NCBI GenBank assembly: GCA_963805855.1
Contig: CAWDVW010000002.1
Span: 544,001-608,000, forward strand
Direction: 5' to 3'
DNA length: 64,000 nt
Source: Candidatus Dadabacteria bacterium
GTDB lineage: Bacteria > Desulfobacterota_D > UBA1144 > Nemesobacterales > CSP1-2
In this document: in pieces, positions 1-64,000 of the stretch
Layout of the letters: the number at the start of each line of letters is the position of its first letter
Numbering within the stretch: position 1 is the first letter of the stretch
Translations under genes and position numbers: made by a program
Notes under the pieces: model-generated
The model's database searches: none
Told to the model about the DNA's origin: nothing
What the model saw: the letters and a program-made list of their open reading frames with translations, nothing else

Positions 1-77
1 GGGTAGGAAAACCCCGCCTATCGGTATTTGGGAATAATTCTACACGCGATCGATAGTCGGGACTTTCCAGTCCCGAT
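1..77. repeat. Pair of REP-like palindromes with a GATAG foot (REPIN-like doublet)
   Basis: GGGTAGGAAAACCCCGCCTATC (1-23) and GATAGTCGGGACTTTCCAGTCCCGAT (52-77). Related copies at 4007-4031, 29466-29487, 43721-43796, 52503-52524 and 52721-52745. Confidence 0.7.
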
Positions 78-102
78 CCAACTGCGGCAAGAAACCACTC
101 AT

Positions 103-139
103 AAAATCCCTCTACTTCTCCCTTTAAAAAAGGGAGACT
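103..139. repeat. REP-like AATCCCCTC...CCCTTT/AAAGGG hairpin family
   Basis: Similar intergenic hairpins at about 58714-58752, 59830-59864 and 60103-60130. Confidence 0.55.
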
Positions 140-188
140 TTATACGGCTTCCTGCTTTTATAGAGGTGGGGTGAGGGCTTTTTATTCA

Positions 189-758
189 TTACTTTGGGCT
201 TATCTCATACCAGATGGCTGAAATATATCCGGCGGCATCCGGCTTATTGATCTCTTTCACAATTGTAGGTTCACCACCTGTGCATTTCCACTCATAGATC
301 GTTGAGCGCCCTGAAGCATACGCAGGTATGAAGTCAGAATCCGGATTCGATTTGCACCATTCCTTCATTCCTTGATTGGGTTCACGTGACGTATCTGCCT
401 TTTCAGTGCACGGCAGATTTGCCCCAACGTTGCAGGCATATACCCTCCCATCCATGCAGCGCCAGTAAGTGCCTCTTTCGAACACGTCTGACGGAGCGCC
501 CTCAGGTGTCCCAAAAGCCTTCTTTAACCCGACTACGATCGCCTCAGGCATCTTCGGCCCGACATACCTTGAATCAGGCGAGTCAATTGTACCAACCACC
601 TTGCAGTAGGCAAAAGGATTTTTATACGTGGCCTCTTCCTCAGAACCTGATTTCGAGACATTAGATTCATCATCCCCCTTCTCGCCTTTGCATGATAATT
701 GGATGAACGATATGAGCACAAGTGAAGCAATAATTACAATAGCACCTTTGGTAATCAT
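189..758 (-). CDS. Cys-rich putative lipoprotein
   Basis: 189-aa ORF with GAGGAG RBS, hydrophobic N-terminus ending in LSC (lipobox-like) and several Cys. Confidence 0.7.
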   Translation of the reverse strand: MITKGAIVIIASLVLISFIQLSCKGEKGDDESNVSKSGSEEEATYKNPFAYCKVVGTIDSPDSRYVGPKMPEAIVVGLKKAFGTPEGAPSDVFERGTYWRCMDGRVYACNVGANLPCTEKADTSREPNQGMKEWCKSNPDSDFIPAYASGRSTIYEWKCTGGEPTIVKEINKPDAAGYISAIWYEISPK

Positions 759-985
759 ATTATCTCCTCGTTATAAAGTTTGAGTAGGCTATTCGTCATA
801 TAATAGCATTAACTATCTCATTTTAAAATGAAACATGTTTGGCCAAACCTACCGAAATGTCTGCGAATAAAGGACACCGATATCATAATTCACCCTTGGA
901 CCTTTTAAACGATTGTTGCTTGTACAGAAGAAGTCATTAAAATAAAGGTCGCGTTAAAGTCAACATAACTAGACCCTTTCGCCCT

Positions 986-2149
986 ATGATGCCGCTTCTA
1001 TTGATCGTCAGTGTTTTAACAATACTTCTGACTATATTCTTGCTAAAACTACTCCAAATAATTAGATACCACGATGAAATACCCCATGTGGAAAGTTTAG
1101 ATGGGAATGCACCAATGGTATCCATTATCGTTCCCATGAGAAATGAAGAAAGGAATGCAAGGCAATGTATTGAGACCCTTATGTCTCAAAAATATCGAAA
1201 TTTTGAGGTAATTGTTGTAGACGATAGATCGGAGGACAACACACTCACAATACTCAAGGAGTTCGCCTCGAAACACAGCGACTTTAAGCTCATTGAGGGT
1301 GCGCCAACCCCGGAGGGATGGATCGGGAAAAACCACGCACTCTGGCAGGGCGTGAGAGAAGCAAAGGGCGACTGGATCCTTTTTGTTGATGCAGACACGA
1401 TTTCCGAGGACTACATGCTTCCCTCGACAATCAAATTCGTAGAAGACAACGGTGTAGACATGCTTTCACTCTCCCCTTTTCAGATATTGGAAACATTCTG
1501 GGAACGAGTGGTCCAGCCTGTTATTTTCTCCTCCCTCTACTATGCTTTTCCGCAGAAGAAGATAAATGATCCCAAGAGTAAGTTAGCGGCGGCAATCGGT
1601 CAATTTATATTGATAAAGCGATCGGTGTATGGGGACACCGGCGGACACTCTTCCATAAAAAATAAGATTGTCGAGGACTTTGCCCTGGCAAAACTCGTAA
1701 AAGGTTCCGGTTATCGGCTATGCGTGATGAGAGGTATAAACCTCATTAGAACCCGAATGTACACAAATTTTAACGAACTCTGGGAGGGATGGACAAAAAA
1801 TCTCTTCTTCGGACTAAACAAGAGATGGAGAAATCTTATATTTCTTGTATCTGTTCTACTTTCCTGGGGCATCATTCCTCCCGTCCTCTTTATCTGGTCC
1901 ATATTCATCACAGTTTGGGGACAATCGTTATCATTTGTCCATCTGGCAATCGCTTTTGAAAGCACCTTTTTACTGGCCTTAGTCATATACACAGCCTGGC
2001 AGACTAACCGGCTCTTTTCTATCCCCTGGTTTTACTCTCTAACCGTTCCATTGGGTGCGGCGGTATACGTAGGAATGCTACTGTGTTCCGCCTACAAGGT
2101 GGCGAGTGGCGAAGGAGTTTCCTGGAAAGAGCGGGTATACAGGCTCTAA
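986..2149 (+). CDS. Glycosyltransferase family 2, membrane-bound (HpnB/CrtQ-like)
   Basis: Motifs VSIIVPMRNE, DDRSED, GWIGK, FVDAD, EDF and W-x-G-W; N- and C-terminal TM segments. Confidence 0.85.
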   Translation: MMPLLLIVSVLTILLTIFLLKLLQIIRYHDEIPHVESLDGNAPMVSIIVPMRNEERNARQCIETLMSQKYRNFEVIVVDDRSEDNTLTILKEFASKHSDFKLIEGAPTPEGWIGKNHALWQGVREAKGDWILFVDADTISEDYMLPSTIKFVEDNGVDMLSLSPFQILETFWERVVQPVIFSSLYYAFPQKKINDPKSKLAAAIGQFILIKRSVYGDTGGHSSIKNKIVEDFALAKLVKGSGYRLCVMRGINLIRTRMYTNFNELWEGWTKNLFFGLNKRWRNLIFLVSVLLSWGIIPPVLFIWSIFITVWGQSLSFVHLAIAFESTFLLALVIYTAWQTNRLFSIPWFYSLTVPLGAAVYVGMLLCSAYKVASGEGVSWKERVYRL

Positions 2150-2280
2150 ATAAAATTACTACGATTTCATGAGAGTTTTGTGCTCATAAGTCCTTTTCAA
2201 ATTGAAAAGGACTTAAATGGCATTCCAAACACGATGCAGGATCCAAGATGCACGATTCATGATGCAGGCGAATCAATTTA

Positions 2281-2448
2281 TCCGTTCGCACTGAGTCTAT
2301 CGAAGTGTGAACACCTTGAGTATTCTTTAAATGTAGTGGCGATCTTCCTTCGACACGCCGGACTCAGACTGGTGGCTACCCGTATTAAATGAGCGATAAT
2401 ATCACTGGGTAGGTCACGAGTCCCTTCGGTGTTGCTCAGGGCAGGCTT
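2281..2448. repeat. REP-like CTGAG/TCGAAG - CTTCG/CTCAG palindrome cluster
   Basis: Related units at about 5294-5335, 43433-43474 and 52592-52613. Confidence 0.45.
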
Positions 2449-2597
2449 GCTCGTGACATTCGGCAGCGTTCTGACCTGACTTGCTCTCCGGAGTTCTCTC
2501 CCCTTTAGATGAAGCGGGACGTGGGCGGAGTCTGTTCTAAGAAGCTTCGCCAGAATATAACTAGGAATAATGGTAATCTCTTTCCCACGGTTGTATA

Positions 2598-3713
2598 ATG
2601 GAACAAAAGCCTTCAACCATGAAAAAGCTCCTCGAGTTAATAACACCGGCAAAGAAGCTACATACCGTGATATTCTTCGTCACTTCACGCTGTAATGCCC
2701 GCTGCAGGACCTGTTTCTACTGGGAGGAGCTGAATCAGAAAGGTGACCTGACATTCGAAGAGATAGAAAGATTGTCGGAAACAATGCCCCCGTTTCAGGA
2801 CCTCTTGCTCAGCGGTGGCGAGCCGTCACTTAGAAAGGAACTCCCTGAGATAGTAAATCTGTTTTACAAAAATAATGGGATAGGAAGGATATACTTCCCA
2901 ACGAACGGGCTTAAGCCGGAACGCATGAGAGACCTTACTGAGAGAATCCTGGAAGAAAATGGGCATCTTGAGATCTATCTCAACAATTCGATCGACGGCC
3001 TTCCTGAAACAAACGACAGGATCCGAAGCGTCCCGGGAAACTTCAAGAAATCCCTTGAGACGATAAAACTCCTCAGGACCTTGAAGCCGACATTCGGCCA
3101 CAGGCTTCAGATAAATGTTAATTCCGTGATCTGCGCAGAAAATTACCGCGAGCTAGCTGATCTTGGCGTATATTTCTTAGAAAATGAAAGGCTCGACTAT
3201 CACTTCTTTCAGATAATACGCGGTGATCCCCTCGATAAGACCCTGAAATTAGTCCCTGCAGATGAACTCAGAAATCTCTACAGAGATATAACAGAAATTC
3301 AGCACATATATTCCGAAAGACAGGCCGAGGATCGTGGAAGGGCAGAAGGGTTCATAAGAAAATCAGTGTATAAAGGAATTTTTAATTTTCATCACCAGAC
3401 CCAGTTTAATAACTACACAAATAATACTCACTGGCCCATGCCCTGCACCGCCGCCGAGACGGCGATGGTCATCGATTATGATGGAAATATAAGGGCCTGT
3501 GAATTGCGCGGGTCTTTAGGGAACCTAAGGGATTATGAGTGTGATTTTGAGGCATTCTGGAATTCAAAAATTAGAGAGCATGAAATTAGCTCCATCGCAG
3601 AGGATAAATGCTTCTGCACACATATTTGTTTCTTACACGACAGCATGAGGTTTTCTAATCGGGTAAGGTTCTGGGAGCTTCCAAAAAGCTACCTTACAAG
3701 ACACACCTGGTGA
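2598..3713 (+). CDS. Radical SAM protein with SPASM/Twitch-type C-terminus
   Basis: CNARCRTC (CxxxCxxC), SGGEP, and C-terminal PCTA...DGNIRACE...CFCTHIC. True start may be the ATG at 2619. Confidence 0.85.
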   Translation: MEQKPSTMKKLLELITPAKKLHTVIFFVTSRCNARCRTCFYWEELNQKGDLTFEEIERLSETMPPFQDLLLSGGEPSLRKELPEIVNLFYKNNGIGRIYFPTNGLKPERMRDLTERILEENGHLEIYLNNSIDGLPETNDRIRSVPGNFKKSLETIKLLRTLKPTFGHRLQINVNSVICAENYRELADLGVYFLENERLDYHFFQIIRGDPLDKTLKLVPADELRNLYRDITEIQHIYSERQAEDRGRAEGFIRKSVYKGIFNFHHQTQFNNYTNNTHWPMPCTAAETAMVIDYDGNIRACELRGSLGNLRDYECDFEAFWNSKIREHEISSIAEDKCFCTHICFLHDSMRFSNRVRFWELPKSYLTRHTW

Positions 3714-4048
3714 TTCTCCTAGATCGACGGAGAATAGATGCCTAAAGTCCATCACCAAATATTATTTGAGCCCTTTATAGGGTTTTGTCATTCCCGCGGA
3801 TTACCCGACAAAGGCATTCGAGTACAAGCGTAAGGGGGAATCCAGCTCGAATCTGATTTGGATCTCCGCTCAAGGCACGTCAGGATCACATTGACAAGGA
3901 ACATAGAGCACTACATTCCTTAGATACAAAAGATATAATCTTAATTTGGTGTCGGTTCCGAAAATGGGCATTATGGACTCATGAAGGCGTCAGTCCTTAC
4001 ATCGAAGCGGGGTTGGAAAACCCCGCCTATCTTGATTCATGGACGCGA

Positions 4049-4957
4049 TTACTCAGGCTCGATACTAATGTTTGCTCTTAGAATATGCTCCGAACTAGGC
4101 GCCACTGTTATTAGATCTTCTCCTGCATTTGTGGTTTCAACGCACACAAACCTCCTATAATCCTGATCTCCCAGATCCTTCATTTGACGGGCTTTAGCAA
4201 GCCAGGGATTCCAGATTACCGTCGATTTGCTTCCCCCTTTCTTGATTCTTATGTTCCTCTTGAAACCCGGATCATGAACGACGCAATCATTCGCAGCATC
4301 AAGATAGATTCGGTCGGTCTCTTCCATTATCTCGACTCGCCCTTCTTGATACTTCTCTTTAAAACTATCCACCTTATCTATGTAATTACAGCCCTCGAGA
4401 CCCTGAACGTAAATCTTATCGATTTCGCTAACGTGATAGTATGAGTGAAAAGCCTGACTGATCGTAAAATCTTCCTCTCCGGTATTCCTAGCAATCATAT
4501 CCAGATGTAACTCATTTCTAACCGTCATTATAAATTCCAGATCAAACGCATGGGGCCATAGCGACCGCGTATACTGACTATCACTTAACCCAAGGCTAAT
4601 CCTTGATGCTTCTCCCTCAACTTCTGTGCCCCTAACATTCCAATTAGATATGCGTGCGAAGCCATGGGCTGGTTTACCTTTCTCTGTAGGGTGATCTGCA
4701 AACCACGGCCAGCTTATGGGGATGCCACCACGTATTGCTATGCCAGGCTCGAATCGAGAAAGTCCGCTAAGAAATAAAACTTCCTCCCGACCCTTAGGTT
4801 TAAACGAGGTGACATGCGCGCCGTGCAGAAACACTGTCGCAGCAGCATGTCCACTATTTATCTCGGCCATAGTCGAACCACCAGGCCCGCCTTTAAATGC
4901 AATTTTGCCCGGAATCCCAAATCGCTTATTAAGATCGTCTATCGAATCCATTTCCAT
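4049..4957 (-). CDS. D-hexose-6-phosphate mutarotase (aldose 1-epimerase family, YeaD-like)
   Basis: AIRGGIPISWPWF, PAHGFAR, AFHSY, WNPW and FVCVE motifs. Confidence 0.9.
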   Translation of the reverse strand: MEMDSIDDLNKRFGIPGKIAFKGGPGGSTMAEINSGHAAATVFLHGAHVTSFKPKGREEVLFLSGLSRFEPGIAIRGGIPISWPWFADHPTEKGKPAHGFARISNWNVRGTEVEGEASRISLGLSDSQYTRSLWPHAFDLEFIMTVRNELHLDMIARNTGEEDFTISQAFHSYYHVSEIDKIYVQGLEGCNYIDKVDSFKEKYQEGRVEIMEETDRIYLDAANDCVVHDPGFKRNIRIKKGGSKSTVIWNPWLAKARQMKDLGDQDYRRFVCVETTNAGEDLITVAPSSEHILRANISIEPE

Positions 4958-5158
4958 CTATTATATTCGAAAATTGGATTAATACTGTTACCGGCTCATA
5001 GGTTCAAACAGTTTTTATATAGCAACATACAACACTGCAGCAAGCTGAGGTGAATTCGCGAGTTGAATCGGCATTCCAAAAATTGCGTTTAGAAAATCAA
5101 AAACAAGACGTGAAAAAAAATTTGCGGGTTGTGGTTGAATTAAATTCTATTGTTGTTC

Positions 5159-5252
5159 TGTCATCCCCGAAATCAGTAATCGGGGATCCATTCCCGCCAC
5201 AAACGTGCGGGGACAGGATATGGATTCCCGCTAACAATCCGCGGGAATGACA
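5159..5252. repeat. REP-like TGTCATCCCCG...GGGAATGACA composite palindrome
   Basis: Near-identical unit at 33024-33136; partial copies at about 3787-3846, 44616-44648 and 52531-52562. Confidence 0.7.
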
Positions 5253-5495
5253 AGATACAAGGTATAAGATTGCTTCAATCTCGGAGTCTATCGTTCGCCT
5301 GAGCTCACGATCATATCCTGAGTGCATCGAGGGGCAAATTTTGCAAGGAATTGAGGATTGGGTGCCGTCGCGCCTCTAGCGGAAACCCTGTAGCTACCGG
5401 AAATTATCAAGCCAAGTCGCCTAATCCGCGATTCGAAGTAGACAGAATCAACCATATGTAGTTAAAATAAACTCGTTCCAAGGAGTATAATCGTA

Positions 5496-6497
5496 ATGTA
5501 TGTACAAAAGGGAAAGGTCAGGATGCCCGATCTCAATAGCGCTAAGTGGATAAATTCAAGGGAGATTGCCAAGGAAGACCTGGCAGGAAGGGTGGTACTG
5601 ATAGATTTCTGGGATTATACATGTGTCAATTGCATTAGGACACTTCCATACATCAGAGAATGGTATAGAAGATACCATGATAAAGGGCTGGAGATTATTG
5701 GTGTGCACGCCCCTGAATTTACATTTTCAAAGACCGAGGGGAATGTAAGAAAGGGCATAGAGGAGTTTGAAATTAAGTACCCTGTCGTCATGGATAACGA
5801 TTACAAGATCTGGCAGGCGTTCGCCAACCGTTACTGGCCTTCAAAGTATCTCATCGATAAGAACGGCTATTTCCGGTATGCACACTTCGGTGAGGGGAAT
5901 TATATCGAAACAGAGCTTGCAATACAGCTTCTCCTTAAAGAGATCGATCCTGATGTCGATCTTCCGGATCCTATGAAGCCGGTGCGAGATATGGACACCC
6001 CGGGTGTTCACTGCTACAGGGTCAGCCCTGAACTATATTTTGGTCACAGCCGCGGAAAACTCGGAAATACAGAAGAAGTGGAAAAAGACAAAGCGCAGGA
6101 ATTTAAAAAGCCGGACATAACACAGGAAGATACAATATACGTTGAAGGCAGATGGATTAGTTCCCCTGAATATATGGCACCTGCCCTAAATGATTCGTCG
6201 AAGAAGGCTCACGTATATTTAAAATACACCTCTTCGGAGGTAAACCTCGTGATCAATCCCGAAAAGGAAAAGGACTTCAAGGTTGTTATTATGCAAGATA
6301 ATAACTATCTCGATCGCGAGGATGCCGGTGACGACGTGGAGTTTGAATCCAATGGCGAAAGCTATATCGTTGTGCGTGATCCAAAAATGTATAACCTGAT
6401 AAAAAATAAAGACGTCGGGTCACATCTCCTTCAGCTTTCAACCAATTCCAATGGATTTTCAGCTTATGCGTTTACATTCATAAGCTGTGTGATCTGA
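5496..6497 (+). CDS. Thioredoxin-like redoxin (DipZ C-terminal type)
   Basis: DFWDYTCVNC, GVHAPEF and NRYWP motifs, plus a DipZ-like C-terminal domain ending AYAFTF. Confidence 0.85.
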   Translation: MYVQKGKVRMPDLNSAKWINSREIAKEDLAGRVVLIDFWDYTCVNCIRTLPYIREWYRRYHDKGLEIIGVHAPEFTFSKTEGNVRKGIEEFEIKYPVVMDNDYKIWQAFANRYWPSKYLIDKNGYFRYAHFGEGNYIETELAIQLLLKEIDPDVDLPDPMKPVRDMDTPGVHCYRVSPELYFGHSRGKLGNTEEVEKDKAQEFKKPDITQEDTIYVEGRWISSPEYMAPALNDSSKKAHVYLKYTSSEVNLVINPEKEKDFKVVIMQDNNYLDREDAGDDVEFESNGESYIVVRDPKMYNLIKNKDVGSHLLQLSTNSNGFSAYAFTFISCVI

Positions 6498-6923
6498 GGA
6501 ACGCCCTTGCGCATTCATTCTACGACTGGAATAGCCCCCAATACTTCCAGAGCCCCTGCATATATCCGGCCCGGGGGTTTGTCCAAATGTGATCCCGTCC
6601 TTCAGATAAGTCTTCTTGCTTCGAGGAGGCACCGTGACTGGTAGAACGCCCACACCCTCCGAAATCTGTCTACCATAGTATCTAGAAGACGTGGAATAAT
6701 ATCTCAGTCTGATCAACACATCCTTATAAGTTACATCACTTGTATTCTCAATAGTAACGCTTTTTATGATTCCTACCCCGAAAGTTGAATAGAACGACCA
6801 GTCGGAAATGTTGATGTACCATTCCGGATTATCTACCATGGGTTTTAACTTTACCTGATCGTCTGCCCTGACAACTGAAACAATCGTTAAAAGAACGAGC
6901 AAGGTATTTAATTTTACACTCAC
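6459..6923 (-). CDS. Secreted hypothetical protein (3' end possibly frameshifted; alternative stop at 6515)
   Basis: Signal peptide-like N-terminus and beta-rich body; the predicted end overlaps the convergent gene by 39 bp. Confidence 0.55.
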   Translation of the reverse strand: MSVKLNTLLVLLTIVSVVRADDQVKLKPMVDNPEWYINISDWSFYSTFGVGIIKSVTIENTSDVTYKDVLIRLRYYSTSSRYYGRQISEGVGVLPVTVPPRSKKTYLKDGITFGQTPGPDICRGSGSIGGYSSRRMNAQGRSSDHTAYECKRIS

Positions 6924-7085
6924 GATTTGCCAATGAATTATCTGTCCTCAAAAATGTATCGAGAATTCGCTCTAAACACAATGGTCAGTAATACTGTATG
7001 CTACCTCGAAACATCTAACAAACGATGTCCTATATATCTTAAGCAAGTTTGTTAGACTCGAGCAATTTTGGAATAAATAAAGAAG

Positions 7086-7562
7086 ATGCGACAGGTATTC
7101 GCCATTAAAACTCTATTTCTGATAGTGTTTGTTTCTTCTCTCGCTTGCGCTAGCAGGCCCGTGGAGGAGAACCATTTTGAAATTGTCAAAAGTGCTAAAG
7201 CAGATGAAAAGAGCTATGGTATATGGTATTTCGTAACAAAGGTGGAAAAGGATAGAAAATTCAGGGTGTACGTCGCGAAAGAGAGCATTTCGATAGAGAA
7301 TGATGAAAGGCGATCGTGGAGCAAGCTCCTATTTGATCAGGATCAAACTGATGAGGACGGTATCAAATACAAAGAGGTTTTTATCCATTCAACCGTGAAT
7401 TGCGCTAACAGAACATATTCATATAAGTCAGCCCGCTTCTATAACTCGCTGGGTGAGTTAGTTTCCAGTGAAAACATTTCTCAAGCACCTGCGCCCATAA
7501 TAGCTGATACCGTCAGCGATCACGTCGCAAGATTTGTTTGTGCTTATTCAAAAGACGAATGA
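7086..7562 (+). CDS. Putative lipoprotein, surface-adhesin E-like
   Basis: LAC lipobox; NC...Y...G...VC pattern. Confidence 0.6.
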   Translation: MRQVFAIKTLFLIVFVSSLACASRPVEENHFEIVKSAKADEKSYGIWYFVTKVEKDRKFRVYVAKESISIENDERRSWSKLLFDQDQTDEDGIKYKEVFIHSTVNCANRTYSYKSARFYNSLGELVSSENISQAPAPIIADTVSDHVARFVCAYSKDE

Positions 7563-7578
7563 AGTTGCGGGGTGTTTA

Positions 7579-8211
7579 TCACAAATTCCTCCTAGGAATA
7601 CACAGTGGGGGATCGGGCCTCCATTTCTTGATCAACCCATCAGCCGCACTAGTTTGCTCCGGTGTCATTTCGGGATTGATTTTTTCGAGCAACTTCTTGG
7701 CCTGATTCTCTTCGCGAGGAGAACCCGACTCGCTTGCCAAGGCCAACCACTTATAGGCCATTACTAAATCCTTATTTACTCCACATCCTTGTCCACATTG
7801 AAATACCGAGTACGGTATCTCACCATGTGCATACATCACCCCTAGCGCATTTTGAGCCTGAGGCTGTCCCCGGTTAGCCGCCTTAGTCCACAACTCCCTC
7901 GCCTTTTCATAGCTATTACTGACAGCCCTCCCCTCAAAGTAGAGCAAACCAAAGCTGAATTCCGCATCGCAATCCCCATCCTTCGCAAGTGGTTCCCAGT
8001 ATTTACGTGCAATGTCATACTCACCATACTCGTACCATCGAAGGCCGATTATGTATGGGTCTTTTTCCGTAAAATCTCGCACCGGATTCGGCAGCTGGCT
8101 CTTTATCTGTTTCATATCCTGGCACGCCGCGAAAAAAATAATCACAACGATAATAAAAAACTCGACGACATGAACATTTAAGGTTTTCACATCAAGAATT
8201 AACTGAGCCAA
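7579..8211 (-). CDS. Sel1-like repeat (TPR) lipoprotein
   Basis: AEFSFGLLYFEG, AQNALGVMYAHG and DLVMAYKWL repeats; AAC lipobox. Confidence 0.8.
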   Translation of the reverse strand: MAQLILDVKTLNVHVVEFFIIVVIIFFAACQDMKQIKSQLPNPVRDFTEKDPYIIGLRWYEYGEYDIARKYWEPLAKDGDCDAEFSFGLLYFEGRAVSNSYEKARELWTKAANRGQPQAQNALGVMYAHGEIPYSVFQCGQGCGVNKDLVMAYKWLALASESGSPREENQAKKLLEKINPEMTPEQTSAADGLIKKWRPDPPLCIPRRNL

Positions 8212-8331
8212 ACAAGGATTTACAGGTTTTGTTATCTGCCAGTCCGCGAGTTCAAAGATCCAAGGGCCTTAGAGAATCCTTCGATCAACCCTGCCTGAAT
8301 CAATGCGGACAAAGTCGTCACTTTTTTTCAT

Positions 8332-9162
8332 TTACGTCAGAATCATACCCTTCTGCTTTGTTGCATCCGCTTCCAGCTCCGGTATCTGCAAATAATTATT
8401 ATGTCTTAAGGATTGACGAACACGACTCAAAAGCTCTTTTCTGCTGATACGTCCCCCTGTGTCTCTCATGTGCATGCAGAAATTATAAGTGAATGCTCCA
8501 TTATACGCTCCGTTGATATACGCATCCGCAGATGTCTGGTTATCTTTACAACCAGCCCATAGCACCTGATGTTCTGTACTCCTGCCCTTTGACTTAAAAC
8601 CCTTTGTGGGCTTCAACTCTTCTTCCTCACCTTCCACGCGACACTCTATGTCTACAGGCGGGGGCAGGTACCTCGCTAATGTGGGATGTTCAGGACCGAG
8701 CTCGGGAGGCTGTCCGAGACTGTTTTCCCGTAATCCAGTGCCTGAATGGCAGGAATCAAGAAACACCTCTAATAGGACATTTTTGGGTAGTTTTTTAAAA
8801 ATAGCATTCAGATCGTCGTCAGTAATGTAGCATCCATCCCAATCCATGTCCCACGGGCAGATTAATTCGTCCATGTGGTCAAGAAGCTCATCCCCGTCCC
8901 TGTCGCGTATCTGAGAACCATGTCCCGAAAAATGAAATACAAGAAAGTCACCGGATTTCGCATTCTTTACCATCCACTTAAGCCTGTAAATAATGTTTTC
9001 CTTTGTCGCTCTGTCATCAACCAAAACACGAATATCCCTGTTGGAAAATCCCAAATATGTCTTGAGTATATTACGCATATTCGTGACATCGTTCAGGCAA
9101 CCGTTCAGATCATTAATTCCCTTATAATCATTTATACCGACCAATAGAGACCTCTTCGCCAT
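8332..9162 (-). CDS. Metacaspase / peptidase C14 family
   Basis: LLVGINDY, LNGCLND, catalytic FSGHG and DSCHSG, GAFT; GGAGG RBS. Confidence 0.9.
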   Translation of the reverse strand: MAKRSLLVGINDYKGINDLNGCLNDVTNMRNILKTYLGFSNRDIRVLVDDRATKENIIYRLKWMVKNAKSGDFLVFHFSGHGSQIRDRDGDELLDHMDELICPWDMDWDGCYITDDDLNAIFKKLPKNVLLEVFLDSCHSGTGLRENSLGQPPELGPEHPTLARYLPPPVDIECRVEGEEEELKPTKGFKSKGRSTEHQVLWAGCKDNQTSADAYINGAYNGAFTYNFCMHMRDTGGRISRKELLSRVRQSLRHNNYLQIPELEADATKQKGMILT

Positions 9163-9698
9163 AACACGCCTCCTTTTGATTTAACGTATTTCGATTAATC
9201 CACAATATAAATTCAATCGATTTTAAATACAATACTTACGGCGAACAATTAAAAAAACAAATCTATATACATTAGACAAAATAAACTGCTAGATAATCAC
9301 AATAATTTTATAAGGCCCAAGTTTAAAGTGGGAGCCGGCTGACTTATTTTTATTATTAATCGTAGAGCTATTAACAAGGTTTCGTCTTGTAACCCCTCAT
9401 TTTGCCCCTGCCAGTCGAGTGACGAATGAGTAAATTTCGAGCAAATTTATTAATTCTTCGACTCTGTCCTCGGATTACGAGACATTTACAGTGACGACAG
9501 TTCATTCCGTCATTGATATCGGAAGCCCATGTAGCAAGTAACAGGGAATTCGCGAGTTAATTATGTAGTTGAAAATTCTATAATCTGATGAATATCTTTC
9601 AAAATACATTAACGAATTTCTGTTAGCCCCATTTGAATCACGATGACATTTCAACAATAATTACATGATCTGGATAAATTAGTTAGTTATGCAGACTT

Positions 9699-10799
9699 AT
9701 GCCCAAATTTAACAGAGTCACCAAATCAGAAGGTCTCGCTCTCAAAGAGGTATTCGACGCACTGCCCGACGGAATCATAGTCCTCGATAAGTCATTTTCA
9801 ATAGTGGATATAAACGATGCTGCGGAGAACATCTTTAACATCTCGAGAAAGAAGGCATATCAAAAATCCATCGCCACCTACCTTCCCGAAGAAATAGAAG
9901 AGACCGCAAAAAAAGCGCTGGCCGAAGAAAGGACGATTATGGTAGAGGAAATTAGCCCAGTAGTAAGAGGAGGGGAAAGAATCCTGATTCAGGCATCTGC
10001 CTCACCTATATTTTCTGAAGACGGAGAAATAAAGTGTCTAATCATTCAGGTAAGGGACCTGTCGGGATCGAACTTTCTTAGCAAGAGAAGCCGCCAGCAA
10101 GCATCGAGTTCCAATTTCGAAGGTTTTATTACCGGGCTCGCGCATGAGCTCAAGAATCCGTTGAGCGGGATCAGAGGAGCTGCGCAGATACTAGCGAGTG
10201 AGACAATGAATGAAGAAACTATTAAGTGCGCCGACATAATCATAAAAGAAGCCGACAGACTACGCGATCTTATTGACAAGTTCAAGCGCCTCGAACCCTT
10301 CGCGAAGGACGCCTTTGAGTTGGTAAACATCCATGAGCTCCTTTCAGACATCACATTTCTTGAATCTAAATCCAGTTCTAACCAGGAAATAAATTTTATT
10401 CAGAATTTCGATGTGGCCATACCGCCGATCCTGGGAGATGAAAACTCACTGAAGCAGGCTTTTTTAAACATAATAAAGAACGCAAAGGAAGCGAATCCTG
10501 AAAACGCCATCATAGAGATTTCCACAAGGTGGATCACCGACTACAAATTCAGGAACGAAAATGTCATCTTGGTGGAGATAAGAGATAATGGTGAAGGGAT
10601 ACCAAAGGAGAATCTGGAAAAAATCTTTTCCCCCTTTTATACTACTAAGAAAAAGGGATCTGGTCTTGGCCTGTTTCTTGCATACCAAATCATAGCAAAG
10701 CATGGAGGCGCAATATTTGTTGAGAGTGAGTTAAAGAAGGGAACCAGATTTCAAGTGCACCTCCCTTTTACCCAAGTGAAAACCTTAAATAAGAAATAA
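9699..10799 (+). CDS. ntrB: PAS sensor histidine kinase, NtrB/GlnL-like
   Basis: PAS domain, LAHELKNPLSGIRGAAQ H-box typical of NtrB, N/G/F boxes; adjacent to ntrC and glnBA. Confidence 0.8.
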   Translation: MPKFNRVTKSEGLALKEVFDALPDGIIVLDKSFSIVDINDAAENIFNISRKKAYQKSIATYLPEEIEETAKKALAEERTIMVEEISPVVRGGERILIQASASPIFSEDGEIKCLIIQVRDLSGSNFLSKRSRQQASSSNFEGFITGLAHELKNPLSGIRGAAQILASETMNEETIKCADIIIKEADRLRDLIDKFKRLEPFAKDAFELVNIHELLSDITFLESKSSSNQEINFIQNFDVAIPPILGDENSLKQAFLNIIKNAKEANPENAIIEISTRWITDYKFRNENVILVEIRDNGEGIPKENLEKIFSPFYTTKKKGSGLGLFLAYQIIAKHGGAIFVESELKKGTRFQVHLPFTQVKTLNKK

Positions 10800-10849
10800 A
10801 AGACATTATCGTGATCCCCGATTGATTGAGTGGATTACGGACTGATGAG

Positions 10850-12292
10850 ATGAAAAAAAAGATTTTGGTAGTCGATGACGAGGAAAGTGTAAGGTGGGTA
10901 ATCGGTAAATGCCTTGAGAAGGCCGGTTACACAGTGGACTACGGAGCGAACGGGTCACAGGCTCTTGAAAAGGTGTCATCTGAATACTTCTCTCTGATAA
11001 TACTCGATATAACGATGCCTGACATAAGTGGACTCGAGGTACTCCATGACATAAGATCGAGGGGTATAGAGGTTCCGGTAATCATCATCACAGCTCAAAA
11101 TACGGTTAAAAACGCGATTGATGCCATGAAAGAAGGGGCATTCGATTACATTGCAAAGCCATTTGATTTGGATGAAGTAAGACTCACCGTCGACAGGGCC
11201 ATAAATAGCTATGAAAATGCGAGAAAGGTTGATTCTCTGACGGCAACATTGAACGAAGCAATGGAAATACATCAGGGTATAGTCGGAAAATCTCCGTCGA
11301 TGCTCAAGATCTATAAAACAATAGGGCGCATAGCGGGAAAAGATCTAACGGTGCTTATCGAGGGCGAGAGTGGCACGGGAAAGGAGCTTATAGCCAGAGC
11401 CATACATATCAACAGTCCCCGAAAAGACGAAAAACTGGTATCGGTGAATCTCGCGGCCCTGCCAAAAGATCTTATTGAAAGTGAACTCTTTGGATATGAG
11501 AAAGGGGCTTTCACAGGGGCATCAATAAGAAAACAGGGCAGATTTGATGAGGCTGCCGGCGGAACCCTTCACCTCGATGAAATAGGTGACATGCCATTTG
11601 AACTTCAGACAAAGCTTCTAAGGGTTCTGGAAGAGAAGAAATTCTACCGGCTAGGCAGTGAGAAACCCGTCGAGGTAAATGTAAGAGTTATTTTATCCAC
11701 AAACAAAAGATTAGAAGAAGAAGTGGAGAAAGGCACCTTCAGAAGGGATCTTTATTACAGGATAAATGCCATAACTATAGTGGTTCCTCCGCTAAGGAAA
11801 AGGAAAGAGGATATCCCACTTCTGGTGGATTACTTTAATGAGAAGTATTCAATTGACCTCGGCATTTATAAAAAAGCATTCTCCGTCGGAGCAAAAAAGA
11901 TATTGCTTGAATACAGTTGGCCGGGAAATGTAAGAGAATTAGAAAACACAGTCAAGAGGGTTATTGTTCTCTCATCAGAGAACATGATTACATCGGATGT
12001 CCTCCTCGATGCTGCTCCTTACTTAAGGGGGGAAAAGAAAGAGACAGACGAACTCTTTGGTGAATATATTAAATCCAAGCTCGAAGTCTTTTTGTACAAT
12101 AATCAAGAGGAAGCCTCAGGTGCGATATACGATCTGGTAATTCAAAAGATTGAGAAACCGCTTATCGAAGAAGTGTTACGGATAGCCAAAGGAAACAAGA
12201 AAAGGGCTGCGGCGATACTTGGAATTAACAGAAATACGCTATCGAAAAAGATAGAGGAGCATGACATACAATATGAAGACACCCTCCTGTAA
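10850..12292 (+). CDS. ntrC: Sigma54-dependent response regulator, NtrC/GlnG-like
   Basis: REC domain, GESGTGKE, ESELFGYEKGAFTGA, WPGNVRELEN and Fis HTH (LGINRNTL). Confidence 0.85.
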   Translation: MKKKILVVDDEESVRWVIGKCLEKAGYTVDYGANGSQALEKVSSEYFSLIILDITMPDISGLEVLHDIRSRGIEVPVIIITAQNTVKNAIDAMKEGAFDYIAKPFDLDEVRLTVDRAINSYENARKVDSLTATLNEAMEIHQGIVGKSPSMLKIYKTIGRIAGKDLTVLIEGESGTGKELIARAIHINSPRKDEKLVSVNLAALPKDLIESELFGYEKGAFTGASIRKQGRFDEAAGGTLHLDEIGDMPFELQTKLLRVLEEKKFYRLGSEKPVEVNVRVILSTNKRLEEEVEKGTFRRDLYYRINAITIVVPPLRKRKEDIPLLVDYFNEKYSIDLGIYKKAFSVGAKKILLEYSWPGNVRELENTVKRVIVLSSENMITSDVLLDAAPYLRGEKKETDELFGEYIKSKLEVFLYNNQEEASGAIYDLVIQKIEKPLIEEVLRIAKGNKKRAAAILGINRNTLSKKIEEHDIQYEDTLL

Positions 12293-12294
12293 CA

Positions 12295-12972
12295 TCAACC
12301 CGTTTTCTTTGAGACCCCAAGTTTATTCAGCCCCTCTTTAGCGGCTGATTGCTCGGCCTCCTTTTTGTTGCTTCCCATCCCCTCGCCCAGAACCCTCCTC
12401 ATTATCTTTACCTCAACGTGGAAACACTTCTTATGCGGCGGGCCCTCTTCGTGGACAACTCTATATCGAGGAATTTGCTTGTACTTCTTTTGTGCTATCT
12501 CCTGTAGTTTAGTCTTATAATCAGTGAAAATATCTTTCTCATCGATCGAATTTTTTATGAGCTTGGATATAACCCTAAAAACCTTTCTATATCCACCGTC
12601 TAAATAAATTGCGCCTATTATCGCCTCGAAGGCCCCGGAAAGATTTGACTCCCTGTCCCTACCACCGGTTCTCTCTTCCCCCTTTCCTAGAATGATTTGC
12701 TTATCGATACCCAGTTCCCTCGTAAATTTCGCAAAGTTCACTCTGCTTACTATTGCACTCCTCTGTTTGGAAAGTTTACCCTCGGAAGCGCTTGGATGGT
12801 GGTCATACAACAGGCGCGCTACTACCAACCCCAAGACAGCATCCCCCAAAAATTCCAGCCTCTCGTTGCTCTCGATTGAAAACTCGTTAGCATAAGAACT
12901 GTGCGTCAGTGCGGTTTTAAGAAGCGCTCGATCTTTAAACTTATACCCTAGACTCTTTTCTACCATGGGCAA
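12295..12972 (-). CDS. rnc: Ribonuclease III
   Basis: NERLEFLGDAVL signature and C-terminal dsRBD (DYKTKLQE...KKEAEQ). Confidence 0.95.
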   Translation of the reverse strand: MPMVEKSLGYKFKDRALLKTALTHSSYANEFSIESNERLEFLGDAVLGLVVARLLYDHHPSASEGKLSKQRSAIVSRVNFAKFTRELGIDKQIILGKGEERTGGRDRESNLSGAFEAIIGAIYLDGGYRKVFRVISKLIKNSIDEKDIFTDYKTKLQEIAQKKYKQIPRYRVVHEEGPPHKKCFHVEVKIMRRVLGEGMGSNKKEAEQSAAKEGLNKLGVSKKTG

Positions 12973-13138
12973 AAAACCCTATCATAATGAGGTAAAAAAT
13001 CAACCGAAACTTCCAGTCGCAAGCACCTTCAAAATATACGATCGGTTCGCATAAGTCTATATGAGATTCGGCGTAATATTCATAGTCGATTATAAAATCC
13101 AATTTTGTAATTTTCAATGTTTATTTTTTAAAACCGCG

Positions 13139-13155
13139 TGCCTCTTTTTTAAGCA
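13139..13155. promoter_or_regulatory. Putative NtrC binding site
   Basis: TGCCTCTTTTTTAAGCA fits TGC-N11-GCA with an AT-rich core, about 60 bp upstream of the sigma54 promoter. Confidence 0.45.
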
Positions 13156-13216
13156 TGATTTTGCTACACAACGAAAAAAACGACCCTATTTTCCGATTGA
13201 TTTGCCTTCTGTGAAG

Positions 13217-13232
13217 TGGTATGTTGTTTGCT
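13217..13232 (+). promoter_or_regulatory. Sigma54 (-24/-12) promoter of glnB-glnA
   Basis: TGGTATGTTGTTTGCT is GG-N10-GC with TTGC, about 30 bp before the glnB ATG. Confidence 0.75.
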
Positions 13233-13238
13233 TATTAG

Positions 13239-13601
<363 letters not shown>

Positions 13602-13649
13602 AGTTAAAGCCAACAAAAGCAGACTTTTATAAATGGAGGACGAAGACTA

Positions 13650-15125
13650 ATGCCCACAAAAAAGAAAGAATCTAAGAGTAAAGGCAAAGGAGGTATAAAT
13701 GATATGTTTCCTGAAAAGCCAGGAGATGTTATAAAATTGGTGAAAGACCAGAATATAGAGATAGTGGACTTGCGATTTCTTGATTTCCTTGGGACTTGGC
13801 AGCATTTTAGCGTGCCAGCTCATGAGCTGGATAGTAACGCATTTTCAGACGGACTCGGTTTTGACGGTTCAAGCATCCGGGGATGGCAATCGATTCATGC
13901 AAGCGATATGCTGGTTGTGCCAGACCCAAAAACAGGAAGAGTCGATCCGTTCCTGACGGTTCCAACTCTTACCATACTATGCGACGTTGTTGACCCGATA
14001 ACGCGTGAGCCTTATTCTCGCGATCCCAGAAATATTGCAAAAAAAGCAACTGCGTACATGAAAAGCACCGGGGTAGCAGACACCGCCTATTTCGGCCCTG
14101 AGCTGGAATTTTTCATACTGGACAATATACAGTACGAGCAGACTGCCAATTCGGGTTTCTACTTCCTGGACTCAGTGGAAGGGATTTGGAACTCTGCAAG
14201 AGATGAAAATCCGAACCTCGGTTATAAACCAAGGCACAAAGAGGGTTATTTCCCAACCCCGCCAAGTGATAATTTTCAGGATGTCAGATCGGAAATGGTA
14301 AGGACACTTGAACAGCTTGGCGTCATAGTTGAGGCCCATCACCATGAAGTGTCAACAGCAGGACAGGCAGAAATTGATATGCGATTTTCTCCTATCGTGG
14401 AAATGGGAGACAGGATGATGTGGTATAAATACGTATGCAGAAACGTTGCAATGAAACACGGTAAGACCGTCACATTTATGCCTAAACCAGTTTTTGGGGA
14501 CAACGGCTCTGGTATGCATACACATCAGTCCCTCTGGAAAAATGGGGAACCTCTTTTCGCCGGAAACAGTTATGCAGGATTGAGTGAACTGGCAATGAAT
14601 TATATCGGGGGAATCCTAAAACACGCACCGACTATTTGCGCCTTTGCCAATCCTACGACAAACTCATACAGGAGACTGGTGCCCGGATTTGAAGCGCCTG
14701 TAAACCTAGCATATTCGGCAAGAAACCGAAGCGCAGGGGTCAGAATACCCATGTATTCGCCAAGTCCTAAGTCCAAAAGGATCGAAGTGAGGTTTCCAGA
14801 TCCGGCATGTAACGGCTACCTGACATTCTCTGTTATGCTCATGGCAGGTCTTGATGGGATTGAAAAGAAAATCAATCCCGGTGAGCCACTGGATAAAGAC
14901 ATTTATGCACTGGGGCCCGAAGAGCTGGCGGGTATCCCATCAGTTCCGGGTTCCCTTGAGGAAGCACTTAAAGCACTTGAGAATGACCACGAGTTTCTAC
15001 TTAAAGGCGATGTATTCACAGAGGATGTGGTTGAGACCTGGATCGACTACAAGACTGAGAATGAGGTTAATCCCGTAAAGCTCAGACCTGTTCCGTATGA
15101 GTTTGTACTCTATTTCGATGTATAA
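13650..15125 (+). CDS. glnA: Glutamine synthetase type I
   Basis: [47 protein letters not shown]; adenylylation-site Tyr in DKDIY. Confidence 0.97.
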
Positions 15126-15164
15126 AACAGTGCTACCAAAGTAAATACCAGAGATTAAACGTTA

Positions 15165-15205
15165 TAAAAGGCGGCTGGCACTAAGAAAGCTATGCCGCCT
15201 TTTTA
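15165..15205. terminator. Bidirectional intrinsic terminator between glnA and nuoL
   Basis: AAAAGGCGGC...GCCGCCTTTTT inverted repeat between convergent genes. Confidence 0.7.
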
Positions 15206-15225
15206 TTAATTAGAACCCCTCAGGC

Positions 15226-17199
15226 TCAGCCAGCAGAAATTACGATATAGACAATTATGGCTAGTGCGCCTATCGCCATCGCTGCCGCGTAGAACCTAAG
15301 CATGCCTGTTTGCGCAAATCTCAAGACAGAAGCAGTCCTGATAACAACGCCCGAAATTCCGTTTACAGCACCATCAATTATATTCACATCAAACCTAGCG
15401 GCGCTCTCTGAAATGCTGTTAAAAGGTCTTACAAAAATAGTATCGTATGTTTCATCTACAAACCACTTTGCATAGGAAAACCTATAGACGGTAGATACTA
15501 TATTACTCCTCATAAGACTCTGTACTGAAGCGGGATTTATTATATATAAGTAAATGGCAATCATAGCCCCAACAACCGCGGCAATTATTGATAATAATGT
15601 TGCACTCCAATGTCCCAGAAAATCATGCAGCGATGAGCCTATGTCTGTTAAATAAAGCGAGGGCGACAAGAAATCCTCGAAAATGTTTGAATGCGAGATG
15701 CCAACTACCTTGGCCATGAAATCAGGGACCCCTATATACCCGCCAAATATAGAAAGTAACGCAAGAACCAGAAGGGGAATTGTCATCGTGTACGGGGACT
15801 CATGAATATGACTCCTGATTGATTGAGAGACACGGGTGCTGCCCTCGAATGTGAGCAGATACAATCGAATCATGTATAATGCCGTTAAACCTACGGTGAA
15901 GAGTGCAATAAACCAGTGCACTATATAGCCTCTTTCGATCAAAGAAGCAAGAATCCCATCCTTACTATAAAACCCCGATAGGAGAGGAATTCCGGATATT
16001 GCAAGAGTACCAATAAGAAAGGTGTATGAAGTAAATGGAATGTACTTTCTCAACCCACCCATTTTCCTGACGTCCTGTTCGCCGGCAAGAGAATGAATTA
16101 CGCTACCTGAGCCCAAAAACAGCAAGGCCTTAAAAAATGCATGCATCACAAGATGAAAAATACCGGCAGCATAAGCCCCAACCCCAATTGCCATAAACAT
16201 GTAACCGAGCTGACTTATTGTCGAATAGGCGAGCACCTTCTTAATATCATTCTGAGTAATAGCGATAGAAGCTGCAAGCAATGCAGTAAAAGCGGCTATC
16301 GAGACCACCAGCATCTGAGCGGTAGGCGACTGTGTATAAAACGCACTACACCTTGCCATCATGTACGCACCAGCAGTAACCATCGTGGCAGCATGTATTA
16401 ATGCGCTAACAGGTGTAGGACCCGCCATGGCATCTGGGAGCCAGACATAGAGTGGGAACTGAGCAGATTTGCCAACCGCACCAATGAATAGAAGAAGTGC
16501 GATAACGGTAATTAGGACACCGGGAATGGCATTGATGAAAACGGGATCCACGGCTTTGCCGAAAACATCGGAAAAATTCGTCGACCCAAATACATAAAAA
16601 ACCAAGAATATACCGATTATGAATCCAAAGTCCCCTATTCTGTTTACAATAAAAGCCTTTTTACCAGCACGTGCCTTCTCATAATCTTCATACCAGAATC
16701 CTATCAGAAGATAGGATGCTAATCCCACACCCTCCCAACCCACAAACAAGAGCGGGAAATTGTTACCCAACACCAATACCAGCATAAAGAAAACAAAGCT
16801 ATTAAGATAAGTGAAATACCTCGAATAAGAGCGGTCATCGTGCATATACCCGATAGAATAGACATGTATTAAGAAGCTTACCCAGGATACTACAAGAGCC
16901 ATGACACATGAAAGGGGATCAAACAGAAACTCAATACTTACCGAAAAATCTCCTGAAGGAATCCATAAATATAGCTCCTGAACTAGTTGTCTATCCGAAG
17001 GGGACAGCCCTAGAAGACGAAGGAATAAGATCGAAGACAGTATTGCAGAGATAAAGATTACACCACATCCCAGAAAGCTGACAATCCTATTTTCTGTCTG
17101 TTCGTCCCCTCGAATAACCTTTTTCCAGAATCCGGAAGCAAACACTAAACCATTAATCGCTGCACCTATTAAAGGTGCTAGTATTATCCAAACAAGCAC
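15226..17199 (-). CDS. nuoL: NADH-quinone oxidoreductase subunit L
   Basis: GWEGVG, KAFIVNRIGD, GKSAQFPL.VWLPDAMAGPTPVSALIHAATMV, HAFFKALLF. Confidence 0.95.
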   Translation of the reverse strand: MLVWIILAPLIGAAINGLVFASGFWKKVIRGDEQTENRIVSFLGCGVIFISAILSSILFLRLLGLSPSDRQLVQELYLWIPSGDFSVSIEFLFDPLSCVMALVVSWVSFLIHVYSIGYMHDDRSYSRYFTYLNSFVFFMLVLVLGNNFPLLFVGWEGVGLASYLLIGFWYEDYEKARAGKKAFIVNRIGDFGFIIGIFLVFYVFGSTNFSDVFGKAVDPVFINAIPGVLITVIALLLFIGAVGKSAQFPLYVWLPDAMAGPTPVSALIHAATMVTAGAYMMARCSAFYTQSPTAQMLVVSIAAFTALLAASIAITQNDIKKVLAYSTISQLGYMFMAIGVGAYAAGIFHLVMHAFFKALLFLGSGSVIHSLAGEQDVRKMGGLRKYIPFTSYTFLIGTLAISGIPLLSGFYSKDGILASLIERGYIVHWFIALFTVGLTALYMIRLYLLTFEGSTRVSQSIRSHIHESPYTMTIPLLVLALLSIFGGYIGVPDFMAKVVGISHSNIFEDFLSPSLYLTDIGSSLHDFLGHWSATLLSIIAAVVGAMIAIYLYIINPASVQSLMRSNIVSTVYRFSYAKWFVDETYDTIFVRPFNSISESAARFDVNIIDGAVNGISGVVIRTASVLRFAQTGMLRFYAAAMAIGALAIIVYIVISAG

Positions 17200-17242
17200 G
17201 CTCTATTTACTCCTGTCCTTGAATGTTAACTTCATCAATGAT

Positions 17243-17548
17243 TTACCCTTTAAGCATTTTTAGAATATCGATATTAAGGCTCTCACGGTGCGTGTAAACC
17301 GAAACAACAAGGGCCAACCCTACAGCCACTTCAGCCGCAGCAACGGTTATTGACATTATCATGAATACCTGACCCGTCATGTCTCCGAGCACCTTCGAAA
17401 AGGCAACAAATGCAAGGTTTGCAGAATTGAGCATCAACTCTATCGACATGAGCACTATGATTATATTCTTCCGTGTGATGACACCAAAAGTGCCTATAAC
17501 AAATAGTATTGAGCTAAGGACAAGGTAGTGTTCAACGCCAGTTGTCAC
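17243..17548 (-). CDS. nuoK: NADH-quinone oxidoreductase subunit K
   Basis: 101 aa; MSIELMLN and AAAEVAVGLA. Confidence 0.95.
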   Translation of the reverse strand: MTTGVEHYLVLSSILFVIGTFGVITRKNIIIVLMSIELMLNSANLAFVAFSKVLGDMTGQVFMIMSITVAAAEVAVGLALVVSVYTHRESLNIDILKMLKG

Positions 17549-17549
17549 A

Positions 17550-18059
17550 CTAATTGAACCTCCTTTTGGCTATCGCCACCACCCCTATTATGGCAACTAC
17601 GATCAAGACCGATGTGAGCTCGAAGGGTAGAATGTAATCCTTGAATAAAACAGTCCCGACACCTTCCACTGTTCCAAACCGGTTATTCGAAATTGCTTCG
17701 GCGCCATTCAAAGCTAAGCCCTTGTTGAATGCTAGACTCGTTAAATAACCGACCACGACAAGTATCACCAATAAGACACCAAACCTGATAGGACTGTTTT
17801 GATAATCGAACCTGAGCGAGTCCTCATGGAGGTTTAGATACATCACGGTAAAGATAAAAAGCACTATTATCGCCCCGGCATAGACAAGGATCTGAATTGC
17901 GGCAATAAACTCAGCAAGGAGTAAGATAAAGAGCACCGCGGTGGAGAAAAGCGTAAGAACCAGTGACAGAGCACAAACCACGGGATTCCCGTGCGTAATA
18001 ACAAGAAGAGCCCCCGCCACGGATGCAGCGGCAAAAATGTAGAAAAGTATCGATTCCAA
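17550..18059 (-). CDS. nuoJ: NADH-quinone oxidoreductase subunit J
   Basis: AEFIAAIQILVYAGAIIVLF and YILPFELTS. Confidence 0.93.
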   Translation of the reverse strand: MESILFYIFAAASVAGALLVITHGNPVVCALSLVLTLFSTAVLFILLLAEFIAAIQILVYAGAIIVLFIFTVMYLNLHEDSLRFDYQNSPIRFGVLLVILVVVGYLTSLAFNKGLALNGAEAISNNRFGTVEGVGTVLFKDYILPFELTSVLIVVAIIGVVAIAKRRFN

Positions 18060-18342
18060 CTCAGCTTCGCCTCTGTGAATTAGTTAGACGAATGGTATCT
18101 GATAATGGGAAAAATTCAACCTCAAAAAATGTGGATATAGTGCCTAAACTTACTGCCGGAAAAATAAAATATTATAATGTCGTAATTTGACGGCCGATCC
18201 AGGATCAATGGATCGAGAGATAAATTTTGAATTGAAAATTTAATGAGAATCACATATATTTGATTCGCTTTCACCGGTATTTCTTTGAAATTTAATTTTC
18301 ATAATTGACTATCATCTTTGATTGAACTAAGGAGGCCCAAAT

Positions 18343-19104
18343 ATGAGACTCAAAGGCAAAACCGCTTTGATAACTGGTGGAGGTGAGGGAATTGGTAAAG
18401 CTACAGCCCTACTTTTTTGTAGAGAAGGGGCGAAGGTTGGGATTACTGGAAGAACCAAAAAGAAATTAGACCAGGTTGTAAGGGAGGCGAGAGGTAAAGG
18501 GGAAATTGTGGCTTTTTCCGGAGATGTATCGTCAGAAGCACACGTCAAAGATACAGTAAATAAGTTCCTAAAAAGATTTAAAAAAATTGACATACTGTTT
18601 AACAATGCCGGTGTGCTCGAAGCCGGAAATGTTTTGACGACCTCCGTGGATTCGTGGGACAAGACAATTGTCATAAACATCAAAGGTATGTTTTTGATGT
18701 CAAAATATGTAACACCACATATGATTAGAGATGGAGGAGGTTCAATAATAAATAACGCCTCGGTTTTAGGATTCATAGGTTGCGAAAATACTCTCGCGTA
18801 CAGCGCATCAAAAGGGGCTGTTATGCAGTTCACAAGAAGCATGGCGCTGGACCATGTAAAGCAGGGAATCAGGGTAAACACAATTTGCCCTGGTTTTATA
18901 AAAACTAAGATGAATGAAGATTTTATTGGGAACCCTCCTGATGCACAAAAACAACTGGATGAAGTAGCAGCAAAATTAGTACCGATGGGAATGCGCGGAG
19001 AGCCCATGGACATAGCATACGGCATCCTTTATCTTGCATCTGATGAGGCGAAATACGTCACGGGATCAAGCCTTGTTATCGACGGCGGTTGGACTGTTTA
19101 TTAA
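18343..19104 (+). CDS. Short-chain dehydrogenase/reductase (SDR)
   Basis: TGGGEGIG, NNAG, YSASK, IRVNTICPG and DGG motifs. Confidence 0.92.
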   Translation: MRLKGKTALITGGGEGIGKATALLFCREGAKVGITGRTKKKLDQVVREARGKGEIVAFSGDVSSEAHVKDTVNKFLKRFKKIDILFNNAGVLEAGNVLTTSVDSWDKTIVINIKGMFLMSKYVTPHMIRDGGGSIINNASVLGFIGCENTLAYSASKGAVMQFTRSMALDHVKQGIRVNTICPGFIKTKMNEDFIGNPPDAQKQLDEVAAKLVPMGMRGEPMDIAYGILYLASDEAKYVTGSSLVIDGGWTVY

Positions 19105-19136
19105 AACTAATTTTATTCCTAACGAACAAATGTCGG

Positions 19137-19817
19137 CTATCTGCTTTTTACCACACCTATTTTCTCGCATAACTGTTCAACGGGGCATTCGGTGCACTTT
19201 GGAGAAATGGGTCGGCAAACAGTTTGTCCAAAGGCGACCAGGAGGCTGTTATAATCTATCCAGTATTTTCTTGGAAGCTTTTCCCTTAAGACCATTTCGG
19301 TTTCAAAAGGCGTCTTTGTTTCTATAAACCCCCATCGATTCGAAATCCTGTGGACATGCGTGTCAACGCAAACTCCAGGTTTTCCGTATCCCAGGGTCAC
19401 AACCAGGTTAGCAGTCTTTCTTCCGACACCTTTTAGCTTGAGAAGCTCATCGATCTCATCGGGAACCCTGGAATCATATTTTTCAATCAGAGTCTTGCAA
19501 ACGTCTCTTATAATCTTTGCCTTGGTCCTATAGAATCCCACGGGGTAAATTGCCTTTTCAATCTGCCTTGAACTAATCGCAAGCATATCCGATGGGTTAT
19601 TAGCCATCTTAAATAATCTTCCAGAAGCGCTACTAGTAGTCTCATCCTTTGTTCTAAGGCTGAGAATAGTCGATATCAAAACCTTAAATGGATCACGACT
19701 TCTCTCAGCCGTATGTGTAACGGAGGGCATTTTCCACCTTTTGTATTCTCTTTTTAAGATGGCAATAATCTTAGGAATATCTCGTGTTTTAAATCTTCCC
19801 ATTTTCCGACTGATCAA
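19137..19817 (-). CDS. nth: Endonuclease III
   Basis: HhH LKGVGRKTAN, VDTHVHR and a C-x6-C-x2-C-x5-C Fe-S loop. Confidence 0.93.
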   Translation of the reverse strand: MISRKMGRFKTRDIPKIIAILKREYKRWKMPSVTHTAERSRDPFKVLISTILSLRTKDETTSSASGRLFKMANNPSDMLAISSRQIEKAIYPVGFYRTKAKIIRDVCKTLIEKYDSRVPDEIDELLKLKGVGRKTANLVVTLGYGKPGVCVDTHVHRISNRWGFIETKTPFETEMVLREKLPRKYWIDYNSLLVAFGQTVCRPISPKCTECPVEQLCEKIGVVKSR

Positions 19818-19913
19818 TTTTTGTTTTGACGAAATACAGAACCATACATAAAAGTTGTGATATGAAAATTTACTGCAATCAAAGTTTGGCGATACTAGCG
19901 GCTTCTTACCCGT

Positions 19914-20705
19914 TTATTTGCACTCATGAGTGGACTCCTTCGCCAATTTTATAGCGCTATCTAGTCCTTTTTGGAAATAATCAAAATGCTCATCTAAAAA
20001 ATCGAGATATGCTTTTCTCTTTGTTATTAGTTCTTCTATACTTTCTGGCTTATCGGGCCTATATTTTTCAAGTATTAACATGAAATATTGTGTGAATGAC
20101 CCAATTATATGGTCAACAACGTTTCTCAAACCCTCACTATACTTGGCTTCAATCTCTTTCAGTTTGGTATCGTTTAGTTGCTTAAGAGACTTGAAATTTT
20201 CATTGCTTACAATGTCCGGCCCTTTATTTTGTATCGCCCTAATGACGGATTGGAAATCTAATTTTTTTATTTTCAATTCAAAGGCTAAATACAAAAAGTG
20301 GGCTAATCTATCCCAAGCACTAGCTAACAATCGAATCCCATAATCAATATTGTACCAAAACATAAAATCATCATAAGTTTGTTGATTCGTATGCTTAAAA
20401 TCACATGTAAGCGGTAAAAAATATTCAGCTGATGAAATAGAAACCGCAATAGTCAAGCGAATGTGTCTTATCTCCTCATAAACGTAATCAATTCTATACT
20501 TTTCAGTTACTTCAAATGGGTGCTGACCCGATAATTGAGGAAGTGGCTTACCCTCAGCTAGGTATACCACTTTCTCTAATTCTGCTTGTTTATCTCTCGT
20601 TTTTTGTATTGCTTCAAAATAAGACTGTGTAAAATTAGTCGAATCAGAGAGTAACCCCGGATATTTTTGCTCTAGTATGTTGAAAATAGCACTACTGTAT
20701 TTCAT
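19914..20705 (-). CDS. Putative HEPN-domain protein (Cthe_2314-like)
   Basis: Helical protein with S-A-W-D-R-L and R-N-V-V-D-H (Rx4H) motifs; AT-rich; start overlaps the upstream stop (ATGA). Family assignment is inference. Confidence 0.55.
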   Translation of the reverse strand: MKYSSAIFNILEQKYPGLLSDSTNFTQSYFEAIQKTRDKQAELEKVVYLAEGKPLPQLSGQHPFEVTEKYRIDYVYEEIRHIRLTIAVSISSAEYFLPLTCDFKHTNQQTYDDFMFWYNIDYGIRLLASAWDRLAHFLYLAFELKIKKLDFQSVIRAIQNKGPDIVSNENFKSLKQLNDTKLKEIEAKYSEGLRNVVDHIIGSFTQYFMLILEKYRPDKPESIEELITKRKAYLDFLDEHFDYFQKGLDSAIKLAKESTHECK

Positions 20706-21703
20706 TTATTCCTAATATTAATTAGGTTGACAATAACCTTAATTATTGTTTCTTTCTCTTCGGGTTTACTGACCGCAATCATGAGTGTAAGAGCGACTAA
20801 TGCATTATCTGCAATACGCTTTGTACCATCATCTCTGTAAAGCAAGCCATTTTTTTCTAAGAACCAAATAAAGATAAAGGCGGCTATTCTCTTATTGCCA
20901 TCAACAAAAGAATGGTTTTTTACAATAAAATAAAGCAAATTAGCCGCTTTTTCTTCGATACTGGGATAGAGTTCGCGGCCATCAAAGGTTTGGTATATAG
21001 TGTCCAAAGAACTTCTGAAGGATTGATCTTTCTCTTTGCCAAATAGTTCGGATGCGCTGTAAGTTCCTCTTAGTCTATTTATTGCCTGGATCGCCTCTTC
21101 ATATTTAATACTGAATCTTTCTCTTCTTTCCGTATCCTTAATTTCCAGTTTTTGATGATCATATTTGTCTAATACGTCGAAGGCATAACTATAATCGTTA
21201 ATTAAATTTATGAGTGCTAAGGCCTCATCTGAACTCTAGTGCTTTTTGATCTGAAACAGTTCCTATAAGTCTTATTGTATTTTTTAAGTCTTCTAATTGA
21301 CTTTCCTTTTCTCTCAGCCGTCTTTCGTTTAATGAATAGCCCTTAACGAGATGGTCTCTTAACACATTTGTTGTCCAGATTCGAAATTGAGTACCTCGTT
21401 GGGATTTTACTCTGTAACCTACGGAAATTATTACATCTAAGTTGTAATGAATCTATATCTCTCTTTATTGTTCTTCCACCTTCTCTTTGAACTGTTGCAA
21501 ATTTTGCAACAGTTGAACTTTGATCTAATTCTCCCTCCGCAAATATATTGCGAACATGTCTAGATACCACGGACTTATACTCTTTGAAATAACTCGACCA
21601 TCTGGCTAAGAGAAAGCCATGCAGTATCTTGCTGGAGATTAACTTCAAGCTTCGTTTCCCCATCTTCGGTTTGATATATAACTACCTCAGATTTATTTTC
21701 CAT
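20702..21703 (-). pseudogene. RhuM-family/Fic-Doc fusion, interrupted by about 3 single-base frameshifts (real or sequencing error)
   Basis: Frames join into MENKSEVVIYQTEDG...WLSLSQMVELF / SVVSRHVRNIFAEGEL..STVAKFATVQ / YNLDVIISVGYRVKSQRGTQFRIW / ...YPSIEEKAANLLYFIVKNHSFVDGNKRIA. Shifts near 21578, 21451 and 21236. Confidence 0.85.
21490..21514. repeat. Perfect intragenic palindrome (12-bp arms plus 1 nt) in rhuM
   Basis: AACTGTTGCAAA-T-TTTGCAACAGTT. Confidence 0.9.
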
Positions 21704-21717
21704 GGTTGAATATTCTT

Positions 21718-21854
21718 TCAACTATCGAAAAATACGCGACAGTTGAGTTTATTTCAGTTATTGCAAAATTTGCAACAGTTGGATCTTTCCGAGTTGTTCG
21801 ATATCTTCGAACAGTTCAATTCGTTCACTTGTCTGGAAATTCCGGACAACTCAT
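21718..21854. repeat. Array of four variant 25-bp palindromes at 36/36/35-bp period upstream of rhuM-fic
   Basis: Cores at 21720-21744, 21756-21780, 21792-21816 and 21827-21851, all alignable to the intragenic palindrome. Confidence 0.85.
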
Positions 21855-22229
21855 TTTGTTGAGATATTTTTCCTAACTTCCTATTTTGGGATAAGCGTCA
21901 AAAGTTATTCAAATATTATAATATTTGAGCGTGCTTTGTGCTAGTTTTTGAAATTTAGCGTCCCTATTGGATACAGTCCTGCAAAATCTGTCGCTGTATC
22001 TCCCTTCTATTATAGAAGCAGTTTCTCTTGAGAAGTATATTTAGAGCTTAATGTTTTACTCGTCCGTGAACTATTACATATAAGATGTATGATTCGGAAC
22101 GAAACAAAATTACAAGAAGTAAGTGAACGTAATGGCCTTATCGTTTTTGATATAATTGGCACCAATACCAAAACATTCCTTAGTGACAATTCGACCAGGT
22201 TATTTGATACATTAAAAAGGGATTATTTG

Positions 22230-22410
22230 GCCTTCCAAAAATTGCGTCAAGAAAATGAAAATTGCGATTGTCATTTCGACCACAAGGAGAAATCTTTCCT
22301 TTCTCTTTGTTTCCTGACTTAACTACTAGATCTCTCACATCCGTTCGAGATGACAGCGTTTGGACAGCCTTGATTTTTGCTTCTTTGTATCAAGACAAAG
22401 AAGTCAAAAA
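22230..22410 (+). repeat. Degenerate copy of the ~230-bp MITE/REP-like element
   Basis: Shares TGTCAT...ATGACA hairpin and GCCTTGATTTTTGCTTCTTTGTATCAAGACAAAGAA end with the 32728 copy. Confidence 0.5.
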
Positions 22411-22446
22411 GAAGAGTAAGATAAATAGACAAAAAACGATGTCAAT

Positions 22447-23652
22447 TTATTGATAGGCTTCGATCATACTCTTAAGGATCGTTCCGGAAGATGAATTCTT
22501 AATCTTCTCAAGTGCGCTTTTCTCAATCTGCCTTATCCGTTCCCTAGTGAGGCTGAATCTTTTCCCAACCTCGTCCAGCGTTAAGGCGTTTTCATACCCA
22601 ATCCCAAATCTCATTTTAACCACCTCTCGTTCCCTGGTATTCAGCTCTGAGAGGGCGGCCTCTAGGCTTTTTGGGAGCGATGCAGCCGTAATTAGAGAAT
22701 CCGCAGGTACTGATTTTGGATCTGCAAAGACATCGATAAAGCTCATGTTTTGCCCTTGGAGGGTTGTGTCGAGGCTCAATACCTTATCGTTATCCCCAAG
22801 AACCCAGCTAATATTCGCCTCAGACATCTTCGCTTTATCGGCCACCTCCTTATTCAGAGGCCGTCTCCCCATCTCTTTCGCAAGATCATTCCGTATTCTC
22901 CTGATCTTACTTGATTTTTCAAGCACATACGCAGGCACGCGTACGGTTTTTCCGTGAGTAAATGAAGCCCTTAAAATAGATTGGGTTATCCACCAACTGG
23001 CATATGTAGAGAACCTGTAGCCTCTCTTGTAATCAAATTTCTCGACAGCCTTTATCAACCCCAAATTTCCCTCTTGCAGAAGATCCAAATAGGGTATCCC
23101 CCTTCCAATATATTTTCTGGCGATGCTTGCAACGAGCCTCAAATTGGATTTGATAAATCGGTTTCTCAGCTCCGTCGCCTTTAGATTATTTGCTTCCAGA
23201 AGGTTGAAGAGTCTTTCCAGACGTTTAGCTAATTTCTCATTTTCATCTATCCTGCTTCTATTATTCAGCATATTACGTAATTCACGTATAGCCCGGTCTC
23301 CATTATTACCGAGTCTTCGGCCTATAATCCCCTCGATTGTCTTAAGAATCTTCTCCGACCTTGATTCACATCTTTCGATTTTTGAGGCAATTTCAATCTC
23401 CTCACTAGGTTTGAGGAGTGGTTCTAAACCGACTTCTTTAAAATATGAATTAACTAACCTCAAATCCTGATCCTGAACCTGTTTCTTACTGGTTGTGCTT
23501 TCGCTTTCCGAAATTCCATCGGTTCCCTGATGAGAAATCTCCTCATTCCCATCATCGGAATCCACATCTGAAGGCAACCCGGCGACAGTCTCAGTGTCCA
23601 CCGTGCTGTAATCAACTGTTAAATAGTAATTTTTTGTCTTTTCCATAATCAT
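22447..23652 (-). CDS. RNA polymerase sigma70 factor, RpoD/RpoS-like (probably non-primary)
   Basis: NLRLVASIA, DLLQEGNLGLIKAVEKFD, RFSTYASWWI and LTRERIRQIE; no obvious region 1.1. Confidence 0.88.
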   Translation of the reverse strand: MIMEKTKNYYLTVDYSTVDTETVAGLPSDVDSDDGNEEISHQGTDGISESESTTSKKQVQDQDLRLVNSYFKEVGLEPLLKPSEEIEIASKIERCESRSEKILKTIEGIIGRRLGNNGDRAIRELRNMLNNRSRIDENEKLAKRLERLFNLLEANNLKATELRNRFIKSNLRLVASIARKYIGRGIPYLDLLQEGNLGLIKAVEKFDYKRGYRFSTYASWWITQSILRASFTHGKTVRVPAYVLEKSSKIRRIRNDLAKEMGRRPLNKEVADKAKMSEANISWVLGDNDKVLSLDTTLQGQNMSFIDVFADPKSVPADSLITAASLPKSLEAALSELNTREREVVKMRFGIGYENALTLDEVGKRFSLTRERIRQIEKSALEKIKNSSSGTILKSMIEAYQ

Positions 23653-23978
23653 CTTCTCTCTAATGACTTATGATGTAATATTGAGGTATTGGATGCAGGA
23701 ATATTGAAAACCCTTCTAGCTTCATTAAACCATAAAAATTTCTTAAAGTTTCAATTACACGTCTTTAGAACCTGAATTAATCTTTCAATTTTATGACTGA
23801 ATTACTGTTCTCTAGGCTGAACGCTAATGAAGATATTGTGAGGATCAACACTACTAGATAGGAAAACTCTTTTGTTTTTAACCGGTTAGCAACACCGGAC
23901 TAACCCGTGACCGCGATCAAGATGACACAATCTTGGGTATCGGGTTCCAATTCAGCGTGGAATTATTAGATGAATATA

Positions 23979-24761
23979 TTACTGGATGGTGGTCCTTTCC
24001 GGATCACCAGAAGCTTTACGCCTTATATCATCCCATTTTTGGGTTAACATATTAAGCCTCGAATCAGCATCCGCGATCTTCCCCCCTCTCAAGAGTGTTA
24101 ATACCTCCCACAGATCCTTCACCGAATTCTCATTACGTATTGTATAAGGATGAATGAAAGAACATAGTTCTCCATAATTAAGAACCACAGATCCGGAAGG
24201 GTCAAATCCGGATAGAAGTGAATAGACCTTCCTCATACCTGCCCTAATATCGGCCAATTTATTTGATAATTGAGAACTTGACTCGTGCTTGTCTATGACA
24301 GAGCCTATAACCTTTTCTGCTTCTTTCAGTCTCCCGAGGCCTGCGTCAAGTTTAGTATCGTAGCTTATCGCATTGAATCCCCAATGTGTATAGAGGATTT
24401 TTCGCTCCTCTTCCCGAAATATAACAAACCAGTGAAGTGGGATAATATTTTCAGAAACGAAGATATGCGACTGACCCTTCGACCCTAAAGGCGCAATATA
24501 ATATCTCCCACTTTCGTCCTTCATGAAAAAACAATCTTCTATCTGGTCCTCCAACATATCAAGATTTGATGAAATTGCCTTTCTGAAGCTCTCGTACTCA
24601 TTTCCAAACCAAACCCCGAAAGGTGACGTCGGTCCGCCCCAATACTTTTCGTAAAAATCTATGTATGAAAGCCAGTAGTCGCTTTTATCTCCAAAATTCT
24701 CGACAGCTTCATACAGTATCAATGTGCTGTTTGCCATCGATATTAATATATCAAATCTCAC
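23979..24761 (-). CDS. Hypothetical protein
   Basis: 260-aa uninterrupted ORF; start may be the ATG at 24737. Confidence 0.65.
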   Translation of the reverse strand: MRFDILISMANSTLILYEAVENFGDKSDYWLSYIDFYEKYWGGPTSPFGVWFGNEYESFRKAISSNLDMLEDQIEDCFFMKDESGRYYIAPLGSKGQSHIFVSENIIPLHWFVIFREEERKILYTHWGFNAISYDTKLDAGLGRLKEAEKVIGSVIDKHESSSQLSNKLADIRAGMRKVYSLLSGFDPSGSVVLNYGELCSFIHPYTIRNENSVKDLWEVLTLLRGGKIADADSRLNMLTQKWDDIRRKASGDPERTTIQ

Positions 24762-24896
24762 AGAAAAACATAATATCTATGCCAAAATATATGTTTAATA
24801 CAGTTATCCTTCAAACAGGACAATTCCAGAAGCCGGCCGATCGTGAATGAAAGAAACCAATTGACAAGCACTTAACAAAAGTCGTAATATCATGGG

Positions 24897-25616
24897 GTGG
24901 CCGAATTGACTCTCGAGAAATTGATTAAAAAGGCAAAAAGGAAAAAGATTGACTTGGGGCCGGACCCAGCAAAGACGATAAGGGTTTGCGTGAAGCTCGG
25001 GCTTATTTCAAAACCCAAGAGACGGATTTCAAGAATAAACAACGGCAAAAAAACCACATATTATTACCCCGACAATACTCTAGATAAATTAGAACATATA
25101 AAGGCCCTCAAATCAGAAGGCATCTCTCTGGAAGAGATCAGAGAAAGCTTTGCCCTTGTGTACGTTCAAACCGCTCTTCATGATCTTATCCGCCAGGCTG
25201 ATGATGAAAAAATCGGACAACTTGCTCAAATAATCGGAAGCAAGGATAAGGAACTAGAGGCCATAGTACAGGCGCCGCTTATCTATGTAATAGAGGGTAT
25301 GTCCCAGGAAGAAGCAAAAAAGATTCTTACCCTATTCTGCGGAGTAGGTTTTTATGCGCTTCTGGAGGCCGAGGAGGAATTGGAAAAACTGAAGTTTAAC
25401 GAAGCCAGGAAAGCACTATCCAAAGCGATTTTTTATAATTCTATCGCAGTATTAAGACTGGCACGCACTACAGGTGACACAAAGCTGGAAGCTTCAGCCA
25501 CAGATGTTTATGAAAAGGTTGTTCTTGAACCAATCAGAAAGGCGACTGAGAATGTTAGGAAAGAATTCAAAAAATCGATCGATAAGTATCTGAGGGAAAA
25601 GGGGTTAAAGATTTAA
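24897..25616 (+). CDS. MerR-like HTH protein with unknown helical C-terminus
   Basis: KTIR...GLI.KP.R...YY...L..I..LK.EG.SLEEIRE matches the MerR HTH pattern. Confidence 0.65.
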   Translation: MAELTLEKLIKKAKRKKIDLGPDPAKTIRVCVKLGLISKPKRRISRINNGKKTTYYYPDNTLDKLEHIKALKSEGISLEEIRESFALVYVQTALHDLIRQADDEKIGQLAQIIGSKDKELEAIVQAPLIYVIEGMSQEEAKKILTLFCGVGFYALLEAEEELEKLKFNEARKALSKAIFYNSIAVLRLARTTGDTKLEASATDVYEKVVLEPIRKATENVRKEFKKSIDKYLREKGLKI

Positions 25617-25658
25617 CCCACCGGAATAGAGAAGGATTTTCCCAATTACCATGTAAAC

Positions 25659-25910
25659 TTACAACCGCTTACCGATGCACTCCGCTATGCTATCTATGTT
25701 TTCAAGAAGGCTCTGATTAATATCTTCCTCGTCAATACTTATTTTAAACTCGGATTCCAATGCCACAATCAGTTCCAAAGTGGCTACCGAATCAACACCA
25801 ACACCCAGCTCTATTAGAGGGGTATCATCCTTAATTTCTGACGGATCAACTTCGGATAACATTTTTTCAATCAATACTTTCCTGATTCTACTATTTACAG
25901 TCTCTTTCAT
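25659..25910 (-). CDS. Acyl carrier protein
   Basis: 83-aa acidic protein with GVDSV phosphopantetheine motif. Confidence 0.85.
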   Translation of the reverse strand: MKETVNSRIRKVLIEKMLSEVDPSEIKDDTPLIELGVGVDSVATLELIVALESEFKISIDEEDINQSLLENIDSIAECIGKRL

Positions 25911-25959
25911 TGTATCAAGCCTTAAAAGCTACCATCAAACACTCTTACTTGGAATACAC

Positions 25960-27432
25960 CTACTTTAACAACTCAATAACCACTTTACCCGTCGGGCCCC
26001 TAGGTATCGTTTGTCTGAATTCAATTTTGCTTGGAATCTTAAAATCAGCAATTTTGCCCCGACAAAATTCATAAATCTCCTTGGCTGTTAAATCGGCCTT
26101 TGGAACTATTACCGCCTTTACCACCTCATTCCCCTCACTATCACTCACACCGAAAACCACCACTTCCTTTACCTTCGAATGGCCTGAAATTTGATGTTCA
26201 ACCTCCCTTGGATTCACCTTATTTCCACTGATATTTATAAACATCTTTTTTCTGCCCACAATTCTGATATATCCATCTTTATCCATAGTTCCCAAATCAC
26301 CGGTATGATAATATCCATTCCTAAACACGCTCATTGTATCCTGCGGAAGGTTCTTATAACCACTAATCATTGAACTACTCTTAACAGCTATTTCCCCCTC
26401 CTCGCCCGCTCCAACTACCGAACCATCTTCCCTAACAATCTGAACGTCCACATTTTTTACCGGTCTCCCAACTGAATCAAAGTTAACTTCAATATCCTGC
26501 GATAGATTTATGGCAATCACACCTGTCTCGGTTGACCCATACAGTTGCCTTGGATAAATTCCAAATTTTTCATGGAATCGATAGAAAACTTCTTTTGATA
26601 GTGGAGAACCGGCGGAAATGACCAATTTGAGAGACGAAAAATCTCTGGGCTTTGGAAGATAGGTTTTCGCTAATACATCGAGCATAAACGGGACTGCCGG
26701 GAAAATAGTTATTGCTTCACCTTCGATCATATCAATGACCCTATTCCTGTTGAAAGAGCTCAAAACATAAAGGGTAGCACCAACCTTTATACCACTGATA
26801 AAATTTCCAAGCGCGTACGTATGCGAAAGTGGAACGACGAATAGTATCTTATCATCCTCTGCCCAACCGACGGTCTGAGTATGATTTTCAGCAAGAGCAT
26901 TAAGATTCAGATGACTCCTTGCCACACACTTGGGTTTAGCGGTGGTACCGGTTGAATAGAGATAAATTGCCTCATCATCGGGTATTAGGTCATGTTTGAT
27001 CTTACTTGAAACTCCATTACTGCAATATGAATAGTCTGTTATGGCCCCTCTTATGACCAATACGGATGCGCCGGCCTCATCGGCAGATTTTTCGGCCATA
27101 GGTCTTAACGTTTCTTCAGTAAGTATAATGCGCGGGGCAGAGTCTGAGATATAATATTCAAGTTCTGTTTCCTTATAGGCGGTATTTAAGGGAACTGAAA
27201 TAGCACCAATTTCAAGCACACTAAAGAAGCTAGTTATGAACTCAAGCGAGTTAGGTAGTAAAATCGCAACCCTGTCACCATGACCAACCCCCTTTGATAC
27301 AAGAAACGAGCTTAGATCTTGTACCATAGATAAAAGGGTCCCATAGGTAATCCTTTTTTGTCCGTCTACAACCGCAATTCCTTCGGAATTCGCCTTTGCT
27401 GAATGTTTAAACAAATCTGGAACTACTTTCAT
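25960..27432 (-). CDS. AMP-dependent acyl-CoA/acyl-ACP ligase (class I adenylate-forming)
   Basis: YSTGTTAKPK, YGSTE, YHTGDLG, GRKK and GPTGK motifs. Confidence 0.9.
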   Translation of the reverse strand: MKVVPDLFKHSAKANSEGIAVVDGQKRITYGTLLSMVQDLSSFLVSKGVGHGDRVAILLPNSLEFITSFFSVLEIGAISVPLNTAYKETELEYYISDSAPRIILTEETLRPMAEKSADEAGASVLVIRGAITDYSYCSNGVSSKIKHDLIPDDEAIYLYSTGTTAKPKCVARSHLNLNALAENHTQTVGWAEDDKILFVVPLSHTYALGNFISGIKVGATLYVLSSFNRNRVIDMIEGEAITIFPAVPFMLDVLAKTYLPKPRDFSSLKLVISAGSPLSKEVFYRFHEKFGIYPRQLYGSTETGVIAINLSQDIEVNFDSVGRPVKNVDVQIVREDGSVVGAGEEGEIAVKSSSMISGYKNLPQDTMSVFRNGYYHTGDLGTMDKDGYIRIVGRKKMFINISGNKVNPREVEHQISGHSKVKEVVVFGVSDSEGNEVVKAVIVPKADLTAKEIYEFCRGKIADFKIPSKIEFRQTIPRGPTGKVVIELLK

Positions 27433-27447
27433 TCTGAATTTCCTATT

Positions 27448-28485
27448 CTAGGGATACATACATGGAATAGTTAAACCCTCTTCTTCTGGATAACCAAACA
27501 TGATGTTCATGTTTTGTATTGCCTGTCCGGCTGCCCCTTTCCCCAGGTTATCAAGTGCTGTAATGGTTATGCATACATCATCTTGAAATCCAATCCCGAT
27601 ATCACAAAAATTCGTAAACCTCACGTTCTTTAAAGAAGGGTATTTCCCCAAACTACATAATCGTATGAAAGAGCTTTCCGCATAGTATGCGAGATACACG
27701 TTCCATAAACGCTCCAAATCCATGGGCTCTATAAGCTCAGAGTAAATCGTCGTTAGGATTCCACGGTTAACCGGAATCCTATGGGGAACAAATGTTAGGC
27801 TTACCGGGCTTCCACTCAAAACTGAGAGCTGTTTTTCCATTTCGGGCTTTTGATCATTTTTATCGATACCAAAAGCTACAACGGTTTCATTTGCTTCCGA
27901 GAAATGACGCTCAAGAACAGGCGCTCGACCGCCACCAGCAAGACCCACCTTGGAATCGATTCTTATTGAACCATCCTCTAAGAGTGCATTAACCACGGCG
28001 GGTGCCAATCCGTATAGGACGCTGGTTGAATAGCAACCGGGGTTTGCAACGAGAATAGCATCTCTTATCTTGCCTTTATAAATTTCCGGAAGGCCATACA
28101 CGGCACTCTGTAGCAAATCTTTACATGAATGATCTACCTTGTATAAGATCTTGTAGTCCTCGTAATCACTAAACCTGAAATCAGGACTCAAATCTATTAC
28201 CCGGGTGCCGTTCCGGATTAACCTTTCGACAAAATGCATCGATTTTCCGCCCGGAAGGCAACTAAAGGCCAAGTCAACATTCTCGAAGGATTTAAGCTTA
28301 GAAATACTCGAACATCTTATATCGATGAATTTGTTGAATTGAGGGAAAACTTCATAGATTTTCTTGCCTGAAAATTTCTCAGATGTCAGCCAGACTATCT
28401 CAACATTTGGATGACGAATCAAAAGCCTGATTAGTTCTGCTCCGGTATAACCTGTGGCTCCCAAAATTCCAACTCTGGTCGTCAT
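27448..28485 (-). CDS. argC: N-acetyl-gamma-glutamyl-phosphate reductase
   Basis: GATGYTG, VYGLPE, ANPGCY and DNLGKGAAGQAIQNMN. Confidence 0.92.
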   Translation of the reverse strand: MTTRVGILGATGYTGAELIRLLIRHPNVEIVWLTSEKFSGKKIYEVFPQFNKFIDIRCSSISKLKSFENVDLAFSCLPGGKSMHFVERLIRNGTRVIDLSPDFRFSDYEDYKILYKVDHSCKDLLQSAVYGLPEIYKGKIRDAILVANPGCYSTSVLYGLAPAVVNALLEDGSIRIDSKVGLAGGGRAPVLERHFSEANETVVAFGIDKNDQKPEMEKQLSVLSGSPVSLTFVPHRIPVNRGILTTIYSELIEPMDLERLWNVYLAYYAESSFIRLCSLGKYPSLKNVRFTNFCDIGIGFQDDVCITITALDNLGKGAAGQAIQNMNIMFGYPEEEGLTIPCMYP

Positions 28486-28590
28486 CGATTCTGAGTTTGA
28501 CTAAATTTCGTAAAAATGCAAACGTATTTAGTAGTATGATTCATTCAACTAACATACAGAATATCAATAAGTGTGCCCACATTTACTAGC

Positions 28591-28620
28591 TTGACACATT
28601 TTCAAGGGCAATGATAATAT
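28591..28620 (+). promoter_or_regulatory. Putative sigma70 promoter
   Basis: TTGACA followed by GATAAT/TAATAT at 16-18 nt spacing, upstream of AGGAGG and the 28649 ATG. Confidence 0.5.
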
Positions 28621-28648
28621 TTCACGAGATTATTCAAGGAGGATAAGA

Positions 28649-29455
28649 ATGATTAAACAGTTAGGCAATTCGTATCTATTATCGATCTTAACGTTACTTT
28701 TTCTCGTATCTTTTGTGGGCTGTGAAAACGACGAAAGTAAGAAGATCGTAATCAAAGGAAACGTAGATAACACATCCGCGACCGTTGAAGCGATAGTGAA
28801 CGGACAGGTAGTGGACAGCGTTGACACAAATGTAAATGGCAATTACCGAGTAAGGGTTTCCAACAACGCTAACAGTGTTCAACTACGTTTTGTCACCGAC
28901 ACCTTTAATGTCGCTAGAGTGATTCAGCTTACGCCTGACAGCCAGGTGATCTTTGATGTATCCATCGACCCAGGGGTGATCACGATAAATAACTGGCAGG
29001 TTATTCAAGAGCGTTTGAAATTGTCTGGAAACGATACGATCACATATAATGAACCTGATGCCGATTTTTCAATCAATGGATCAGGTAAGGATTGCATACG
29101 ATTGAAAGGAAGCAGTGTGCTTGATATCTCAGCCAGAAACATAACAGTCGTCGATTGCGGGGAAGGTATTATCACCGAGGGCTCGTCCACATTGACGTTT
29201 GACACAGTAGAAGATATCAACATAACCGCGAGAAGCAACGGGATCAGGTCAAGAAATGATAGCTCCGTATTCCTCTCGTCGGACAACGGAATTTTCATCA
29301 GCTCAAATACAGACAACGGTATAAGGTCAGGCGGAACTTCAGAGGTAATACTCGACCCACAGGTAACCTGTACGATTTTTGGCTCAAGTAATGCAATAAA
29401 CGAGGGCTCTAGCGCACTCATAGATCCGGATGGCTGTGTTTTGATAAGTGGGTAA
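28649..29455 (+). CDS. Lipoprotein with beta-helix-like C-terminus
   Basis: FVGC lipobox; repeated I-x-S-x-x-N-G-I-R units. Confidence 0.65.
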   Translation: MIKQLGNSYLLSILTLLFLVSFVGCENDESKKIVIKGNVDNTSATVEAIVNGQVVDSVDTNVNGNYRVRVSNNANSVQLRFVTDTFNVARVIQLTPDSQVIFDVSIDPGVITINNWQVIQERLKLSGNDTITYNEPDADFSINGSGKDCIRLKGSSVLDISARNITVVDCGEGIITEGSSTLTFDTVEDINITARSNGIRSRNDSSVFLSSDNGIFISSNTDNGIRSGGTSEVILDPQVTCTIFGSSNAINEGSSALIDPDGCVLISG

Positions 29456-29648
29456 ATGCGACGACGATAGGCGGGGCTTTCTAACCCATTAATTAGCTTT
29501 AATTGCGGAAGTCGTCCTTCACTGGGGGGTTTTTCTCATTAACAAATTCTACCTTTCTGAGGCCTCCTCCTTAATACCTCTTTTGGGCAGATGTGATTTC
29601 AAATTATGGATTGAAAATCCATATATTAGTGTGCTATTGTTTGCTTAA

Positions 29649-30845
29649 GTGAATACATCCGGGGGCATTAAAAAAAAGCTGGAAACGGGATCCAGAATTA
29701 ATATCTGGAAGCAGGATCCTACGGTGCGAGAACCCGGGGTAAGAACCACCTTTGTCCACAACAACGTATATGCCGGACCAAGCGATTCTCAGATAGCTAT
29801 TAAAGGTTTCCCCCCTATTTTGCCTGATATAAATGGAGATTTCCTCTTTCCCCCGCCGGAACAGTATATTGTGGAGGATTTATATAATCTGCCCGGAATA
29901 AGCGAAGAGGAGCAAAGATTTGATGCGGCTCATACTTATGCGGTTGTACGCAAGGTATTAACAATGTACCAGCGCGTATTGGGACGGGAATTAAAATGGG
30001 TGTGGAATAGTGAAAGTAATGTCGAGCCGCTTAGCATTTATCCACATGCTAATGTAGGAAGAGCTGCATTCTATGACAGGAGCTTGAAGTCACTTAACTT
30101 TCAATATTTCTACGTACTTGGAAAACAGCCTGTTTTCACCTGCAGGTCTATGGACGTTGTCTCGCACGAAACGGGTCATGCGATATTTGATTCATTAAAA
30201 CCATCTTGGAATGTCTTAGAAGAGGGAAGGGGGCTTTCTCTGGCGATAGCCGCATTACAGGAGTCTTTATCCGATCTAACCTCTATTTTCTTTATACTGT
30301 CTCAATTGGATCTTGTCGAATACATAATCGCACAGACAAAGGCTAACCTTCGCTATGAAGATAACATACTGGCAACCTGGGGTGAAGAACTTGGGGCGAT
30401 ACCTGGATACGGGGCCGTCAGAAACGCTGTTAATAATCTAAAATTAAGCGAAGCCGGCACAGAGATACATAAAATCTCCCAGGTTTTTACCGGCGCTGTT
30501 TACGATATGCTTTCAGAAATGCTTAATGCTGAAAGGGAGCCAGATATTCGTGACGATGCAGAAGCGTTGTATCAGGTAAGTCAGTATATGCTGCATCTAT
30601 TGGTTCAATCTGTTCTCCTTTCGCCCGATAGAAAGGCTTCTTTCGCAGATGTTGCCAATGAAATGATAAAAATAACAGAAGGAACCGGACGATTAGGCCA
30701 TGCAGAAATTGTTCGGAATAATTTTATATACAGGGACATCTTGACCGATACCGGGGTAGCAAGTCCTTTCGATGATTTTTCAGATATTTTTCCAGATCTC
30801 AGAGGGTGTTGCGGTACTTTGAACGGAGCAGTGGTGTCAAAATAA
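29649..30845 (+). CDS. Zinc metallopeptidase (gluzincin, M4/M36-like)
   Basis: DVVSHETGH, downstream ESLSD, and EIH.ISQVFTGA. Confidence 0.75.
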   Translation: MNTSGGIKKKLETGSRINIWKQDPTVREPGVRTTFVHNNVYAGPSDSQIAIKGFPPILPDINGDFLFPPPEQYIVEDLYNLPGISEEEQRFDAAHTYAVVRKVLTMYQRVLGRELKWVWNSESNVEPLSIYPHANVGRAAFYDRSLKSLNFQYFYVLGKQPVFTCRSMDVVSHETGHAIFDSLKPSWNVLEEGRGLSLAIAALQESLSDLTSIFFILSQLDLVEYIIAQTKANLRYEDNILATWGEELGAIPGYGAVRNAVNNLKLSEAGTEIHKISQVFTGAVYDMLSEMLNAEREPDIRDDAEALYQVSQYMLHLLVQSVLLSPDRKASFADVANEMIKITEGTGRLGHAEIVRNNFIYRDILTDTGVASPFDDFSDIFPDLRGCCGTLNGAVVSK

Positions 30846-30922
30846 TCAAGGTACGCAGATACGCACGAGCACTGAAAGATGCTATTCTTGTCAATCCCGG
30901 AAACCGCAATAATCTCAGCCAC

Positions 30923-32674
30923 TCAATCATTTCCAACCCTCTCTGGTTTGATGGCGTTTCTGTCGGAGTCTCCATCAAAGAAGGGAGGTGGGAGAAGAGG
31001 AAGTTTTTCCTTTTTAGAGGTTTGACGTTGAAGCTCTATCTCCGACACCAGTATACTCGGAGAAACAGTTGACACCGGAACGTACCCAGACTCTGCCCCG
31101 CAAAAGCCATTGAATACCGCATAGTCATCCCCTGTAGCTATTATCTTATTAATGGAAACGAGGGGCGTTCCAACGATTTCGACGTCCCTAACAAGCGTCT
31201 CCTTGCCAGTCTCGGGGTCAACCTTATAAACAACCACCGGTGTCGCGCTGAATGCCTGAAAGTCATAGGTTGAAGTATTTGTCTCTCCCCCAGTCATTTT
31301 CTCGATGATAAGACCAAACGGCTTTTTTTGACGCTTTACCTCTTCCATGAGCATCCTCTTTAGTTCCTCCTTTGGATACTCCTTTTTGGATTTAACTATA
31401 GTATTGCTCATCCTGGCCATGGGTGCTCTTCTGTATGCCGCCCTCCCATGCCCATTGGACTTTTCAAAACCATTTATCGGTGTTCGGGAAAGAAGAAAAT
31501 TCTTTAAAATACCGTTCTCGACCAGCGCCACCGTTTGACCGGGAACCCCCTCGTCGTCGACAGGATAATAACCAAGAAGGCGAGTTCCATTGAAGCTCTT
31601 TAATTCAGGATCATCAACGATCGACAGAAAAGGGGGAATTATCTTTTCTCCAACCTTATCTTTAAAGGTTTGACCCTCTTTGTCATTGATCTGCCGCTCA
31701 CCCTCGAGCCTGTGACCAACGGCTTCATGGAATACAATTCCCGCAGCCTCGGGCTCTAATATCGCGGGCACATTTACCGGCGAAAGCACATCAGCGGTTT
31801 TCATATCGAGCGTTTCTTTCACTAAGTCCCTCATAATAGACTTCAATTGATCCACCGAAGGAATTTCCTGTAGGGAAAAATAATACAGGTTTGTATAATT
31901 TTCAATTACTCTCCCGTCATCCGCCCTTGTCGTAGCATCAGCATCTATCGAATACAGTATCTCGTCCCCTACATCTCGGCTGCCCTCGGAATTGACGAAA
32001 TAAACGGTCTCCTTTTGAGCCGTTATTGAAACTGATGCATCAATTAAGTCCTTATATTCTTTAAACACCGAAGAAACTTCCCTGATCTTCGCTTCCCAAT
32101 CGTTCGGATCGAATACTAGTGCAATCTCAGGGCCGCTGTAAACATGGGGTTTTTCCCTGGAAAAGCTAGCGATTTCTTCATCCTTGACGTCATCAACATT
32201 TTCAGCCTTCTTATTGAAATACTGTGTAAGCGCATCCTTATAAGTAGCGTCAGTCGCTTGCCATAAGATCGCCCTTATAGAGTCAACGTCATTATCAATT
32301 GGAATAATCGAGGAATCAATTGCAGAGGAGTTTCCACCAGAATTGCCCAAGATCGAATTATCAAACTCATAATCTCCTACCCTCACGTCAACAAACAAAC
32401 GCCTTTTCCTGTCGTTGGACAGGTCTACAATCGCACCATATTTGCCCTTAATGCTGTAAAATGCGTTGTCCTTGATCTGATAACTTATAAAGTACGGCGC
32501 CTCATAGCCATCGAGTCGCAGCTTTTTCCATGAACGATTTAATTCCTTTTCCATCGCATTGAGCACGACAGTATCACTCCTGTCCGAGGCCGACACAGGT
32601 GTTAATGCAAATAAAAGGAATGAAAATATGATTATGGATAATACTCTTAACCTAATAGATCGATTTCCATGCAT
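30923..32674 (-). CDS. TldD/PmbA-family metalloprotease with signal peptide
   Basis: FHEAVGHRLE, DDEGV, SNGHGR, RMSN and GFCGAESG.VPV motifs. Confidence 0.88.
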   Translation of the reverse strand: MHGNRSIRLRVLSIIIFSFLLFALTPVSASDRSDTVVLNAMEKELNRSWKKLRLDGYEAPYFISYQIKDNAFYSIKGKYGAIVDLSNDRKRRLFVDVRVGDYEFDNSILGNSGGNSSAIDSSIIPIDNDVDSIRAILWQATDATYKDALTQYFNKKAENVDDVKDEEIASFSREKPHVYSGPEIALVFDPNDWEAKIREVSSVFKEYKDLIDASVSITAQKETVYFVNSEGSRDVGDEILYSIDADATTRADDGRVIENYTNLYYFSLQEIPSVDQLKSIMRDLVKETLDMKTADVLSPVNVPAILEPEAAGIVFHEAVGHRLEGERQINDKEGQTFKDKVGEKIIPPFLSIVDDPELKSFNGTRLLGYYPVDDEGVPGQTVALVENGILKNFLLSRTPINGFEKSNGHGRAAYRRAPMARMSNTIVKSKKEYPKEELKRMLMEEVKRQKKPFGLIIEKMTGGETNTSTYDFQAFSATPVVVYKVDPETGKETLVRDVEIVGTPLVSINKIIATGDDYAVFNGFCGAESGYVPVSTVSPSILVSEIELQRQTSKKEKLPLLPPPFFDGDSDRNAIKPERVGND

Positions 32675-32680
32675 GAAAAA

Positions 32681-32709
32681 ATGGTATCAACCGGCGCTCA
32701 TATTGTCAA
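32681..32709 (-). promoter_or_regulatory. Sigma70 promoter giving a probably leaderless tldD transcript
   Basis: TTGACA-N17-TACCAT-N6-ATG on the minus strand. Confidence 0.6.
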
Positions 32710-32727
32710 TCGCTCTAGACAATAGAG

Positions 32728-32955
32728 AATTCGGGGACAGTCTCTCGAATCTTAAATGGGCATTCAAAAAATTCCCAAAATCAATTCCGGAAGCGTTAAA
32801 AAAAGTGACAATCATTACTGTCATCTCGAAGGAACAAAGCGACTGAGAGAACTAATTAATTATAGCAATAGATATCTCGCATTCGCTCGATACGCAAGCG
32901 TTTTTTGTCAGCCCTTGATTTTTGTTTCTTTGTATCAAGACAAAGAAAGAAATAA
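32728..32955 (+). mobile_element. ~230-bp non-coding repeated element (MITE/REP-composite-like), copy A
   Basis: Highly similar to 44661-44884 (inverted) and 43524-43697 (partial). Confidence 0.7.
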
Positions 32956-33023
32956 AAGATGTTGAGGTTAAAGTTTGTAAAAGCATCTTATTAGACTAAG
33001 AAAATCGCACGAATGGCAATATA

Positions 33024-33136
33024 GATTCCCGCTCACAATCCGCGGGAATGACGTTCAGTTTGTCATCCCCGAATGCAGTAGTCGGGGATCCAGAGACAAC
33101 GGCATGGATTCCCACTTACAATCCGTGGGAATGACA
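33024..33136. repeat. REP-like GTCATCCCCG/GGGAATGAC cluster
   Basis: Matches the 5159-5252 unit. Confidence 0.7.
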
Positions 33137-33233
33137 GGGTATGAAATTTCCCGCCAATCGCAAGGACGTCGAACCCGTCTACTCTGCCTACGTCGACTCA
33201 CTAAAATGTTAGAAGCTTGAGGGGATTCGCCGG

Positions 33234-33944
33234 TCAACAGTTCTGTATCAGTTCCTTGAGAAACCTATTAAGCATGCTCCTAGATTTCCTTATGTCAATT
33301 AGCACCAATTTCAAAAATGGATAAATTAGCCTCGGGTTTAAAATTAGATGCCTAAACGCATTTAGTTTTCTGAGTTCTCCACAGCTGCTGTAAAAATGTC
33401 TCATGTCAGGCAGCTCAACCCGGTTATCGTCCGATATTGACCTTACCGATATGACGGGATATCCGTAAACTTCGGCTGCCTCAACTACTCCCCATGTTTC
33501 CATATCGACACTCAGGGCACCCGTTTGGTGGTGCAGTCGCCTCTTTTCATCGGGGTCATGTATAAACCTGTTCTCCGTCAATAGCCCGCCCTTCATAAAA
33601 TCGATAGACAATCTGTTTATGTCACAGAAAAGCCCTTTCTTCTCATTCCTTTTCAAGCTCAAGACCCATTGTCCGACTATAATATCTCCAACCCTGAGTC
33701 CATCGCTGAGCGCACCGCCGAGTCCGGCAGATATGATTAATTCGGGTTTGAATTTCTCGATTACGTAATTTGTTCCATTGCGCGCCCTCCTGATGCCGAC
33801 GCCCGTACGGGCGAAAAGTACAGGCTTCCCATAAAGGTCACCCTTAAAAAATTGCAGATCATTCCAGGATCCTTGATCAGTTATCTGAAGATAGCTCTTA
33901 TTGTCATCCAATTCAAACCAGTTAGCACAAATAACAGCTATCAA
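33234..33944 (-). CDS. Nucleoside phosphorylase / MTA-SAH nucleosidase family (HpnG-like)
   Basis: TGVG, ISAGLGGAL, VDMET and VRSISD motifs. Confidence 0.8.
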   Translation of the reverse strand: MIAVICANWFELDDNKSYLQITDQGSWNDLQFFKGDLYGKPVLFARTGVGIRRARNGTNYVIEKFKPELIISAGLGGALSDGLRVGDIIVGQWVLSLKRNEKKGLFCDINRLSIDFMKGGLLTENRFIHDPDEKRRLHHQTGALSVDMETWGVVEAAEVYGYPVISVRSISDDNRVELPDMRHFYSSCGELRKLNAFRHLILNPRLIYPFLKLVLIDIRKSRSMLNRFLKELIQNC

Positions 33945-34058
33945 ATTTGTGATCCCCCATTCTATTTTTTCAGAACGGATTCATTCTCTATTCTTACATT
34001 GTAAGCCGTCGAACAGCACCTAAACCGCGATCCAATCTTGATTAGAAGACTACCCCAC

Positions 34059-34862
34059 CTAACGCTCTAGATATAGGAAAAAAATCAAAGCTGCCAGCGC
34101 AATCCTGTATATGACAAAAACCGTATAGCTTCCCTTCTGAACGTACTTCAACAGATATTTTATTGCAAGGAATCCAAAAATGGCAGAGCTTAATATACCG
34201 GCCAGGAAAGGGAGGCTAACAACTGTCGCGAAATCCAGGTGCCTCGATTCAAATACCGCAGCGCCCGCTATTATGGGTGCGGCGATTAAGAAAGAAAACC
34301 TTGCCGCCTCGTCCCTCTTAAAACTCCTCATAAGTCCACCAGTAATCGAAATTCCTGAACGTGATACGCCTGGCACGATCGAAATGGCCTGAAAAAGGCC
34401 TATTATCAGGCCATCCCAAACACTCATTTCTGAAATCTTCTTGTCTTTACCCGAAAATCTATCTGAGAAATAGAGGATCAAACCAAAGAAAAAAAGTGTG
34501 AAGGCAATACCGATCGGGTTTCTTAATAGCCCACTGGCCTGTTTTTCAAATAAAACCCCGGCGACACCGCCCGGAATACACGCAATAATTATTATTAAGC
34601 CTATTCTTCCATTCGGATAATCTTTAAAGCCCGAGCTAAAAACACCAGCAACAAACTCAACCACGATTGCGAACCATTCTCTCCAGAAATAGTAAATTAG
34701 CGCGAGCAGCGTACCGATATGAAGGGCGACATCAAAAGCCAATCCCGGATCATGCCATGAAAAGAACCATGGTAAAAGGACAAGGTGGGCAGTGCTGCTC
34801 ACCGGAAAAAACTCTGATACGCCCTGTATAATACCGAGTATTAGAGACTGAATTAAACTCAA
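34059..34862 (-). CDS. uppP: Undecaprenyl-diphosphatase
   Basis: GIIQGVSEFFPVSSTAH, PGVSRSG and AARFSFL. Confidence 0.95.
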   Translation of the reverse strand: MSLIQSLILGIIQGVSEFFPVSSTAHLVLLPWFFSWHDPGLAFDVALHIGTLLALIYYFWREWFAIVVEFVAGVFSSGFKDYPNGRIGLIIIIACIPGGVAGVLFEKQASGLLRNPIGIAFTLFFFGLILYFSDRFSGKDKKISEMSVWDGLIIGLFQAISIVPGVSRSGISITGGLMRSFKRDEAARFSFLIAAPIIAGAAVFESRHLDFATVVSLPFLAGILSSAIFGFLAIKYLLKYVQKGSYTVFVIYRIALAALIFFLYLER

Positions 34863-34892
34863 TAAGATATCCCTAGATTCATAGGCTCCGCT

Positions 34893-37694
34893 TTATAGAA
34901 CCCTTTTAAGAAATTTACCAGTATAAGATCCTTCGAAGTGAGAAACCTCTTCGGGCGTTCCATTTGCAACCATACGGCCCCCGTTTTCGCCACCCTCTGG
35001 TCCCAGATCAATTATGTAGTCTGAGCATTTTAGAACCTCAAGATTATGCTCGATAACCACGATTGTATTCCCCGAATCTACAAGCCTCTGAAGCACATCG
35101 ATTAACCTCTTCACATCCTCGAAATGAAGACCTATAGTGGGTTCATCGAGAACGTACAACGTTCTACCGGTTGCCTTCTTCGAAAGCTCCTTTGCAAGCT
35201 TTATCCTCTGGGCTTCGCCGCCCGAAAGTGTCGTAGCCGCTTGACCGAGCCGAATATAATCGAGTCCCACCGCGTGAAGCACTTCGAGCTTCTGTCTTAG
35301 TTTCGGAATACTTGAAAAGAAATCTAAAGCCTCGCTCACCGTCATTTCCAAAACGTCCGTAATGTTTTTTCCCTTATAAAAGATGTCTAACGTCTCCGCG
35401 TCATACCTCTTGCCCCCGCACTGATCACACCTTACATAGACGTCTGGGAGAAAGTGCATTTCGATCCTTACAGTCCCGTTTCCCTGACATCCGCTGCACC
35501 TTCCTTCCTGCACATTAAAGCTAAATCGACTTGGCGAATACCCGCGCAACCGGGCATCTGGAAGTATCGAGAACAATTCCCTGAGGGGCGTGAAAACTCC
35601 GGTGTAGGTAGCCGGATTTGATCTCGGAGTCCTTCCAATGGGAGCTTGATCGACATTCACCACCTTATCTATTTTATCAATGCCCTCTATCGCCTTATGC
35701 CTGCCCACCCTCTCTCTCCCACCATAGAATTTCGAGCAAAGGGCATTGTAGAGTGTGTCAATTACAAGGGTGCTCTTCCCGGAGCCGGATACACCGGTTA
35801 CGCAAGTAAAAACTCCAAGCGGAAAGGACACGTCGAGCTCTTTCAGATTATTTTCACGGGCACCTTTGACCTTTAAAAAGCCCCCGGGTTTTCGCCTTGT
35901 ACCGGGGACAGAGATCGAAAGTTGTCTTGAAAGGTAACTTCCTGTGAGCGATTTTTCGTTCTTCATCAAATCGTAAATATTTCCATGAGCCACAACCTCT
36001 CCGCCCTTTTCACCGGCTCCAGGCCCCATATCGACTACAAAATCCGAATTCCTGATTGTTTCTTCGTCGTGCTCAACGACTATGATTGTATTACCACGAT
36101 CCCTCAGGGACTTCAGTGTTGAAATAAGGCGCTGATTATCCTTGGGGTGCAAACCTATTGTCGGCTCATCAAGCACGTAAGTGATACCTGTGAGCCTGGA
36201 GCCCACCTGAGTTGCGAGCCGGATCCTTTGACCTTCTCCTCCCGAAAGCGTAGTGGCCGAGCGGTCAAGCGTCAGATAATCAAGACCGACATCCGCCAGG
36301 AATTCCAGCCTCGACCCTATTTCTTTTTGTATCCTCCCACCAACCTCCTTTTCCTGACCCGAAAAACTTAGATTACTGAAAAATTCAATGCATTTATCTA
36401 CCGTTAGCCTGGTTATATCGGAAATCGACATGCCATCCAACAGTATGCTTAGACTTTCTTTTTTCAGCCTGGAGCCATTACAGGTGGAGCAGTCAACTGT
36501 GCGAATATAGTTTGAAAGCTTCATCCTGACCTCATCGGAAGAGGTTTCATGATACCAGTCGGACATTATTCCGATGACACCCGGGAAGGTATCCCAATAT
36601 TCGATCGATCCTCTACCATTATCCCTGTAGAATCTGATTTCCTCATCTCCCGATCCATACAGTATGATTTTTTTGAATTTGCCGGGCAATCTCGAATACG
36701 GGGTTTGCATATTGAATCCAAAATGATCCGCTACACACCCAATCATGCGACTGAAGTATTTTGAATTCCTCCATGGGATGATTGCACCGTCTTCTATTGA
36801 TTTTCCTTTGTTATCTATAATCAGCTCCGGATCGAAGTTTGTTTTTTGACCAAGCCCTTCGCACGCCGGGCATGCCCCGTACGGACTGTTAAATGAGAAT
36901 AACCTGGGAGAAATCTCGGGATAGCTTATTCCGCATGTTGGACAGGAAAACTTCTCACTGAAAACAATCTCGTTCCCACCGGATGTTTCCACTTTTACAA
37001 CACCACCTGATCTTTTCAGAGCCAGTTTGAGCGAATCCTGTATTCTGCCTCTTAAATCCTTTTCAGTAACATTCACCACGTCCACCAGGAGTTCAATCGT
37101 ATGCTTTTTATTTTTTTCAACATGAATTTCATCGTCGAGGTCGAGGAGTTTTCCGTCAATTCTTACCCTAAGGAACCCCTGATCTTTGAGCTCAGCCAGT
37201 TCCTTTCTGTATTCTCCCTTTCTACCCTGGACAATAGGTGAATAGATGGATATCCTCTCTTTCTTGGCAAATTCAATTATCCGATTTACCATTCTTTCAA
37301 TGCTCTGTGACGCTATCTCCTTCCCACATCTATAGCAGAACGGCCTCCCCAGTCTGGCGAAAAGGAGTCTGAGAAAATCATATATCTCGGTTATCGTGCC
37401 AACTGTCGAACGCGGATTCCTCTGAAAGGTTTTCTGATCAACTGAGATGGATGGAGAAAGTCCCTCAATCGAGTCGATGTCGGGCTTATCAATCTTTTCG
37501 ACAAACTGCCGGGCATATGCGGACAGTGACTCCATATATCTCCGCTGACCCTCAGCGAAGATGGTATCGAAAGCGAGCGAAGACTTACCCGAGCCGCTGA
37601 CGCCGGTGATTAAAACAAATTTCCCCCGGGGAACCTCCAGGCTTATATTTTTCAGGTTATGCTCCCTTGCACCTATAATCCTTATACTATCCAC
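34893..37694 (-). CDS. uvrA: Excinuclease ABC subunit A
   Basis: Two ABC cassettes (GVSGSGKS twice, LSGGE twice), zinc fingers, GAREHNLKN. Confidence 0.97.
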   Translation of the reverse strand: MDSIRIIGAREHNLKNISLEVPRGKFVLITGVSGSGKSSLAFDTIFAEGQRRYMESLSAYARQFVEKIDKPDIDSIEGLSPSISVDQKTFQRNPRSTVGTITEIYDFLRLLFARLGRPFCYRCGKEIASQSIERMVNRIIEFAKKERISIYSPIVQGRKGEYRKELAELKDQGFLRVRIDGKLLDLDDEIHVEKNKKHTIELLVDVVNVTEKDLRGRIQDSLKLALKRSGGVVKVETSGGNEIVFSEKFSCPTCGISYPEISPRLFSFNSPYGACPACEGLGQKTNFDPELIIDNKGKSIEDGAIIPWRNSKYFSRMIGCVADHFGFNMQTPYSRLPGKFKKIILYGSGDEEIRFYRDNGRGSIEYWDTFPGVIGIMSDWYHETSSDEVRMKLSNYIRTVDCSTCNGSRLKKESLSILLDGMSISDITRLTVDKCIEFFSNLSFSGQEKEVGGRIQKEIGSRLEFLADVGLDYLTLDRSATTLSGGEGQRIRLATQVGSRLTGITYVLDEPTIGLHPKDNQRLISTLKSLRDRGNTIIVVEHDEETIRNSDFVVDMGPGAGEKGGEVVAHGNIYDLMKNEKSLTGSYLSRQLSISVPGTRRKPGGFLKVKGARENNLKELDVSFPLGVFTCVTGVSGSGKSTLVIDTLYNALCSKFYGGRERVGRHKAIEGIDKIDKVVNVDQAPIGRTPRSNPATYTGVFTPLRELFSILPDARLRGYSPSRFSFNVQEGRCSGCQGNGTVRIEMHFLPDVYVRCDQCGGKRYDAETLDIFYKGKNITDVLEMTVSEALDFFSSIPKLRQKLEVLHAVGLDYIRLGQAATTLSGGEAQRIKLAKELSKKATGRTLYVLDEPTIGLHFEDVKRLIDVLQRLVDSGNTIVVIEHNLEVLKCSDYIIDLGPEGGENGGRMVANGTPEEVSHFEGSYTGKFLKRVL

Positions 37695-37788
37695 AGCGGA
37701 TTTATTTTACCTGGATTATTATGGTGATAGAGACCTTTGGGAAGAAAAGTGTCTGTCACTATTATATGTATCTTAATACCGGGGATGT

Positions 37789-39234
37789 CTACGGCTGGTA
37801 TTCAATCGCGAGTTGAAGCCTGTTGGCAATGCCTAGTTTTTTAAAAATGTTATTCAAATGTGCCTTGACGGTTCTCTCGCTTATAGACAATTTTTGTGCT
37901 ATAACGTTGTTGCTTAGACCCTGAGAAACGAGTTTGGCAACTTCCTGCTCTTTATTCGTGAGTCTAGGCGTCAGAAGTACAGGCCTCCTCTTTTTCTTAG
38001 GCAATATTTTCGTTACAAATTTCTTGATTATTTCTGTATCAGAACAACTTTGCCCCAAATTCACGGTTCTGATGGCCTCGCGAATGTCTTCACCCGTCGA
38101 ACTTGCAGATATTAATCCACTAACACCAATGCTCAACGCATTAGTGATAAACTTCTCGTCATGATAGTGCAGCAAAAGGAGTATCTTTGAGTCTGAAGTC
38201 TTAGTTTTGATAAATTCAATGATTCTTCCCTTGTTATCCTGATTGAGGTCGGTATCGACTAAAATAACATCCGGTTTGTTATGCTCGATAACGGGTAAAA
38301 TCTCTTCGATTTCTCTTGCCGTTGTAACGATTTTTATGTCCTTTTCAGATTCTAATATTTTTGTTAAACCTTCGGAAACCAGTGTCTGTCTTGAAATCAC
38401 CGCTAAAGAAATAGGATTCTCTGAAGATACGGCTGATTTAAATACATCAAACTCGGAATCGAGGCCGTTTGGACTTTCGTACGGGACTTCCTTAAAAATT
38501 AAGAGTACTCCACTTAGTTCTCCTGTTTCACTTCTAATAGGGTTAGCCTTGATTTCCATAAACAGTTCTCTTCCATACCTAGTATTGATCAACTTCTTAA
38601 TAACCAGATTATCGAGATTCTGGGACTGTAATGCCAAAACGAGAGGGACATCATCATGAGAGAGTTCTGCTCCATGTTTTAATTTTATTATTTCATAAAG
38701 ATTTTTATCTATGGCTTCGTCCACTCTCCACCCCATCATCCGTTCCGCGCTTTCGGACAGGAACGTAATATTTAAATCCCTATCCACCACTATAATAGAA
38801 TATCCGAGTGTTGTAAGTGCATCTGAAATTGCTTTTTTTCTACTCTTTATTCTGCTTTCTGCTTTGTGTTTGTGAAGGGCTATCTCAATGGCTGATTGAA
38901 TTTCCTTGACTTTGAATGGCTTCAAAATATACCCAAACGGCTCAGTATATGTCGCTCTCTTGATTGTCCCCAAATCGGCATGTGCCGTTAAGTATATTAT
39001 GGGTATATCAAACTGTGATCTAATAAGTTTAGCAGCATCTATGCCGTCTATTTCTCCCCTTAAAACAATATCCATAAGGACCAGATCAGGTTGTAATTCC
39101 CTAGCAAGGTTTATGGCGTCTTCACCGGTCGAGGTAACGCCACAAACATCGTATCCCATTTTTGTAAGCCTATTTTGGATGTTTCTGGCAACTATGCTTT
39201 CATCTTCTACGACCAAAATTCTAGATTTTTTCAT
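37789..39234 (-). CDS. Response regulator REC-PAS-REC-LuxR HTH
   Basis: N-terminal VVEDE..DLVLMDI REC, PAS, second REC (DVILVD) and LuxR HTH (ISERTVKAHLNNIFKKLG). Confidence 0.85.
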   Translation of the reverse strand: MKKSRILVVEDESIVARNIQNRLTKMGYDVCGVTSTGEDAINLARELQPDLVLMDIVLRGEIDGIDAAKLIRSQFDIPIIYLTAHADLGTIKRATYTEPFGYILKPFKVKEIQSAIEIALHKHKAESRIKSRKKAISDALTTLGYSIIVVDRDLNITFLSESAERMMGWRVDEAIDKNLYEIIKLKHGAELSHDDVPLVLALQSQNLDNLVIKKLINTRYGRELFMEIKANPIRSETGELSGVLLIFKEVPYESPNGLDSEFDVFKSAVSSENPISLAVISRQTLVSEGLTKILESEKDIKIVTTAREIEEILPVIEHNKPDVILVDTDLNQDNKGRIIEFIKTKTSDSKILLLLHYHDEKFITNALSIGVSGLISASSTGEDIREAIRTVNLGQSCSDTEIIKKFVTKILPKKKRRPVLLTPRLTNKEQEVAKLVSQGLSNNVIAQKLSISERTVKAHLNNIFKKLGIANRLQLAIEYQP

Positions 39235-39270
39235 AGTACTAATATTATAAACGATATTATTTTCGGCTGC

Positions 39271-41997
39271 TCATTTTGGAAATACAATCGTAAAGTCGGT
39301 CCCAGCCTGTGTGGCGACAGTTATAAATCCGCCAAGCTGTTGAATCAGAGCCGTTATCAATTGAAATCCCAGCGTTTCTGATTTCTCGATATCAAATTTC
39401 TCAGGAAGACCTATGCCATCGTCTTTTATTATCAATGTGCAGTTTTGATCATCGGTTGATGTTTTAATTGAGATTTCACCTCTCTTATCAGGAAAGGCGT
39501 GTTTCAGACAATTTGACAGAATCTCATTGATTAACAAACCACAGGGAATCGCTCTATCAATACTTAATTCGGTTTTACAAATATTAGTGTTTATTTTTAT
39601 GTCCTTCGTACTAATTCCGTATGAATCGACGAAATTACTGACTAACGTACTTATATATTCGTCAAAGTCCAAGGTTGCCATGTCACTTGATTCGTATAAT
39701 TGCTCATGTATAAAGGCCATGGAAATAATGCGGTCCTGAGTTTCAGCAAGCATTTTAACCACTTTTTCATCTTCAATAAAATCAGACTGAAGTTCGAGCA
39801 AGCTTGAAATTACCTGTAAATTATTCTTTACGCGATGATAAACTTCCTTAAGAAGTACCTCTTTATCTTTTAGGGATGATTTCAATTGCTTTTCTACTTT
39901 CTTCCTCTTGGTGATCTCCCTCCTTAATTCCGTATTTGTCCTAGTTAGCTCCATTGTTCGTTCCAAGACTTTAGCTTCAAGAAGGACATTTGACTCTCGT
40001 AGAGCTTCTGCATGGGCGGCGTTATTTATCGCAAGCTCAATTTGCTGAGCTACTATCTCCAGTAGTTTTAGTTCTACTTCAGTGAAAGCGCTTTTCTTCA
40101 AGAATGAACTTATGCCTATTGCTCCTATTGTTTTACCTTCAAAGTAAATTGGCATCGAAACATAACTCTTTGTTCCCGCCTCCCTTCCGGTTTGGCCGAT
40201 GACGGTATCCTGATCCACATCCGGGCAATATATAGGTTTTCCATCAATGATTGTTCTCCAAATAAAACCCCTGGGATAGGGAATCCGATTCACTTGCTTG
40301 ATAAAATCGTCATGATAGCCGCTATAAGACCTCAAAACAGCTTCATCTTCATCCACCAAATAAATACCGACATTTTCTGCGCTCTCTATATTTTTACTTA
40401 TTTCAACCACTGCGCTTTCTATAACCTTCTGAAGATCAAGCGACTGATGGACACTCCTGGTCACCGCGCTTATGATTTCTTCATAACGCTTCTTTTTAGA
40501 TAACTCTCTATACAGATTTGCTTTCGCTATTGCTATGGCAATCTGACTGCCAATAGAGGTAAGCAATTCCTCTTCAGATTTGGTAAAGTCCTTTTCTTCA
40601 TAGCCGAGCAGCCAGATCACTCCAGCGGTTTTCCCCTCTATAGCCACCGGTATTCCCAACATGCTGCGCAAGCCCAGTTCCCACTCAAACCGTTCGACGC
40701 CGGGGCCATCTCTCGCATTCTTAACGTTCACGATCTCTCCAGATTTAATTACCTTCCAGGTTAGCCCTCTGGGATATGGAATCCTGCCCGCGCTCTCCAC
40801 ATAACCGCTTGGGAAGTTTCTCTGAGCCTGCATAACAGCTTCACACTTTACTTCATCTACAAGATAGATACACGCAAGATCAACATATCCCAGTTCAAGA
40901 ATCTTATCCAGCGCAACATCGTAAATCTCCTCAAGATTAATGGATTGATTCATCACTCTGGTTATGTAATTCAGTATCCTTAATTCCTCCTCCCGATTCT
41001 TGCGCTCTGTGATATCACGAGCAATGCCTCGATAACCTTGAAGAACGCCGTGAGTGTCGAAAACAGGAGAACCGCTGGTTTCAAGCACAACAGAGTACCC
41101 ATTCTTATGAATTAGGGTTTTTTCTAGACGAGTAAATGCCGCGTTACTTTCGATAAAGGGGGCTATGACCTCATAAAACCGCGATTCCTCTTTTGGAGTC
41201 ATAAAGTCGAACGTTGTTTTTCCGATAACCTCCTCAGGTCTATAGCCTATGATCTCAGATACCTGAGGACTAACGTAAATGAAAGCCCCATATTTATCGA
41301 TTTCCCACACCCAGTCGTTCGTCTGCTCCACTAGATTACGAAACTTCTCCTCACTCAACCAAAGCGCTTCGGCCTGCTTCGCATTGTGGACTGCGATTTC
41401 CAACTGTTGGGTAATAACTTCCAGTAATTTTAGATCCTCCTCATCAAATGCATTTTTTTGACACGAGTTTATGCTTGTTACACCTACTACCTGTGCTTGG
41501 AAGTAAATAGGCGTCGATAAGTAACTTTTAATTCCCGATTCCCTTCCGGCATAGCCGAGAAGGGAATCTTTATCGACATCAGAGCAATAGATTGGCTTTC
41601 CGTCTAGTATTGTCTTCCAGGTTAGTCCCTTCGGATAGGGTATTCTACCGGCTTTCTCGATATAACGATCGCTCAAACCCCTTTGGGTTTTGAGGTTAGC
41701 GACGTTCCCCTCTATAATATAAATTCCGACAGAATCCACCTTATCAATGCTTTTTATCAACCCATCGACAGAGTTTTCGAGAACCTCTTCCAGGCGGATC
41801 GATTTATGGACCCATTTTATAACATCCTTTATGACGAGATCGTATCTGTTTTTTTTTGAAAGTTTATTCAGTAATTCATGTTGGGTGATTTGGGCTTGAT
41901 CGCCGGAAAAACCTAAGGAAGGTGAGTCATGGCTATGGAATGAGGATCCGAATTTTTGATCCTTTAATCCGGCAGTTCTATCGTCTTTATCCCCCAT
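39271..41997 (-). CDS. GAF-PAS-GAF-GAF sensor kinase, HisKA_2 type
   Basis: Three GAF repeats (RIPYP.G..W), PAS/PAC, EVYHRVKNNLQVISSLL and DDGIG. Confidence 0.9.
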   Translation of the reverse strand: MGDKDDRTAGLKDQKFGSSFHSHDSPSLGFSGDQAQITQHELLNKLSKKNRYDLVIKDVIKWVHKSIRLEEVLENSVDGLIKSIDKVDSVGIYIIEGNVANLKTQRGLSDRYIEKAGRIPYPKGLTWKTILDGKPIYCSDVDKDSLLGYAGRESGIKSYLSTPIYFQAQVVGVTSINSCQKNAFDEEDLKLLEVITQQLEIAVHNAKQAEALWLSEEKFRNLVEQTNDWVWEIDKYGAFIYVSPQVSEIIGYRPEEVIGKTTFDFMTPKEESRFYEVIAPFIESNAAFTRLEKTLIHKNGYSVVLETSGSPVFDTHGVLQGYRGIARDITERKNREEELRILNYITRVMNQSINLEEIYDVALDKILELGYVDLACIYLVDEVKCEAVMQAQRNFPSGYVESAGRIPYPRGLTWKVIKSGEIVNVKNARDGPGVERFEWELGLRSMLGIPVAIEGKTAGVIWLLGYEEKDFTKSEEELLTSIGSQIAIAIAKANLYRELSKKKRYEEIISAVTRSVHQSLDLQKVIESAVVEISKNIESAENVGIYLVDEDEAVLRSYSGYHDDFIKQVNRIPYPRGFIWRTIIDGKPIYCPDVDQDTVIGQTGREAGTKSYVSMPIYFEGKTIGAIGISSFLKKSAFTEVELKLLEIVAQQIELAINNAAHAEALRESNVLLEAKVLERTMELTRTNTELRREITKRKKVEKQLKSSLKDKEVLLKEVYHRVKNNLQVISSLLELQSDFIEDEKVVKMLAETQDRIISMAFIHEQLYESSDMATLDFDEYISTLVSNFVDSYGISTKDIKINTNICKTELSIDRAIPCGLLINEILSNCLKHAFPDKRGEISIKTSTDDQNCTLIIKDDGIGLPEKFDIEKSETLGFQLITALIQQLGGFITVATQAGTDFTIVFPK

Positions 41998-42565
41998 GAT
42001 GATACCCCCTCCACTATTTATCCGAGATCTATAATGCCTGCTACTGAAATTCTTTCCGGCTTAGTATCATTGAATATTTTGAATTAGATTTGCTATGTCG
42101 ATAGTTAGAATTGGGTGAAGGATGCTTAATGAAGCAGATTTAAATATCAAGATTTTATCGGATATAAGAAAACGGCTATTTAAAGCTGCCAAAAGATTCT
42201 ACACTCCATATGTAGAAATGACTTCTCTCTTTGTATAAGGAGTGTTACCTTTTCTCTTTTCACCCAATCGCCTCTACCCATCCCATTTGAAGAAAATTAT
42301 ATTTTATTTTGCTATTCTAAGTCAAGCAAAATTTTTGACCACGTACAAATTAGTTGAATTAAACAAAAGACTTGCACGCCGTCAATTAGTGCCCGCTAAT
42401 TTGATTTATCGATATAGACTTTAGGCCGATATTTGGATCGAGAATAGAGGACGCTACTCCTGGTTTTAATCTCCTACGCGACCAACTAAAAACAAATATC
42501 TGGTTAGTGCATGCTATAAGAAAAGTCCGGAATACGTCAGTGCCTCTAGCAGTAAAAGGTATTAA

Positions 42566-43288
42566 CTAACGACCTACTGCTTTTTTTAGAGCGTCGAGCT
42601 CATGCGCCCTAAAATATCTCCATTCTCCCTTTGGAAGATTATCCAGTTTTATGGGACCGACTGATATTCTCTTTAACTTCAATACAGGGTGGCCGAACTC
42701 AGAAAGAAACCTCTTAACCAAACGATTACGACCCTCGTGAAAGGCTATCTCTACTACTGTCTCTTTATCATCATATTTTACAACATTAATACTATCTGGC
42801 ATCGCATAACCGTCCTTTAGCTCGGCACCTCCTCTCATTCTTCTAAGTGTGTCCTTGTTTACCTTACCTCTCACGGTTGCTTGGTAAACCTTGCTCAATT
42901 TGTAACTCGGATGCAGTATCTTATGAGCAAGTTCACCGTCATTGGTTAGAATCAAAAGACCCTCCGTATCGTAATCCAGTCTCCCGACAGGATAAACCCT
43001 TTCCGGTATCTCAGTTATCAGCTCATCAATTGTTTTCTTGTCGTCTTCGCCTTTTCCAAGGGCCGTGAGAAAAAACCTGGGCTTATTAAGCAACACATAC
43101 CTTTTCCTTTCAATTCCCAAGGTCTTTCTTCCAACTCTTACCTCATCGGTTTCAGTGTCAATCCTGCATCCTAACTCATTCACCACTACGCCGTTAACCC
43201 TGACTTTTCCACTAATAATTAGTTCATCAGCATTGCGCCTGGATGAAATACCACACATCGAAAGGTATCTGTTAAGCCTTACTTTCAA
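42566..43288 (-). CDS. rluB: rRNA pseudouridine synthase (RluB/RsuA family)
   Basis: S4 domain (RLNRYLS..G..SRR), VGRLDYDTEGL, EGRNR. Confidence 0.85.
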   Translation of the reverse strand: MKVRLNRYLSMCGISSRRNADELIISGKVRVNGVVVNELGCRIDTETDEVRVGRKTLGIERKRYVLLNKPRFFLTALGKGEDDKKTIDELITEIPERVYPVGRLDYDTEGLLILTNDGELAHKILHPSYKLSKVYQATVRGKVNKDTLRRMRGGAELKDGYAMPDSINVVKYDDKETVVEIAFHEGRNRLVKRFLSEFGHPVLKLKRISVGPIKLDNLPKGEWRYFRAHELDALKKAVGR

Positions 43289-43523
43289 ATTTGTGGTCTC
43301 CGATTTAGCAAATTATATGTATTTAGCATGATACCATTGTTAGATAACAGTTTATCGAATCTAAGCTCTATAATTGAGCTAATAGCTAATAATGAATAAT
43401 AGATGAGTTTGCTTCAATTTCGGAATTTATCGTTCGACTGAGCTCACGACGAAGTCCTGAGCGAATCGACGGGCAAATTTCGCAATGACGTTACGCCAAA
43501 TGTCATTGCCGTAGATTTTGCAT

Positions 43524-43697
43524 AATTCGGGGACAGTATCTTAGGTTTTAAATGGGCATTCAAAAAATTTCCAAAATCAATTCAGGAAGCGTTAAAAAAA
43601 GTGACAATCATTACTGTCATCTCGAAGGAGCAAAGTGACTGAGAGATCTTTATTTATTAAAAAAGAAAGATATCTCGCCGTTGCTCGATATGACAGA
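43524..43697 (+). mobile_element. Repeated element, copy B (partial)
   Basis: AATTCGGGGACAGT...AAATGGGCATTCAAAAAA...CTGTCATCTCGAAGG shared with 32728. Confidence 0.7.
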
Positions 43698-43720
43698 TGA
43701 AACACAAGGAATGCAACTAT

Positions 43721-43796
43721 ATCGGGACAAGAATGTCCCGACTATCCATAATAAATTCCGTCATCAACAACGATAGGCGGGGTTTTCCATCCCCGC
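43721..43796. repeat. REP doublet with GATAG feet
   Basis: Inverted counterpart of the 1-77 doublet. Confidence 0.7.
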
Positions 43797-43990
43797 ATAG
43801 ATAAAACACATTGATTGGAAACCAGAGGGTTTCCTCTACGTCCTTTTCGATAATCCAGGAAGGAAAGACCTTCAGTCATAAACTTCAAAACCTTCGTACA
43901 CGCATAACAACAATCCCTTCTTTGCCGCGCCCCGGCTTTTTTAACTGCCATTCTTACACTTCCATAATTGTATACCTTTCTTAATTTTAC

Positions 43991-44368
43991 TCAGTCGAAC
44001 AGTTTGACCCTAAGCATAGCGCCGCCCATCAGCTTATTTGCTTTAATCACGCCCACCGATAGTCGGCACCTATCAAGATAAGACTTCTCTGAAGACAGGT
44101 TCTTGTCCCAAGCCATCTTTTCCCTAACCATATCATTAAAGTCAAATTGCTGTTCAAAAGGCTCGGTGAGTCCTGTGAATTCTAATGTCTCTTCGGAAGG
44201 ATTTCGGTCTTTATAAGCGTCCGTCTCATCCTTCAGATGGATGTCCTGTTTCTTTAACCACTTGTCATTCCTCTCTGAGGTTTGGGTGGCAGTTTCCTGA
44301 GCCATTAGATTTGCGGAGACGATGAGGAGTGAAACAACAGTAAGTAGTGAGATTCTTATACCTTTCAC
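43991..44368 (-). CDS. Secreted hypothetical protein
   Basis: Signal peptide, GGGGA RBS and upstream TTGACA-N17-TATCCT (44399-44427). Confidence 0.65.
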   Translation of the reverse strand: MKGIRISLLTVVSLLIVSANLMAQETATQTSERNDKWLKKQDIHLKDETDAYKDRNPSEETLEFTGLTEPFEQQFDFNDMVREKMAWDKNLSSEKSYLDRCRLSVGVIKANKLMGGAMLRVKLFD

Positions 44369-44660
44369 GATTCCCCCGTTAAAATAACCCTAACTATCAG
44401 GATATTATTTCAGAAATCGTTTGTCAATAGTTTTTTTCGACCGGTTGATAGGTTGCTACGAAGGTTTGCCCTGGTGGTTTAGGAATGACACTCCCTGCAG
44501 CAAGCTGCAGAATATCATAATAGAAGCTGAAACTCTCAGATTTCATCGCCGTAGAAGTTAGATATTTCGTGGACAGAATCCAAAAAATAATAGATTTCCT
44601 GGAAATTTACTCATCCGTCATCCTCGAGTGTTTTTATCGGGGATCCATCGTTTAATTTCT

Positions 44661-44884
44661 TTTTTTCTTTGTCTTGATACTAAAGAAACAAAAATCAAGG
44701 GCTGACAAAAAACGCTTGCGTATCGAGCGAATGCGAGATATCTATTACTATAATTAATTAGTTCTCTCAGTCACTTTGTTCCTTCGAGATGACAATAATC
44801 ATTGTCGCTTTTTTTAACGCTTCCGGAATTGATTTTGGCAATTTTTTGAATGCCCATTTAAAATCTAAGATACTGTCGCCAATT
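44661..44884 (-). mobile_element. Repeated element, copy C (inverted)
   Basis: Reverse complement of 32728-32955. Confidence 0.7.
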
Positions 44885-45259
44885 ATGTAACATCTAGAAT
44901 GACACGCCAAGGGAAGCCCTGTAGCAAGCTACGGGGAATCCACTAGTTGAATATTATTTTTGCTCAATACGCACAGAAATATCGATTTTCGCGGAAATAG
45001 GGGGACAGACGGTTCTTCCACAAATGTCTGTCCCCATATGAACCAAGATACAACCTTAGATATATCCAAAGTCTTAGTGACAATGCATGTGGAGCATCAT
45101 AAATTGGCATAACTGGCAAAGTAAAGGTACTTCCAACATATTGTAATTATTAACTTTAATAATAGTTTGTCAGTCGGGCAAAAAAAGTGCTTTACTTTAG
45201 AGCCATTTTGTGATATAAAATGCAATCAATCCAAAAACACTCTATTGGGGGTAGTCCTA

Positions 45260-48200
45260 ATGAAAGATAGAAGGTTCGTATTTTACGCGGCCCTTATCAT
45301 CGTTACGGGCGCGGTCTTTGCCGCGGCGTCATTCATCGGCAAAGCGCAAAATGGAGGTGACACGGCTCGGCAGCCTGGCACCACGCTGACTGAAAACGAT
45401 TTCGTGAAGGATCCGACTTTATTCGCTATTCCAGACGCAGGAGTGGCGGTGACATTCCTCGAGAATCCCGATTCCATATCAGGGCCAGATGACACCGGGA
45501 CAATTGGAATGGATATGATCCCATTTAAATACGCGAGCGGAATGAATCAAACCTTCTGCTGGCAGGACGACAACAAAGAGTCCAGGCATTTTATGACCCT
45601 TGTGGACAGCAGTGGAACCGAAGTGCTGAGGGTGGAGGCTAATGGAGACTGTGTAACTCAATTCATAAACCAGGGTAATTACGAGATGCGTATTCAGCAT
45701 GACGACAGCACCGACGAGGTATCTGCCACGGTATTTTCCATCCCAGAAGAGAATGCTGACAACTCATCCGAAACTACAATAAGTACAAACAAATGCCAGG
45801 GGTGCGACCTGAGCGGGGCCGACTTCAGCAATGCAATCCTTACAAACGTAAACCTGCATGGGGCTGACCTTTCCGGCGCCAATCTTTCTAACGCCGATCT
45901 CAGTGGCGCAAACCTGAGCGATACGCTTCTGGCTAGCGCAGATCTTAGAGGAGCAAACCTGACCAATGCGAATTTGAGCGGCGCGGATCTTACGAATGCG
46001 AATCTTAGCGGAGCTAAGTTTGGCGGCGCTGTAGGTCTCGCGGTTACGCGACCGGCGGAACAACCTGAATTGGCCCAGGAAGAGCCCGAAGCGCCGAATC
46101 CTTGTCCCAATGGGATTCTGCGACCGATACCGGTGAAGGAAGACATGCAAGACCTCGTGCTAAGCCAGGCATGCATGGTACCGGCCGGGACCTATCAGTA
46201 CGGAGAGATCGATATCATAAACGGCGGCAGCTTAACCTTTAAAGACGAGAAGATTAACTTCTGGGCAAAGTCTATATTGATTCAAAATGGGGGGAGCCTG
46301 ATTGCGGGATCTACGTCCGATCCCATCGGCAAAGCCGGGGGACAGATAACTTTTCATCTTTACGGTAAGGACCAGGGTGCCGGGGGGAAGGGAATCACGT
46401 GCAAGAAAATTGAAATGGGTAAGCCTGTCACCGATCCGATGTGCGGCGTCGACGAAACTACCTGGAACAGCAATAAAAATCCTCCTCTTAATCCCACTTC
46501 GTGTACCCCCTCCATGAATCTTCCGGGAAGCGATTGCTTCTACCAGTATGGCACTCTTCCGGTTGACACAGGAGATACAGCTGCGTACTTCGGCTACAAG
46601 GTGATCGCCGTTTCATACGGCGGGACACTTCAATTATTCGGCCAAAAGGGCGCGACCTATGACGGTACAAATGTGCAGCCTTCTAATTCCGGCAAAAGCT
46701 GGGTCAGGCTGGCTAAGGACCTGAAAGGCGCCGAGTCCGAGCTAACGGTCGATGATCATGAAAACCCGGTTGATTGGAAAGAGGGCGACCATATCGTGGT
46801 CACGACCACGGATTATCTTCCGGGGCACTCGGAGGAGCTTACAATTACAGGCACGATGAAGGATTCAGACACCAGTAACACTATTATCAATGTGACTCCG
46901 CAGATCCAGTTTCCTCACAGCGGCACGGCATACCCATTCCCATCGGATTTAAAGACCGCCACCGGGATTGAGGCCACGAAGGCCGAAACACGCGCCGCCG
47001 TGGCTCTCCTTACGAGGAGCATACGCATTGTATCTGGCCCCAATAGCGATACGATCGACCAAAGCCTGCTGAATTGTGACACCAAAGAAAATCCGAAACC
47101 ATGTTTCCCCGTGTCCGACGGCTTTATTGGCGGACATACCATCGTCAGGCAGGGGTTTAAGACCTTCCAGGTGCAGGGGGTTGAGTTCTACCAGCTCGGT
47201 CAGGGCGGACGATTGGGCCACTATCCTGTCCACTTCCATCTAGCACGTAAGACCCCGCCGGACACGTTCGTGAAGGATTGTTCCGTACATGATTCTATGA
47301 CGCGCTTTATTACGGTTCACGCGACCCAGGGCGTGCTCCTCGCGAGAAACGTGGGTTACATGTCCATAGGTCATGGCTTTTACCTCGAGGACGGCACAGA
47401 GATAAATAACAAGCTCTATTCCAACATAGGAATCCTCGCCCGCTCCGCGGCTCAAAACGGCCCGAACGCGCCGAACCCCTTGAATCCCCGCATGGTGCCC
47501 GGCATTCTGTCCTCGCCAAAAATATGCTCAGGTGCGCAGACAAAGAGCTGTAAGACCGACGCCGATTGCACTGCGAGTGAGGGGACTTGCATAAATTATC
47601 CTTTGGCATTTCCCTATTTAACTGATTGGGCTCGTCCTGCTGTGTTCTGGTTCATGAACGGCTGGAATGATTTTGAGTACAACATGGCTGCGGGGGCCGG
47701 CGCCTGCGGAATGTGTTTTTGGCCTGTCGATGCCAAGATAAGCGGTCCATCCAAAAACATGTTCTGGACATCCTACGCCTCCATCCAGAGAAATCATGCC
47801 GGCACGGCCCCTATCATGAAGTTTAAGGGTAATTACTGCACGACCGCGATGAATTCCTTCAATACCACATCAGACGTAGGCGATTGTCATGGCGTTCTTG
47901 ACGGGTCTTTGCGACTAGACCAAGTCCCAAATACATTTGCAGCCGTACCAAATCCTAACAGAGATGCAGAGACCTATTATCCAATCGTTTCAGGCCTCCC
48001 GGCTTATACGCGGTGTGAGGGGGAAAATACTGATTGTAGCTCAATCAATCCGTGTGCCGAAGGCAACAGGGAGAATTGCATGGTCACAGTGCTCGACACA
48101 TATACCACCTCCTTCAACTGGGGCCAGAAAAACTTCTCGGCAATATGGCTCCGCCCTCGCTGGTCCCTCGTCCAGAACAGCGTGATTACAGATGTGCAGC

Positions 48201-50311
48201 AGGCCGGCTTGACATTCGTAACTGGTGGCGACTACACCCATTCGAGCGTGATAACCGGCAACTGGATGCTTGCGAGAAAGAATGTCTTCATAGGAACCAC
48301 ACAGCCGGATAACCCGTTTGCTTACGCCGCGGGACCGTTTAACCCAAAAGGCATCAAAAAATGCGATAATCCGATGGCGGATAGTAATTATTGCCTTTCT
48401 CGAGAGCAGCAAATAAGCATACAGCTTGATGGGTTCGGAACGAATCAGCGCTTCTTCAATATCTATGACGGCCCCTCCCTTCAGGACTCAAACGCCTATC
48501 TGGATATCAAGAAGACCTTCATCGACGATTGCCCGTTTCCTAATAACAACCTACAGTGCAACAACAGCGGGTGGATGTATGGAAAAGTCCTGGGCATTCC
48601 AGGTGATGAAAAGAAAAAGATGGGCTATTTGCCGAACGCTGCAATTGCCTGGAAACAGTCCAACGGATTTTACTATCCCCCTGCTTTTCACTCGAAAAAC
48701 CTATTCTTCGACAATAGACCGTCACCACATGGTGTCGACATCCGCCACTTTGTCATCGAACCTCTGTTTGCCCCTGAAACAGCCAAAACGTGGTTTAAGA
48801 CAAGCAGTGATGTGAACCAGCATTACGCCACATGGAATTCGACGATGTTCAACAATTTCACTGCAATAGACCGTCAAACCATACTTAACGACGACGACGG
48901 CTCCCTAACAGGACTAATCGGTACGGTATCGGTCAATGAGGATCCATTCTTCAACGCCCCCGTGGAAACCATCGAGTGCCTGTCTGACGAGACCGCGAAA
49001 ACCAATCCTTACGATCATATAACAACCGTGGTTTATCCCGATTGCGCGAACACCAATACCTGTGACACGGGCAAAAAGTTTTGCGATCCAACTAAAGGAC
49101 CTTGTCCTTGCAATAAAGACGTATGCGATCCTACTTGTGACTGGTGTGCTAATTGTACAATCACTGGCGAGACGGGATGTTACGGCGTCCCCCTCTACCG
49201 CCAATTCCTGACTTTGTCCGAAAAAGACATGGAAAAGGCCGGGAAAGAACCGGACACGAAGATTCGTATGATGGGGCCAGCGGTCTTTGGCCGCATCAAC
49301 CTGACTGCAAACCGTGGCAAGTACTACATCTCCACCACAGACGGAACGACTCAGCAGAGCCCCACGCCGCTCAAGAACATCTTCAGGAAAGGTGATAAAT
49401 ATTATGTCTTCCTTGTATACGCCAAACCCAGTGCCAGGCAGACATACCAGATTTATGTCGGGGCTATGGCTAATCTTGACGCGAATGCTCCGCAAAACGT
49501 GGAGGCTGTCGGTGCAAACCTGGCGACCAAGGCCCTGGAATTTGATAGCATCTGTACAAAACTGGATTCCTCGTTATGTGAGAACGGCTTCCCAAAAAAT
49601 TGGGAAAGACAATACGACAGTGCTACCGGAATATTGACCGTAACCATGAACCTCAGCGACCTTGGTGGGCAGTTCGATAATGCCAGAGAGGATATCTGTC
49701 AGCCACACACATTTTGCAAACCTTCGGGGAACACGTGCGAATGTGTTGATAGCTTAAAACGATGAAGACTGCGTTAATGGTCATATTTGCAGTGAATGGG
49801 CCGTCAAGGACATCGATTGCCCCGTTTTTGTAGTCAAAGTAGACGACAAGGAACAGAGGTTCTCCCGCTGCGTCGGGTTTTCATTCACCATTCCGCAAGA
49901 CGGGGACTTTTCTGCGGATGGCACAGATCAAAGGCCAAAACCCAGTCCCATATCTAGTTTAGAAAACTGCTTCCCGATTGAAGACTGGAACTTTTCCTGG
50001 TCTTGCGCTGACGAAAAACTCGCGGGGGATTGCGGACATCCGCCGCTTCCGGCCGCGATTGGGATGACCCAGTTTTGTGAAGATAACACCGATAAGATGT
50101 GCGTTAGGGGGATCGGTGGCGGGGGCCCAGCCCCAATGGGCGGCGGGGGCGAAGGGGACGAGGGCGCCAGTTGGTTCCTGTCATTCACTTGCTGGCGCGG
50201 CGCCTGTGCAGCTAGGTACGGCGATGGCTAACATACTGATACCGCTTGTTCCAGCAGTAGCGGTCGGACTTCGAGGTGCTTAGGAGAAAGAAGAAGAAGG
50301 GGCAGAAGTAA
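45260..50311 (+). CDS. Large secreted G8-domain / beta-helix protein with pentapeptide repeats; C-terminus frameshifted
   Basis: Signal peptide, A(D/N)LSG pentapeptides, G8-like [50 protein letters not shown]. Main ORF ends at 49765, but coding continues in other frames ([21 protein letters not shown]...) to a TM plus RRKKKK tail ending at 50311. Confidence 0.75.
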
Positions 50312-50655
50312 AATAGGTAGCGCACAAAGATAGAAGGGTTTCAGCCCTTCTATCTTTGATAAGTAAGAGAAGCAGGTTACTCGATCGCAGCCGCTGGAAC
50401 TTCTCTTTCGATTCCACTCTATCTCCTGGTTCCTGTTTTTCTTATTATGAGAAGGATCTGGAGGACGCACGACCAAAAGCGTAATTGATACCGGGCGTAT
50501 TCGCGCGGGTCAGGTCTTGATACGACATGCTATGAGTAGTAAATTTTCGGGGTGGCAAGACCTTTAAGGATAGGAATCCCAGTGGCCTCGCATCATGTGA
50601 TGACGGTGACTGATATATCAGTCCCGCGCTTCACCCGTTAGCTTGGAGATTGCAT

Positions 50656-52473
50656 ATGGCGCGAAGCAGCAGGCGAGATTTTTTGCGGCAGGCCGCTCAG
50701 GCGGGTCTGGCATTAGGAATCGGGTCACACTTGGGTGTGTTGACCGGGTGCGCAGACAGCGTTGATCAGGCCAGCGGCCGCTATGACGCAATCATAATCG
50801 GCGGTGGAACTGCAGGGGTGATTGTAGCCGCCAAGTTGCAGATTGCCAGTGGCGGGACAAAACGCATCCTCATCATCGAAGCAGGCGGACCAACCGCAGC
50901 AGCGATAGGAGGGACCGACTTTCCGCCTTGGCTGCCACTCGATCGCACCGACCTGACGATCTTCGACGTGCCAGGCGAGTACTCTCAGATAGCGAACATG
51001 CCGCTCGGAGCCCCATACAAACTCACAAATACTCCGTTCACCTATCAAGGAATCGGGATCGGAGGCAACAGCATGTTTAACGGCATGCTGTTCCAGACAA
51101 ACCCTCCGCTGGTATTCGACCGTTTCTGGCCGGCGGGTTGGCGCTGGAACGATATCCGGCCCTACTTCGACCGAGTACGAGAGAGTATCCCGGTGACGAA
51201 TACTCCATCGACGGATGGCATCCCCCAGAACACCGGCCCCGCGATGATCGCCCACCCACTATATGCCGAAGCCGGCTGGGTGGAAGCGGATACGAGCCGG
51301 CCTTTCATTGAGCGGGGTGTATACAGCCGCCCTTATGTCGCCACACAAGGCGGCATGCGGGCGAGCCCAATCAGCGGGTACTTCGAAGCCGTCGATCCCG
51401 GTGGGGTGGCGGTCGAAGGCCTGGAAATCCTGGAGTTTGCGAAGGCCGAACGGATCGATTTCGACATAACCGGTAGGGCACTCGCCGTGCACTACACCAA
51501 ACGGAGCAGCCTGAACCAGCAGCTTCCGGGCACTCCTGGAACCGCAAGGTTGCGGCGTGACGGGCTCCTGGTGATGGCGGCAGGAGCACTCGTGACCCCT
51601 CGGCTGCTTCTCCTAAGCGGGATCGGCCCACAAGGGCGTGAGACGGAAATCTTCCCCGGTCAATCACCGGCACCGTTCGAAATCGACAACCCACAGGTCG
51701 GCGTCGGCGTGTTCGACCACGTGCTCACCATGCTGACCTATAGCTACGAAGGACCCGTACCCTACTTAGCCTACAATTACGGCGATTACTCCGCGAATGA
51801 ATCAGACCTGCAGGCTTACCTGGAGGGAGGAAGAGGACCTTACGCCCAGTACCAGCCGGTGTCGATTCTGAATTACTCCTACGACTCCGATATACCGGAG
51901 GTCGAGGTCTTTATAAACCCGAACGGAGCCGGCACCCCCGGAGGTCCCTTTTATGGCCCAACCACCCTGTCTGCATTCGCCATGCTGCTGAATCCTAAGG
52001 CGCGTGGGCTCATCACGCTCGACGAAAATGGCAACGTGAAAGCGCCGGACATATACCTGCCGGATACGGAGGAAGGCGAAGCCGATACCACCCTGATGAC
52101 CCGGGCGGTGTTCGACCTCATCCAGCTCTTCCAGCAGGACCCGGGACTGAAGATCGTGTTCGGGCCTGGCAGCTCGAGCCATCCAAATCTGAATCCCGAC
52201 AGTCTCTCCGATATCCGAACGTATGTTACCGGCCCATCGCCGGTTGACGGCATCTTTTTCAGCCGGCTGATTGTCAACCATTTCGGCGGTACCGCAGCGC
52301 TCAGCGACGGCCCTGGAGGCGTCGATCCGGAGACCCTGATCCTGCGCGGCACGGAGAATGTGGCCGTGGTGGATGCCTCGCTCATCCCGACGGTCGTGAC
52401 GGCCCACCCGGTCGGTACCATCATGGCAATCGCAGACCGCGCCGGGGATATACTTGCGGCTCGCTGGATTTAA
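50656..52473 (+). CDS. Tat-exported GMC oxidoreductase (cellobiose dehydrogenase flavodomain-like)
   Basis: SRRDFL Tat motif and LTGC lipobox-like site; GGGTAG FAD site, GGNSMFNG, NHFGG, VVDAS and AHP. Confidence 0.85.
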   Translation: MARSSRRDFLRQAAQAGLALGIGSHLGVLTGCADSVDQASGRYDAIIIGGGTAGVIVAAKLQIASGGTKRILIIEAGGPTAAAIGGTDFPPWLPLDRTDLTIFDVPGEYSQIANMPLGAPYKLTNTPFTYQGIGIGGNSMFNGMLFQTNPPLVFDRFWPAGWRWNDIRPYFDRVRESIPVTNTPSTDGIPQNTGPAMIAHPLYAEAGWVEADTSRPFIERGVYSRPYVATQGGMRASPISGYFEAVDPGGVAVEGLEILEFAKAERIDFDITGRALAVHYTKRSSLNQQLPGTPGTARLRRDGLLVMAAGALVTPRLLLLSGIGPQGRETEIFPGQSPAPFEIDNPQVGVGVFDHVLTMLTYSYEGPVPYLAYNYGDYSANESDLQAYLEGGRGPYAQYQPVSILNYSYDSDIPEVEVFINPNGAGTPGGPFYGPTTLSAFAMLLNPKARGLITLDENGNVKAPDIYLPDTEEGEADTTLMTRAVFDLIQLFQQDPGLKIVFGPGSSSHPNLNPDSLSDIRTYVTGPSPVDGIFFSRLIVNHFGGTAALSDGPGGVDPETLILRGTENVAVVDASLIPTVVTAHPVGTIMAIADRAGDILAARWI

Positions 52474-52833
52474 CAATGCGCGCAAAGCCACGCCATGCGG
52501 TGAGGTTGGAAAACCCCGCCTAACCATTGTTGTCATCCCCGCGGACGGTTGGCGGGAATCCAAGTATCCGCACAAAGACCCGTCCCGACAGTTCGGCCTT
52601 GCTCAGGACAAGGGACTGGGGATTAATCAATTGAGGCCTATCCCCGTACCGTCCAGTTTACTCGTGCACTCCGACGAGCGAACTTAGCCTCCTAAAAGGA
52701 GGGACGTATGTTTTGTCCCTGCGGGTTAGAAAACCCCGCCTATCGCTATTCATAACCGTATTTATTAATGTGAAACCTTTTTTCTGTATCCTAGTTTATA
52801 CTAATGACATTACTTAATCAGGAGGACTGTGAA

Positions 52834-53112
52834 ATGAAGAGATTCTTCTTATTAGCAATTCTATTCTCCATCTTACTGGTTCCAGCTACGTCGATGGCGA
52901 AGACAAATTTCTTCTTCAATCTAGGCCTGGGCTTACCGCTTCCGGTCGTAGTAGCCCCGGCTCCTGTAGTTGTCGCCCCACCGCCCGTCTACGTGGCGCC
53001 GGCACCCGTTATTGTCGCGCCCCCGGTGTATGTCCAGCCCGGACCTGTATTCTATGGCCCACCGGGGTGGTATCATGGCTCAAAGCGCGGTTGGTACAAA
53101 TATCGCTGGTAG
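52834..53112 (+). CDS. Small secreted Pro/Val-rich protein
   Basis: GGAGG RBS, signal peptide and VVVAPAP repeats. Confidence 0.7.
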   Translation: MKRFFLLAILFSILLVPATSMAKTNFFFNLGLGLPLPVVVAPAPVVVAPPPVYVAPAPVIVAPPVYVQPGPVFYGPPGWYHGSKRGWYKYRW

Positions 53113-55389
53113 CTAGGTAACGGGAGGAAATCGTGGGACGCCATTACATTTGTTACGGTGTTTCTTTTTCTTTCTCAGCAATCTTGTTATTACAATAAAT
53201 ACGGGAGCCAGGAGATATAACGGTATTGATGGAGCAGAACCTATTGATGCAATAGAACAACCGCCTCCGCCTTCTGCTCCCAAATTCATTCCTTCACATG
53301 CATCTCCAATACCATCTTGATTGGTATCCGTCTGATCAGGGTTGGCAACTTCCACACAGTTGTCAATTATATTAACAACCCCGTCTCCATCGGTATCGGG
53401 ACTCGTTTTCATTGCCTCAGAGAGATTAAGCGGATTGCCCTCACCAGTCAATCTAACGTCGTCTAGAAAGTCTGAGGATGCCCTGAAATTATATTGTAAA
53501 TTTCTCCAGTCATCATGTCCCTTCAGTACGGCGCCGAAGCCGGTGCAGGGAGAATTACCGTTGTCGAGATTGTTTATATCAGCAGATACGTTCATATCTG
53601 TGGCATTGCCATTACGGTTCCAGTCTATTGCCATATCTGCTAAAGACATAAGAGAGGGGGAAGGCCCATATGCCGTTTTTAAGTCTGGAGCTCCGCCGAT
53701 TCCAAAGGCTTCATTTAAAGAGCTCTCATCTAGCGTAGCCAAATTTGAGCGTGAATAATCCAATACTCTTCCAATAATTTTGTAGTTATCTATCTGCTGA
53801 CTATAACTCATCACGCTCAGGTAGTTAGGTTTACAATTAATATTATCACCCCCACCATGGCGAAGACCGAGAGTGTGCCCTAGCTCGTGCATAAAAGTAC
53901 CGGCCTGCTGGTCAACAGTGCCTACTTGATGGCCCTTTATCTTTGCCCAGCTTCCAAGCGTTACAACAAAATCATTTCCGGGTAGCTCGCCGCATCCCGA
54001 CGTCCCATCGAGGCCGAGAAGGTTATGGGCAAAAAGCGCATAACGATAAACCAAGTGCTTTGCATTCAGGATATTTTCACTGTTTGGATCATTCCTTTCC
54101 GCTGCTGTCCCAAAACTCTTTGCCTTTATTTGGTCAAAATCAGGTACTTGTGGTGAAGCGTCAGTACAACCAGCAAATGACAGGTCATCGCTGTGCGCCA
54201 TAGCCTCCTCATCCACCAGAAGGTGTAAATTAATCCCCTTGCAATTAGAGCCATCCGGTTCGCAATCAACCGGGGCATTTTCAAATCCTTCCTTTACCAT
54301 ATCTAACGCTTTAGAGTCCGGTTTATGCTGAGCCATCCAGTCGATTTCAACAAAAACGTCCTTTCGCTCGGGATCAGCCCCCATTGCCGGAAGGTCAAAA
54401 TCTATTTGCCCGTCATTATTGAAATCGATGCCGTCGGTCTCCCAGCAGTCAAGAAGCCCATCGCCGTCAAAGTCCTTCGTTTCACCACCAGGGCACCTGG
54501 CCGTCGTTAAGTTTGGAGAGGGTGGAGGTTTCGTACCGCAGTCAAAGGTAACGTCAAACCCATGTGATTCCGGTGTACTTCCATCAGGGAGTTCTATAGA
54601 GTTCATGGTGACGATTGAAGACACAGCGCCGCGCCCTCGATTAGCCCCTGCAATCAACCTCATTCCTACCGAAAAAGCTGCGGAGCCATTTTCGAGTGGT
54701 ACATTGACCGTTCTTTTCCCTAGGAAATATGTGCTATCTTCGGGAAATGTAGCATCATCCCAATCCAGAGCCGCTAATTCTATTTGATCCCCTCCGCATG
54801 CTCTCTGAAATAAAGAGCAATCGCCAACCACCGGGTCGCAGGCTGGTTCATCTTCGATTTCACCTACATCGATGTCAAGTATCATTAAAGCGAGATTAAC
54901 AGCGTTTGATTCACCCGTCTCATCAAGGGAACAACTAACTATTCCCTCTGCAGAAAATGTCATATTTACAGAGTCTGGCAAGCTTCCTCCGCCATTGAGC
55001 CTGAGTGTGCAGCTCCACCTGGTGAAAGCCCTCGTGATTACTTCACCGCCCTCTCGGGATACATCATTATCGTCGGAACCATATGCAAAAACACTACCCG
55101 ATAGCAATGTGTTTAAATCAAATCCAGCAACTGTGCCGTGAGCATCCGAGTCCAGTAAGCCTATATCAGGATTTGTAAACTGAGGACCTGCAGTCTGACA
55201 GGAAGCAAATGCAAGATCCTCATCTTCATCAGTCTCGACAGTCTGGGCAGGTTCATCTTCTTTCGCATCGCATTCAGTAGACACCTCTGCCTTAGCCATT
55301 GCTTGCTTCACGTACCCAAAATGTAACCCAATGGCCACTAATAGTATAAGAAAAATCTTCTTCAGTTTTATCTTTTCGAACGGACTCAT
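53113..55389 (-). CDS. Secreted metzincin-like Zn protease with TSP3 repeat and GlyGly-Cys C-terminal anchor
   Basis: HELGHTLGLRH, SVMSY Met-turn, DTDGDG..DNC, and GGGGCS-TM-RKKKK tail. Confidence 0.8.
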   Translation of the reverse strand: MSPFEKIKLKKIFLILLVAIGLHFGYVKQAMAKAEVSTECDAKEDEPAQTVETDEDEDLAFASCQTAGPQFTNPDIGLLDSDAHGTVAGFDLNTLLSGSVFAYGSDDNDVSREGGEVITRAFTRWSCTLRLNGGGSLPDSVNMTFSAEGIVSCSLDETGESNAVNLALMILDIDVGEIEDEPACDPVVGDCSLFQRACGGDQIELAALDWDDATFPEDSTYFLGKRTVNVPLENGSAAFSVGMRLIAGANRGRGAVSSIVTMNSIELPDGSTPESHGFDVTFDCGTKPPPSPNLTTARCPGGETKDFDGDGLLDCWETDGIDFNNDGQIDFDLPAMGADPERKDVFVEIDWMAQHKPDSKALDMVKEGFENAPVDCEPDGSNCKGINLHLLVDEEAMAHSDDLSFAGCTDASPQVPDFDQIKAKSFGTAAERNDPNSENILNAKHLVYRYALFAHNLLGLDGTSGCGELPGNDFVVTLGSWAKIKGHQVGTVDQQAGTFMHELGHTLGLRHGGGDNINCKPNYLSVMSYSQQIDNYKIIGRVLDYSRSNLATLDESSLNEAFGIGGAPDLKTAYGPSPSLMSLADMAIDWNRNGNATDMNVSADINNLDNGNSPCTGFGAVLKGHDDWRNLQYNFRASSDFLDDVRLTGEGNPLNLSEAMKTSPDTDGDGVVNIIDNCVEVANPDQTDTNQDGIGDACEGMNLGAEGGGGCSIASIGSAPSIPLYLLAPVFIVITRLLRKKKKHRNKCNGVPRFPPVT

Positions 55390-55574
55390 ACTGCTATATC
55401 TGGGATGAAACTCCCGTCCTTCAGTATCGAGTAATCTGTCTCATTACACATGACAGTGGAGTTTTCATCGCGCCTTGCGACATCCCAGACCTCGCCTTTC
55501 GCTATAATACCAAAGCAGCAGGCTCTTAACTTTCAATCGACCATAAGCATTTAACATTATAGATCAACATTTTT

Positions 55575-55684
55575 GAGTATCTCACAAAAATAAGTCCCGG
55601 TCAATGAGTAATATCCCTTCCATATAAGCGGAGAAGTGTCTGTCCAGTGAAACGAATAAAAGTCCTCAAAATACTATGGCCTAC
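55575..55684 (-). promoter_or_regulatory. Duplicated ~110-bp promoter block, copy 1
   Basis: Aligns to 63325-63433; contains TTGACC-N17-GATACT on the minus strand. Confidence 0.65.
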
Positions 55685-55866
55685 CGTAACAACATTGGAC
55701 AGACACTTTTTATTCCTCGGCCTACTGTATTCGAACCATATGTGAAGGATTCATCAACTCTGAAAATCTCCCTACAAAAAGTGCCGGCCCTCAGGAAATT
55801 TGCGGCGGCACCCCTCGGATGCCGCCGCATTACTTCCGAAACCCTCGCTCAAGCGCTACTAAAGAC

Positions 55867-58055
55867 TTAAAAGCATAGTTGTGTAAAGATATTACAACAT
55901 TTGATATTAACTCCAGAGGTCCCTCCAGTACAAACCTCGTTATCGCCACAGACTTGGCATGTTCTTCCGAGAAAATTTGTGTTGCAGCACTCGCATTGTC
56001 CCGTCTCAACGTTGCACTCTTCTAACTGACTGCACGACTCCGAGACGCAGGAAGACTCCCTACAAACGGAAGAGACGCACTCAAGACCATCTGGACAAGA
56101 CTTATCCATGAAAGTACTCCCAGACTGACACAGACCACACTGGACATTGCTGCACTGTGTTACGGTAATAGAAGTACACGCATAAGCTATTCCCCAGCTT
56201 AAGCACTGTTCGCCAGCCGGGCACGTTCCAGGGCAAGTACCGCCGCATCCGTCGTCAGCGCCGCACGTCGCACCGTCGCAGGTAATGGGTACACATCCGC
56301 CGCCCGTCCCCGTGCAAATGCCCTCAACGCAAGCCCCAGTGCCACACGTGACGACAGTTGTACCGCCGCAGCCGTCATCGACCCGCTGGCCACACGCCGC
56401 ACCACCTAAAACGGTACGGAATGTTGGAAGACAGCATGTGCCATTAAAGCATTCGAAGCCCAGATCGCAAGTGCCACAATTAGCAAACACGCCACACCCG
56501 GCAGGCGCTTCGCCGCACGCAACAGAACACGTGCCAAAACAGCCTGTCTTTGGCTCACAGCCACCGTATGGCAGGCTGCAGTCAATGTCTTCCCCATCAC
56601 AGGTAAAATCAATTCTGTTTTCCCCTGGCCGATTCGGACGAATATCTGAGTTGTTGTCGTTGCAGTCCTCGGGAGCACAAAAGCCGTCACCATCATTATC
56701 GGACTTACCCAAGTCGGAAAAGCCGCATCCACATACACCGGGCGAGACCTTCATTGGATCGCTATCGCATTGATCGCAGGGCGGTCCGCTTCCATCTCCG
56801 TCCACATCCGTCTGGGCGGGGTTAGGAAGATTAAAGCAGTTATCCGTACAATTCGGCACGCCGTCTCCATCCTGGTCAAACGTATCGTCCTCCCCTGGAC
56901 ACACATCACACGCGTCTGGTACTCCATCCATGTCAGCATCCTCACTATTATTACCTTCGGGACACACATCACAGGCATTAGGAACCCCATCTCCGTCGTC
57001 GTCTATTCTGTCATCCCCTGCAGGGCAAACGTCGCATGCGTCTCCGAAAGTGTCCGCGTCTGCGTCCGCCTGGTCAAGGTTTGGATCGGCCGGGCAGTTA
57101 TCGCATACATCTCCGACACCATCTCCGTCCGAATCCGCCTGGTCCGCATTTACATCAAACCTACAATTATCACTTTCGTCAGGAATATTATCATTGTCAT
57201 CATCGGAATCACACTCATCTCCTTGTCCATCTCCATCGGTGTCCATCTGATTAGGATTGTAAACATCAGGACAGTCGTCCACATCGCCGCACACTCCGTC
57301 GCCGTCTGAATCATTGGCTGGATCAGCGGGACAAGCATCGCACACATCGCCCAAGGCGTCGCCATCCGTATTGGTCCTGATCCGCATTGGCAGCGTCCGG
57401 GCAATTGTCCACGATCGCCGCACACTCCGTCGTTGTCTGCGTCATTGGCTGGATCAGCAGGACAGGTGTCCTCGCCATTAAGAATTCCATCACCATCCAA
57501 ATCGCCATCGCAAACATTTCCTTCTCCATCACTGTCACTATCCATTTGATCAGGATTTCGATCGTTCGGGCAGTTGTCAACGTCGCCGCAAACTCCATCC
57601 CCGTCTGCATCATTGGCGGGATCAGCTGGGCAAGCAGTCACACGCATCGCCCAAGGCGTCCCCGTCGATCCGTGTTGGTCTGATCCGCAGTTTGGTCAGC
57701 GTCCGGGCAGTTGTCCATCATCGCCGCACAGCTCCGTCGCCGTCTGCATCGTTGGCTGCGATCATTAGGACAGTTATCGACATTAGTCGAGGACACCATC
57801 GTTGTCGTAATCGCAATCGGCGGTTCAATTACCGGCAGAAAATCGCCATGGGCTATGTGGCTCGACACTGATTTTGGAAGAAACTCGATGAATTGTATGA
57901 GGATTAGAAGGATTATCCGGAGGGAGATGGCACATAGTCACTTTGCCGTTATTCTTCGCCTCAGATTCCAGGACGGTTTGAGAAACGATGTAGAAGGCCA
58001 GGGCAACCGCCGTCAAAGCGGCAAAGGAAAAAATTATCTTTTGTTTCAGTTTCAT
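55867..58055 (-). pseudogene. Thrombospondin type 3 repeat, Cys-rich secreted protein, multiply frameshifted
   Basis: Signal peptide at 58055, KVTMCHLPPDNP..HTI...HIAHGD motif, DxDGDGVCGDVDNCP repeats spread over several frames, Cys-rich C-terminus. Confidence 0.75.
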
Positions 58056-58261
58056 TTTCTTTCTCCTTTTTTAATTTGCAAGCGTATTTTGACTATCCAT
58101 GCGCTCGGGGGGGGCGAGTGGTTGAGAAAATCAATTGCGCTCAAATGTGCAAGGAATAGATCTTATTAGCTTGTATGAATCCTGTGTAATCTTGCCCATA
58201 AATGCCTCCACTAAGAAAATGCTACATACCCATAGATAGATAATGGTAAGTGAGTACCCTT

Positions 58262-58340
58262 CTGTCTATACAACCTTGGATGTATTTTGGTTGTATATGA
58301 ATGTACAACCTTTTTACTGGTAGGAGCAGGTGATTCACGC
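58262..58340. promoter_or_regulatory. Duplicated ~80-bp operator block (TACAAC boxes), copy 1
   Basis: Aligns with 59675-59754. Confidence 0.6.
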
Positions 58341-58970
58341 AAGCGATGCGTGACAGATGTCCCTATTTTTCTAAGTTGCACGAATAAATTCCTGCCTACA
58401 AGCTTTTATTTGTAGGCACAGACTTGTCTGTGCCATTGAGCATAGCCAACGAGACCATGAATGAGCTTAAATGCGTAATCTACTCCCGTGTGAGGTGTGT
58501 TTGCTGTATTTCTGCTGGCGACTGCCTACTTATTTCAAACCTGAAAATGTATGGACTGATGCCCTCATCAGTCCACATCATGTTAGTTCAGGGAACGGGC
58601 GCTACAACTGGCCGGGTACAGACACCTATACCACAAGTGTTTGTTGTCATTCCTATCCTAATTAGCAACGGACGTGGATTTACTTGCACCAGCCAATAAT
58701 GTGGAGAAATAGAAAAATCCCCTCTGTGTCTCCCCTTTTAAAAAAGGGGAGAGGGACATTTCCAGTTAGTCAAACGGCTCCGTCTTCAATAGGGTCTGAC
58801 ACTATTATTTATAAAGACAGCGTCTACTGTGCCTATTTCACACTAAGTTGGAAAGACTATCATCGCTAATGAAAACTAGTTTCTACCCCCTATTTAATTT
58901 ATTAGGGAAGGAATACTCCCCCCCGCAAGCTTGCGGGGGGAGGATTGGGAGAGGATAGGGGCATGAGCTA

Positions 58971-59318
58971 TTAAACGTAGCGTCTCTTGTCCCCATGTTC
59001 TCTGGCTAAAAAACCTAGGTAGAGCCAACTAGTCGGCATACCCACCAATCGATATTCGCAGAGGGTAGGAGCGCCGATGCACGGCCCTAGTTCTCCAATG
59101 GAGTCAGTTGGGTTCACGGGTCTTAGGATACCGACCCCTCCTGCAAGCGAATCGCACTGGTCGCGGAGTGCCGCAACGTCGTCTGGGGAGGAGAGATTGC
59201 ACTGGAAACAGATGGGTACAGGTTGTGCGAAGGCGGTTTCCGCCCTATGTATTACCAGGGACACCGTGACAATAAGGAGTGCCCCTATTAAGAGCGCTAA
59301 TCGTATCATGCTACTCAT
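58971..59318 (-). CDS. Small secreted Cys-containing hypothetical protein
   Basis: GGAGG RBS before the ATG at 59318; signal peptide ending AFA. Confidence 0.55.
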   Translation of the reverse strand: MSSMIRLALLIGALLIVTVSLVIHRAETAFAQPVPICFQCNLSSPDDVAALRDQCDSLAGGVGILRPVNPTDSIGELGPCIGAPTLCEYRLVGMPTSWLYLGFLAREHGDKRRYV

Positions 59319-59674
59319 TTTGTACCTCCCTAAAACTTTGTTTTTTTCTCCGTCGGATTTAGTTTCAAAGCCCTCGCTCCAATGTCGACGCAACCGTTAG
59401 AGCAAGTCAAACTCTCATTTCTCCATATGTATCACCTCCCGTTTTACTGCTAAACGATCAGCTTGACTGAAACATGGAGACGTCCCCCTATTATCTAAAT
59501 TGTCTGTCCCGATGATGATTATCACTCCTAAAATTGTTTCTAATCGATTCTTTGTTTTCTCTAATTCGAACCCAATTTGAACTCAATAGTCCTTAAAAAA
59601 TCAAGATTCCGTCTCCATTTTCCAGAAAGTGCTAAAGGCCCATATGAATAGATAATAGATGAAATAATACTGGC

Positions 59675-59754
59675 CTGTCTATACAACTTTGGATATATTT
59701 TTGGTTGTACATCCATGTACAACCTTTTTGCTAGTAGAAGCGGGCGATTCACGC
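59675..59754. promoter_or_regulatory. Duplicated operator block, copy 2
   Basis: Contains the perfect palindrome GGTTGTACAT-CC-ATGTACAACC (59703-59724). Confidence 0.6.
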
Positions 59755-60103
59755 GACTTTTAGGAAGGAAAAGGGGTTCTTACTTCACTAAAAGCCCTAT
59801 TCCTTCTAAAGAAAGAAGGAGAAACTCTTAATCCCCTCTGTTTCCCCTTTGAAGAAAGGGGTGACGGGGGATTTAATTTCATGTTTCCCAAGGAAGGGGG
59901 TTAGGCCTTGTAATAACACATCATTCTTTATAAAACTATAATTATCGTACAAATCTTTTGAGAACTGAATTTCCAGGTGCGGTGTACGACCTAGAGCAGG
60001 GCGGTGGGGACTTACGAAAAGTCATCAGAATCATGCTTGATTGCAAGACCTGACGGTATTATTTGTACTACGTATCGCGCCTTTAAAAAGGTGGGAACAT
60101 CAC

Positions 60104-61278
60104 CTAACCCTCCTTTGGAAAAGGAGGGGGAAGAAGCGGACAGACACTTGTTCCACATTTAAGTCTGGTTGCGAGCTCATACCTGCCGGTAATGCCTAAC
60201 TTCCGATAAACCCGGTTCAAGTGTGTCTTGACGGTTTTATCAGTTATAAAAAGATGTTTTGCTATGACTTTATTGCTGTATCCCTCGACAGCCAGCTTAG
60301 CTATCTCGATCTCTTTTTTGTGAGATTATTATTGTAGATTGAGGCCCGATCATCTTTCCTCATAAGATAGTTTGCAATTATCGCTTTCATGATTTTTACG
60401 TCTCCAAATATTTCGCCCCTTCGAAGAAAACGTATTGCCTGAACCAATTTTGAAGACTTCGATTTCTTGGTTATGAATCCTTTAACGCCCAGGCTTAAAG
60501 AATCAACGACAAGCTGGTGATCGGGCGTGTGAAGCAGCAGTAACACTTGAGTCCAACATTTTTCTCCCTAATTGAGGTGATTAATTTACTGACATCCAAA
60601 TTTGGCGTGACTGTGTCAACAATTAAAACATCCGGAATTCCGCTATTGATAAAAGACTCAAGTTCATTCAGATTCGAAGCCCTTGCGATTATATGCATGT
60701 CACTTTCTGATTCTAGTAGCTTTTGCATGCCTTCAACAAGTATTGCAGACGGAGTGAGACTATCAGGGTGATCTGGCGAGCTTTTTGGAGTCTATTGTTC
60801 AGGCCATCAAACAATTGAATAACCGAACCGGAACGACGGGTATCTGATCGTCGCTCGGAAACCATGAACAAAACCCTTCCGAACACCGAATTTTGCGTAG
60901 TGTAAAAGTGCATTTGGCCAAAAACGTGTTCCCACGTTTATCGAACATCAAGAAATCGTGGATCAGCCCTTGGGATAGGTTGCTTATATAGTCCACCAGG
61001 TAACCCTTGATTCGATTCCTGTCTTTACTGTAAATGACTTTATCGATTGACTTACCCGTAAGCTCCTTTACACTGTATCCAAGCTGATTTGCACAAAACT
61101 CATTGGCGGAAATTATTTTCCCGTCTTTATTCATAACTAAGCACATCCGTTGCTCCACCCCATAGTTTTCCCTTCCCTCTCCGCGCAACATTTCGGAAAT
61201 TCTGAAGGGATTCTTCAAAGAAGCACTCGGCCCCCTCAATTTTCCGCCAAGATGTTTTACAAACATATGTCTCTTCAC
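60104..61278 (-). pseudogene. PAS-REC-LuxR response regulator, frameshifted
   Basis: Fragments: PAS (ANEFCANQLGYS..EL.GK), REC (PDVLIVD..LLLLH..GVKGFI) and LuxR (ITDKTVKTHLNRVYRKLG); similar to the C-terminal half of 37789-39234. Confidence 0.75.
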
Positions 61279-61928
61279 GCTGTGCCCCCGGACATAGTAC
61301 GTTTGTAAATATTTATCCCAAAAATTGGTGCCATAGTAAGGACAATCAATCCCGTCTTCAACCGAGGACTCTGACTTTCAAGGATGCTCCATCGGTTATG
61401 TATTCAATCACCTGTTCTCAAATTTAAGTAACGCAAAGCACCCTAACCATAAATGACATTTATCAACGTACCCCATTCGGTTAAAGAATTACACTTTAGC
61501 CAGATAGTGAACTATGCGAACAAAGTGAATCGTGCTTTTTTGGTATCTTACGCGGGCACAGCTACTACATTCTGATTGGTTCTCATTTTTCATCGGTTGT
61601 TTGCTCTCAAAACAATGGACGATAAACTACCAAGGACACGGCGCATAGTTTGCCATTTGTTAGCCGCTCGATTAGATGAAGGGACACCATTTTGTTAGGG
61701 TCTATCAAGACAACTTAGGCTTTTCCCGGACCCGAAGTCTTTCGCTCGTACCCGGTTTTCTACGTGTATTCATCAAACGATTCCCTACCTTATTCGTGGA
61801 TACGCAACGGGCCATGAAAAAAGGACATATCCGCCAGAAAATTTATCTAACAAAGGCGTCTGTTCCTGAGAAGTTTTACCGTTATAATTTATAAGCATTG
61901 GATCTCAAAATTTGTTCAGGAGCGTTTT

Positions 61929-62117
61929 ATGAAAAATCCATATGAGGAATGGGTTAAGTTGATGAATCTGCCTATGGAATTAAGCGTCAAGTTCTACGAC
62001 ATCATTGAGAAAGGCACACGGGCAATGAATTCAATGGCTAAAGCCCAAAAGGATATGGAAGATTTTCAAAGGGCGTCGAAGGAATTCCAGGATTTAGTCC
62101 CGTTTATAAAGAAATAG
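61929..62117 (+). CDS. Small helical hypothetical protein
   Basis: AGGAG RBS; 62-aa amphipathic ORF. Confidence 0.55.
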   Translation: MKNPYEEWVKLMNLPMELSVKFYDIIEKGTRAMNSMAKAQKDMEDFQRASKEFQDLVPFIKK

Positions 62118-62437
62118 GGGACAGACACTTGCTATTCTATTCTCTGAGTTTGGCTTAGACCCCCTATTGTAATTTGAGACCCTCTCTGAATCTCATCTTA
62201 GCCTCTTCCCCTATCCCATCTAAAGAGTCTTGCGTCCCTTATAGCGAAGGGGGGTTAGAGCTTGCAAAACCATATTATTCATTATCGAACTATTATTATA
62301 TGTCCAAATGGCAAGGCCTTTGATGATTGAATTCCGAGGAGCGGTATACCACTGCCAGCGGGGCGGTAAGGAGTAATGAAAACTCATCAAACAGTGCTTG
62401 ATTGCAAGGCCTGACGGTATAGTATTTGCACCCGGCT

Positions 62438-63224
62438 TTATGAGCAAGAGCCGAGAGGACCGATTCGGCCCTCCGGCTTGGGTTGTACGTTAAGAGCTGG
62501 TGCTGCCGGGGGAGACTCCGCTATTACTGCGGAATATCTGAAGTAATGCGTGTCATCCGGAATGAACTTACGTGCAGTGCAGGGTGCATTCATCACTCCG
62601 ACGAACAACCCTATCAGGAGGCGTACGGGATGCAAGGAGTGTCAAAGTCGTATTGCTCCAGGCAACCGAGCGACACGCTTCGAAGTCTTCTCGTTTTGAG
62701 ATCCCGTCATAGGAAATAGGCCGCCAAGGTTCCAGACCGGCCGCTGGCAAGGTGCATCACAATCAGCTCAGTATTATGGACGATATAGCATGCAGGCCGA
62801 ACGGGTCGACCCGCCTCACGACTTATTTGTACGCCCGTCTGCCAGTCAATGCGTTTGCTCTCATCAACGATACCTAATTGCTCGGTGAGGCGGCAGAAGT
62901 AGTCTCTCTCTGCTTGAGGTACGTGTGTACAATCCAGAGTGCGCGGGTAACTTCCCCAACGTTCTTCTGTCGTCGGGAGCTGGAGACGGGCCATACAGTC
63001 GGCTTTCATCGGCGAGCCGCCGAAATACTCGCGGTGGACACCTCGGCCCGCGCTCCCGGTGGGAGGTTAAACCCCACCTCCAGGTAGAGGCGGAGATGTA
63101 GGGGGGCGAAGGTGTCGGTGATGCAGGTACCTTGACCACCACCACCATCATCCTCGCCGCATCCTGTATAAAACATCAAACCACACATAACAATCATCAA
63201 AACGAGTGTGCTTTTCCTCATCAT
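62438..63224 (-). pseudogene. Putative lipoprotein, frameshifted
   Basis: GAGGA RBS and YTGC lipobox at the 63224 start; overlapping minus-strand fragments continue to about 62438. Confidence 0.5.
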
Positions 63225-63324
63225 GCTTTGATCTTCCTCTTCTCAATAGTCTAAAAAAGCGTCTGTACCCATGACTATATCAATCGGCCCTATCCCCCAT
63301 TTTATTCATACTGCCTTTGTTTTA

Positions 63325-63433
63325 GAGTGTCTCACAAAAATAAGCTCAAGTAAAGGAGTAATATTCCCTCCGTTTAAGCCGAGCAGTGCCTGTCGAGTGA
63401 AACGAATAAAAGTCCTCAAATATTATAGCCTAC
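63325..63433 (-). promoter_or_regulatory. Duplicated promoter block, copy 2
   Basis: Aligns to 55575-55684; contains TTTACT-N17-GACACT. Confidence 0.65.
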
Positions 63434-63564
63434 AATGTCAAGAAGATGTGAAGTTTTTTTTGACGTGTTCTAAATTGAAAAGAATAAACTTCCATGCAGG
63501 GGTCTGAAGGAACTATCGAATTAGACCTATATCAATGAGAATCATCAAAAATGCCAGCTTTTTA

Positions 63565-64000
63565 TCACAAGAGCTTATAATCAATTAATCTGTATTGGGC
63601 GACAGGGGATTTTTCCTGATCTTTGCAGCTTGTGTAGTTCATGAGGGCCTCTTTATTTTTCTTAATGTGAACGCAGTGGGGTTTTTCCTCTGATTCCGAG
63701 ATAAATTCCATAATGGAGTTTTCTTTGTCTAGACTTTTAAGACTAATGAACCTGAAGGCTGAGATTTCCTTAATTCCGGCTTTCTTTCTCAGAAAGTATT
63801 CAGCAGCTTGCACATCTTTGCTGTAACAAGAACGCCCACGGTAGTGTTCGAGGTCTATCCTGCGATTTATTGAGTCCTCTATCAATTTGTGGACACCAAA
63901 ATCCCTTACCCGGCCGTAATAAACCCCAAATGGTAAATACAATAAATTTGCCGCAAACCTATGACCACCAAGATGAGTCGTTTGCCAGGCCATAAAACCG
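63565..64000 (-). CDS. Sucrase/ferredoxin-like protein, C-terminal part (5' end outside the window)
   Basis: WQTTHLGGHRFAANL..LP.G..YGR motif. Confidence 0.8.
   Translation of the reverse strand, partial: GFMAWQTTHLGGHRFAANLLYLPFGVYYGRVRDFGVHKLIEDSINRRIDLEHYRGRSCYSKDVQAAEYFLRKKAGIKEISAFRFISLKSLDKENSIMEFISESEEKPHCVHIKKNKEALMNYTSCKDQEKSPVAQYRLIDYKLL

Follow-up and report, generated by a model that had tools for sequence, protein, structure and literature searches.

A rhuM-Doc fusion gene (20702-21703, minus strand) in the window, the whole 64-kb stretch of DNA analysed here, carries a perfect 12-1-12 dyad within its own coding sequence, and we consider this dyad, at 21490-21514, to be probably the site recognised by the winged-helix domain that the same gene encodes, with extra operator-like copies lying upstream. 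The sequence is AACTGTTGCAAA-T-TTTGCAACAGTT, and its arrangement across the family is 10-5-10; it codes for the wing strand T-V-A-K-F-A-T-V, the minus-strand translation across it being S-T-V-A-K-F-A-T-V-Q. A 23-nt dyad pattern matches at these positions with 0 mismatches, the number of matches expected from 100 shuffles being 0, which confirms the palindrome that a preliminary description had reported inside rhuM; 15-nt arms around it are 93% complementary (inverted repeat I5). When a covariance model trained solely on the rhuM dyads of other genomes was scored on the window, the internal site obtained 37.7 bits, followed by four units upstream of the gene (U2, 21.8; U4, 19.5; U1, 16.1; and U3, a partial match at 9.2), the highest score elsewhere in the 64 kb being 12.0 bits. 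The dyad was also considered as a dispersed repeat, a reading that was dropped as no further copies were found in the 3.1-Mb genome.

Judging from profile matches, the gene is a fusion of the RhuM N-terminal part with a Doc part, resembling the PADLOC candidate PDC-S23 (E 2.9e-75). The RhuM part, predicted to be a winged helix, matches PF13310 with 75.9 bits (cut-off 33.7) over profile positions 8-85 only, and the rest of the protein, towards the C terminus, is Fic/Doc (Fic PF02661, E 1.6e-11; DOC_P1 TIGR01550 is also matched). The reading frame is broken at three places in this assembly; since contigs from three public runs carry a one-base indel relative to the window at exactly each of these interruptions (21579, 21449 and 21237), the gene is probably intact in nature. 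Downstream lies a Cthe_2314-like HEPN gene (19914-20705, minus strand; PF18730, 27.3 bits against a cut-off of 27.1); the 4-nt overlap of its start with the rhuM-Doc stop makes joint transcription of the two genes probable. A consensus promoter scan found none on the rhuM-Doc strand of the window, nor any in L063, the homologue on which the structural modelling was based.

The dyad was present in all 89 rhuM loci examined, 80 main loci being a biased sample made up of the best matches to one query alignment of four sequences; it lies in one fixed register in 87 of the 89 and, in the remaining two, is perfect and displaced by a few nucleotides. Of the 870 cells that the 10-bp arms of these 87 genes comprise, 831 are Watson-Crick. 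Standard pairs account for 96.7% of cells, against 66.1 +/- 1.0 in 500 shuffles, none of which reached the observed value, and partners slid along the site give 18-42%. Two-sided changes were seen at all 10 arm pairs, with forced paired amino acid swaps (A/A, R/R, K/L, S/E), and of 344 third-codon-position pairs 325 are Watson-Crick, where 1000 codon resamplings gave 117.9 +/- 8.2 with a maximum of 152. The expectation that other rhuM genes would have palindromic codons with covarying arms was thereby borne out, and these counts leave hardly any doubt that the dyad is under selection at the level of the DNA. Mismatches in the arms comprise 11 G·T, 15 A·C and 13 others; the equal rarity of the first two points to double-stranded DNA, rather than an RNA hairpin, as the form in which the site is maintained. 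The sequence of the wing peptide appears to be dictated by the DNA site: because the site must remain a Watson-Crick dyad, the peptide can only change as reverse-complement codon pairs (A/A, R/R, K/L, S/E, V/T, C/Q and I/I).

An AF2 model of residues 1-148 of L063, with core pLDDT values of 88-97, consists in order of a helix at 38-44, a helix at 49-61 containing His55, and a beta hairpin at 71-80/83-93; the dyad encodes residues 69-78, corresponding to the first wing strand. The VIA Z scores of this model to DNA-binding winged-helix-like domains are middling (7.1, 6.2 and 6.1), and a Foldseek search of the PDB with the RhuM N-domain model gave no match at E <= 0.001. A RhuM homodimer model scored 0.71, the best of three controls scoring 0.00 (the calibration mark is reached by 20 of 30 solved pairs and by 1 of 23 single chains); the runs share at least 70% of their contacts, with a partner pLDDT of at least 67. 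The predicted interface is formed by residues 94-135 and 62-65, and the helix and wing stay free. Placed from the L063 model, the first codons of the predicted recognition helix in the window lie at 21556-21576 (minus strand, frame 0; K-S-V-V-S-R-H), with Ser at h-2 and Arg at h-1, the two positions before the invariant His. The preliminary description took the dyad-encoded segment, VAKFAT- or VRKFRT-like, to be variable among RhuM homologues, and their comparison agrees; this peptide falls in the first wing strand of the modelled winged-helix domain and is not the predicted reading head.

The inner base pairs of the dyad covary with positions 1, 2, 5 and 6 of the recognition helix, encoded about 15 codons upstream (for example Glu with CGG/CCG, Arg with GCA/TGC, Lys with TCC/GGA and Asn with ATT/AAT), and mutual information with the dyad peaks only in columns h-8 to h-1. 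Counted in the 87 genes, Glu at h-1 goes with R..R in 32 of 33 cases, Arg with A..A (GCA/TGC) in 7 of 7, Lys with S..E in 9 of 10, and Leu, Ile or Met with K..L or E..S in 29 of 29; at h-2, Thr or Val goes with C(Q/H) in 21 of 22 cases, Asn with Ile-containing pairs in 15 of 16 and Ser with V..T in 35 of 46. The helix codons are only 40-60 nt away from the dyad, hence part of this raw association is linkage. Independent contrasts were read on a tree built without the helix and dyad columns tested: RR-Glu changed 11.9 times the same way and 0 times the opposite way, of 13 (p 0.0005), KL/ES with Leu/Ile/Met/Val 10.0 and 0, of 13, SE-Lys 6.9 and 0, of 7, Cys with Thr/Val 10.0 and 0.4, of 11, and VT-Ser 10.1 and 0.1, of 13. 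Among six cross-controls (h-1 against p3p8, h-2 against p4p7, and p2p9 against either), five showed no link and the sixth, RR with Asn at h-2, has a weak tendency in the same direction (4.1 against 0.3 opposite, of 13; p 0.125).

Sites read in other frames give the same picture. The Bro-N subfamily has the same 10-5-10 site and outer arms in another reading frame, with 617 of 640 cells Watson-Crick in the 64 of 80 loci that could be anchored, and its h-1 residues are Asp with CGA (20 of 21), Ala with CCA (7 of 7) and Val with TAC (12 of 12). The RhuM and Bro-N families appear to be linked through an alignment made by eye and their common dyad, the match of the RhuM N-terminus to Bro-N PF02498 being 14 bits (E 0.078; cut-off 25.6). 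Two odd RhuMs with the helix ..TINEH (L024 and L028) keep the half-site ATTCGG in a shifted frame; out of sample, the E. coli locus L205 combines the helix VRTINEH with the site ATCCGG..CCGGAT, and L206 the helix QAITQH with TGTAAG..CTTACA. Tandem paralogues have different dyads, each fitting its own helix. The cross-controls and frame-shifted cases argue against linkage, with the frame-shifted RhuMs numbering only two and one cross-control leaning, and the dyad is in our judgement likely to be recognised by RhuM's own helix, a binding predicted from these sequence patterns. One of three models in the preliminary description had RhuM binding operators through the DNA that encodes its own variable segment: the covariation of dyad and helix supports the bound site, but the predicted reader is the upstream helix and not the peptide encoded by the dyad.

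Four imperfect versions of the dyad, spaced at 36 bp, are found within 21720-21851 in front of rhuM-Doc. These units had been described before as homologous to the dyad with a 36-bp period, and they are real, being detected as repeat family D1 (21713-21748; 21749-21784, 72%; 21820-21855, 61%; internal copy, 69%), as inverted repeat I3, by TRF (period 36 over 21705-21781, 2.1 copies, 75% matches) and by the covariance model. Taking 25-nt cores and counting Watson-Crick pairs on 10-bp arms, U1 (21720-21744), 17 nt upstream of the ATG, has 7/10 pairs and an inner motif related to the cognate GCA/TGC type but decayed in the window; in G001, a genome of the same genus, it has 9/10 and one G·T. U2 (21756-21780; 7/10, 9/10 in G001) has 3 mismatches to the dyad pattern, shares the inner 17 nt of the intragenic site and has outer arms from two different classes. 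U3 (21792-21816; 8/10), which corresponds to I3, has the inner motif GTTCGA/TCGAAC, an R..R type that is non-cognate for the resident helix, and is decayed in G001, whilst U4 (21827-21851; 8/10) has a CGG/CCG-like inner motif, again of the non-cognate R..R type, and arms identical in G001. Five of the ten non-Watson-Crick arm positions in U1-U4 are G·T on the plus strand. The 36-bp spacing is out of helical phase.

The resident helix, ..SRH, goes with the GCA/TGC motif of U1 and U2, and the CGA/CGG-type motifs of U3 and U4 pair with Glu in other RhuMs, which fits the earlier idea of an array covering several allelic specificities. From their motifs, U1-U4 are most likely additional operator-like copies, of which two have the cognate inner motif and two lack it; that they act as operators is a tentative proposal. 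A check for variant copies upstream of other rhuM genes had also been proposed; no comparable arrays were found at the other 88 loci, and upstream cognate copies occur at 5 of 82 loci against a non-cognate background of 3.2%. A general upstream operator was accordingly rejected: with copies this rare, the array is no common trait of rhuM loci, and control through promoter operators is excluded as a role for the family as a whole. Non-coding copies with the gene's own inner motif are present near rhuM in L063, L046, L026 and the window (U1 and U2), and not in L034 or L021.

It is possible, if on balance somewhat unlikely, that the array is now functionless, the decaying leftover of 36-bp stretches duplicated or captured from rhuM alleles, and that only the intragenic site matters. 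The units are no more than 61-72% alike, decay is evident in U1 and U2 of the window and in U3 of G001, and the flanks of U1 are still gene-like (..V-E-R-I against ..V-Q-R-E); the restriction of the array to one of the 89 loci would fit, as would its persistence in the lineage of G001, from which rhuM has been deleted. U1 and U2 are in fact less symmetrical in the window, where the gene is probably intact, than in G001. However, each unit keeps 7-8/10 Watson-Crick pairs though the inner motifs differ on both arms, unlike the free decay of a duplication, the arms of U4 are identical in two species, and three units outscore everything else in the 64 kb under a model derived from other genomes. 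This alternative concerns the array alone and is compatible with a self-recognised operator inside the gene.

If the dyad is indeed such a self-recognised site, a RhuM dimer would read it as double-stranded DNA through the recognition helix, and RhuM-Doc would occupy both the intragenic dyad and the upstream units, which sit between the presumed promoter region and the start codon. Occupancy would repress the transcription of rhuM-Doc, as operator and roadblock, and that of the HEPN gene behind it, so that a toxin-like single-gene defence candidate would be kept at a very low level in whatever promoter context the gene lands. Autoregulation is a plausible purpose of the dyad, to which we give rather guarded credence.

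A much less probable purpose is that RhuM binds the dyad to hold its effector (RhuM-C or Doc) inactive, releasing it upon DNA loss, DNA damage or the arrival of a competing dyad; in full, this would be a single-gene addiction or abortive-infection switch with the gene's own DNA as the antidote. At 89 of 89 loci the gene contains the site and cannot be separated from it, upstream copies being rare. RhuM and RhuM-Doc are the PADLOC single-gene defence candidates PDC-S05 and PDC-S23, and PMC3710099 puts RhuM forward as a toxin domain of RM-linked defence loci. Matches to the dyads of the E. coli RhuM types were detected in a P7-like phage-plasmid, at 3 places in 98 kb (E <= 0.0022), as well as in a lambdoid prophage; yet the phage matches fall in a conserved protein motif (DUF551-like N-Y-P..P-D), where shared ancestry may explain many of them, and a search with the second E. 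coli site type retrieved only 8 phage records and no general phage-targeting pattern. A single chromosomal site would also hold one dimer only, requiring extremely low expression, and the switch has no known trigger. The wider conception of RhuM-type proteins as single-gene conflict modules with their own DNA as antidote, in which helix/dyad pairs would be private 'keys' against cross-talk between co-resident copies, is speculative and improbable; if true, loss of the gene, or foreign DNA carrying or competing for the same dyad, would unleash an effector silenced on the dyad of the wing codons.

We think it quite improbable that the dyad is a structural DNA element, such as a hairpin or cruciform or a recombination or replication feature, with arms that co-evolve by intrastrand template switching, in which case contacts within the protein (for example Glu-Arg or Lys-Glu salt bridges), rather than the reading of DNA, would explain the helix/wing covariation. 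Templated correction would produce just such strict Watson-Crick symmetry, without tolerance of G·T, the pairs formed by h-1 with p4/p7 look chemically complementary (E-R/R, K-S/E, L-K/L), and rhuM genes are enriched beside programmed inversions according to PMC9881135. Orphan copies also survive with no reader: they are present in genomes lacking a detectable one (G080 and G001), a search for readers of the U3/U4-type and orphan sites having found no RhuM N-domain or Bro-N protein in either genome, and none besides the known rhuM genes in G000 and G058. Against this, the rule relating an acidic residue to CG survives when different residues are encoded, both in the Bro-N frame (E..I, not R..R) and in L024 and L028 (F-G..S-E). 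The residues that covary occupy positions 1, 2, 5 and 6 of the helix in a winged-helix model, the cross-controls are null but for the weak leaning of RR-Asn at h-2, and the differing dyads of tandem paralogues each match their own helix.

Type III toxin-antitoxin systems of the ToxIN type have 36-nt ToxI repeats, and the window resembles them in having a 36-bp repeat period directly upstream of a toxin-like gene. By this analogy a hairpin RNA array acting on the downstream effectors had been suggested; more broadly, the units and dyad might act as RNA hairpins, either a ToxI-like antitoxin array or an mRNA structure controlling the Doc and HEPN effectors. Besides the period, which equals that of ToxI, U4 is terminator-like on the plus strand, and with G·U allowed on that strand U3 pairs at 10/10 arm positions and U2 and U4 at 9/10. 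The suggestion is nevertheless very unlikely: unlike ToxI, the repeats are far from near-identical, the genes downstream are Fic/Doc and HEPN_Cthe2314 with no ToxN/AbiQ-like gene or ToxN-type RNase, and there is no sign of RNA-level selection, G·T not being favoured over A·C in the 87 genes, nor any strand asymmetry between the two. Covariation with a DNA-binding helix finds no place in such a model, and an Rfam scan of 20500-22500 returned two sub-threshold chance matches only.

The remaining model of the preliminary description, a micro-shufflon in which the units are silent cassettes or recombination sites exchanging the variable peptide of RhuM, is scarcely credible. It draws on the mixed classes of the outer arms of U2 and U3, as a site-to-site crossover would give, and on orphan sites that, in L034 and L021, sit on the boundary to truncated hsdS- or hsdR-like reading frames. 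Against it, the contigs of 4 runs, from which rare forms are dropped, show no alternative joints at the array or dyad, and none of the ORFs of 17000-26000, about 4 kb to either side, looks like a recombinase (7 of them were run against Pfam). An exchange would break the match between dyad and helix, and the dyads in the 87 genes are symmetric, not hybrid.

In autoregulated toxin-antitoxin and abortive-infection modules such as Phd/Doc and AbiEi, a (winged) HTH part binds inverted repeats at its own promoter. RhuM-Doc is similar in combining a Doc-family effector with a predicted DNA-binding domain, dyad sites before the gene and repeated putative operators; unlike in these modules, the DNA-binding part is fused to the effector, and the main, universally kept site is inside the coding sequence of the DNA-binding domain itself, with upstream copies at 5 of 82 loci. 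The parS site within the spo0J gene offers another parallel, as in ParB/Spo0J an HTH protein has a palindromic site in its own gene and the two travel together. In contrast, Pfam searches of three RhuM proteins gave RhuM, Fic and weak Bro-N/WH matches only, with no ParB N-terminal/CTPase domain, and the RhuM site lies in the codons of the DNA-binding domain, at a position fixed across phyla, diversifying with the recognition helix. Rickettsia palindromic elements are mobile and lie in-frame within genes at varied positions; they too are palindromic DNA read through as protein, with a DNA-level constraint shaping the peptide, whereas the RhuM dyad has one fixed position in 89/89 genes and covaries with its own helix. 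The controller (C) proteins of restriction-modification systems are small HTH regulators, with C-boxes as palindromic operators upstream of the gene; such a pairing of regulator and palindrome within mobile RM operons is what RhuM would share with them, rhuM being often found in these operons (PMC3710099 and PMC9881135). RhuM differs in its large effector domain and intragenic site.

RhuM was found in 8 of 61 related genomes, and a rhuM-like DNA match is present in 922 of 5426 complete E. coli genomes. For this very common and essentially uncharacterised family, which sits in RM operons and defence islands, no description of DNA binding or of an intragenic dyad was found in the accessible parts of the literature searched, and sequence-specific DNA binding is a concrete predicted activity. 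The apparent two-position recognition code would allow the predicted target of each RhuM to be read from its protein sequence. With a predicted binding site inside the codons of its reader domain, part of the protein evolves only in reverse-complement codon pairs, a constraint seen in two families and in two reading frames.

The gene carrying the palindrome (rhuM-Doc; 20702-21703, minus strand) encodes an N-terminal RhuM part (PF13310, 75.9 bits) fused to a Fic/Doc part (Fic, E 1.6e-11, with a DOC_P1 match too), and corresponds to the PADLOC candidate PDC-S23 (E 2.9e-75). A HEPN gene comes next, the two overlapping by 4 nt. The frame of rhuM-Doc shifts three times in this assembly; these breaks are probably assembly errors or strain-specific, since exactly at their sites (21579, 21449 and 21237) there is a one-base indel relative to the contigs of three public sequencing runs (X1, X2 and X3). 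The assembly probably contains indel errors, and other genes of this genome may therefore suffer too.

The dyad within rhuM (21490-21514) is perfect, as the preliminary description had it, and the four homologous units that it placed upstream of the gene are likewise present, with start-to-start spacings of 36, 36 and 35 bp. These are imperfect dyads, U1 (21720-21744) and U2 (21756-21780) having 7/10 Watson-Crick pairs, and U3 (21792-21816) and U4 (21827-21851) 8/10. No further copies of the dyad were found in the 3.1-Mb genome, and neither dyad nor array matched Rfam. In a search with a covariance model built only from the dyads of other genomes, U2, U4 and U1 outscored all else in the window.

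The dyad was compared across eight rhuM loci from related genomes (PF13310 being found in 8 of 61, the window's own included) and 80 further loci from many phyla, a biased sample composed of the best 80 of 590 relatives (600 candidate stretches). The ten residues encoded across it (p1-p10; STVAKFATVQ in the window) are strikingly variable, yet vary in pairs: p4/p7 is A/A, R/R, K/L, S/E or E/S, p3/p8 is V/T, C/Q, C/H, I/I or T/V, and p2/p9 is T/V or V/T, exactly the residue pairs that have reverse-complement codons. As DNA, 87 of the 89 loci aligned without gaps, and the palindromic codons with covarying arms anticipated for rhuM homologues were borne out: 831 of 870 cells in the 10-bp arms are Watson-Crick, and all ten pairs show two-sided changes. 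The two loci left out (L024 and L028) also carry a perfect dyad, displaced by several bases and lying in a different reading frame. Standard pairs fill 96.7% of cells in the 36-column alignment, against 66.1 +/- 1.0% when shuffled (0/500 shuffles reaching the observed value), and 18-42% with slid partners. The four pairs made purely of third codon positions are Watson-Crick in 85, 76, 83 and 85 of the 87 loci; when the protein was held fixed and codons were drawn from each gene's own usage, 117.9 +/- 8.2 such pairs resulted (maximum 152 in 1000 resamplings), compared to 325/344 observed. Over 323,019 bases there were 130 windows with at least 9/10 pairs, compared with 13.7 after shuffling; the canonical site accounts for 87, and around ten more are sites of the same kind in neighbouring paralogues or outside genes. 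Paired rhuM genes, 1-1.5 kb apart, are frequent (L013, L021, L050, L053 and L073), and their dyads always differ, each suiting its own helix. The dyad dictates the reverse-complement amino acid pairs of the wing.

The 39 mismatched cells comprise 11 G·T, 15 A·C and 13 others. A sense-strand RNA hairpin would accept G·U pairs much more readily than A·C; G·T is not the commoner mismatch, and the symmetry speaks for double-stranded DNA, or for some process that treats both strands alike.

A second covariation emerged when the proteins were sorted by dyad type, involving the recognition-helix residues that immediately precede an invariant His (14 codons before p1) and are numbered backwards from it. 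At h-1, Glu accompanies R..R (CGG/CCG; 32/33), Arg A..A (GCA/TGC; 7/7), Lys S..E (TCC/GGA; 9/10) and Leu/Ile/Met K..L or E..S (29/29); at h-2, Thr/Val goes with C(Q/H) (TGT/ACA; 21/22), Asn with Ile-containing pairs (ATT/AAT; 15/16) and Ser with V..T (35/46). High mutual information is restricted to columns h-8 to h-1, reaching 1.69 of 2.07 bits between h-1 and p4/p7, and 1.74 (h-6) and 1.34 (h-2) of 2.65 bits with p3/p8. Independent contrasts, counted on a tree made without helix or dyad columns, ran the same way in 11.9 of 13 cases for RR with Glu (0 opposite; p 0.0005), 10.0 of 13 for KL/ES with Leu/Ile/Met/Val (0 opposite), 6.9 of 7 for SE with Lys (0), 5.5 of 6 for AA with Arg (0), 10.0 of 11 for Cys with Thr/Val (0.4), 10.1 of 13 for VT with Ser (0.1) and 5.3 of 7 for II with Asn (0.3). 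Six cross-pairings were also considered (h-1 with p3/p8, h-2 with p4/p7, and p2/p9 with either): five showed no association, and in the remaining one (RR with Asn at h-2) the two traits tend to move together (4.1 contrasts the same way and 0.3 opposite, of 13; p 0.125). Every one of these positions is linked to the same degree on the DNA, so linkage by itself does not account for the modular pattern; the inner bases of the dyad covary specifically with recognition-helix residues. Two out-of-sample E. coli genes fit the code: a selC-linked rhuM (L205; helix VRTINEH, site ATCCGG..CCGGAT) and one linked to a type I restriction-modification (RM) system (helix QAITQH, site TGTAAG..CTTACA).

Two results speak against the covariation being solely a matter of contact between helix and wing within the protein. 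In L024 and L028 (helix ..TINEH), the half-site ATTCGG is kept though the frame encodes F-G..S-E. Furthermore, a Bro-N subfamily has the same kind of site in another frame, with its own h-1-like residue tracking the inner bases. This subfamily, whose 10-5-10 dyad shares the outer arms of the RhuM site, is widespread (over 8000 hits); in 64 anchored loci from a sample of 80 metagenome loci (L125-L204), 617/640 arm cells are Watson-Crick, and the h-1-aligned residue is Asp with CGA in 20/21, Ala with CCA in 7/7 and Val with TAC in 12/12 (counts over 42 distinct helix-site combinations). In both families an acidic residue accompanies CG at half-site positions 8-9, where RhuM encodes R..R and Bro-N E..I. 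In L037 a Bro-N gene adjoining rhuM has the same outer arms in the other frame (3042-3077; Q-L-Y-E-I-I-V-Q-L); it is interrupted by an in-frame stop, possibly making it a pseudogene. Inside rhuM and inside this Bro-N subfamily alike, strong selection acts on a double-stranded DNA dyad.

An AF2 model of the N-terminus from L063 (mean pLDDT 78, core 88-97) has three short strands, helices at 38-44 and 49-61 (containing His55) and a beta hairpin (71-80/83-93), and hence is predicted to be a winged helix-turn-helix. The covarying residues occupy helix positions 1, 2, 5 and 6. As for the variable peptide, the dyad encodes the modelled first wing strand, and the covarying helix lies upstream of the dyad codons. 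Fold matches to this model were middling: Foldseek gave none at E <= 0.001; VIA matched it to the baculovirus Orf22 N-domain (Z 7.1), the pSK1 Par DNA-binding domain on DNA (6.1) and the Mbp1 APSES domain (5.6). Modelling also supports a putative RhuM dimer: the homodimer model scored 0.71, whereas the highest-scoring of three controls had 0.00, with contact agreement between runs of at least 70% and partner pLDDT of at least 67. In calibration, 20/30 solved pairs and 1/23 single chains reached the mark. The modelled interface (residues 94-135 and 62-65) leaves helix and wing free.

We infer that RhuM binds the intragenic site as a dimer. With less confidence, such binding may provide autogenous control, through an operator ahead of the coding region plus an intragenic roadblock, a design that would work in any operon receiving a mobile rhuM. 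Systems for comparison are parS in spo0J, C-proteins, AbiEi/Phd and the Rickettsia palindromic elements.

Of the models proposed for the array, RhuM-bound operators survive best. The resident helix (..K-S-V-V-S-R-H) predicts GTTGCA..TGCAAC, which is found in the intragenic site, in the inner part of U2, and nearly in U1 of G001, a genome of the same genus; the helix-site covariation and the cognate-type motifs of U1 and U2 favour this model, but U3 and U4 have CGA/CGG-type motifs, elsewhere paired with Glu at h-1, and a reader of that kind was not found in this genome. On this reading the array would be a set of accessory operators, some of it cognate, some foreign and some decayed. A ToxI-like RNA is disfavoured by the divergence of the repeats, the absence of ToxN and a mismatch pattern not of the RNA type. 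A micro-shufflon is likewise not supported: the contigs of four runs, in which rare forms are dropped, showed no joints, and no recombinase ORF was seen within about 4 kb.

G001 has an orthologous four-unit array before a rhuM remnant (L095; contig C89, 1430-1700), which has lost an internal segment (roughly codon 20 up to the 'DHLV.GY' region) and with it the intragenic dyad; contigs of runs X3 and X6 share this form. Its U1 and U2 are better dyads (9/10) than those of the window, U3 is decayed, and the arms of U4 are identical in both. Copies upstream of rhuM homologues are uncommon, own-arm copies lying within 700 nt upstream in 5/82 loci, against a 3.2% background; upstream arrays are not general among rhuM loci. 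Extra non-coding copies occur in only 6/88 other loci (L063, L034, L046, L021, L026 and L037). Orphans near rhuM carry the gene's own inner motif in L063, L046, L026 and the window (U1 and U2), and lack it in L034 and L021. Orphan dyads are also present in genomes without a detectable reader: in G080 and G058, RhuM-type dyads in intergenic DNA (L093, L096, L113 and L118) lie near toxin-antitoxin and HTH genes (vapBC-like, higBA-like and XRE/ImmA-like), and no matching RhuM or Bro-N reader was found in either. The arms of one G058 orphan are identical to those of the rhuM dyad 46 kb from it in that genome.

Literature searches turned up no account of DNA binding by RhuM or of the dyad. The available accounts describe RhuM as a proposed toxin domain, often Doc-fused in RM loci (PMC3710099), its genes as typically sitting in RM operons (PMC3710099, PMC9881135) and enriched next to programmed inversions (PMC9881135), and the RhuM part of the streptococcal RhuM-Fic protein BifA as dispensable for host-cell effects (PMC6529018).

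Several further features surround these sites. On the + strand, opposite to rhuM, U4 together with the CTCATTTTGT that follows it (21829-21859) fits the pattern of an intrinsic terminator. An hsdS-like ORF (..LLPKLLSGEL..) crosses the non-cognate orphan dyad of L034 (747-782), stopping just before the rhuM ribosome-binding site, and a short hsdR-like N-terminal ORF likewise enters an orphan in L021. In L205 (E. coli NZ_CP043181.1), rhuM immediately adjoins tRNA-Sec (selC), the position of rhuM in Salmonella SPI-3; another E. coli copy, in a type I RM locus, lies next to mobI. Dyads with one or other of the E. coli RhuM specificities are found on an E. coli plasmid like phage P7 (L207: 645, 827 and 2502) and in a lambdoid prophage (L208: ~2001-2026), within DUF551-like or hypothetical phage genes, where they code for N-Y-P..P-D linkers in a third frame; one of the set is intergenic, in the early-left region. 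On E. coli plasmids a 40-nt site query matched 405 places, and 267 phage records matched the copy taken from the phage-plasmid itself.
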